A stretch of DNA of 64,000 nt from contig MU058198.1 in NCBI GenBank assembly GCA_013265495.1, positions 1,128,419-1,192,418 of the forward strand. Direction: 5' to 3'. The notes under the pieces are model-generated. The model saw only the letters and a list, made by a program, of their open reading frames with translations, searched no databases and was not told where the DNA came from. The stretch is from Vicugna vicugna (lineage: Eukaryota). A program made the translations under genes and the position numbers. Shown here piece after piece: positions 1-64,000 of the stretch (position 1 is the first letter of the stretch; each line of letters opens with the position of its first letter).

Positions 1-250
1 AAAGTACCAGCATGGCTGCATTCTGGAGAAAGCCTTCTTTGTGGCGCTTGGCTGATGCCTTTTCCCTGTGTCCTCACGGGGTGGAGGCGGGCAGGGAACT
101 CTCTGGGGCCTCTTTTATAAGGGCAGTAATCCTATTCCTGAGAGCTCCACCCTCGTGACCTCGTCACCTCCTGAAGGTCACACCTCCGAACACCATCACA
201 TGGGGGTTAGGATTCCAACGGGTCAGTTTTTCCAGGGACACAAGCGTATA
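1..250 (-). mobile_element. MaLR LTR (MLT1-like) fragment
   Basis: ctctctggggcctcttttataagggc...ctccaccctcgtgacct...accatcacatgggggttagg. Confidence 0.7.
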
Positions 251-2495
251 GACCATGACGATGGTGGTTGTCTGGGAAACGGACCTGGTCGACAGGGTAG
301 ATGGGAGAGGTTTTGTTATATACCTTTTCCTAACTTTTGCATTTTGAATCACACAAATGCATTCAGAGTTCAATTATTTAATATCAGTGAGTGCAGTTCA
401 TCTATATGGTGCAGATTCTCAGGGTGGTACATGAGAGGTGTGTGTCTGAGGTCCACACATAGGCAACAGGGAGGCAGAGAAGCTGAGGAGAGTTTCCCAC
501 GGGTCTATTAGGTTGACCAGCTGTCTGCAGTCCTTGGCATCTCTTTCTTTTCATCCTTTTATAGCTCTGTGTTCTCATTTTATTTTCATAAGAATCCTAT
601 GGGATGGGGCCCCTCTGCAAAAGTGAGACTGTTAATCAGAAAATGTGTCTGTGTCTCAGGCCTGAACAACCCCGTTGTGTCTGCATGGTCTCAAGCTGGC
701 TGACTGCCCTGGTTATGAGCACTTCAGTGCCAAGCTGGGGTCCAGCCTGGGCTCTGCGTTTCCCTGGATGAGCCTAATCAAGTCATTTCCTTCCGTCCCT
801 TGAACCTCGATTTCTTCTTTTGTAAAACTGAGATGACAGCACGACCTCTGTCCCAGGATTATTGTGAGACTAAAATGAGGCCAGAGATGTATAGCATTTT
901 GCACAGCTCACAGAAGAGATTAAGGACCCAACAAATCTCAGCTCTTGGGGGTCACGGCAAGTCAAAAACATTTCCTCTGCATCAAGAAACATTCAGACAA
1001 TACCGCCGGGGCTGTGGATATGTGAGCGAGCCTTTATGCTTGAGGGCTTTATAGTTTTATTAGAGATCCCCAACATCCTCCTGAACACAAAACATGAAAC
1101 ATCCAGATTAAAAAATAGGCAATGCTGTGTCTCATTAGTGGAACTTGAAGTTATCGCGGGAGCTACGTGGACAACTAGTCGACCACAGAGAGACCACATT
1201 TCCCTTGCAAATTTTCACTGATTTCTGATCTGCCAAGGAGGACATCTTCAGTTGGTGCTGATACGTCTTTACAGCCTTCTAGAACTCGCCAGTCTCCCTC
1301 TATAACAGAGGGAGAGGCACTGAAGTTACTTTTTATTTACCTTTTATTTCCGGCAACTCTAGCTCGGTGTCACCTGCGGATGGAGAAGGTTGTGAATGAC
1401 AGAAAATAAGAGTGATTAGCGAATCCAGTAGACGCGGGAAGAATGGGACACAGAAATTCAGCGCGTGGCCAGAGTGGTCGGAGCTGGTCAGGAGATGTTT
1501 CCCGGAGGGGGCTGAGCTTGATCTAGGGGGTAAATAGATGCAGGAGAAAGACAATTCCAGGCAGGGAGGCCAGAGGCCTGGCGTGGTTTCCTGGCCTCCC
1601 TGGAACAGGCTTCCCAGACTTGACTCCAGGGCTGGGGTCCCAGTACCACTTCCTGGGAGAAGACTTTCTTGACCTCAGTGTAGCTCTGCTCCCTTGTCAC
1701 ACACTCCCTTTTGTCCCCTTTTTCAACTCAGAACATTTATCACAGTTTGTAATTACATATCTATTTGTGAGATAATTGGATTAATATTGGAGTCTGCCCA
1801 CTCCCCATCCCCATTACACCGTAAGTTTTTTCCAGGATAGAAACGCTGCCTGTTTTTGTTGCTGGTGCATCCCTGGTGTCCAGTAGAGTGTTTGGCATGA
1901 GGTAGGGCCTCAATTATTGTCCAATTAATCCATCCATTAATTCATTCATCACTGGTTGTGTTTTCCACCACCGCTGTCCAAAGGGCAAGGAAAAGAGAAC
2001 AGGGCTCCTGGAGGCTGAGATGGGTCTGAAAGTCCCGAATGCAAGTGTAAAATGTTTTGAGGGCTTTCCTTTATCTTGGAAGTATATTCTGCACCATAAT
2101 ATATCTGCTTGCTTTAATCTAATACTCATGTTTTCAGTTTCATTGATGAAATAATTTAGCTTTTTTTCCCCCTAAAACATCTTCTGGTAAATTGGCTTTC
2201 CAGGAAGACAACCGTCTTCATTTTGTGGCTTCCACCACCCCCGCTGCATGCCCCGTTTTGAGAAGCACGTCCTTGGAGGCTTTTAAATTTTTCAGCAGAT
2301 TTCATAGCTGCGATGCCAACACACCCAGGGACAAGGCTGAGGTCGCCTCCTGATTCTCTGGGTTTCTTCTCCCATCCCTCTTTGTTCTCCTAATTTTACC
2401 CACACTTTCTCCAGCTCTTACCTGATTCCTTCATCTTGCTCCTCTGATGCACGCAGCCTAAAACATGTGCAATCTTAGGGCTGAACTCTGTAACC

Positions 2496-2674
2496 CAGAG
2501 TCCTTCAAACTCGAACGCTCATCAGAACCACCTTGAGGGCTTGGTGGAAGCAGACCACTGGGACCCACCTCCGAAGTTTCTGATGCTGGAGGTCCCTGTG
2601 GGGCCAAGATTTTGCATTTCTAGCACGTTCCCAGGGGATGGCCCTGGTTCAGGGACTACCTTTGAGAACCACTG
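2496..2674. mobile_element. MER5A-like hAT MITE
   Basis: catcagaaccaccttgagggctt...tttgcatttctagcacgttcccagg...tttgagaaccactg terminal repeat. Confidence 0.75.
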
Positions 2675-5600
2675 TTGTCATCTCAACCCTGGTTACACAG
2701 CCAACTGGATGTGTAGGTCTCCAGACCAGCTGAATCGGACTCTCTAGAGGAGAAGCTGATCACTCTTGTGTTTAAAGTTCCTCTGGGAATTTGAGTGCTC
2801 TGAAGCCCAGAGACGTTGGGATGTGCCCCAGGTCACACAGCAAGGTGAGGCAGAGGCAAGACTGGAGTCCAGGACTCCTGGCTCTCAGAACAGTATCTTC
2901 CCAAAACATCACTGTGTACCTGAAATCACTAGGCTCTCTTGCATACATTAGCCTAGGTAAAGCTCCCTTTACAGAGGAGGAAACTGAGACTCAGAGAGGG
3001 GAAGGTGGCAAAGGTGAAACCAGCACCCAGGGCTGCTGCCTTCAAGTGCTGCCCATGCTGGGGACAGTGTCAGAATGGCCTGGGCTTTGAAAGCAAAAAT
3101 ACCTGGACCTGCCTTCTGGTTCTATTACTTGGTGGAACTAGGGGACCAGGTGAACTTGGATAAGTTTCACCCCTCTGTAAGCCTCAGACTCTCATCTGTA
3201 AAATGGGTCTAATGGTATCTCACCTGGTGGAAATGAAACGTTCTCCTCCTGAGGGGCCCCATGTGCATCCCCATCACCTCCCACACTTGCTTCCTCACAA
3301 CCACAGTGGTGTGTCCTCCTCAGGCCCTCAGAGCCCATTCCAGCCCCCTCCCCACCCCTCAGACCCTGAGACTCTAGGAGAAATTCCACTGAGCCCCTTT
3401 GCACATCAGAAGTTACAGGACAGGAGTAGTTTTAAGGTACCAATTACGCAGCATCTCATTTATTCCCTACAGCCACCCTCCAGGCTAGGCACTCCCACCC
3501 CCATTTTCAGAGAAACACACTGATACAGGTAACGAGGGGCTAAATCAGAAGTAGAACCCAGGATTGCCTGCCGGCCGAGACCATGTTCTTAAGAGGAAAA
3601 TTGACTATCACATGCAGATAAATCTGCTCACTTTCGAAGTAAGAGTAAAACTTACTCCTTTGAAAAAGAGCAGTATTCATTTTCTGAATCAAACCAGACT
3701 GCAGAAGGCTGGCATCCACAGCGCTGTTAGCTAGCCAAGCTTGCTGCCCTCTCTCCAAATCCCCTCCCCACTCCCAGTGGGGCCAGTTCCCACCCCCAGC
3801 CTCCCAGACACGGGCTCTTGTTGGATCGGTTGGATTTGGTGGCTGCGAGTTTCTTGAAATCTCCTGGCTGCGCAGGGCACCTGTGTTCACCCTGTCCTCT
3901 CTCCCCTGGAAAGCAGCACCTCTGCGTCAACCTCTTGGGTTGGCTCTGAAATGCCTTCCCAGCCCCCACCGCCTACCCCTGCGCTTCCAGGAAGCCAGGC
4001 TTTGATGCACACAACCTAAAACATGTGCAATCTTAGGGCTGAATTCTGTAACCCAGAGTCCTTCAAAGGGTGGGGCTTCTCTGGACTGTCCAGGTAGGAC
4101 CTTTGGTGACATTCCCTGTCACCCTTGGACCAGAGAAAGGAGAAGATCATTACTTTGGAGCCAGGAATTCTTGCTCATCATTCCTTCCCTCCCTCCCTTT
4201 CTTTCTTTCCACTCCTTCCCTCTTTGATTTCTTTCTTCCTTTCTGAGCTGAAATCAGTGACAAACTGTTCACCTTGGCCGCAACCCCCTGAACTTGGACT
4301 CACTCAGAAATTCTCCTTCTGGGACCCCACAGGGGAGGTGGGGAGAGTCCATCTTCAGTTTCTCACCAACTTGCCCTTCACTACCCTTCTTGCCAAAACC
4401 TTCTATGTCTTTATGCCAACACAGCTCCCACGCCTGGCCCTTCTTGGACAAGAGACTCAGCTCAACATCTGTGCTTCCACTGAGGGTTTTGGAGTCAGAG
4501 TCCTGAGTTCACATCCCAGAATGGTTCTCGACCTGTGGGATGACCTTGGCAATACACTTAACCTCTCTGAGACTCAGTTTCTTTAACTGAAAAGCTGGGA
4601 CTGATAGGCCCACCAGAGCTGCTGAGTTCAAACGGGATAATAAAGTGCCTGGCACTTTCTCAAGGTCTGCTTCCATGCCGCCACGCTCACGAAAACCTCT
4701 TCCTATCAGGCTGACGGTTGGAGTCACTCGAGCATGACTGATGATAATTTAAAATACTTACATAATGATTTCTACTTTAAAATATATCTTTTACTTCTAT
4801 CATCTCACCGAATGTTCACTGCATTATTGTTCCCCCTGAATGTGCTTTTTGGAAGAGGAAACAGTCTCACAGAAGTTGTGTAATTTGCCAGAATCAAAGA
4901 GCTGGGGAGTGGAGGGCTCAGCTTTTGTTCATGTGAGGTCTGAGAGCTTCAGAGCCCCTGGCCTGAGCCTGGTGAGATGCTAACACATTGTCCTGCTGCG
5001 GAGAATTTGCATTTTCACAAGAGCTCAGAGAAGCAGACCCTCTAATGGCACTGCAGAGCTCGGTTCTGCCGTCATATGGAAGGTGATCCCCGCAGAAAGC
5101 TAACAGGTAAAAAAGTCATTGCTTTCAGAGCTGGAAGGAACCCCAGAGAAGATCTATTCTCTGCTGCCATTTTCCGCATGAAGAAGAGGCAGCCCCCGGA
5201 GGGGAATTTGAACCCCTGCCTCAGGACTCCCTCCACAGCTCTCTCTGCATGACCGAGGGGAGAAGATGGCACTTGGCTACTGCACCCTTGAGCCCTGGTG
5301 ACAGGAGCCAGGAGGTTCTCCCAGCTCTCAGGGGAGCCCCATCCTCCCTCCTCACCCCATCATCAAAGGAGCCGGGAGGGAGGCAGAAGGATTCCCTCCT
5401 ACCCCCGACTTGGCCCACTGTCTGGGGCAGGATGTGCCGTGGGGGACGCGGGCCCCTGTCATCACTCCAGGAGGCTCTGGGGAGTGAGGAATGACTCCCC
5501 ACCCTCCCCCCACACTCTCTCCGTGCTCCCCACTTCAGGGGAGAAGAGGGGGAGGGAGTTGGCAGTGACTGAGAGCTCCATCCAGCGCCAAGCATCGATC

Positions 5601-8600
5601 TGGCTCTCAGCGTCGTCATGGCAACAGCTCTTCTACTCTGGAGAGATCAGCTCACTACCATGAGGAGACCTTCTTCAGCCCCTCCCCTTCCTTCCCAGGC
5701 CAGCCCTCCCTCTTCTCAGCCCCCTAGCTCCCCGCCCCCACACTGTCCTAGTCACCTTTCCATCTGCTCCTGACGGTCGCCCTGTGCTGCCACTGTCCCT
5801 CTCCCCTCCATCACGCTCCCCCACCCTTCCCCTTCTCTTCTCCTCCTCATCTGTCCTTTCCCTGCACTTGGCCCAGCCCCCACTGGCTGCTGCCGGCACT
5901 CTGCCCACCAGCCATCACCCTGCAGCCCTTGGGGACACCTCTCTCCTGGGCGCACACAAAGGTGCAGGGAATGGGAGAGGAAGGAGTCTCTGAGCCACGC
6001 AGCTCAAGGCAGCCTCTTCCTTCCAGCAAGCTGCTCTCCCCCGCTCCGCCCCCGCCCCGGGCTCCCAGCCTGCAGCCTCCTCCAGGGGAGCGGTCAAGGT
6101 CACTAGACCACTGTGTCAGCCCGAGAGAGCCTAGAAAGGAGCTCGGACTTATGGTCAGGCAGATCTAGGTTCTGGTCTCTGCTCTGCCACTTACTAGCTT
6201 GGCAACTTCTGGCAAGTGGCAGCCTCCCCGAGACTCAGCTCCCTCAGCTCAAGAAGAAAAGTAAAATAGGGCAATAGGACCCACCTCAGCCAGCTGTTGT
6301 GGGGATAAATCGAGGTGCCAGTAGCTGCTCACACTTACCAGGCACCGTGCTAGGCACCTGATGTGCGCAGCTCTATCCTATGAAGTGGCCACATTCGCTG
6401 TCCCCGCTCAGAGATGAGGAGCCAGTGCTTAGAGGGGTGATGTGACTCACCCGAGGTCACTGTCACGGCAGAGTCCTGCAGGCAGTCTTTGACCCCAGTG
6501 AGGCCACAACCAGGGATCCTGGGCACAAACTCTTGACAAATTTCTTGTCCCCGATATTGGGAAAGTGGCAAGCAGATTGCCTGGCTCACAGTAGGTGGCA
6601 GACAGATATCTCACCCTACCCTGACAGTTAATTAATTAAATCATTTATTATGTGCCTAACATATCCCAGGTGTTAGAAAGACAGTGATAAATTGCACATG
6701 ATCCTTGTCCTTGAAAAGTTTAAGAGGCTGTAGCAGGAGACAGACCCGCAGATAAGGGCAGTGCGGAGCTGCGCAGTCTGAACGCAGATACCCCTGCCCC
6801 GGCTGGGGGCTCTCAGGCTCGTCCCTGCATCTTTCTGGAGTCATATCTCCTCATCCACACAACGGGGCTTTCAATGGAATCTACCTAGAGTCGTTGTGAG
6901 AAGGGAAAACGTACACACGACCCAGCACAGTACCCAGGATACATTAAATACTCCGTGAAAAGGTTAAGTCAGTGTCAGCTCAGTTACACTGGAGCCCGGG
7001 GAGAACGTGGCCCATCCTCTTCAGGGCAATCAGGGAAGACTTCATGGAAGCGGACAGACTCTTGCAGAGTCTTGGAGGAAGGGCTCGTTGCCAGGCAGAC
7101 TGGGAGGGGCAGGTCATCTAAGGCAAAGGATTCTGCTGGAGCGAAGACCTGAGACAGTCTGGTGTGTGTGTGAGGACGGGCGCACAGTGTGAATAGCAAT
7201 AGTGTCGTTTATGGAGTATTTGCTGTGTGCCTGGCACCACTTCAGGTCCGTGGCTCTCCCTCCTGGCTGCACGCTGGGAAACCCTGCGGAGGCTTGTGTT
7301 TGATCTGTTTTAATATGATTGCTGAGCCCTTTCCCTGAAGAGTCTCATTTAATTGGTTTGGGGTGGCCGAGCCATCAGCTTGTTTTAAAAGCTCCTCAGG
7401 TGATCCAGGATGGTGAAGCCCTGGTCTAGGTGTTTCGATGTATTAAGTCATTTAATCTCCACAACAAACTCCATGAAGTCGGTCCCGAGCCTCAGAGAGA
7501 TTAAATAACTCATCAGAGACCACACAGCTCAAAGGTGTAAAGTTGAATCGAGGCAGGGCTGATTCTAGGACTCTCTCTCAAGCACTAGGTTGTGGAGGGC
7601 GAGCGAGGAAGGTGTTAGGGAAAGTGCAGAGTGAGATGGAGAGGGTGGAGGGCGGATGGGTGAGGAGTCGGTGCCACGTGGCAGCTACTCTGATTGTCAG
7701 CTCTGTGTCCCCGTCTCCTTGGGCACCAGGTAAGGGTGTCATCTTCCCACACACGTGCTTCGAGGGCTCAGGGCTAAGGCCACCCGGTCCCTAGCCCCAG
7801 CCTTCACTGAGTGAGTCGGGCAGTCCAATTTTAAGCTCTTATTAGAATGCAGATTCTGATTCAGTAGGTCTGGGGTGGGGCCTGAGACTCTGCATTACAG
7901 TTAAGGTCCCAGGTGATGTTAAGGCTGCTGGCCCGAGGATCACCGTCTGAGAACAGAGGTGTTGCAGTCATATCTCTAGGGCAGCGTTTTCTTAACCACA
8001 CTCATTGTGGTTAGATGCATTGAGTTACTTAAAATCCCAATGGAAGCAGCCTTTGGTATGGAACAGGATCCCTGGCTTCAAATCCTGGCTGTGCCGCTAG
8101 CCCTGTCACTGATGGTATCCGATGGGGATTGAGTTGGCTGCACATGATCGAAAATCCAAGTAACAATGGCTTATAAAGAACAGGGATCTGTTTTTGTCTC
8201 ATGTGACACAGGATGCAGAGGTGGGTAATCCAGGGCTACTGTAGGTTCTGGATGTCGACAACATTCCAGACTGATAACTTTCTGCCTTACTATCTTTAAT
8301 TTGTGGCTTCTACCCTCAGGATTGCCTCTTCAGCACAAAACAGCCACCTCAGCTTTGGTCTTGATGCTTGTGTTCCAGAACTAAAAAGGGGGGAAGGCAA
8401 AGGGTATGCCTGCTAAGTCAGACCCTCATTTAAGACGATTTTCTAGAAGCCGAACTTAACAATGTCCACTTACATCTCATTGGCCAGAACATAGTCACAT
8501 GACCATCTCTCTGCAATGGATACTGGTCAATATAGTATTGACTGACTCATTGATTGACATGTTTGTAAGCTGGGCTCATCACCAAAAATAACATCTGGGT

Positions 8601-11600
8601 TCCACTTACAAGGATGAAGACGAGAAAAGCTACTGCTTAGGTTACTAGCAGTCCCAGTGACAGTGACCATGGGCAGGTGACTTTCACTCTTAGGTTCCAT
8701 CTCGGCAAATATAAAATGAAGTTGATATTTCATTTACCAACTTAATGATTCTTAATGATCAAAGAGTCCCATGCAGCTCCAAGGTTATCAGATTTTTATG
8801 ATTCTGAACCTACACTTACTTACCAGTGATGTTCAGAGAAAAGGAAAGAGGGCTGGTATTACCCTCATGCAGCGCTCCAAGTGTCCTCAGCCCGATGAAA
8901 TGTCAGAACAAATCCTGGGCCTGACCATCCATTCACCCACGACAACACATCTATTAAAAATATTTTTGAGTACCTGCCATCTGCTAAGTACCAAGGATAC
9001 AGCAGTGAATAAGACAGGGGTGGTTCCTGCTCTCCCTGCCCTCTGAGAGCTTACAGTTCAGCTAAGAAGACAAACACGAGCAAATAGGGCTGAAAATGTT
9101 CGACCAAGTACTCTAATGAAAGTGGATGCACTACACGAGTGCCATGAAGAAGATGTGGGGGGCGTGACTTAGATGGGGAGACAGAGGAAATTTCCGCAAT
9201 AATTTATTTTGAAGCTGAGACCTGAAAGAGAAGGAACCAGCCCTGCAAAAAGTCAGAGGAAGTGCCTCCCAGACACAGAGAACAGCAAGTTCAGACACAG
9301 GCCCTGAGGCAGGAAAGAGCTGGGCTCATTCTAGGAAGTGAAAGATGGCCAGGGTGTCCCGGCGTCATCCGTGGGGAGGAGGCTGACGTGGAATGAGGAT
9401 GAAATGGTCAGCAGATATCACAGCATGTAGGTCCACGTAGATCCTGGGAGGGAATCTGGATTTTATTCTAAAGGCAGTGGAAAGTCATTGGTGTATTTTA
9501 GGCAGACGTGAGTCAAGGCTGATATGATCAGATCGGCATCTTTACAGCATTCCTTTGGCTGCCGTATGAATAACAGATTTTGGGTGGGGGTGGTGCAGAG
9601 AGGAGGTGAAACTCTTACTTCTGTCTGAATAGGAGCTGAACAGGGCTTGGCTGGGGGTGGTGATGAAAAGTGGTCTCACTGAGAGTTATCTGCTATATTC
9701 ATCCATCCATCCATTTATCCATCCCACCATCCATCCATCCATCCGTTCCCCTATGTACTCAACAAATATTTTAAAAGTGTCTTCAAGTGGCAGATTCTAC
9801 ACGAGACGTGTTGGGTGACTAAGTTGGTTCATTCCCTCTAGGTGTTCACAAGTTAGGGGAGTAGAGAGAGACACATAAAAAATCATCACAGTTGGGCACA
9901 GGCCATAATAGCAGTGAATTCCGAGAGGTGTAGGAAAAGACTCTTATGAGTGGTGATCTTTTTGCCTAGTGCCAATGGGAGGTGTGAAATCACAGTACGA
10001 TTCATTGCTCTGGCTGCTGAGGGTGAGGACTTTCCTGGGCCACAGTGAAATAATCACACGTGAGGGCAACAGCAAGACAAGCGGAAGTTTTTTGGAGGGT
10101 AGGAGAAGATCCCAGAGGAGGCTAGAAAGTAGAATGGATGGAGCTGTCCCATGGATCTATCCTGTAGGGTCTTTCTGCCTGAGTTTGCAGCCTCTTTGTT
10201 GACAGCCCAATGGCAATTTATTGGCTGGACTCCCCGTGGCTGTCAGTGAGAGCAGGACTGTCTGTCTCTGCTCCAGGCACAAAATAAACACTTCAAATGA
10301 GGATGCCAAGGCTCTTGGAGCAGAGAAGCCGTGGGCCGAAAGCAGACGGGCCCAGGCAGGCAGGGCAACATCACGGTCAAAGGATGCAGGCTCTCCAACC
10401 AAACTGCTTGGATTCAAATCCTGCTTCCGCCGTCTGCTAACTGTGTGACTTGGCAAGTTATTTAATTATGTCTGTGACTTAGTTTCCCATCTTACAGGAG
10501 AATACAATTGTACCTTCCTCGCTAGGATAAAAGATTTAATATTGCTGTGGTGCTGAAAGCAGTGCCTGCAATATGATAAACACTGTGTGTTAATAGGATC
10601 TTCCCCGTGTTAGTTCTTTTGCTCTGTTCAGGGTTAGACCATGTGCTCTCTGGCTCCCAGGGGGCTCAGAGCTGGGAATCGTGTGCCAGTAGGCACTCAT
10701 GGAATGTGCTGATATCTGGCGGTGTGTTGTGCCTGTGGGAAATCTCTATCTTTCTTCCATTAAACCGAGGCTCTTCGAAATTAGACAAAGGATGTTGTTC
10801 CAATGACCTTACTTCCTGTTCCTAACAGCTTGTCATTCACGCTCCTGACCGTCCACGTGCCAGTAGGCAGGAAGTACACTGTGGTGGAACAAGCCTGGGT
10901 TTTGGAGTCACACTTGTTTCAAACTTCTCAGCTCTATGCAAGTAACTTACCCTCTCTGAGCCTCAGTTCGTCAATAGTGTTGAGCTTGAGAAATCCTGGA
11001 ATAAAGTAGCTGAAGTTCAGTGACTGGCCCATAGCTAGTAGAGCAGAGAAACTGAGGGGACAGGAGCAATGAGGGTCAGAAAGGCAAATAACATAGTGGT
11101 TGACAGGGTAGATTCTGGAATCTGACCTCTTTGGGTTCGAATCTGCCAATTTTCTCTTCTTTTCTGCTCCATTTGAGTCTGGAACACCATATGCCTGAAG
11201 TCATGGCTCCCCAGCAGGGGCCCTGCTGACACGCTCTCCTTTGAGTGTTGCTCCTGGACCTTCAGAGCATCAACCCTCTCCCCCACGGATGAAAGGTTGT
11301 CATGCTCCCTCAGATGCAGTAACTGGGGCCAGAAGGGGTTGGGAACTTGGGCCAAGCTGGTGCATTCTGCTGCAAAGTCTACCGGAGAAAGACACCCCTT
11401 CCTGGGAGAATGCGAGGTGAATGACTGCTTGTACACTGGGGCCCCTTTGTCTAATTTTTCTTGAATACAGGGTACATGTTGCAAAGATAACAATGTCACA
11501 AATGGGGGTCACTGTGAACCAAGAAGAGGGATGACTGTTGGCCCATTCAAGGTTTATAACTAGTAATTTTAACCAATTTCCTTGCTGTTCTGTGTCCAAG

Positions 11601-11703
11601 TAACCCTGGGTTCCAATCTCTGCTCTGCCTCTTTCTAGCTGTGTGATCTTGGACAAGTTTCCTAACCTTGTCTATATTTCCCTTGTGTATAATTGAACTT
11701 AAT

Positions 11704-11745
11704 TAATAATAATAATAATAATAGTAATAATAATAATAATAATAA
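11704..11745. repeat. (AAT)n microsatellite
   Basis: Directly visible, one interruption. Confidence 0.95.
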
Positions 11746-13591
11746 CCCTCACAGGGTTGTGGTGAGAAACGAATGTGTCTGCCTTTGTCAAAATGCCTAG
11801 CCCGATGCCTCAAATTCAGTAGAAACTCAATAAATGTTGTGTCCTTTCAAACTGCCACAGGTCCACTCTCCAGACTTCTCTATTGACAGTCACAGATGAT
11901 GTACATCTCTGTTCAATTCGGTCCCAGGTTCTCTTTGCCCCAGACACATAAGCACAGCATATTAATATGACTCCTGTCAGTTTTTAAGTTTTTGTTTGGC
12001 TTGGCTAGGGACGGGGCTGGGATTTCAGGGGAACCAATTCACCAGTGGTTATGAGAGTCTTATTCAGACAGACCTGCATGGTAAAAACATTTCCAAATTC
12101 AATTACCAGCTGAACGGTGGAGGTGTTCTGGGCAGCTGTGCTTAGATAAGTCTTAGTTTGAACACATCCCCTGCCTCCCACTGTCTGTTCTCTTCTCAAC
12201 TGCCTGCCCCATCACCTGACTCTTCTTCCGAGAAATGAGTTATATAAAATGGGCTTTAGGAGTCAGGCAAACATCACCAAGAATAATAATAATAAAAAGA
12301 TTCCTTTAAACTATGTCATGACATCAATTAAAACACATAACAATGTCAGATATCATAAGATGTGCTTTTTAGAGTCATTTTCCCCTTTCTAAGAAACAAG
12401 GTAAGGAAACCAATATTTAGTAAGCACCTGCCATATGCCAGCCTGCAATCTCATTGCCCCCTCTTAGCAGCCCTGTGAGATGGGTATTATCATCAGCATC
12501 CCCACTTTACAGAATAAGAAACTGAGGCTCAGAAAAGTTTTCTGACTTTCCCGAAGTCCTATATATAACTCATGACTGACCTTGGAAGGCTCAGATAAGC
12601 TGCCTTATCTGGTCTGCCTTGTAGTGAGTTCTCCATCACTGAGGGTAAACAAATATAGGGCAGATGATCACAGTGATGATGTTGGAGAGGAGCTCTGATC
12701 AACAGATGACTGGCAGAGTCATCTACATACTTGTGAAATACAAGCATGAATCCTTCTCTATTTTACAAAGGGAGAACTGTCCTCAGACAGTTTGTGACTA
12801 ATGCAAGGTCATAATGCTAGTAAATGGATGAGCTGGGACTTGAACTCAGGCCTGTCTAGCTCCAGAATCTCTCTTTCACTGAGCTCAGAGTCTACTGGGA
12901 GGAGGAGAGGAGTTAATGCAGACAATAAATAAGTAAGCAAAATTGTTACAAACGTAACTATAAGAGCTGTGAAGAAATAAAGTGGGTTAGATAGAGAGGA
13001 AGTGGGTGGAGAGTGGTCTCTTTCATGAGTGACGATTAGGAAAGAACTGCCAGAAGGGAGGGAAAAACTGGACCCTCAAAGCATTCCCAGTTTGAGGATT
13101 AAATCTGGTACCGTGCGCGATGCACACGGTGTAGTATTTGGTACCCAGGAAGCTCCAACAATGGGTAGCGATTATAAAGAAAAGTAAAATGCTTCCTCAG
13201 AGATCACTGTCGAATCCAAGGGGCTTTGTGTGCTTTGTCCTCCCTCCAAAATCCAGATCCTTTCTCTCATGGAACAGGAGGGAGGAAAGAGAAGACCTGG
13301 GGCAGTGAGGGGCTTGGCAAACAGAGGCCCTGGCGGCTCAAGGCTGCAGCACCTGCGGGCGGCTGGCTCATTCAGGGCTGGCAACAGCCCCGCAGAGTGG
13401 AGAACGCCAAGAGTCATCTCCACCCGCCGTGCAGTCGCTGTGTGACCTTGGGCGAGTCACGTCTCCTGTCTGGGCATCTGCTTGCTCATCTGTAAAATGA
13501 AGGTTTGGGGCTTCAAATGAAGCTCCCTTCCGGCTCTAAATGTCTTTGGAATTCTGAACACCGCCTCCCTCCTCCTTCGGACGCGTTCCCA

Positions 13592-13610
13592 CAGTGCCCT
13601 CTACTGGCCA
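13592..13610 (-). promoter_or_regulatory. CTCF motif TGGCCAGTAGAGGGCACTG
   Basis: Close match to CCASYAGRKGGCRC within a locally CpG-retaining patch. Confidence 0.65.
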
Positions 13611-16572
13611 TTTCGTGGAGAACAGGGACCGCACAGCCTCGGGAAGGCAGGGGCTCTTGCTGATCGCCTACAGAGACCCCGCCCTCTAACGACCCCTCTC
13701 CTGTCCGGGACTTTCAACCCTTGGGGGCACATAGCGATCAGCACAGCAGAATAAGAGTCTGGAAAGATGATTTCTCAAAATCACAAAATTTGGAAAAGAG
13801 AAACTTGTTTTTTTCCTTTTCTTTTTCTTTCTGATTTCTTTCTTTTTGGGGGGTAGGGGGAGGTAGGAAGAGACAATTGATTGCAACAACAGCAATATTA
13901 GCTAACATTTCTTTAGTGCTGGCCATTTACCAGGCTTGGGCTAGTTACTAGGCATGAAGTGGTGAGTGCATCGGGCCCCGGCCGGCTTTGAGGTCTACAG
14001 GATGAGCCCTTGCTCGTCCTTCTGCTGGAAAGATTATAACAGGCCAAGAGACTAGAATGTACAAAAGCCCTGAGGGAGGCAAAGGCCATGGTGTGCTGAA
14101 GGAATGAAAGGAAATTGAGTCATTAGTCATTAGATACTGGAGGATAGAGAATCTCAGACTGTTAAAAACTGCGTGTCTGGTGTAATTTCAGTTACCTTGG
14201 AAAATGGCTTGGCAACAGCTACTATAGCTGAATACACACCAGAAATGGGTACCTGTGCTCACCAAGAGGCACAAACAGGATAGCAGCACAACGCACAGCA
14301 GCTGAAATCCAGAAACAACCCGTCAATAGAAGTGATGAATAATTTAGGTTGTAGTCTTCCGATAGAATAATGTCAGTAAGTAAGATGGTCCACCTATAAC
14401 TAAACACAACAGCATGGATCAAGTTCACGAAGATAACACAGACTGTAAGAAGCCAGGCTCGAAAGACAGGCCTCATATGACTCCTCTTATATACAGTTCG
14501 AAAACAGACAGAGCTACTCAGTGATGCTGGAAGCTGGGATAGGGACTGCCTTTGGGAGATACAGTAAGTGCAGGGGCAAGAAAGGGGCTTCTATTTCTTG
14601 AACAGGGTACTGCTCACACTGGTGCTCATTGTGTTAAAATGCATCAAGCGGGTTGTGTGAGATATGTGTGTTATATGTGCCTTATACGCCAGTGAAATAT
14701 AGTTAAAACGTTCTATGGCTACAAGTGACAGAACCTTTTCATAACCGTTGTGTTACACACATTGCAGCACAGCCATGACTATTTTGAGGAAATGGCCCCA
14801 TGGGCTACTTTTCCCCTTGGGGTGGGGGGATGCTGGACAAGGTAAACCGGTTCCCTTGAGTCCCTGAAGAACGAAGAAAGACCAGCACAAGAGCTGGCTC
14901 ATTGGGCTTCTCAGAAAGAGCCTGAAGGAATCAAAGGAGGCAACGTTTTCTTTTAGGTGAATTCCAAGTTCTGAACTACCTCCCCGCCTGGCATTTGAGG
15001 ACCAGAGAGGTGCTCTCCCAGGTTCTGAACTAACCGGTGGTTTCTGAGGCCATGCTGACCACTTGGAATTTGTCTTGAGACAGCCTCAGGCTGGATTAAA
15101 GAGGGCTGTGCTGGGCCAGAAGATGTGACAGCCACTGCTTGTCAAAGACGGGGTCATAGATCATTAAGTATAGCAGAGGAGGTATCATTATCTTAATAGA
15201 CAGGCAGCCCGAGGGAAGTGAAGTGGCATCCTTGAACTCACATCAGCAGAAGTCAGTCTGAAATATGAATTACTTGATTCCTGGTCCAGTGCACTCTGGG
15301 TGTCAGTTTCCTTGTGGACGCAACAGGGGGCAGGATTAGAGCATCTGTAAATCTCCTCTCTCTCCCAGTTCCAATGAGTCTTCTGAATTCCTGCTGAGCA
15401 TGAAGGGATTGCAAGGATGTCTCAGGAAAAGTGGTTTTTGTATCATTTAACTTTGCCACAGTTAACTAGAGGCTGTCAAGACACACACGCAAACACTCAT
15501 GCACTTGCATGCACACACACAAATACACAGGCACACACACGTGCAAGCATGCCTGCACACAGACACACAAATACGCATACGCACATCTTGCCACGATTCT
15601 GAGGCAGGGTTTTTAGTTGTCATTGCAGAGCATCCAGGGCTTTCAGGGAGGCAGTGTGGCATGGAAGAAAGAGCACATACTTTAAGTTCCAACCTTGGAA
15701 TCTAGCTCTTCCTCGCTGTGCAACCTTGAGCAAGTTACCAATGTTTCTGAGTCTCAGCTTCCTCCTCTGCAAAATGTGAAATTTGAAGTGCTGACCCACC
15801 TGTAGCACTAAATAAATGACAGGCATGTGCTATCTGTGTGATGAGGAGTCCATTAAACCTTCCTACGTCTCAATTTCTTCCTCTGTGAAGTGGGAATAAA
15901 AACACTCATCTCAAAGGATTATTGTGAGAGTTAAGTTAGATCATAAATGTAAAATGTGCAGCACACTGGTTTGTATATATTGTGTCCATAAAGTATTATT
16001 CCATGTCCGAGGGAGAGGGTGTTTGTCCCTTTCTACATGCTCTAAGGAGTCTTATTTCTAGCAAAAACAAAGATTCTGAAAAAGGATCTCCTTTTGGTCC
16101 TGTCTAAGAGGTAAGAGGGCAAACAGAGAGTGAGAAGCAGCTTAATACGTTACAATGGGGAAATCAGTCGTAGTGATGATGATGGTGATGCTAGTGCCCC
16201 TATCATCTGTGTGGTTGCAAAGCGACTTCACGTCCTTTATCTCCTTTATTTCTCTAGCAATCCTGCTACTCCCATTTTTACGTTTAGGGAGTGGGAGCAC
16301 TGGCGTAGGTGGTCTGGGACCCAGAGCCCAAGTGTTCTCAATGAATTTGGAACCAGGTTGAGGCACTGAAATAAGATATATACAGCCAGCCCCCTCTCCC
16401 TCCACAGTTCACCATACAAAGTATTCTATGAAACAGAGCTCACGCCTCTCTCAGACAAGGGGCTCCCAGAATCTGGTATTTTGGCTGGACTCCACAACAA
16501 ACGCTTTCTCTGCTAGTGTCTGTTTGAAAGTCCACCTCTGTGGCTTTCTAAGATTTGACTGCTGATGGGCCG

Positions 16573-17108
16573 TGAAGGGGGCAGAATCTGCCACCCAGAA
16601 ATATGCCTCTTGGGAATAAGGGTTATTTTGAGCTGGTTATTTTTAAGAAATAGCAGACACTGGAGACCCTCTGAGAACTGAGCGGAAGTTACCTTTTGTA
16701 AGAATTGTTTACATTTATAAGGGAAATCAAGAGAAGGATGACACCAAATCTCTAGAAATTTATCAATGGAGAAGGCAAAGACTTAAATCTGCATAACAGC
16801 CACTTAGATCTGCATCACAACCTTACATTTGTTTACTGTACTTTTCCAGGTTACCTCCCATAACTCCAAATCTCCTTTTGCCTTCAGCTGAAGATGATAT
16901 TTAAGGTGGCATCTTGGGCCATTTGGAGGAGTTATTCAGTTTTCCAGGGCCTTTCCCATATATATTGGAGGCAGACATGTTACTCAAGTTCTGTTTTTTT
17001 TCTTCTGTTAATCTGTCTTTTATTATGGGGTAGGGAGTGGTTGGGAGATGGGAGTCTCTGCTTCTACCTAGAAGGGTAGACAGAAAATTATTTTAAATTA
17101 TCCCTACA
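16573..17108 (+). mobile_element. ERV1-class solo LTR (MER34-like)
   Basis: TG...CA ends (tgaagggggcagaatctgccacc ... ccctaca), flanks gccg/gctg as a degenerate 4-bp TSD. Confidence 0.7.
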
Positions 17109-17508
17109 GCTGCTACATAAATTCAGTTCTGGACTTAGTTTCCCAAGATCTTACAGGCTTGGTTTTTGTGTTTCTGTGTGTGTGTGTGTATTTTCCCCCT
17201 GCTGTTAAGTTGTAATCACTCTTGAGCTCTCTCAATTTGCTCTCCTCCAAATAACCACTCTATCAGTTTCATTACAGTGCTCTTAGATGAGAAAAGAAGG
17301 AAAAAAACACTCAAATTTCCAATCAACCTCCCCCGAAGTCAGAGACGTTGGGAACTAAAGGGAAAGAAAAAAGATAAAGTTTTCTGTAAGAGCGGCATAG
17401 GATCGGCCAAGAGTGGGATGGGAGTGGCGTGTGGGTTAGAGCCCAGAATTCCTGTTTCACATTCTGAGTTGATTCTTTCACCATAATTATCTAAGTAAGA
17501 AAGTCTTT

Positions 17509-17631
17509 TTGGCATGGGGGGGTAATTAGGGTTTTATTTTTATTTCTTTTTTAGAGGAGGTACTGGGGATTGAGCCCACGACCTCATGTATGCTAAGCAC
17601 ATGCTCTACCACTGAGCTATACCCTCCTCCC
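17509..17631 (-). mobile_element. tRNA-derived SINE (Vic-1-like)
   Basis: A/B-box head (tatagctcagtggtagagcatgtgcttagc), A-rich tail, target-site duplication agaaagtcttt at 17498-17508 and 17632-17642. Confidence 0.85.
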
Positions 17632-17746
17632 AGAAAGTCTTTATTTTTTATAGTAAGCTGCTTCTTCCCCCCTCCCCCATCCCCCAACCCCGGAAGATGA
17701 CAGCATGATTAGGAGGTAAAAGAATAAAGAAGAAAGAAAAAAAAAG

Positions 17747-17900
17747 TTTCTGCTGTATAGCACAGGGAACTATGTTCAATGTCTTGTAAAAGCCTTTGAT
17801 GGAAAAAAAAACATGAAAATGAATATATGTATGGATACAGGTGACTGGGACTTTATGCTGTACATCAGAAATTGACACATGGTAACCGACAGCACTTCAA

Positions 17901-17937
<37 letters not shown>

Positions 17938-17940
17938 ATA
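17747..17940 (+). mobile_element. LINE-1 3' end with (TAAA)n tail
   Basis: ctgctgtatagcacagggaactatgttcaa... matches the L1 3' UTR seen at 47820-47990 and 60430-60610. Confidence 0.85.
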
Positions 17941-19394
17941 GACAGATGCAGCCCATGTCTTCATTTATTCAGCCAGTAATGTGTGAATATGGCAAAGCCC
18001 CTGTCCTCAGGGAACCCACAGTCTGGGGTGGGGGATGTGGGACAAGGATAAATCAGATCATTTCAGACGCAGATGAGGCATGTGCGAATGAGGTTCTGTA
18101 GAGAAGGGGTCCCAAAGCGGAGTGTGATCAGCTCTAGACTGGGGAGGAGGGCCAGGAAGGCTTCCCAGGAGAAATGACCCGAAAGCCGGTTAGGGGCACA
18201 TCCCCGGAGAAGGAAGGGGCCCTCCCTCCAGGCAGCCAGACTAGCACGCGCAGAGGCAGCACAGGTGGAATGGAACAGGTCAGGGAGCCATGGGACATTC
18301 AGAGCAGCCAGAACACGGGGTATGAAGAGATACCCCGTCAGATCTCCAGCGTGTAAGATCTAAGGCTGAAGAGACAGGCAGGGCTCAGACAGTGGAGGAC
18401 TTTGTCAGCCAGAAGGCCGACCTCATCCTGTAGAAGGCAAGGAGCTGTGGACAGGGTTTAAAGAGAGAAGCGAGTTTGCCTTAAATGCTGGCTGGCTACA
18501 GAGTAGAGAACGGACTGGGAGGGGTGAGACTGGAGGAAGAGCAGTTGGGAAGCGGCCCAGGTAAGTAGCGCAGAGAAGACTGGGGTCAATGACGTTGAAG
18601 AAAAGCGGATGGATACAGTAGTTTCAGAAGGGAGACCCTACTGTGATGAGAAAGGAAAGGAGAGGGTGGTTTCTAGCCCTTTACAGAAGAAAGAAGTTGG
18701 AGAAGAAGCAGGGGGTGGGGAGAGATTATGAAATGAGTTGGGTTAGGTAGAATTTATCCTTTGAGGTCCTCATTCCAAATTCCCTTCAGGTGATCAGTTT
18801 TCACGGGACCGCCTTTCTCACGCCCCCTTGTGCCCAGCTGGTTACAGCACCCCTCTAGGTCCCCTTGTAGGATGAAGAAGGGACAAGCTACTTCTCTTTT
18901 TGGGACCTCAACTTCCATCTGGAAAATGAAGGGACTAACCTCCCTGGGATGGAATCCTCCCTTCTTCTCCCAGGCTGAGTTGAGCTCTCCTTTCTCCCCA
19001 TCTTGCAGTCCTGTCTGTGTCAGCCTCACACTGCTTGGCTTTGCATGACCTGCTCTCCCAAGTCAACTCTAAGATTCTAGGGGGCAGGGCTGCCCTGTTC
19101 ATCTCTGCATCCTCCACCCACTGCTACTAGGGGCCCCCCACCCCTCAACCCCCGAAACAAAGAGGACAGTTTTCCTGAACGTAGATCAGTTTCCTTCTCA
19201 CTGTCTCTGTCATCCTTCTATTCCAGAACTTCCAGGTGCTGAGTCTAGAATCCATTTTCTCTGTGACTTCTGGGTTGGACTTCTTGTCTCAGAGCCCAGC
19301 TGAGCGGGACTGGGGATGGAGGAGAGGAAAACTAACAGGAGAGGAGACATGGTCAGAGTCCTGGCTCCTGGGGAGTTGTATCCAAGTCCTGTGT

Positions 19395-19750
19395 CTCGTA
19401 GGTATGTATGCATGTGTTCACGTATCTATGAGTGTGTGTGTGTGTATGTGTGTAGCACAGGACATGAGTGGTCCTGGGTTTTTTTTCTTTCTGTATTAAG
19501 GGGTATGTGTCTGCATCTACATGACCACACGTAAATCAGTGTGCATGTTAGCATCTGTGTGTCCATGAATATCAATGCCTGTGCATGTGTGAGGGCCTCT
19601 GTGTAGGCAAATGTGTATGTCTGTCCACATACGAGCGTCAGTGTGTATGTATATGTTCCCATGTCTGTATGCAGGGGGGTGCATGTATATAAGGTGGTAC
19701 ATGTGCGAACATATGAGTGCCTCTGTGTGTGTGTGTGTGCTTTGTGTATA
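19395..19750. repeat. Degenerate TG-rich low-complexity tract (similar tracts at 15480-15585 and 43430-43660)
   Basis: Directly visible. Confidence 0.8.
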
Positions 19751-22478
19751 ATGAGGCTATATACAGTGTCTAGTTATGACACATGCTCCAAATTCAAGCC
19801 CTGAAAACAGCATTTAAAAGCGGTAAACCCTTGGATGAATAATTCTTTAAGCCTTGGTTTACCCATCTCTAAACTGGGAATAAAAAAAAGTACATACACC
19901 TTGAGTATCTAATGTGAACACAGAATGATACAGTGTCCACCATGCACCTAGCATGATGCCTGATGCAGAGGACATGTTAAAATGTTGGCTGTTACCAAGT
20001 TATTCATGGCAATAAATATGTAAGTGACTGGGCTGGAGGACCCAGGGGAGGATCTGTGTGTGTGACATGTATCTTTGGGCAGGTGAAGTTGAAATGTGTA
20101 TCTGTTGGCATGTGTATGTTGGCAGGGGTGTGGGCCCTGCGTCTGAGGGTCAGTGGGGGTGAGTGTGTGAGTGTATGTTTGTGCTCCACCAGATTGTGCA
20201 GGGACTGTGTTTCATTCATTATTTTACCCAGGATCTTGGACCTGGAACATGACAGTTGCTCAGCAGATCAGTGTTGATCGAATGAACAAAGTAGACTGAA
20301 TATTCAGAGACTGTTATTTGCGTAACATGCCCATTTATAGAAAACAAAAATCTGCGACTAGCTAGATGATAGACGTATAGGTAGGCAGGCAGATGGAGAG
20401 GGAGAGAGAAAACGGGAGACAGATGAATAGATGGATAGAAGGATAGACAGCGGGCACAGACAGACAGACAGATGGGGTTGGGTCTAGTTAAGTAGAATCC
20501 CACGCACTTTACACTGGAAGAGATATTAGAGGTCAGGTGTCCCAGGGAATCCCAAAACTTTGCCCTTGGCAACCCTGTGGGTTGTCATGGAGTTTCTTTG
20601 AGGGCCTGAGGAGGGAAGCACGGAATGAAAGAGATAAGCCCCCCGCTTGACATTGACAAGGGTCTGTTTGCTCTTAATCTCTCTATATATTGGATGTTTG
20701 CGTAGACTTGTATTTAGAGAAAGGGGTCCACTCTGCATGTTGTGAATCTTGCTCTAGCCCAGCCCCTCTATTCTACAGAAGGGAGAAGACGAGCCTCAGA
20801 GAGCAGAAAAGGTGAGGACCTGCCTCCTGACCTCCTTTCAGATCCATGCCCCGCACATCACCTCCCTTGGAAGACAGTGGTTATGAGTCCTCTAACTTAC
20901 TAGGAAACAAGACACAATTCCTCCCTGGAAACTCTCTTTAAAGTAGCCATTATCATAGCAGCTTTTTGGGATGTCCATCCAAGGAACATCCTCATTCATC
21001 CGAGACCTGTCCCGTCAGGTTGGCCCCGTTGCCTATGTCGGTGCCAGGGGAGCCCATTCACCGGGCCTCAATGATTGGACCAGGGGAAGCACTCAGATCC
21101 AAGCAGGGAATTGCATGATCCCTGTGCAATTTGGATGTGGGATACTGAGATATCAGACAGTCTCGGTGGTCCCTGAATTAAGAAGTGATGTGATGCTGCA
21201 GTGTCCATAGTTAATCAAGGATGATGAATGAACAGGAGAAGCTAGGTTCACAGAGAGAGGGGGCAATGAAGGGGACACACAAAGATAGGCAGATGTCAGT
21301 GCGGTGTGGCTTCAGGAAGAGTGAAAGATGGAAGGACAGACAAACTTGATTTCTCGTGGTTTTCCTTGTGCAGCCGGGTCCTTGGTTTTTGTGCTCCTGT
21401 AACCTTATAACTAATTCCCTTTTGGCCTGAGTCCGCTGGAGTGGGTTTCTGTTTCTTGCAACCACACCATCTCTGAACAACACCGCACTTTGGAAAGCCT
21501 CCTCCTGGCAGATAAACAGGCTCTGCCTCAGGTGGTCTGGCCCAGATCCCGTCATCTTCCCTGAGGCCAGCGTGGAGGGGTCTTATGCATAGCTGTGGGG
21601 AGGGGACACACTCCATATCTGTGGCATCTTTGTGGAGTGCTTTGTGAGGATTCATTAAAGGTTTCCAGAAGGGGACTTGACCCATCTCCCAGGCTCTGCT
21701 GCTATATCCTCGGGGCAGAGTCGATGCCTTGTTTTATGCTGGGCCTGCCTGCTTAAGCCTTCAGAGCTAGCGCGTCACTGTTTACAGCTAGAGATGTGCT
21801 CTGGGGTGACAGCATCTCTGAACCGAATCGAGCAGTTCTTCCAGCATCCAGGTCCCAGGGGTGGGGATTTATGTATCTCTGGGCATGTCAGAGCGTGTCT
21901 GTGGTGTGGCAGGGGTCAGGGGAGCTATGGGTCTCCAAAAGTGGCCCCTTTATCCCGTGTCCCCATGGCAATTGTTGAGACCATGATGGAAATACATCAG
22001 AGGAAGCGGGATGAAAGCAAACGTCAGCCTGTTCAATTCAGCAGCAGCCAGAGCAGGGGGTGCTTGGGAAGGCCGTGGGAGGTACCTCTTTTCCAAGCTC
22101 CTCCCCTCCCCCTCCCCCTCCCCCCGCTGACTTGGCCCCTCTTCCCTGACGTTATAAACAGGTGCTATGCTTCTGGTAAAGGCTGGAGCCACAGAGGCAC
22201 CAAACAAATTTGCTTTCGAGATCCTGCTAATGAATGAGCCAGGCCAGGCCAGGCGCCAGGGGGCCCCCACCATGAGAAAAGGAGGAATGCAAAGGCACTG
22301 AGAATGCTAACAAGGGCAAGCTCTTCTTTTTCCCCCCAGACCTAGCCTGGCCTGGAGTCTGTTAACACCAAGACCATCTACGTTGATTGGAGAGAGATCC
22401 AGCAGAGTTGAAAAGTGACTGGAAGCCATCGTTAGAGGGAAGAACATGAGCTTCAGGGCCGGGTGCCCAGCTGAGCTC

Positions 22479-22537
22479 TCAGAAGAGCCCAGCCAGGAGC
22501 AGAGGGAGGAGAAGCATGGGCCAGGCCACCAGGAACC
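22479..22537 (-). CDS. GP2: GP2 last coding exon [19 protein letters not shown] (GPI signal)
   Basis: ctctcccgttccag| acceptor, TGA at 22481-22479. Confidence 0.93.
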
Positions 22538-25500
22538 CTGGAACGGGAGAGAGATGGCTGTCAGGTGCTGGGCTTCGGAACTCAGCAGCCAAAGTGAGGC
22601 GGCCTCCTTATCCTCTGCCTTCCGAGGATGACAAAGGCCGAATAGCCTTACTATCTATTCTGGGTTGCAGCCCCTGGGAGGCGGCAAAGGGGTCACGTCA
22701 TAGAGACAAGGATGTCTAACCACCAAACACCTCTTCATTTTCCTCTGGACACACTCACAGGTACTCTCCCCCGCCTCCTTTGCAGGTAGGTGGGACCATA
22801 TGGCTGAATCAGGCCAGAGGAATGTGGGTAGATACCACGTATGCCACTTCTAGGTCTGGTCCTTAAACCCTCCTATGTAATTCCCCCTGCCCCCTCATTC
22901 ATCATCTAGGCACCAGATGCCAAGCACCCAGAAGAGAACTTGCAGGGGATAGTGGAGTTGCCAGAAGTTACCAGAAGGTAGGAACCCGAGTCCTAATGAC
23001 CATATCCTCCAGTGATTTCATGTGAAACAAACTGTTGCATAAAAAGCACAGAAACTTGGGGACTGTTTGTTACAGCAGCTAGCATTACTCACTCTGACTA
23101 ATACTAACGAGGCAGAAAGACACAGAGGTTAAAAAGTACTACCTCAGAGGCCTGACTACTTATCTTAGAATCCCAGCTCTGCAACTAGTTGTGCAGGCCC
23201 AGGCAAGTTACTGAACCTCTCTGTGCCTGAGTTTCCCTGCATGCAAAATAGAAACATTACTAGCAGCTATTACCTCATGAGATTTTTGTAAGGCTTAAGC
23301 GAGTGAATTCATAGCAAGCATTTAGAACAGTGTCTGGCACACAGTAAACACCATATAAGTATTGGTTTTGAAAACTGGACTCTAAGATCTGGGAGGCTGG
23401 AATCATATTTCTTCTGAATATCACTGCATTCTCAGGATTAATGAAGGACAGGTGTCCTGGATCATAGCTGCCTTGTACTGGAGGATCTGGGAGAGGCATG
23501 TGACCCAATGCCCCCACACAAAGGGATTGTAACATCTCCCCATCCCCTAAATTTCAAAATAAACTGCTGATATCTCTAGGAGGGAGAGGAAGAAGAATAC
23601 TATAATTTTCAGAAGCATATGAGTGTGTGACAGCCAGTTTATAATTATGGAACATAGGCTGATATTCAGTTAATTCTAAAACATCAGAAACGGTGTGTGA
23701 GTCAGCAAAGAACGAAAACCACAGGCGCCCTCTTGTGGTAGTCTGCTACCACATCAGATGAATTTCCTCCTTTTCCAGAAGGCTCCAGAATCCACCACCC
23801 ACCAAGAAATTAGTCAATTTGGCAAACATTACTGCGTAGCCAGGCTGCTCCAGGCCCTGTGCTAACCTGAAGGACCGGAATAAATGAACGAGACTTGAGG
23901 CCCCGGCTCTGAAGTTTCCTCTAGCCTGAGCTCTAAACCCCGTCTCCGATGAACACTGCTTTTCTGATCATTGTCTGAATATCAGCATCGAGCTTGGCTA
24001 GGACATCTTAAGCTTATTTGGAAACTTTTAGACGGTCATCTAGTTGGAGATTTGAGGATGGGTAGAACTTTTTCCTGTCCAGGTTCACCAAAATACGTCA
24101 TTTTGGCGGGTAGTAAAATCTTAATAACATTAATTTCCCTTTGATCCAAAATACCTCTCTTAGATTTGTCTCTTTGTTGAACTCCAATTCATCCATCAAA
24201 ACCCCATTCAGATGTTACCACCTGCTGAGAGTCTCCCCTGACTTATCTGATACAGTCAGTTACTCTTCTGTGTCTCCCATCTACACTGTCTACTTGCTTG
24301 TGACTTATTTGCTTACACGCTTATCTCATTTTTGCAATCATTGTTCATTCTGCCTACAGGCTTATTTCTTGAATATATGCACACCTGGCTCCCTTTTCTC
24401 CTTTAGTCTAAATAGCACCTCTTTTGAAAATTTTTCTGATCACTTATCCATTCCAATATTCATTCTTCCTTCCTATCTTGTTCGTAGAACCATTAAGCGT
24501 TGGTTGGACACATGACAACCTAGGATACAGACTACATTTCCCAACTTCCTTTGTAGCCAGGTATAGCCATGTGACTAAGCACTGGCCAATGAGGTATAAA
24601 CGAAGCTATAAGGTGTCAGCTTCTGGGAATGTTCCCTAACAGTCATCGACTTCTTCCATGTTCCCTCCATCCTGAAGCCTAGATATGAAGGTTGGTGCTC
24701 TGGCTGCCATGTTGGGCCCTAAAGATGATGGCCACACCTTAAAGATGATAGAGGGGTGGGCTGGAAGGAGCTTGGATTCTCTTTTTTTTTTTTTTTTTTG
24801 GAGAACCCAATCCCAACTAAAATGTGTGACATCAGTGATTCCTGCCACAAGGTGGCAAAGTAATTGCTAAAAATGTCACCAATGAGTGACATAAGAGAAA
24901 GTTCCGGTTGAGGGAGGAATTGGCCAGTGCAATGATTCAGGCCTTGTAAATACAGGGGAAATGGAATTGGTTAATTATTACTGCTTTTAGTAAGGCCCTA
25001 CTGCAGAAGGATTTGAAACCGAGGCGTTTTCATTGTTAGGGCCACGTGAGTGCGCCAGGGGTCTGTCTGGGAGCTGGCTTACGAGAGGCCCTTATTTCCT
25101 GCAGTTGGAGGATGGATACAGTGGAGGAGCAAATTTGGGCTCTGATATAGTTGCTGAGCTTAAAAGATGGCTGAATGCTCTGTCAAGGCAGCTCTGCTAC
25201 GATGTCAGAGACCAGTTGGAAAAACCTGGGGAAACATGGGATGGGAGCATCTGGATCATGATTCTTCAGCCAGCCCTCAACCTTCCTCTCTTTATAGGAG
25301 CTAGCCTTGCCCTATCCATGACAACAGCCTGGATTCCTGACGATCTTAGAGCGCTGCCCTGCTGGCTCCGGGTTGCTTGCTTTTGGACTCCATTTATGTG
25401 CGTGAGAAATAAACCCTTGTATTATTTAAGGCGTTATTACCCGTGCTGGTAACTTTCTATCACATTACTCTCTTCTATTTCTAAGTTATCCTGTTAACTT

Positions 25501-28500
25501 TTTATTGTCTACTTCCCACCTGGAACATAATCTCCATGAGAGCAGGCACCTGGCCTGTCTTGTTCACCATTGTAACTTCAGTGCCTAGAACAATGCCTGG
25601 CCCATGGCAGGTTCTCAACAAGCACTTATCCAATGACTGGCTCTCCTGCTGCACTGTGAGTCTCTCTAGAGCCATTCTTGGGTCTGATTCATTTCAGTGT
25701 CTGCAGTTCTGGGTGCAGGGCCTGGCACATTAGAATACGCTAAATAAATATGCCTTGACTTGAAAAGAAGGAGAGTTGGAGGAGGAGGGCTGCGGGAAAG
25801 GCAGGGGGAAATGATATACCTGCAGTGCTGGGGGCTCCGTCCACGATGGCACCTGGAGACAAGAGCAGAAGGTGAGGGTTTCCTCAGTCACGCTCCGGTG
25901 ATGGTGGCACTGTGGCCATGGCTGCTCCCAGTCCTCCGGACCTGGCCATCACAGCCACTGACAGTCCACATAGTGGAAGCATCTATCATCTAGCGGGTAC
26001 CTTTCTAAACACGTTTTATGCATTTGAAACTTGGTCCTCTTAAAGATTTGTGAGGATTTTTTAAAGTCTATTTTTCTATATAGTGGCTAACATTTAATAA
26101 CCTTTAATGAAAAAGAATTTGAAAACGAATATATGAATGTATTTGTATGAGTGGGACATTGTGCTTTGCACTAGAAATTGATACATTGTAATTGACTATA
26201 CTTCAATAAAAATAATAAAACCTTAATTGAAAATTAAAATTAAAAAAAAGTAAAAGAAAGATTTGTGAGGAAATGTTCTTATCTCCATTTGACAGGTGAG
26301 AAGACTGAGGCTCAGCTATGTCTGCCAGCAAGTAGCAGAGCTTGGATTTGGAGCCCAGTCTGTCTGATTGCAAAGTGAAACTTCCTACCTGGCCCAGCTA
26401 CCCTGTGACAACACATGAGGCTTCAAGTGGAGGGCCCAGCAAAGGCTCCCAGGAGAGCCTTCTTCACGTGACAGCCTCAGTTTACTCATCTGGAGAATGG
26501 AAGTGGACATAGTGCTTATGTCCTTAGGCTGTTGTGAGCATTCCATGTAATGATGCGTCTAAATGTGTTTTATAATATAATTATATTATAAATATAATTA
26601 TCACTATTACTATTATTAATGTTACTGCATCTTAATTTCTCTAGAACAAGAAAAAATGCTTTCAAATTTTTTTGGACTTCTTGACTCCTCCATTCCAGGG
26701 GGAATAAAAACCATAAAGGTACTGCTAACCTGTGAGTTGGATGGAAGAAAATTTGAGAAGCAATTGGAAAGCTTCCCCAATATCGTATCACAGAACACTG
26801 TAAGTGGCTTTTGAGAAACACAGTCATTCTCCAGAAGACAAAGTTGAGTTAGGACTTAGACTTCACCCCAGAGGGACTGAGTTATGGGGAGTTGGCAGGA
26901 GGAATAAAGAAAAGGACACAGGCTTTGGAATCTGACCGAGCTGGGTTCAGTGCTAACTCCAGCTGCTCATGAGTCAGACGACCTTGGATGAGTCACTTAA
27001 TCTCCCTGAGCTTCAGATTCTCACCTGTAAAATGGCTTAAGTGAGTCAGCACATGCTGCGAGCTTAGCCTGGTCTCTAGCTCACAGAAGGCCCAGCACTT
27101 GTGGCAAATGTAACCATCATTCCCCAAAGCTCCTCCTGGGAAAGGTGCATTCACCAGTGGGGGTACACTGAGGAGGTAGAACAGGTCCTAGCTTGTTAGG
27201 CTGGTGATCCCTGGCATCCGCAGTTGCACTCGGCCAGCTGGCGTTGTCACCAGGACTTGACCACTTACCTCTCCGAGTGATGGGTCCCAGATCTAGAACC
27301 TGGGCTGAGTCGATAGCCACTAATTCACTGCGGCGTTGACTTCTTGAGCAAGACTGTGGGGATGGAGAATTCTCATTATATCAGAATGGAAAGGCACGGC
27401 TCCTGGTTCCTCTCCAGACCGCTCCTGCAACAGGCAGCTCTGGCCCAAGAATGCCCCTCCCCTCCCCTCCACCATGTGATACTAACTCTGATGCTCGGTT
27501 TCTCACTGTCATGTCAAGCGAACCTGGGTTTGGATCGCCTCTCCTCTCCTTTAGCTGTCTAACTTGGAACTACTTGGAACTACATCTCTCCACTATTGTT
27601 AAATAATATCTTCCTGGTTGGGACGGTTCAAAGGAAGTATGTCTATATCACACTGGCACACAGTAAGCACTCAGTGAATGCCAGCTCTTAGCAGGCAGTA
27701 CCAATCTGGGTTAAGAGCATGGGCACTGTGGCCCCATCTCAGCCAGGGCACACCCTAGTTCTGACACTTTCTAGCTGTGTGGTCCTTGGACAAGGGACCT
27801 CTCTGAGTCTCAGTTTCCTCGTCTGTACAATGGGTTGATAAAAGAATCTCCTTAAAGGGTTGTTGTGAGGATTAAATTAGATAAGGCATATAGCAGTTTT
27901 AGTACAGTGCTTGACACAGAGTAAGCACACAAAAAAGTCAACTATTATTAAAATTATTTAAACTAGGTCTTATGCCAAAGAAACCTAGTGGACAGGCCCT
28001 TTCATCTGATCTCCTTCCTGAGGATGCAACAATTCTTTATGCATGGGCCTTCGGAGGCTTAAAGTCCATTCATTCACCCTTCTTTCTTCCCTCTCTTCCA
28101 TCCATCCACCCATCTATCCATCTGTGCATTTCTTCATCCACCTAACTTTCTCTCCCTTTCTCCCTTCCTTCCTCCTTTTCTCTTTCCTTCCCTCCCTCCC
28201 TCCCTTCTTTCAATCCATCCATGATTCCAATAAATACATATGGAGAGCCTACTAGGTACCAGGTCCTATGTCCGGCACTGAATGGTGCAGTCCAAAGAGA
28301 TACTCACCGGTTCACACTGTTCTTTAAGGGAATCACAGAGAGAAACTTCACAGTGCAGGAAAACCAGGTCATAATTTCCAGCAAACATGAACATCTGAAC
28401 TGAGAACCGGCTTTCCGAAGACACCCCATTCTCCTCCACGTTGATCGTGGCATCATATTGATTTGGGCAGCTGGGGGTGGGGCGACAAGGGCAGGAGGCT

Positions 28501-31500
28501 AACTTCTAGAATAACTTAGGGGGCCTGAGGCCCTTGGCTACGTCTTTAATCTGCATCCAGTATAGAAACAGCATTGGAGGTTTTTATCATGTTCACAGGA
28601 TGCTGGGGGTGGTTAGCTCCCCTGCCCAGATTTTCTCCATCCCAACAATATTGATTTTATTCCTCCAATGTTCCTCCATGATGCTACCCATAAGCCCACA
28701 CGCTTTAGGTTTCCAGGAGCACAGTCCTTGGCGTGAGATGGACAGATTTCAAATAGCAACCCGACCCATTTTCTAACTAAGGGATCATGAGCATCACTTA
28801 ATCTTACTGAACTTCATTCGTATTATCTGTAAAGTAGAGACAGGAATAAGCATTTCCTAGACATGATGGGAGAACTTAATGAGATAATCCGTGTATTCTG
28901 CTTGGCACATAGCTAAACTCAGTGACAAATATTAACTAGCATTATCACCACAGTTTGAATCATGCTCTATAAATATGCATTTCCCTTTGTTTTTGCCAGT
29001 TCACTGTATCCAATATTTTGTCCTATGACACTTATGCTAGCTTCCATGTTGATTAGTCAGTGTTAACGTGTGTGTAATAGTTTATCATTACTTAATAAAT
29101 CCCCTGTTTTTGAACTATGAACCTATTGCCAAAGTTGTAAAAGATACTGAAATGAAAAACAATTGGCTTTTCTTTACCTTGCCCATGTATTTCTGTATTA
29201 ATGCTTTAGGCTAAAATTTCAGGAATGATATTCCTGGGTCAAAAAGGTAAGGTCATGATATATGATACCAAATTATTCTCCAAAAGAGGCAAGCCAGTTT
29301 ACACAACTGCCAGGCAGGGATGAGGGGATCTTTCCCCTCCACTCCAGATCTCATTTAGGCCAAAAGATAACCCCAGATTGTCCGATACCCACCCGTTTTG
29401 GATGATGAAATATCTCACGGGGTCATTCTTGTCTCCAGTGGGCGTGGCATAGCAGTTCCTCAACACCAGGTTAAACCGGGAGGTGTCCCCTCTCACCAGG
29501 GTGGCACCCACATAGAGCATGGATTCAACAGACAGCACGACTGCTGACCCTTCATAAGGAGACGTGTAGCTCTGGTCTTGGAAGAGGGCCATCTGGACAA
29601 TGAACTCTCCCTCCCCGTCCACACTGATGTTCAGGGAACTGAGAACAGAAAAACCACAAGAGTGGACCGGTGAGAACAAAGTCAATTGGGTCCGCCACTT
29701 GCGTAAGGTTATGAAGTCAAAGGCACAACAGTGGTTCCCAAATGAACCATTCAATCGCTCATTTAAGTCAACATTTACTATCTTCTAGGCACTAAACTTG
29801 ACAAACAGGTGAGTCTGGCTCCAGGATTTCTACCAAACCTGCCCTGCATCGGAGATTCACTCAAAGAACACCTCTGTCTTCTCATCCATGGAACAGGATT
29901 GGGACCAGCCCTGTGGGTTCACAATTTTTAGCAGCAGATCTCTTCCCTCCACCCCATAATCTTCAGTGAAACAGCAATTGTACAATGAGATAAATATATT
30001 GGTTTCATTTTTTATGAATCTTGGGCCCTGACACAACGCAGTCTGAAAACTAGAAATTGAACTAGAAAATGTCTAATCCTTATCCTGCCCTTCTGTGAGC
30101 CCAGGAGGCAGTAAGGGATGGGAGGGGCACCCTGGGTTTCTGATAGTCCCAGAAAGTCTCCTGGCAAGAATGCTGAGGAATTTATTCAAAAGGGCTGCAT
30201 TCTAGGCACAGTGATACTGCAGTGAACTAAACAGATTAAAGCCCCGTGCCCAAGTGGAATTCCACCCAAGTTGCTACTTGGTTCGTTTTTCTGGTGAATT
30301 AGGGGTGCTGTTTATCCAATCAAAACTGATGTGGCTTAAGTCCCAGATCTGCAGGGATGTGGGCTTTCCTGCCCTCACCTTTCCTCCCCAAACAAGATTA
30401 GCTGAGGGACCCTCGCTCCCTGTTCCCACAGCACCCCGTGCTTCCCCTACACTGCATTCATCTCACTTGCAAATAATTATTGACATAATTAGTTGTTTAG
30501 TGCCTTTCTTCCTCAAGATAAATGAAATTGTCATGCATTTCTGTTCCCTAGCACATTTAATTAACACTGTTTCATGTTGCTGCATTGCTTCCTAGTAATA
30601 ATGTTTAACATCCACAAAATATTCTATGCCTGCCTTGTTCACGTTGAACATCCTAATACCTTATCAACAAATGTTTGTGGAATGAGCAAGCAAATGAACA
30701 GAAGCTCCTGAAGGAGGTGGGTGATAAGATGTGGGTGAAGTGTGACTGAGGTCAGGGTTATGGGCCAAACGGGGGGGTCAGTGCCGTACCTTACAATGGG
30801 CTGCAGGGCAGTTTGGAGGCTGACTTTCATGTCCAGCGGGTAGGCACACTGGAAGCTGATGCTCAGGATGGTGTCTCTGATGATGAAATCGTTGACCACG
30901 GAGAGGGTGTTTTTGTAGATGGCGTGGGTTTGGTTTCTCTTTGGCATAAAAAGAGGATCACGTGTAGGTTTACGTGGATGCGGGAACAGGTGTATCTGAA
31001 CTCAGGTCTGAGTGCCTCCAGAGTGGCAGCTCTTAATCACTTGGAACCTTGCCCCCTGATCCCAATGAGAAAATAAGCCTCCTCCCCTAGTGGCACTGAC
31101 ACTTCATGGGAAGGAGAGCGAGGACCCCAGATCAAAAACTAGGACGGTAAATTGTTAACCCTTGGGAAGAGTCAGGAACCTCCACGCTTGCTCCTCTATG
31201 AACCCCACCCACATCATCCCTCAGCAAGACAGTCATAATCATGGCTTACATTCGCCGAGCTCAAGCATCAGAAGGCGTCTACGCTCTTTACACGGATAAA
31301 CACATGTGATCTCACATACCCCTAGAGGCCCATGGAGGCTAAGTGACTCGCCCGAGGTCTCACAGCTACTAATGTAGCACAACAGCCCAACTCCCAGAAT
31401 CTGGCAGCAGGGGGCAAGCACCGCTCACCTCCAGAACGTTTCCGCAGGCCCCAGCCTTGGTGGGGCTGGTCACGGATATCCAGTTCCTCTCCTCTCTCTG

Positions 31501-34500
31501 CATGGTGCTGCTGCAGTTCGAGGTCCGATCCTGCAGGTAGGCACTGACCTCGTCCTCGAACCCCAGGCCTCCCAGCACGCACTTGTCCAGTGACACCTTC
31601 ATCTCGCTGGCCCCACAGTCCAGCTGAGGCTGCAAACTGTAGACATCTGGAAAGTCGAGGGGAAGGCAAGTGGAGTGGACAGGAGTCTGGAAGCCCTTTG
31701 GTAGAGCCACCAAGCCCACTGGGAGGCTAGGAGATTAGCAGGGGCCTGGGGCCCATGTGGGATTCACACCCAGGCTTGCAGAGGACAAGGTGAGCAAGGA
31801 CAGTCCGGTCCACGATTTCCAAGCATGCTGTGTGCAGGCTTGGTGAAGGCTTTGTGTCTGGTTCTTGTTGGGGCCCAGAGCAGACCACCCCAAAACATGC
31901 CTAAAGGCATATTGATTATTTTGAGTTAAAGTTACTTAAGAAATGGCTAATGCAACACTTTGACCCTCCTCTCTGTCTCCTTGAAAGTGGGAAATCCATC
32001 TCCCATATGAAAGGCACACTCTGTGCATCTGGAGGTGGAAGCACACCCTTGTCGCCAGAGACAGGGGACTCGGGCTCCTTCTTGCCCCCCTGAGCAGGAA
32101 AGCACACCTGAGCTGAAAGCAAGAGTCAGAGGCCCTTGTTCGTGTCCAGGAGGGAAGGAGGTGATCTCCGTGGGACGCTCGTCTGTGGCATTCCTACCCA
32201 CGGGACATCTGCCTGTGCTTGCTTACCTCCTGCGATGTGAACATCATCTCCAGAGCTTGCCCATGTGGGCTGCTCTGAATGAATTCTCATAAAAGCCCCG
32301 TATGGTAGGTATTTTTAATTTTTAATCTCATCCCCATTTTACAGATGAGGACATTCAGGCTCAGAGAGGGGAGATAGCTTGTCCCGGCCCCAGAGCTACT
32401 ACCTAGCAGATTCAGGACAGGCACAGGACCCTTCCCCTGTCCCTCACACGCAGATCCCACAGATGTCTGATCGCAACTTCCACACTTGCCGAGTTCTCAT
32501 CCTCGGTATCTTTGTCCCTTGTGGGTCAAGACCACTCATTCCAAGGCCACTTCCTGAGGCCATGGTCCAGCAGCTGACCTGGGAATTTGTTCCATTCCTG
32601 CCCTCAATCCTTGCAAACCCACTGGCTTCAAGCACTCACATTCCCTGACCTCAGTTCCGTCCCCACTGACTCTGATCCACACCTTGTCCCAACCCTATGA
32701 AGCTCCCTCCCTCATGCCCTGACCGCTTAGGTCAGCCCCCACCAGCCCTGCCCCTGCCCAGCCGCTCACCAGAAATGTTGAGGTCCTTTCTGCAGAAGCA
32801 GTCCCAGGTGTCCTCGACAAGAAGGCACTCCTCCTCAGAGCGGCAGGTGCAGGTNNNNNNNNNNNNNNNNNNNNNNNNNNNNNNNNNNNNNNNNNNNNNN
32901 NNNNNNNNNNNNNNNNNNNNNNNNNNNNNNNNNNNNNNNNNNNNNNNNNNNNNNNNNNNNNNNNNNNNNNNNNNNNNNNNNNNNNNNNNNNNNNNNNNNN
33001 NNNNNNNNNNNNNNNNNNNNNNNNNNNNNNNNNNNNNNNNNNNNNNNNNNNNNNNNNNNNNNNNNNNNNNNNNNNNNNNNNNNNNNNNNNNNNNNNNNNN
33101 NNNNNNNNNNNNNNNNGGCGAGGGCGTGGTCGTGGGCGGGGGTGTGGTCGTGGGCGAGGGCGTGGTCGTGGGCGAGGGCGTGGTCGTGGGCGTGACAGTG
33201 GCAGGATCTGGGGTGAGGCGTGGAGGAAGAGGATAAGGATGCAGAGCACGGCAGACCGGAGGCCTTCAAAGCCAACTTTTGTCATTCTACGGGACACGAA
33301 GTCTTGCCTGAGGTCGTGCCGTACTTGGTGGAAGAATCAAGCCCCAAACTCGAATTTCATGAATCCCAGTCTAGTCAGGTGAGAACCCCAGAGCAGCCAT
33401 CTTAGTGCTTGTTACAAGGCAGATGCTGTTTCCAGTACTTTCCACGCATCAGCTCATTCAGTTCCCATGGCAACCGCATGCGGTAGGGTCGCTTAATGGT
33501 TAAGCATCTGGATCGTGATGCTGGGGTGCTAGGTTCACATCTGGATCCACCACTTTCTAAATCTTGGATATTGGGGAACTGCTTAATCTCTCTGTCCCCC
33601 AGGCCTCTCGTCTAGACTAATTATATAGTATGTATCTTCTGAAGTTGGTGAGCAAATTAAATGAGTTAAAGGTTTAAAGTGCTTAGAGCTGGGACATGAA
33701 TGCATTAGCCATTGTCCATGTTTTCAGGTCAGAAAACCAAAGCTAAGAGAGTTAAATTAAACTGCTCATTTGAAATCGAAATCTAAGTGAGTCCGAGTTC
33801 TAAATCTTGTGCTACGCACAGGGATAGATCTATCAGGAGATTTCACCTTTGAGTCTGAATTTCTGGCTTGACTTGAAATACTGGCAGCCCCGTGGGCAAT
33901 ATTCCCACTGGGCAGTAATTGGCTGGAGCTGAGCTGAAGCGGCTCTGCTTAGTCTCCCCTTGACCCGCTCCACTCACTCCACTGACCCCTGGGCCCTTCG
34001 CTGGGTGGCCCCGCCGCTGCCTCCAGGTGGGTCTCTGCCACTCACCTGTGCAGTATCCCAGATCACAATAGGGGGTGCCCTCCAACCGGTACACGTGGTA
34101 CTCGCCCGGGCAGGCCTTCACCAGCACGTCAGTCTTCCAGAGGCAGCAGTTGCCGCTCCAGTGGGCACAGGCTGTGCGGTTGATGATGCCCTCCCCCAGG
34201 GTGGGGTGGGTGCCTTCCAGCCACATGGGAGCAGCCGTCTGGCACCGGAACACAGGGACGCAGTCCTCCGGCATCCTCACTCCTCCATTGCCCACAAAGC
34301 GGTACCAGCCGTGCTTGTCCATGTCACAGCTCTGCCCTTCCTCCGTGTTCTCCTTGCTTCGGAAAGGTTCGTCCAGGAGGGTGTAATTCTGGCAGGGGTC
34401 AAAACAGAGCTGGGTCTCTGAGGGGCCCAGGGATCCACAGTCCAAGTCCTTCTCATAGGAACGGGCGTTGGTGGGGTTTCCGGAACCTGGAGAGGAACGG

Positions 34501-36758
34501 TATGCTTGGATTTACGGAGGAACCCCAGAACCTGCAGGATTTTTATCCTTCTACACATCTGTCTGGGAAGGACTCAGGGCCCTAATGAGGACCAGAGGCA
34601 CACTATCCACTCTGTGTTAATTAAATATCAGCCTTCAACACCTTAGGGTCAGAATAATAATGAAGCCTTTGTGTGGAAATTTACAGGCACTGAGAACATC
34701 AGGGTCCCCACCCTGCACGATCTAGGGGGCATCATTCACGCTGAGCTTGGCAGGGGAGGCGGTGGGGGGGGTGCTGCCCTGGAGTTGTGCAGTGCTCCCC
34801 TGTGCAACCATACACTGCGGTCCTGCCTGACCAATATTTGTTTTTCTCATTATAAATGTAACATAGCCTCAAAGGTCGTTCAAATGAATAAAGTAGAAAC
34901 AAAAGTTGTCATTTCTGCATACCATAAATTTGTTGTACAGTCTTCAGACCCTTTCTATGCATTTGTTTAAACACTTCAAAAAAAAATAAAAGTGGGTTTA
35001 ATGCTATACAGTTTTTTTTCCACTTGTATTTTTTTTTTACTTAACATAAACATTTTTCCACTATCAGTAGATGAAGATCAAACATAAGATTTCTCAGCCT
35101 TGGCACTACTGAAGTTTGGGCTGGATAATTCCGTGTTAGGGGGCAGCCTTGTGCACTACAGGATGCCCAAAAGTTTCCTTAGGCTCTTACTAGATGCCAG
35201 TACTACCCTCCTCCCAAAGGGGTCGCCAGACATTGCCAATTGTCCCCTGAAAGCAAAATCATCCTTAAATGAGAGCACTAGTCTAATAGGACCATTTCTG
35301 ATGTCTGATCTCATGGCTTTTGACAGAATCAGGGACTGTGATGTGCGAGGAGGCAGAGAAGTAAAGTGGGGGTGGGAGGGTGGGAGCAGAGGAAACCACA
35401 GGCTGGTCAGTCTGGGTTAAACCCAGCTCTGCACCTGCTGACTGGGTGACCTTGTCGTATGGTTCAACTCCCCTGAGACTCAATTGCAAAACAACAGCTG
35501 CAAGCTAGTGACTTCCAAACATTTTCCATTCTCATGCCGCAGGTCATGATGTTTGCCACACCTGTGTCCACCTATCCTGTTATTTATTTCATGGTTCTTT
35601 CAATGGTTCTCTTTATAAATTCATTGCACCCTAAGGAATGCTATCTCTGATACCATAGGTATGACGTGCTAGTTATATTTTTAATACCCACTGAAAAAAG
35701 TATATAGCTATCAAAATCTTCTTTAAGTTTGCAACTCACTCCCATAGTCATCTTGGGATACGCATACCCCTAAAGTTTTAAAGAATTGTGAGAAGATTAA
35801 ATAAGATACTAGGTAAAAAATGCCAATCACAGTCCCTGGGTCCTAGGAGTTCAAACTAGTTCCCTTCTCTAGTTCTGGCGTGCTGAATAGTGTGAGTGCC
35901 TGAATGATGAATTAAGTGCAAGTACCAGGATCACATCACATTTCCTTTCTTTCTTTTTTCTGGATGCATAAGCCATTTAATAGGTGTGCGTGTCCCCAGC
36001 AGGGATGCACCGATTGCTAGGCTTCTGTCCGCCCGCATAAAGCTGGGGTCATGTTAGAGGGACTTTTTAGAAACAGAGATTTTTCAGGCCTTACTTATGT
36101 ACATGCTTGTTTTAAGGCAAGAAATCACCACCCTTGTTACTCTTGGATTAGTTCCAAGGGAGGCCATGAGCTGAGTCCCTCCAGCCCCCCTCCACAGGGG
36201 ACATGGGCAGAAATTTTCACCCTAGTGTTGAGCCTGAGAATCCTTCCTACAAGTATCTAAGATGCCCAGCCCATGGATCTCTGAAAGGACCATAGAGAGA
36301 TCACGAAATCCAGTCCTTTCATTTTACAGATGAGCAACTTATTTGGAGGAAGGAGAGGCGCTTGCCAAAACAAGGCACAGAGTGACTGGGCAAATCGTGT
36401 CCTCATGAATCCGGGCTCTGGATCTACCCTGTATCTGGTCGTGAGAGGTTGTGCTAACTGGCTCCCACTGTCCTCCGAGGGAGCATTTCTCATCTGGCTC
36501 TTTGAGACACTGTGACTGGATTCCAGTTTCTCTCCTCTTGCTTCCCTTGACTTCTGGCTTCTGAATCTCCACTGTGGTCATGCCCCTGTCTCCCCACTGA
36601 CCCTGAATCACCTTCTCTGCACTTCCCTGCTCACTCTCCAGCTATTGCAGGGCATCTGAGATCAGGTGAGCAGAGCACTTACCTCGCTGCTCTGTAGATG
36701 CCAGAGTCAGAACGCAGTAGGCCAAAGCCAGCCACAGGACGTAAGCCATCCTTTCCAT
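22479..36758 (-). CDS. GP2: Glycoprotein 2 (pancreatic zymogen granule membrane GP2), spliced CDS: join(36683-36758,34046-34486,32770-33207,31429-31646,30790-30938,29393-29638,28308-28470,27269-27353,25820-25852,22479-22537); about 635 aa if the gap size is right
   Basis: Hand-spliced exons with GT-AG junctions and matching phases give [15 protein letters not shown]... signal peptide, [17 protein letters not shown]...D8C domain, EGF, ZP-N/ZP-C and a C-terminal GPI signal [19 protein letters not shown]. Adjacent to UMOD as in other mammals. Confidence 0.96.
23723..23741 (-). promoter_or_regulatory. CTCF motif CTACCACAAGAGGGCGCCT in the last GP2 intron
   Basis: Close match to the CTCF core. 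Confidence 0.55.
25820..25852 (-). CDS. GP2: GP2 exon 10 micro-exon [11 protein letters not shown] (GPI omega region)
   Basis: 33 nt, polypyrimidine ttctgctcttgtctccag| and GCAG|gtatat; phase 1-1. Confidence 0.8.
26088..26255 (+). mobile_element. LINE-1 3' end fragment in GP2 intron 9
   Basis: gggacattgtgct...aattgatacattgtaattgactatacttcaataaa plus A-rich tail. Confidence 0.75.
27269..27353 (-). CDS. GP2: GP2 exon 9 [28 protein letters not shown] (basic cleavage site and external hydrophobic patch)
   Basis: 85 nt, cacag| and |gtaagt. Confidence 0.93.
28308..28470 (-). CDS. GP2: GP2 exon 8 [54 protein letters not shown]
   Basis: 163 nt, cccag| and |gtgagt; not in the ORF track, translated by hand. 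Confidence 0.95.
29393..29638 (-). CDS. GP2: GP2 exon 7 (ZP-C) [19 protein letters not shown]...NCYATP...YFIIQN
   Basis: 246 nt, same length as UMOD exon 7; ctcag| and |gtgggt. Confidence 0.95.
30790..30938 (-). CDS. GP2: GP2 exon 6 [13 protein letters not shown]...[19 protein letters not shown]
   Basis: 149 nt, same length as UMOD exon 6; aag| and |gtacgg. Confidence 0.95.
31429..31646 (-). CDS. GP2: GP2 exon 5 (ZP-N start) [23 protein letters not shown]...ACGNVLE
   Basis: 218 nt, tttccag| and |gtgagc, phase 1 to 0. Confidence 0.95.
31866..32090 (+). mobile_element. ERV1 LTR fragment (MER34/MER39-like) in GP2 intron 4
   Basis: tgttggggcccagagcagaccaccccaaaacatg...gattattttgagttaaag resembles the start of the 16573 LTR. 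Confidence 0.55.
32770..33207 (-). CDS. GP2: GP2 exon 4: DPATV + (PTTTPS)n repeat + gap + EGF-like [28 protein letters not shown]
   Basis: Acceptor cctcaccccag|ATCCT and donor TCTG|gtgagc. Both sides of the N-gap read in the same frame (438 nt = 146 codons). Confidence 0.85.
32855..33116. other. Assembly gap (262 N) inside GP2 exon 4
   Basis: N run abutting the tandem repeat. Confidence 1.
33117..33192 (-). repeat. Coding minisatellite, 18-bp unit (plus strand gggcgagggcgtggtcgt), about 4 copies visible before the gap
   Basis: Directly visible tandem copies; one variant unit gggcgggggtgtggtcgt encodes PTTTPP. Confidence 0.95.
34046..34486 (-). CDS. GP2: GP2 exon 3: beta-hairpin plus D8C/D10C decoy module
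   Basis: 441 nt, [17 protein letters not shown]...CFDPCQNYT...WYRFVG...HWSGNCC...YCT; ccag| acceptor and |gtgagt donor. Confidence 0.96.
35088..35282. mobile_element. MER20-like hAT MITE in GP2 intron 2
   Basis: tttctcagccttggcactactga...ggctggataatt...ccagacattgccaattgtcccctg. Confidence 0.75.
36683..36758 (-). CDS. GP2: GP2 exon 2 coding part: signal peptide [25 protein letters not shown]
   Basis: ATG at 36758, acceptor ctgcag| at 36782, donor GAG|gtaagt, phase 1. Confidence 0.9.
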
Positions 36759-37299
36759 GAGCTTCGTGGGTCACTCAGCAGCCTGCAGACCCTCCACGCA
36801 GTGGGGCGAAGGGAAAGACCCAGATATGATCAGCACCATAACTTGTACTAATCCCTTGCATACGTTAGCTCATTGAAGGCTCCGAAATACCCTCCAGGGA
36901 AGGTATTATTATTGTCCCCATTTTACCAATGAAGAACCTGAGACTCAGAGGAGACTAAACCCAGAGATATTTCCTAAGCCCCTCCTGTGTGCAAGCCCTG
37001 GGCTGGAAGTGAAAGAGCTTGCTCAGGCCCATGTTCTCAGAAATGCACCAATGACTTCCTCCCTTCCTTCGTGTTGCTTTAAAGCAGGCACGACTTGTGG
37101 AAAGCGGTGGTAAACAGGAGGAGGAGACTTGCCAAAGGGATGAGATTGACAGCAAGAAAACAAACAAAAAAAAAAAAATCAAGCTTAGAGCCAGCCAGGA
37201 CTGCAGAATGTCCTGGAAGATCTCAGGTCAGCTCCTACTCAGGTCAAGGTAGAGACTGTTGGAGATTGGGTGGAGGGGAGGGTTATGGTCCATGAATAC

Positions 37300-37420
37300 C
37301 TGCAGACAAAAGGAACAGCTTCCCTTTCTGAGTTCAGTGCATCTGACACTGGGTTGCTCTTAGCCCAGAAGTGTCCTCTGTGTGTGCAGATTTCCGGGAG
37401 GGTGAGGCCACGTCAGACTG
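37300..37420 (-). other. GP2: Probable GP2 non-coding exon 1 (5' end uncertain)
   Basis: Donor-like CAG|GTATTC at 37300/37299, about 520 bp upstream of the exon 2 acceptor; start site not resolvable. Confidence 0.5.
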
Positions 37421-39472
37421 AGCCCATCGCTTGCTCCCACCACAGTGTCTGACACACAAGAGGTGCTCAATAACAGGCTGAGGGATGAATGAATAATAAA
37501 TGGGGAGGGGGGCAGGTGGAAACATAGAGCTGTGAAGAGCCTGCCAACACTCCAACGAGTAACACTTCCTTTTCTGGGAAGCTCTTTTCTCAAATGGGAA
37601 AACCTTTGGATAACTTCTCACAGCCTCTGGAAGACTTCAGTTGGAGGGAGAGGTCTGTTTCATGTTAGGACAGAGCACCCAGGACAGGTAATTCCAAGAG
37701 GAGAGATCCCCAGTAGAGACCTGTCGTCCTGGTGGGGTGTCCAGAGTCAAGGGTGAGGGGGCATCTTTAGACCTGGAGCAGCCAGCAGGGGGCTGGAGTC
37801 ATGACTGACCTGAACAAGGAGTGATATCTGGAGCCCTTGACAAGAACCAGGGTCCTTGCTGGCTTCTGAGAGCTTCCAGACTCAAACATCCCTAGCAAAT
37901 CCTGTGGGCCAAGAGTCAGGGGAGGCCCCCAGGGTCAGGAGAGAGCCTGCTGGGGGTTGAAGCAGGACTTACCTTGGGGCGAGAACGCAGAGCATTCCTC
38001 CTGCTCTGGCCGTGGGAATGCCATTCTTTTATGGCAGTTTCCCACCCATGTGGCTCTCCACGATTGGTGCAGAGGGATGACCGGAGCGAACCTCCCAGGC
38101 AGGCGCCAGACTGGTTGGGCGCAGGTCAGATTTAGCACAAATAATGGTGAAAGAAGGCCCTTCGGCCACCACCACCCACAATGTAAACCCTTCGAGCAGT
38201 CTCTCCTTCATGAAACAGTTCTCTGTAAACAATAGCGTTATGTCCTGAATGCCGCACACGCTAGACACTCTGAGTGCTTTGCACCCATTACCTCTCACAT
38301 TTCATCCTCACAATCAACCAGATTGTGGTGCCATATGGTTGGTGCCATATTTACTACCAGAAATCAAACGCTGATCAAAAGGAAGCTTAATATACAAGAG
38401 GAAGTGGAGAGAAATCAAACAGACACTTGTTTGCACAATGGATTTCCGATTATACCCTGTGTTCCTAGCTAATCACCTTAGCGCGCTTCTGCTTCTGTCT
38501 GGATGCCACTCAGCTAGAAGCCAGTTAGAGTAAGGGAATAAGTAAGGAAGGGGAAATGGGTGCTTCTCATTTTTGGCCCATAGAATCCACCCAACTTCAT
38601 GTAGTCAATGTGGAGGAGGCTGGGAAGGGCCATCACACTTGACCTCAGTCAACTTTGTATCTCCTTTCCCTAGAAACTTATTAAACATATCCACCTCCGT
38701 CTTCTATTTCTTCCCCAACTTCTGATAAGGTGATCTTCCCCCTTTCCTAAGTCAGTTCCTCCATCCCTCTCTGACTTCTCCATTCTAGTCTGAGACATGT
38801 GGCTAAAACTGTCCTGCTAATGTCGCCTCTTAGGCAAGTCTACAGGGCATTTTTTTCTGGCGTCTTGTCAATGGATTTTTTTTTTTTTTTGCTGCTTCCT
38901 CCAGGCACTCTGCGTTTCCGTGACTCCTCTGTACCAGTTTTCTTGATTCCCTTCTGCCTATTTGGATATGCCTGCTCCATCATTGTCATTGTCATCATCC
39001 TCTTCCTCTAGCTGGTAGCTCCTGTTTTTCTTGTCACTCCACGTCCTCTCCCTGGGAGATGTCAAGTTATCTCATGGTTTCAAGTACTGTCTATAGGCTG
39101 GTGAGTTCCAAATCTGTGTCTGCATCCCTGCCTCTTCCCTTGAACTTTACATCCATCCATCCATCCAAGTGCCTGATGGACCTCTCTGCTTGGGCTTATG
39201 TGCTTGAGGCACCTTGAGCTTAGCAGGTCCAAATTTGAACTAACCAATTCCCCTAAGTCTCTCCCTCCACATTGCATAATCTGCCTTAATCAGTGGCACC
39301 ACTGCTTACCTGGTCACCCAAGCTGAACACCTGGCTCCTTCCTTTCTCCCTCAGTCTCACATTTCCAGCAATCACCAATCTTTCAAGTAGTTCTTGAACC
39401 TGTCCTTTCTTCTTCATCCCTACTTCATCCACCTTAATTCAGGCCACCATCATCCCTTAAGAGGGTGATTTT

Positions 39473-40091
39473 TTTTAAACATCTCTATTGCAGTATGGTT
39501 CCTATACAGTAAACTGCACATATTTCAGATGTACAATTTGATGAATTTTGATACATGTATACACTCATGAAACCACCACCACAATCACGATAACTAACAT
39601 TTCTGTCACTCCCCAAGAGGTGAAATTTTCAAATTCCTAATTTATCCCTTCCCACCCCCTTTAAGCCCTGGTAACCATAAGTTTGTTTTCTATGTCTGTG
39701 AGTCTGTTTCTGTTTTGTATATAAGGTCATTGGTGTCCTTTCTTTTTTCCAGATTCCACATATAAGGGATATCATATGGCATTTTTCTTTCCCTTTCTGG
39801 CTTACTTCACTTAGTATGACAATCTCTAGGTCCATCCATGTTGCTGCAAATGGCATTATTTTATTCCTTTTTATGGCTGAGTAGTATTCCATTGTGTATA
39901 TATACCACATCTTTATCCAGTCATCTATTGACGGACATTTGGGTTGTTTCCATGTCTTAGCTATTGTAAATAGTGCTGCTGTGAACATTGGGGTGCAGGT
40001 GTATTTTTGAACTATATTTTTCTCCAGATACATGCCCAAGAGTGGGATTGCTGGATCATATAGTAAGTGAATTTTTAGTTTTTCAAGGAAA
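39473..40091 (-). mobile_element. 5'-truncated LINE-1 (ORF2 C-terminus plus 3' UTR)
   Basis: ORF 39629-40039 TCTPMFTAALFTIAKTWKQPKCPS...WYIYTMEYYSAIK is the L1 ORF2 end; 17-bp TSD. Confidence 0.92.
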
Positions 40092-42599
40092 CTTAGGAGG
40101 GTGATTTTAACAGCTGCCTTGTTTTCAGTCTTGTCTCCTTTGATTCTGTTATCTCCCTGCAGCCAGATGCCACAGTATCATGGCTCAGCGTGATGCTCCC
40201 CCTGCCTCCACAACTCCAGGCTTCCTGGGATCTGACCCTTGTTCGCAGCTCCTACGTCATCTACGGCTTTTCCCCACATACTATGCTGCAGCCTATCTGT
40301 GGGTCTCTGAGCTTTTCCCTCCTCCATACCTTTCCAGACACTATTCTCTCTGCCTGGATCACTCTGTCTCCAACCTCCTACTTCTTATTTACAGTCCCCT
40401 ACTTCCAGGAAGTCTTTCCTAAACTCCACAGGCTTGCTGGTACTGCTCTTCTGTGCTCCTATGCCTCTCTGAGCTGATTACAATCACATTCAGTTACCTA
40501 CTTATGTATCTGTCACCCTCCAAATGCTCTAAGATCTTTGTGGTCAGGGATCCTGTCTTTGAAGTTCTAATCAGCACCTAGTAGGACTTGTTGAGTAAAC
40601 AAATGGACAGAGTCACAATAATGTATGCTCCAGACCCTCTCCTGTGAGTAATGCCTCAAACTTACAGTGTCCAAGTCAGTGAAAGCTTGGTGGAAAGACG
40701 CAAGTCTCTGCCTCAGGGCCTTTGCACTTGCTGTTCCCACTGCCTGCAATGTTCTTCCTCAGATATCTCCCTGATTCATTTTATTACTTCTCCCAGCTTC
40801 TGCTTATCAGAGAGACCTTCCCCAAGCATCCTAAAATAACACCCTCATCACCCTATCACCCTTGTTCTTCTCCCAAAGTGCTTACTACCACCTGATGTAT
40901 CACACAGCTATTGTTTAAATGTATCCCCCTTTTAAACATAAGCTCCTTACCAGCGAGAGCTCTATTTTGATCACTGGCAGTTGCCATGCTGCCAATAAAA
41001 GTGTCTGGCCTTGAATTTATGCTCAAAATATGCGTTGAATATGAAATGAATAATTAACTGATAGAAAACAAGAAAAAAAAAGAAAAAATAAAGGAAAGAA
41101 AAAGAAAAGGAACAGAGGGACAAAAGGATACATTCTGATGTGCTTCTGCCCCCTGGCTCTTGCCTTTGGCCCTTGTTTTTATTTCTCTTCATGTCCTCTT
41201 GTACCTGAGTCAGAGTATAGATGATTCTGCGCATGTCCAGCCAGGCCCTGCTGACCATGGATGTCCTCCCACCTAAAGCTCATATGCAAAGGCGGCAGGC
41301 ATGGGGGTTCAGTGTGTGTCTGCATGTGATATGAGGCCCCTTAACTCGAGATAAGCAGTCCCCAGAGCTCCCTGTTTGCTGATACACATATGTGGTTTTT
41401 CCCTGGGATCAGAGGCTCTAATAATGTGACAGGGCCTTGGTCTTTCCTGGAAAGCCACAGCTGGGCTCCAGGGGAGCAGCTGGCATCAGGACGGACGTTT
41501 CCCATTAGCATCAGCTTCCATTGGTCTCCTTGTTGAAGAAGCCCGGAGAGCCTTGTATTCCAAGGTCTCCCGGGTGCACCAGTCTCTGCTTGTGCCTCCA
41601 AGGAGCCTCCTGGAGGCTCTGCTTGCAATTATCTCCTCTCAGTGGGGTTAATGGTCTGCTTTCTGCTTCTGTTAACAAGGCTCTGTAAACAGATCCACAT
41701 ACTCTGCATTGGGAGGGAGAAGTGCAAAGGATGGAGGGGTCCCTGGGACATGCCAGGTACATCACCTCCAAGGATTGTGATTCCTGAAGGCAGGACCCGT
41801 GTCTGTCTTATTCACATCGGTCTTTTCCTGGCACCCAGCTTGGTGCCTGGCTCCTACTGGGTTCTCAAATAAATGTTCTAGAAAACTGGATGAATCTTGT
41901 GAGGGTATCACTGTTATCCCCATTGGACAGAAGCAGCAGGCCCCCGGTACATCCGCCACTTCTGCAATGCCCGACACACTGATAATTATGTGTTCAGGTT
42001 CTTTTTCCCCTGACAGACCTTAAGATTCAGGAGGGCAGGGATCGTTCACTGCTGCATCCCCAGCAGTGCTTGGCACATAGTAGGTGCTCAGCAAATACTT
42101 CTCGACTGATGGACTGATTGTGCAGATGGATGAAGCTCAGAGACACCGTGTATTTTATTTAAGGTCACAGAACCAGAGTTGAACCCAGTTTCTGTGACCA
42201 GACGGCGAACTCCATGAGGGCAGGGATCAGAGTCTGGTTTCCTCACCATTGGATCCTTAGCACCATGGACAGTGCCTTTATAAGCGCAGGCTCCCGATAA
42301 ATATTTGTCCAGTAAATGAAGGACTCGCAGACTGAGCTTTTGAAAACTATTATTTTGCCACACTCTTTAAGGAGATAGGGGCCTCAAGTGCAGAAACATC
42401 ACAAGTCCCATTTTGAGAGAAGGCAGCATTTAAAGACACAGGCTGTTTTCTGATAGCAAGGATTAAAGGGGAGAAGATAGGAGCAGAGAGACTGAAGCAT
42501 GAGTTCCCTTTTCTGTGGCTGGAGTGCTAGCCTGCATCACCTCGCCAGTCAGCAGGAATAGAGTTGGTAGCCACAGGGCACAGGGCTTCCGGCCGCTGA

Positions 42600-54972
<12,373 letters not shown>

Positions 54973-56560
54973 CCTTTCTGCTGTTCACAGCTACTTCTGG
55001 TCCTGGGAAGACCTGCCCAAACGCAAGGACAGGTTGGCCCTTGGGGGTTTCCTCCTGGTCCCTGACACCTGAAATCCTGTGAACAGAGACGGGTGGGATA
55101 AATGCATGATCTAACTCCCTTCCCCACAGTTGGGAGGAGAGCTTTGGTTGTGCGTGGCACAACTCCAGGAGATGCCATTCATGTGAACTACAGAAAGTAT
55201 GTCATGGTCCTTGCTTTGATGATGTTTTCCCCTCTGTGGCCCCACTCTTAATTCTCACCCGCATCCCAGTCTGGAAGGACAGAGGCTGTCATCCGGAGCA
55301 GGAAGCAAAAAGACAGTGTAGTGCTCTGGACTCACCATCTTATTGGAGGCAGCTTTGGGTTTTAACAGCCAACTCTCGATCCCCTGTTGGCAAACTTTCA
55401 ACTTGCCCAGATGCATTCATTCATTCAATAAGCACTTATTGAGTAGTTACTATGTGCCAAACAGGGAACTACACCTCAAGGGAAACATGAACACTACAGA
55501 CAAAGTCCTTGACTTCATGCAACTCTCATGTTGTAAAGAAGTGGCTTGGGACCAGCAACTTGAGAGAGGATGAACCATCACAATGCATTGTAACGTTTCC
55601 AGAGTGCTCCCCTGGGAGGAAATAATTCTAAGGGGAATCCTACCCTAGTTTTTACAGCAGCAAAATAGAGTAGCACGGTGGTTAAGTGTATGGGATTGGA
55701 GTCTGCAACCACGATTCAAATCCCTGTTTTATCAATCACTGTGACTGGTAAACTCATAGTGTGACATTGGGCAATGCATTTCAATTCGCTAAGACTCAGT
55801 GAATCTCTATGAAATAGAGATCGTTAGTGCCTACAATGTACGAGGCTCAGTTTGGAGAAGTCCCCTGTGGTCAGAGAAACTATCCTATAAAGTGTTTTCC
55901 AAGCCTTTGTGACCATGATATGCTAGAAGGAAAGTAGGCCGCGACCCAGTACGGTTGCTTGTGAGGGTGTGTGCATTTGGGAGCACACACACGCACACAC
56001 ACGTCCCCGTACACACAGACACACATGAAATGAATGTTTCAGAAGACAGTTCTTACCATGATTGTGTGCACTGCTTGCTGACATATTCTACTGTAATTAA
56101 TTTAAAGACAATTCTAAATATAATCCACAAATGATTTCATGATCCACTAATGGGTTGTGACTTGGAGTTTGAAAAACACTCTGGTGGCTAATAACTGACT
56201 GCTTATTTATTGTCCCTCCTAGGGGGTAACTAACACGACATGTGCAAAGCAGGGGCCCCGCGCAGAGCAGAGGCTCTTGCTCGCTGCTCTGTCCCCAGTG
56301 CCCGGGACAGAGTAGGCACTTAACTAATATTTGTTGAATGAGTGAAAAAAATTGTAGCTGTTGTCATAAGGGAAGTAGGGCTCAAAGAGAGGGAGACTGA
56401 CTTACCAAAGATCACAAAGCCAAAAGCCAGCTAAGTAACGACTCAAGCTAGTGTCCAATCTTTTCATTTGTCTCTGTCCCCCTCCCTCAGACAGAATGAG
56501 AATCAGCAGCAGACCAGGTTGGGAGACGCAGCGAGAAGAGAGAGCCCCAGATAGCCTTAC

Positions 56561-56585
56561 CTGAAGCCAGAAAGGTAGAATTCAT
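56561..56585 (-). other. UMOD: UMOD short non-coding exon 1 (start approximate)
   Basis: Donor CAG|gtaagg at 56561/56560, about 50 bp downstream of the TATA box. Confidence 0.75.
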
Positions 56586-56606
56586 CCGTTTACAGGTGTG
56601 TGCCTC

Positions 56607-56616
56607 TTATATATAC
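56607..56616 (-). promoter_or_regulatory. UMOD TATA box (GTATATATAA)
   Basis: Minus-strand TATATAA about 25-30 bp upstream of the inferred exon 1. Confidence 0.8.
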
Positions 56617-56859
56617 ACATCGGCCCCTGGCTGGCACTGTCCTCCAGAACCAGAGCCTGTGGTTCTGTTTCCTGAGCTTGCTTCCACGGGGGTGGAGTGT
56701 TTTTCCCTTCTTGCCGCAGTGTTTTCGTTTTCTAGGCTGTGAGGTTGTTTTTCTTTCCCCTAATAGGTGGAGACCCCAAATGATTGACATTGGGGGTCAC
56801 ACTTGTGCCCGCAATTATAAGGCCTCTGTTTTGCACCTTTGGCATCAAGAGATTCCTTA

Positions 56860-56872
56860 GTTAGAAATTAAC
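56860..56872. promoter_or_regulatory. HNF1-type palindromic site in the UMOD promoter (GTTAATTTCTAAC on the minus strand)
   Basis: Two mismatches to GTTAATNATTAAC, about 0.28 kb upstream of the start; UMOD is an established HNF1B target. Confidence 0.65.
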
Positions 56873-58247
56873 TGGGAAAAGAGTGCCAGGCTACTGAGCT
56901 TTTTCTTCATCATTAAAAAGGACAAGGTGGACCCAGGGAGCCAGGTAGAGGCCAGAATATGAAGCCAGGTTGTCCTAGGAGACAAGGGGTGTTCATTGTC
57001 CCCACTGGGAGATGAACCTGCGGCCAGTTGAGTGCCTTGTCCTGGAGAGGACACCTTTTCCAAGCACACTTCATCCTCACAGCTCAGCCAGCTCCCCTGG
57101 GGCGCAGATGTGAGCAGGGAAGGGCTGAGAATGGTTGAAGGTCAGAGCCAGAAGATAACTCAGACATCATCGGACCAGACTCACTCTATGAACAAAAAAA
57201 AATCTGAGTTCCCGTGAGGGGAGGTCCTTTGGGAGGTGGATAACTTTGTGATTGAACAGACTGACTTTGGAGTCAGTCTGTCTGAATCCTAATCAACCAT
57301 TTATTGTGTGCCAGTAGGCTCACTTCTTAACCTTCCTGAGGTCATTTTCATCATCTATAGAATGAGAATACCCATCTCCTGGAGTTGTCATGGTGGCCAA
57401 AGGAAATGACGCAAGTAAGGACATGTAGCCACGGTTCTATCCATGGAACTCACTGCCAACGCTGCTTTGCTGCATTGACACGGGGTAGAAAATGACAGGA
57501 CCTGGCTGAGATCAGCCCTTTGTCTCTCCTGATCCAATCCCATGTCAATGGCAACCCCACGCTGAGAAAAATCAGATGTCTGCGAACTTAGGCTGAGCAG
57601 GAAATATGACAATATCCATGGAATTTACCTTTTCAGGACCTTTCTCCTTCCGTTTAGCTTAGTGGTGGGGTGACCATTGGCATTAGTGCGTTGATCTCCC
57701 GGGAGAATTTTGTAGGAGCAAAATCACTCGATCAAAGAGGTGGCACAGTTTTAAGAATTTCGATCCCTCTTCCCAACAGCACCCAAGAGAGATCTTTAAA
57801 AACTCAGTTTAAGAACTAGAAAGCCCACCACAGTACTCACCAGCCCTGAGCATTAACTTTCATATTTGTTGGAAGTGAGAAATATCTCATGGTCACTTAC
57901 TTTTGCAATTGTTCGATGAAAAGAGAAGTCATTATTGTTTCATTTCTTTCTTATTTATTCTTTTCTGAACTGGCTGTTTGTAGCCTTTGTCCTTTTTTTT
58001 CCCAATAGGAATGTGTCTCCCCCTGCCCCCATCTTTTCTGTAGCTTAAGAAGAAAATAGAAGTTCTTAATATTTCTTTTCTCCACCCTGGATGGTAAATA
58101 TCATTTCTGGTTGATGCACATGAGGCCCTGTCTTTAAAGAATGAAAGGTGGCTCCTGGAGTTGTCTGGACAGAGACCCTGGGCAGGAAAACGGGAAGTTT
58201 AGGTTGAAGGCAGTTCATAAGTCTATTAACCACATTATTCTAGTTTC

Positions 58248-58780
58248 TGTATTTGATGCTTTTACCTCATGGGACTTTGCTGACTCTGGAGGAACTGCCC
58301 CATCGAGGGCTAATTAATTCTTAGAGATCTCAAGGAGTATATCGTATTCCTGAGAGCATGCCTTTCAAATACCAACCAGCTGATCCAGAGCCCATCCCGC
58401 GACGCTTTCTCTATCTGGCTTACGCTCAGGGTGGCTATTTCCCTGCCCTTATCACCCCAGGACAAAGGCCAGACAACTAGGGACCACTCCCAAGTCCCAG
58501 AATCTGCTGAAATCATTCACACTAGTCAATCTTCAACCTGATTACCCTGCCTCTCCTGTTCCCATGGGCACCACCATAAAGGCTACGTTTTCTACTTATA
58601 TCCACGTTTCCCCCTTGCTTCTTCTGCCTCCTGACCACCCCAGTACTTCCCTGTGTGCCCCACCCGTGGCGTGGAGCCCTCCCTCCTCCTGGGATCTGTG
58701 AGTAGCATAAACTATCTCTTCAATGACAGTCATCTCCTGATCTGTTGGCCTGAGTGATAGTTCAACCTACATTTTAAAAC
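58248..58780. mobile_element. LTR remnant (MER21-like)
   Basis: gatgcttttacctcatgggactttgctgactctggaggaactgcccc...gggatctgtgagtagcataaact; family from memory. Confidence 0.55.
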
Positions 58781-58793
58781 CATAAGCGTCATC

Positions 58794-58973
58794 AGGGTGG
58801 GTAGGACATAGCTCAAGTGGTAGAGAGCATGCTTAGCATATACAAGGTCCTAGGTTCAATCCCCAGTACTTCCTCTAAAAAAAAAAAATAAGTAAGTAAG
58901 CCTAATTACCCACCCCTCAAAAACAGACAAACAGAAAAGAATTGAACACAAAGGCTTCTGAACATCCCAAATA
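58794..58973 (+). mobile_element. tRNA-derived SINE (Vic-1-like) with extended 3' end
   Basis: Same head as the other two copies; TSD cataagcgtcatc at 58781-58793 and 58974-58986. Confidence 0.85.
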
Positions 58974-59734
58974 CATAAGCGTCATCTTCACTCCACGCAA
59001 CTGGATCGTCCTGTGGCATTTCTCTAACTGGCCATTTCCACACTCTTTCACGGGAGCCACTAAGCCATGCCTCCCACATCTTCTCCATCTGCTTCTCTGG
59101 ACTCATCTTCCACATCCCTTCTCCTGACATGATGGAGACAACATCCTTCTGTATGTAAAAGACCTCTCCCCCCCCCCTCTCTCTCTCTATATATATATGC
59201 TCTGATGACCTCTCCACAGAGGGTCATCACCTGCCCCGCCTTCCTATACTGTTTACCCCAATCTGAGCCCCCACATCCTGAAGCCCCAGTTGCACACGGG
59301 TAGCACACCCATTCTCTGGCTTGCAGCTAGGCAGGACTCTTTGTTCCACGTGATTTAGTCTTAGCTGCCCCCATGGACCTCTCCTTCAACCGGCAGCCAC
59401 ATGGTGTTTGAAGCAGGTGAGCCTTGAGTCGTGTCCTGAATACTAACACCTGCCCCTGTTGGGGTGTCTGGTTTGGGTGAGCTCCAGGGCCCCAGGCTGT
59501 TCTCTGCTTCGTCTGGATGTGGACAAGCCAGGTTGGTGGTGGAGGCGGGGGGAGCGGGGAGAGCTGGCTCTGGAGGTATGAGAAAGCACAATCAGCCTTT
59601 GAATTACAAGATGGGTGAACTGTGGAGAGGCCCAGGTGGTTTGCGCAGACCTTGGTCCCTAAAATATTATGCCCCTCCTTTTCCCAAGAGAAGATCTGTT
59701 ATTTCCTGGCTGAAATGAATGTGACAAACCAGCA

Positions 59735-60125
59735 GCGTTAAGTCTGAATGACCTCCCGATATGTCTATATTCTAATCCTCAGAACCTGTGAATGTTACCT
59801 TACATGGCAAAAGGGATTTAGCTGGTATGATTCAGTTTAGTACCTGGAGATGAAGAGATTATCTGGGCAGGCCCAATGCAATCACAGTGGTGCTTAAGAG
59901 AGAGATATGAAGGTGGGGAGGGAAGCAAAGGTCAGAGTTCCTTGAGGAAAGAACCGTGAGCCAACAGATAGAGGCAGCCATCAATAGCTGGAAAGAGCAT
60001 GTCAAGCATGTCAAATGAAAAGGATTTCTGATGTCTGGCCTCCAGAGCTGTAAAGGACTGTTAGTGTTGTTCTGAGGCACTGAATTTGTGGTAATTTGTC
60101 AGAGCAATAATAAGAAACCAATAAC
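59735..60125 (+). mobile_element. MaLR LTR (MLT1-like)
   Basis: ctaatcctcagaacctgtgaatgttaccttacatggcaaaaggga...tttgtggtaatttgt. Confidence 0.75.
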
Positions 60126-60427
60126 CTAACTTGGGGCTGGAGGCAATACTGCCAGCATCTCTCCCTTTTGGAATGACTGTGAAATCATGTATCTCAGAGA
60201 TACGGTGCTGCCTGGTATGGAATTCCATCTGCTCCTTGGATATTTATTGAGCATCTGCTAAGTCCACGTAGAGCTCTAGGCATTGGGAATAAATAAATGT
60301 GTCCTCTCGTGGGGTTTACACACCGTGGGGAACGCAGGCAATATCCCAGTGCACAGCAAAATCATATGATGCTTTCAAATACTGGTATCCAGGAAGGCCT
60401 CTTTGAGGTGGTGACATTTGAGCTGAG

Positions 60428-61202
60428 TTTTTTTTTCTTTCACTTTTTAAAAATTGAAATATACTCAGTTTACAATGTTGTGTCAATTTCTGGTGTACAT
60501 ACAGTATAATAGTTCAGTCATACATATACATACATAAATTTATTTTCATATTTTCATTACAAGTTACTATAAGATATTGAATATAGTTCCCTGTGCTATA
60601 CAGTATAAACTTCTTGTTTATCTGTTTTATATATAGTGGTTAGTATCTGCAAATCTCAAACTCCCAATTTATCCCTTCCCCCCCCCTTCCCCCCACTGGT
60701 AACCATAAGTTTGTTTTCTATGTCTGTGAGTCTGTTTCTGTTTTATAAATAAGTTCATTTGTCTTTTTTTTTTTTTAGATTCCACACATAAAGGATGTCA
60801 TATAGTATTTTCCTCTCTCTTTCTGGCTTACTTCACTTAGAATGACGATCTCCAAGTCCATCCATGTTGCTGCAAATAGCATTTTCTTCTTTTCTATGGT
60901 TGAGCAGTATTCCATTGTATAAACAAACCACAACTTCTTGATCCAGTCCTCTGTCAATGGACATTTAGGTTGTTTCCATATCTTGGCTATTGTATATAGT
61001 GCTGCTATGAACATTGGGGTGCATGTATCTTTTCAAATTACAGTTCCCTCTGGATATATGCCCAAGAGGGGGATTGTTGGATCATATGGTAAATCTATTT
61101 TTAGTTATCTGAGGAATCTCCATACTGTTTTCCATATGGCTGCACCAAGCTACATTCCCACCAGCAGTGTAGGAGGGGTCCCTTTTCTCCACACCTTCTC
61201 CA
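60428..61202 (-). mobile_element. 5'-truncated LINE-1 inserted into an older L2
   Basis: ORF 60775-61014 MFIAALYTIAKIWKQPKCP...; T-rich tail at 60428; TSD tgagctgag. Confidence 0.9.
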
Positions 61203-61647
61203 TGAGCTGAGATGTGAAGGGTCAACATCACACAGCTCTGAGGGCATCTGGAGGGTGTGGTATTTTATGTGCATTTAGGCACAAGAAACAGCAGGATGAG
61301 ACAGCAAGAGCATGAATTGTTCAAGAAGTAGAAAGTGTGGCTAGAGCCTAGAAAATGAGAGGGAGAGACAGAGGGGGAGAAGAGATCTTCCTGGCCAGAC
61401 ATTTACAGGCCCTGGAGGCACAGTAAGCAGACTGGATTTTATCCTAAATTAGCAATAAGGATGTCATTAGAGGGTTAATGCAAAGTAGTACTGTAAGCCC
61501 TCATAGCAATGGCCTTTTGTACATCACTTCAGCAGCTTTAGGGAATTTGGATTTTGTATATGTGTGTGGGCTGGGGAGGCACAACGTGGCAGTAGAGAGA
61601 CCAATTAGGAGACTTCTGTGGCTGAGACTGGTGGTTGGAGATGAAGA

Positions 61648-61768
61648 GAAGTGGGTGGAGTCATGTGGAAGGAAGTGGGTGGAGTCCAATGGAGGGGAAG
61701 TGGGTGGAGTCATGAGGAAGGAAGTGGGTGGAGTCCAATGGAGGGGAAGTGGGCGGAGTCAAGTGGAT
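61648..61768. repeat. Minisatellite, core gaagtgggtggagtc x5 with alternating 24/25-bp units
   Basis: Directly visible. Confidence 0.9.
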
Positions 61769-62336
61769 TGGTGGGATTTTTAGGATAGTAAAAGGAAAGA
61801 CATGGTTATCCTAGCACATACATGGCTGCTTACGAGAGTGGATCCATTTATTGAGATGTGAAAGACGGGACAGATTTTGGATTGAATCTCTTTCTTATGG
61901 TGCCAAAATTAAGCATTAAAAAAATCAATCCACCTTATTTGAAAGTGTTAGCCAAACTCTGGAGACCCCAAGTTGCTGCTGCTGCTGCTGCTGGTGGTGG
62001 TGGTGGTGTGTACATAGCAGTTAAATGCAGAGTCTCTGGAATGAGATTGCTTGGGATCATATCTCAAGGGCTTTCTAGATGTGTGATCTGCCTGGTTGCT
62101 TAACCTCTCTTTGCCCCAGTTTCCTCATCTGTGAAATGGGGTTGATGAAACCTAGTTCCCAGTGAGGTTGTGAGAACTAAGTGAATGCCAAGCGTGTTGT
62201 TGTAAACACCTTAAATGTTGCTATTATGGCTTCATTTGCAGCCCTTTCTGAATTCCGGGCCAAACAGCTCTTCTAAAGCAGCACCAACCAGGAAAAAGAG
62301 GTAATGAATAAAACAAGGCCAAAAAATTCAGGGGTT

Positions 62337-62342
62337 TTTATT
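62337..62342 (-). terminator. PDILT polyadenylation signal AATAAA
   Basis: tttatt on the plus strand about 115 nt after the stop codon. Confidence 0.75.
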
Positions 62343-62456
62343 ATCCAGCCTCCGCCCACCTATCGCAACGATATATAATTTGATTGGAGTAGATCCACTC
62401 AGAAAATGATGCCAGGACCTGGAAAATGGGCACTTTCCCTCCTGGCTCTGGAGAGG

Positions 62457-62687
62457 CTACAGTTCTTCCTTCAGTCTTGGTTTCTTCTGTCTCGGAGGCC
62501 CCTTGGGCTCAGCCGCCTTCTCCTCCTCCTTGGCCATTTCTTTCTGCCCAGCTGGCTCTTCCAGCTCAGTCACATTCTCCAACTCAGGCAACTCATGTTC
62601 AGGTAACTCTTTCTTTATAAAAGGTACCTCCTTTTCTTCAGCTAATATATCCTCTTCTGCCGCTTCACTTTGCTCAACAGGCAGTAG
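62457..62687 (-). CDS. PDILT: PDILT terminal coding exon (rest of the gene lies beyond the window) LLPVEQSEAAEEDILAEEKEVP...PKGPPRQKKPRLKEEL*
   Basis: Polypyrimidine tract and tag| acceptor, acidic tail, C-terminal KEEL ER-retention signal, known synteny upstream of UMOD. Confidence 0.92.
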   Translation of the reverse strand, partial: LLPVEQSEAAEEDILAEEKEVPFIKKELPEHELPELENVTELEEPAGQKEMAKEEEKAAEPKGPPRQKKPRLKEEL

Positions 62688-64000
62688 CTATTCAAGAAAA
62701 AAAGAAAGGGAGGGAAGGAGGAGGATAAAGAAACAAAGAGGCAAAAATTACATGATAGTTGTGATTATAATTGCCAAGCAGACTTTCCCCACTGTCAGTC
62801 CATAGGTGTGGCTGCCCCACACTTAGCTCAAGGGTTCAGCGGTGTGTGACCCAGACCTAGCTAAAGAGATTCGTTCCAGGACTTGGACTAGGAGTACCAA
62901 GGAGCAGGTGATTTCTTTCTAAGCTGGGAAGGTATTAGTTAAGAGCTGGGGAGTGGTCATTGCCTCTCCCTGTGGAAGTGACTCCTGGGGAATGAATCTA
63001 ATATAGAGAAAAACAGAGATGGGGAGAAAGAAAATGACTCTGACTTTCAGAATCCACCCACACCTGATAGTTTATCAGTTATCTGGGATAAATTCCCATT
63101 GCTGCTTAAGCCAAAGATAGTTTCTGACATTTGCAACTGGAAGGATTCTAACTAATACAAATGACATCTTCGTGCAGATGGCCTCACTGAGACATGAACA
63201 GAATTAAGAGACAATGGGGACTGGCCCATCTATTAGGAGAATAATGCCAGAGGGCAGGATCCCATCAAGACATCTGGTTACCCACTCAGGAACAGCGGAC
63301 CCAGAGCAGCAGCCTGCAGAGCTATGTGAGACCTCAGAGTCTTTGCCCTTCCCAGTATTTCCAAAGTCTGCCATTTCTAGTAGTAAGTGCCCTTGAAATG
63401 AAGTTATTCAAACTGGATCCATCCCAGGTCTCTCCAAAGTGCACAAGATTGGGGAACTCTTGGCAACCTCTTTCCTAGTCCATTGAGTTCCTGATGGTTC
63501 TGTGTGGGACAGAATCATCCAGGGTATTGCTATTTCACCTTACCTCATCTTCATCCTTAATTCTGACCTTGATTTGACTTTCCAGGAAGTCAGAAAAGCC
63601 CTCCATGGTATGGTCTCCCATATACAGTACAGCCTAAGAAGATAATGGAACTGAGTCAGAATGGTGGCCCTTTCCTGCAAAATACTCAGGGATTGCTCCT
63701 TAGGTAAACCCTGGGTCAAATTCCTAACAACCTGAACAAGTTCCTTAACTGCTCTGAGCCTCCATTACAATGGCCCTAAGATCAGAATAATAAAACGTCT
63801 TCCATCATAGGGCTGTCATGCAGTGGTCCAGAGCAGGAATGATGGAGCCACACTGTTGGGACTCAAACTCTGGCTTCATCACTCAGCAGCGTGGTCTGGC
63901 TGACTCAGTGTCCTTGACTGCAATATGAAGGTAATAACAGTCTCTACCTCATGATGTTATTTTAAGAATTCAATGAGTTACTATATGGAAAGTATTTGAA

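What the first reader, a model, noticed from the sequence alone, without database searches (positions are those of the whole stretch)
32770..33207. GP2 has acquired an in-frame mucin-like (PTTTPS)n domain: candidate lineage-specific mucinization
Seen: exon 4 opens with the expected DPATV (UMOD paralog in this window: DPSSV) and continues [25 protein letters not shown]... from an 18-bp tandem repeat. It then enters a 262-N gap and resumes in the same frame with the EGF domain. The exon is about 438 nt against 108 nt for the paralogous UMOD exon, i.e. roughly 110 extra residues if the gap is sized correctly. Known: human GP2 has no PTS tract; Pro/Thr/Ser repeats are O-glycosylated mucin domains; the GP2/UMOD N-terminal module is a decoy for type 1 pilus adhesin FimH and is displayed on ZP filaments and M cells. 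Inference: a stiff O-glycosylated stalk projects the decoy module away from the filament or membrane, giving a ZP-mucin hybrid that may alter bacterial capture in the gut. I do not know of a prior description but cannot search.
Basis: partly seen in the sequence, partly recalled or inferred. Interest (0 to 1): 0.9.

Follow-up and report, generated by a model that had tools for sequence, protein, structure and literature searches.

The report
Mucin-like repeat inside camelid GP2 gene
The gut-defence protein gene GP2 of this probable camelid carries a proline/threonine/serine repeat, absent from all other GP2 proteins compared, at the hinge between its bacteria-catching arm and its filament core, but most of the repeat lies in an assembly gap and is still unread.

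Summary
GP2 exon 4 (33207-32770, minus strand) opens with (D)PATV. It then reads [25 protein letters not shown] from an 18-bp tandem repeat and runs into the window's only N-run (262 N). It resumes as [10 protein letters not shown]..., the EGF domain. The paralogous UMOD exon is 108 nt.

- **Gene state:** the rest of GP2 is intact, from the start codon to the C-terminal hydrophobic tail.
- **Orthologues:** 71 GP2-like proteins were compared. In 51 the D10C-to-EGF junction could be read, and the linker there is 3-11 residues. None has a Pro/Thr/Ser tract. Here at least 32 linker residues are visible, about 120 if the gap is sized correctly.
- **Position:** the tract starts two residues after the bond that matches the elastase site of UMOD, where the FimH-decoy branch leaves the filament core.
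- **Best reading (0.6):** a coding minisatellite that gives an O-glycosylated spacer and perhaps a protease shield.

Nothing here shows what the gap holds, that transcripts keep the repeat, or which camelids share it. I found no prior description. It is a new variant of a known kind (mucin-domain gain), of moderate interest.

The parts
36683..36758 (-). GP2 first coding exon: ATG and signal peptide ([25 protein letters not shown]), donor G|gtaagt
   Evidence: an in-frame TGA lies upstream of the ATG
34046..34486 (-). GP2 exon for the beta-hairpin and D10C (D8C) decoy branch; 12 Cys and the NYT sequon ([10 protein letters not shown]) are kept; it ends ...YCT + G
   Evidence: Pfam D8C_UMOD 87.8 bits
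33208..33250 (-). 3' end of intron 3: polypyrimidine tract (17 of 20 pyrimidines at -23..-4) and the acceptor AG
32770..33207 (-). GP2 exon 4 as scaffolded (438 nt): linker, repeat, gap and EGF domain
33117..33194 (-). Visible part of the 18-bp (6-codon) tandem repeat that encodes [13 protein letters not shown] units; 78% G+C, 12 CpG, no AG dinucleotide
32855..33116 (.). Assembly gap of 262 N with estimated size; content unknown
32770..32854 (-). Post-gap part of exon 4: the ACCTGC ACCTGC duplication, then the EGF domain [28 protein letters not shown] + G
31429..31646 (-). GP2 ZP-N exon; its phase (G+AT = D, then [11 protein letters not shown]) fixes the exit frame of exon 4
30792..30941 (-). 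GP2 exon for the ZP-N/ZP-C interdomain region; extent is that of the tblastn match
   Evidence: 92% identity to grey whale GP2
29395..29646 (-). GP2 ZP-C exon; extent is that of the tblastn match
28308..28472 (-). GP2 ZP-C exon; extent is that of the tblastn match
27264..27353 (-). GP2 exon [28 protein letters not shown] + G, donor G|gtaagt; end approximate to a few bases
25818..25852 (-). Small GP2 exon (G)[10 protein letters not shown](G), with ag|GT...CAG|gt borders; ends approximate to a few bases
22480..22540 (-). Last GP2 coding exon: (G)[18 protein letters not shown] and the stop codon (hydrophobic C-terminal signal); ends approximate
52789..52896 (-). Paralogous UMOD exon (108 nt, [12 protein letters not shown]...NIT) used as the length comparison

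Best explanation
An 18-bp (six-codon) GC-rich minisatellite has expanded inside GP2 exon 4. It sits in the short linker that joins the D10C decoy branch to the EGF domain and ZP filament core.

The exon keeps its ancestral acceptor and donor, so the repeat is read as (P-T-T-T-P-S)n. At least 25 residues are visible, and about 110 extra residues are expected if the gap is sized correctly.

In the secretory pathway of acinar and M cells such a tract would be densely O-GalNAc glycosylated. It would become an extended, stiff, protease-resistant segment. This has two inferred consequences.
1. The FimH-binding branch is tethered up to about 25 nm from the filament, instead of directly on it.
2. The hinge gains a glycan shield. 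In UMOD, and by homology in GP2, this hinge is where elastase cuts the branch off.

Shown here: the tract, its frame at entry and exit, the intact gene, and its absence from the other GP2 proteins compared. Inferred: the content of the gap, inclusion in mRNA, O-glycosylation, and both functional consequences.
For: 1. Position and frame. The repeat starts 15 nt behind the conserved acceptor. Exon 3 sets the entry frame (YCT+G | AT CCT GCC ACT GTC). The EGF homology and exon 5 set the exit frame.
2. Period. The unit is 18 nt, or 6 codons. The frame survives any copy number, and the gap only needs a length of 1 mod 3, which whole-codon units give automatically.
3. No visible way to splice the tract out. 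There are 0 AG dinucleotides in the 91 nt before the gap. The six AGs in the 85 nt after it would all shift the frame. The acceptor has 17 of 20 pyrimidines.
4. The gene is otherwise intact. The ATG, signal peptide, 12 Cys of the hairpin and D10C, the NYT sequon, ZP-N, ZP-C and the C-terminal hydrophobic tail are present, with no stop or frameshift in any exon.
5. It is derived. 71 GP2-like proteins were compared. In 51 the junction could be read. Their linker lengths are 3 (2 proteins), 5 (2), 9 (44) and 11 (3) residues, and none is longer. None of the 99 proteins has a 30-residue window with >=75% P/T/S.
6. Site. PMC8930769 places the UMOD elastase site at S291|S292, four residues after D10C Cys10 (C287), and GP2 Cys10 at 177 (passages). 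In this gene that bond is A|T of C-T-D-P-A|T-V, and the tract begins after the V. PMC12212870 reports that the GP2 branch is flexible and protease-susceptible and that the UMOD cleavage site is unchanged in GP2 (abstract and passages).
7. Principle. O-glycans near a scissile bond can block proteases (PMC3656315 and PMC11285871; search listing and abstracts only).
Against: 1. About three quarters of the presumed tract is N. Nothing shows that the gap holds only repeat units.
2. No transcript evidence exists.
3. No GP2 of any camelid appeared in two exon-3 protein searches. These searches reached as far as frogs. Annotation pipelines may therefore fail on, or reject, this gene in camelids. A pseudogene call in better assemblies is not excluded.
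4. The sequence just after the gap has an ACCTGC ACCTGC duplication. It gives a C-x-C spacing where 47 of the 51 readable GP2 junctions, as printed, show C-x3-C. Either the first EGF loop is altered or the contig edge is unreliable.
5. All three frames are open over the repeat, so openness alone proves nothing.
6. The tract is 78% G+C. The gap could reflect poor coverage of a shorter tract rather than a long one.
7. O-glycosylation could not be predicted with the tools at hand.
Confidence: 0.6

Rival explanations
1. Same structure, but neutral. The D10C-EGF linker is a flexible, unconstrained segment. A slippage-prone GC-rich hexamer or 18-mer expanded there because it does no harm. The tract is a copy-number-variable passenger with no effect on bacterial capture or proteolysis.
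For: The branch gives no ordered cryo-EM density, and branch-free isoforms still bind FimH, so the hinge may tolerate much (PMC12212870, passages). The repeat is young: units are 93% alike, with 2 differences among 4 units. The 12 CpG in 77 nt have not decayed.
Against: The linker length is kept at 3-11 residues in all 51 readable orthologues, and 44 of them have exactly 9. That argues for constraint on this segment. A hundred O-glycosylated residues at the base of the only protruding domain are unlikely to be without physical effect.
Confidence: 0.22
2. The gap hides a disruption or a way round the repeat. A frameshift or stop would make GP2 a pseudogene in this lineage. Alternatively, an AG inside the gap serves as an acceptor, so the mature mRNA lacks most or all of the tract.
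For: 262 of 438 exon bases are unknown. No camelid GP2 protein turned up. The C-rich repeat could act as a long pyrimidine-like tract in front of a downstream AG. The bowhead whale model P0006 joins exon 3 directly to exon 5, which shows that exon-4-free models exist.
Against: All other exons are open with canonical borders, which is not expected of an old pseudogene. The repeat unit contains no AG, and no visible AG is in frame. Four linker-histone proteins of this genome are also missing from the protein collection. The species seems simply not to be represented, which weakens the argument from absence.
Confidence: 0.15
3. Assembly artefact: repeat-bearing reads from another locus were attached to the contig end, and the true exon is of ordinary length.
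For: Contig ends next to gaps are the least reliable part of a scaffold. There is an odd 6-bp duplication on the far side of the gap.
Against: The repeat is contiguous with the exon start and intron 3 in one contig. Neither the 78-nt repeat nor the 214-nt repeat-plus-intron query finds a second place in the 2.03-Gb assembly, although that search skips simple repeats.
Confidence: 0.03

Closest known systems
GP2 of other mammals (human structures: decoy module, PMC8930769; filament, PMC12212870)
   Same: It is the orthologous gene, next to UMOD on the same strand. The exon plan is the same. It has the signal peptide, beta-hairpin and D10C with the NYT sequon, the EGF domain, the ZP module and the hydrophobic C-terminus.
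   Different: The D10C-EGF linker is 3-11 residues in the 51 orthologues with a readable junction. Here it is at least 32 visible residues, about 120 if the gap is sized correctly, and it consists of PTTTPS units. The first two EGF cysteines are spaced C-x-C instead of the usual C-x3-C.
UMOD hinge (elastase site S291|S292)
   Same: It is the same short segment after D10C Cys10. In UMOD the branch is cut from the filament core here (PMC8930769; PMC12212870). The window's own UMOD reads DPSSV at this place.
   Different: UMOD has no repeat there. Its exon is 108 nt.
'Mucinization' of non-mucin secreted proteins, e.g. PROL1 to MUC10 in rodents and SMR3B-derived mucins of even-toed ungulates (Pajic et al. 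2022, PMC9417175)
   Same: A lineage-specific gain of exonic PTS tandem repeats in an orthologue that lacks them elsewhere (passages).
   Different: Those precursors are small proline-rich proteins of the SCPP locus, and the whole protein becomes a mucin. Here a repeat is inserted between folded domains of a polymerising ZP protein. The paper's main text has 0 mentions of GP2, uromodulin or zona pellucida. Its held supplements mention GP2 only as a mouse saliva proteome entry.
Multidomain ZP proteins with PTS linkers (unnamed library protein P0230: 3 D8C, 2 SRCR and ZP-C; DMBT1/muclin recalled from memory)
   Same: P0230 has 35-50-residue Thr/Pro/Ser tracts. Two of them lie directly between a ...YC D8C end and the next Cys-rich EGF-like start. 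PTS spacers therefore already occur in D8C/ZP proteins.
   Different: P0230 has a different architecture, is not a GP2 orthologue, and comes from an unknown organism. Only 3 of 242 proteins scanned have any such tract.
O-glycosylated stalks and tails of other proteins (CD55/DAF stalk, LDL-receptor O-linked domain, the pancreatic carboxyl-ester lipase VNTR); all recalled, none checked here
   Same: Each is a Ser/Thr/Pro-rich segment that acts as a spacer or protects against proteolysis. The lipase example is made by the same acinar cells.
   Different: They are unrelated proteins. None sits at the hinge of a filament-forming decoy.

Membership tests
GP2 (UMOD/GP2 family of ZP glycoproteins) | Beta-hairpin plus D10C (Pfam D8C_UMOD) with the conserved cysteines | tested here: met
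   PF23283 scores 87.8 bits against a cut-off of 27. The exon has 12 Cys, aligned without gaps to grey whale GP2 at 79% identity.
GP2 (UMOD/GP2 family of ZP glycoproteins) | A single EGF domain between D10C and ZP-N | tested here: inconclusive
   The 26 residues TCR...NIS align at 77% to whale GP2. There is no Pfam hit for the 28-residue piece. The start of the domain lies at or in the gap, and the spacing is an unusual C-x-C.
GP2 (UMOD/GP2 family of ZP glycoproteins) | A ZP module (ZP-N and ZP-C) | tested here: met
   PF23344 scores 30 bits. PF00100 scores 66.7 and 51.7 bits on two exons.
GP2 (UMOD/GP2 family of ZP glycoproteins) | Orthology: best hits are GP2 rather than UMOD, and the gene lies beside UMOD | tested here: met
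   The top named hits are GP2 of whales, hippopotamus and others. Identity over the locus is 83-84% to whale GP2 and 56% to horse UMOD. UMOD exons lie at 44719-54972 on the same strand.
GP2 (UMOD/GP2 family of ZP glycoproteins) | Signal peptide and C-terminal hydrophobic (GPI-type) signal | tested here: met
   Seen by eye. No predictor was run.
Mucin-domain protein (criteria of Pajic et al. 2022, PMC9417175) | Tandem repeats (>=3) confined to one domain | tested here: met
   4.2 copies of an 18-bp unit are visible.
Mucin-domain protein (criteria of Pajic et al. 2022, PMC9417175) | A P/T/S-rich domain in a window of 50-200 residues | tested here: inconclusive
   Only 25 repeat residues are readable (13 T, 3 S, 9 P, so 100% PTS). 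The rest lies in the 262-N gap.
Mucin-domain protein (criteria of Pajic et al. 2022, PMC9417175) | >20% Thr+Ser and >4% predicted O-glycosites over the peptide | not testable with these tools
   The whole protein is unknown because of the gap, and no O-glycosylation predictor is on hand. The visible tract is 64% T+S.
Lineage-specific mucinization event | Orthologues outside the lineage lack the repeat | tested here: met
   0 of 51 readable junctions have a linker longer than 11 residues. 20 of the 71 GP2-like proteins had no readable junction; these are fragments or exon-4-free models.
Lineage-specific mucinization event | The repeat is shared and kept open within the lineage (other camelids) | not testable with these tools
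   No camelid GP2 appeared.

The most novel reading that the evidence does not exclude
Camelids have turned GP2 into a ZP-mucin hybrid. About 110 densely O-glycosylated residues sit exactly at the elastase-sensitive hinge. They keep the FimH-decoy branch attached in the protease-rich gut. They also let it swing some 25 nm from the filament, roughly four subunit rises of 66 Å. This would change how piliated bacteria are caught. In the branch-free splice form, the same tract would become an N-terminal mucin cap on the filament core.
Probability: 0.25. Interest if true: 0.65.

Novelty: new variant of a known kind. Interest (0 to 1): 0.45.

Why it matters
GP2 and UMOD filaments are decoys for type 1 pili. 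Their only protruding part, the branch, is lost to proteases at a short hinge (PMC12212870). A natural variant with a long mucin-like tract at that hinge would be a ready-made experiment. It bears on two open points: how far the decoy glycan must reach, and whether the branch matters in the gut at all. It would also extend 'mucinization' from small proline-rich salivary proteins to an insertion between folded domains of a polymerising protein. If the gap hides a disruption instead, the finding turns into a lineage-specific loss or remodelling of GP2, which is of lesser interest.

Tried and rejected
**Reads.** The look-up of sequencing runs listed 14 DNA runs that hold 0.93-0.98 of the sampled words. 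It also listed possible RNA runs at 0.11-0.25. No run was laid, so these shares are evidence of nothing.

**Protein searches (all 3 used).**
- Exon 3, 'longer' and 'near': the best identity was 80-86%, with no same-lineage protein.
- Exon-4 open frame with X for the gap, 'near': only low-complexity bacterial hits. 0 of 96 contain any of 8 GP2 words.

**Representative library.** There were 2656 D10C-family hits at E<=0.001. None was close to the window, and the library carries no names.

**Metagenome scans (both used).** The exon-3 protein and a 28-nt junction pattern found nothing.

**Own assembly.** There is no second copy of the repeat.

**Naming the organism from its own proteins.**
- The best cytochrome b match is a broken nuclear copy.
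- Four linker-histone proteins are not in the collection.
- 'Camelid' therefore rests on two weaker grounds. The nearest GP2s are cetartiodactyls at <=84% identity. Unchecked earlier notes call the genome camelid.

**Earlier findings.** Nothing was found near this place, by sequence or by words.

**Literature.** No paper links GP2 to a PTS tract or to camelids. The one paper that holds both 'pancreatic secretory granule' and 'camel' is a breast-cancer diet review.

Full report
**What is in the sequence**

GP2 lies on the minus strand. Exon 3 ends ...TAC TGC ACA G|gtgagt at 34046. Intron 3 ends in a strong polypyrimidine tract (17 of 20 pyrimidines) and the acceptor AG. Exon 4 starts at 33207. 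With the G carried over from exon 3, the exon reads D-P-A-T-V. It continues [25 protein letters not shown].

Tandem Repeats Finder reports an 18-bp unit, 4.2 copies, 93% matches, score 138. It is one of only two arrays with score >=80 in the 64-kb window. The contig then breaks into 262 N (32855-33116), the only N-run in the window.

Behind the gap the sequence reads [28 protein letters not shown] plus G, with the donor at 32770. The next exon starts at 31646 with AT, giving [12 protein letters not shown].

**How much the frame argument is worth**

All three frames are open over the repeat. The next gap, found in 200 kb of flanking scaffold, is 230 N. Gap lengths in this assembly are thus estimates, and the fit of 262 N to the frame is on its own a one-in-three event.

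A better argument comes from the repeat itself. The unit is six codons. The entry frame is fixed by exon 3, and the exit frame by the EGF homology and exon 5. The two agree whenever the gap holds whole codons after the broken unit is completed.

The 91 nt before the gap contain no AG. None of the six AGs in the 85 nt after it would give an in-frame acceptor. The tract can be spliced out only if the gap holds something other than repeat units.

**State of the gene**

Aligned to grey whale GP2, every exon is open. This covers the ATG and signal peptide, the hairpin/D10C exon, the ZP exons, and the ITRR exon with a canonical donor. The hairpin/D10C exon is 79% identical, with 12 Cys and the NYT sequon that matches the FimH-binding N65 of human GP2. 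It also covers a small exon and a last exon ending in a hydrophobic tail and a stop. Pfam finds D8C_UMOD, ZP-N and ZP-C above their cut-offs. UMOD lies upstream on the same strand. This is a working-looking GP2 orthologue. The only unknown is the gap.

**Whose genome**

- Summed over the locus, the nearest proteins are whale GP2 (83-84%), hippopotamus (79%), an unnamed Logan transcript (79%) and warthog (76%).
- The assembly has 2.03 Gb in 12,405 pieces.
- Earlier notes of this scan call the genome a camelid, and one of them a South American camelid. These are unchecked AI notes.
- My own attempts to name it failed. Cytochrome b hit a broken nuclear copy. Four histone H1 proteins are not in the collection.
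- I therefore write 'probable camelid'.

**Is the tract derived?**

Searches returned 99 proteins, of which 71 match the GP2 locus better than the UMOD locus. In 51 of these the D10C-to-EGF junction can be read. The linker between the last D10C Cys and the first EGF Cys is 3, 5, 9 or 11 residues (2, 2, 44 and 3 proteins), never longer. The other 20 are fragments or models without exon 4. None of the 99 has a 30-residue window with >=75% P/T/S.

In the window the linker has at least 32 visible residues. The comparison includes the nearest available lineages:
- whale: DPTTTVDNCERTC
- hippopotamus: EPTTTEDRCEKTC
- warthog: DPTTAIMENKCEKTC

No ruminant or camelid GP2 was named among the hits, so the branch on which the gain happened cannot be fixed.

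**Where it sits in the protein**

PMC8930769 (passages) gives GP2 D10C Cys10 as residue 177. It also gives the splice point of the branch-free isoform as T178|D179, UMOD Cys10 as C287, and the UMOD elastase site as S291|S292. Counting from Cys10, the matching bond here is A|T in C-T-D-P-A-T-V, and the repeat starts right after the V.

PMC12212870 (abstract and passages) reports four things:
- The GP2 branch is flexible and protease-susceptible.
- The UMOD cleavage site is unchanged in GP2.
- Elastase removes the branch.
- The filament rises 66.3 Å per subunit.

The insertion is therefore at the hinge where the decoy branch leaves the filament core and can be cut off.

**Most likely working**

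I commit to a coding minisatellite that yields an O-glycosylated spacer (confidence 0.6). The motif has threonines flanked by prolines. From general knowledge of GalNAc-transferases (recalled, not computed here), this is a good acceptor.

At roughly 2.5 Å per residue (recalled), 110 residues would span about 25 nm, roughly four subunit rises. I add a second, testable consequence: a glycan shield over a protease-sensitive hinge. O-glycans can block nearby cleavage (PMC3656315, PMC11285871; listing and abstracts only).

The rivals are:
- a harmless copy-number-variable passenger (0.22)
- a disruption or cryptic acceptor hidden in the gap (0.15)
- an assembly artefact (0.03)

**Points against**

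- Three quarters of the tract is unread.
- No transcript was seen.
- No camelid GP2 model exists in the protein collection.
- The ACCTGC ACCTGC duplication at the gap edge gives C-x-C where other GP2s have C-x3-C.
- The 78% G+C could explain a coverage gap over a shorter tract.

**Comparison with what is known**

Gain of exonic PTS repeats by non-mucin proteins is described as 'mucinization' (PMC9417175). That paper's main text does not mention GP2, uromodulin or zona pellucida. Its held supplements list GP2 only in a mouse saliva proteome.

PTS spacers do occur in D8C/ZP proteins. Three of 242 scanned proteins have one. One of them is P0230, with three D8C domains, two SRCR domains and ZP-C. 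In it, two tracts lie between a D8C end and the next EGF-like start.

No paper found links GP2 with such a tract or with camelids.

**Verdict**

It is a new variant of a known kind, of moderate interest until the gap is read.

Noticed in passing
window 32843-32854 (-): Directly behind the gap the hexamer ACCTGC occurs twice in tandem. This gives T-C-T-C-R and a C-x-C spacing of the first two EGF cysteines, where other GP2s show C-x3-C. It may be a real change of the first EGF loop or an unreliable contig edge.
   Followed up: partly
window 61643-61767: This is the second tandem array of the window: 25/49-bp unit, 2.4-5.1 copies, score up to 219. It lies outside GP2 and UMOD as mapped here. Its nature is unknown.
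   Followed up: no
window 44719-54972 (-): UMOD lies upstream of GP2 on the same strand. Its exons match horse UMOD at 71-94% identity. No repeat is found in its D10C-EGF exon.
   Followed up: partly
window 39629-40177 (-): A 182-residue open frame that looks like the C-terminal part of a LINE-1 ORF2 lies between GP2 and UMOD. The identification is by eye only.
   Followed up: no
protein searches: No GP2 of any ruminant or camelid is named among 99 hits that reach as far as amphibians. Whales, hippopotamus, warthog and many other orders are present. Four histone H1 proteins of this genome are also absent from the collection.
   Followed up: partly
P0006 (bowhead whale model): This gene model joins ...YCT directly to [12 protein letters not shown], so it has no exon 4 (EGF). 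It is either an annotation skip or a real isoform.
   Followed up: no
P0230, residues 26-75, 457-503, 655-689: An unnamed 1146-residue protein has three D8C domains, two SRCR domains and ZP-C. Thr/Pro/Ser tracts precede each Cys-rich EGF-like start. Two of them lie directly behind a D8C end.
   Followed up: partly
G000:C5490:10405-13908 (L003): A nuclear copy of mitochondrial DNA carries cytochrome b split into two frames of 216 and 162 residues, next to ND5- and ND6-like frames.
   Followed up: partly
window 33117-33194 (+ strand): The strand opposite the GP2 mRNA is G-rich, with GGG runs every 9 nt or so. It might form G-quadruplexes, and the 78% G+C may be why the assembly broke here. No folding was done.
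   Followed up: no
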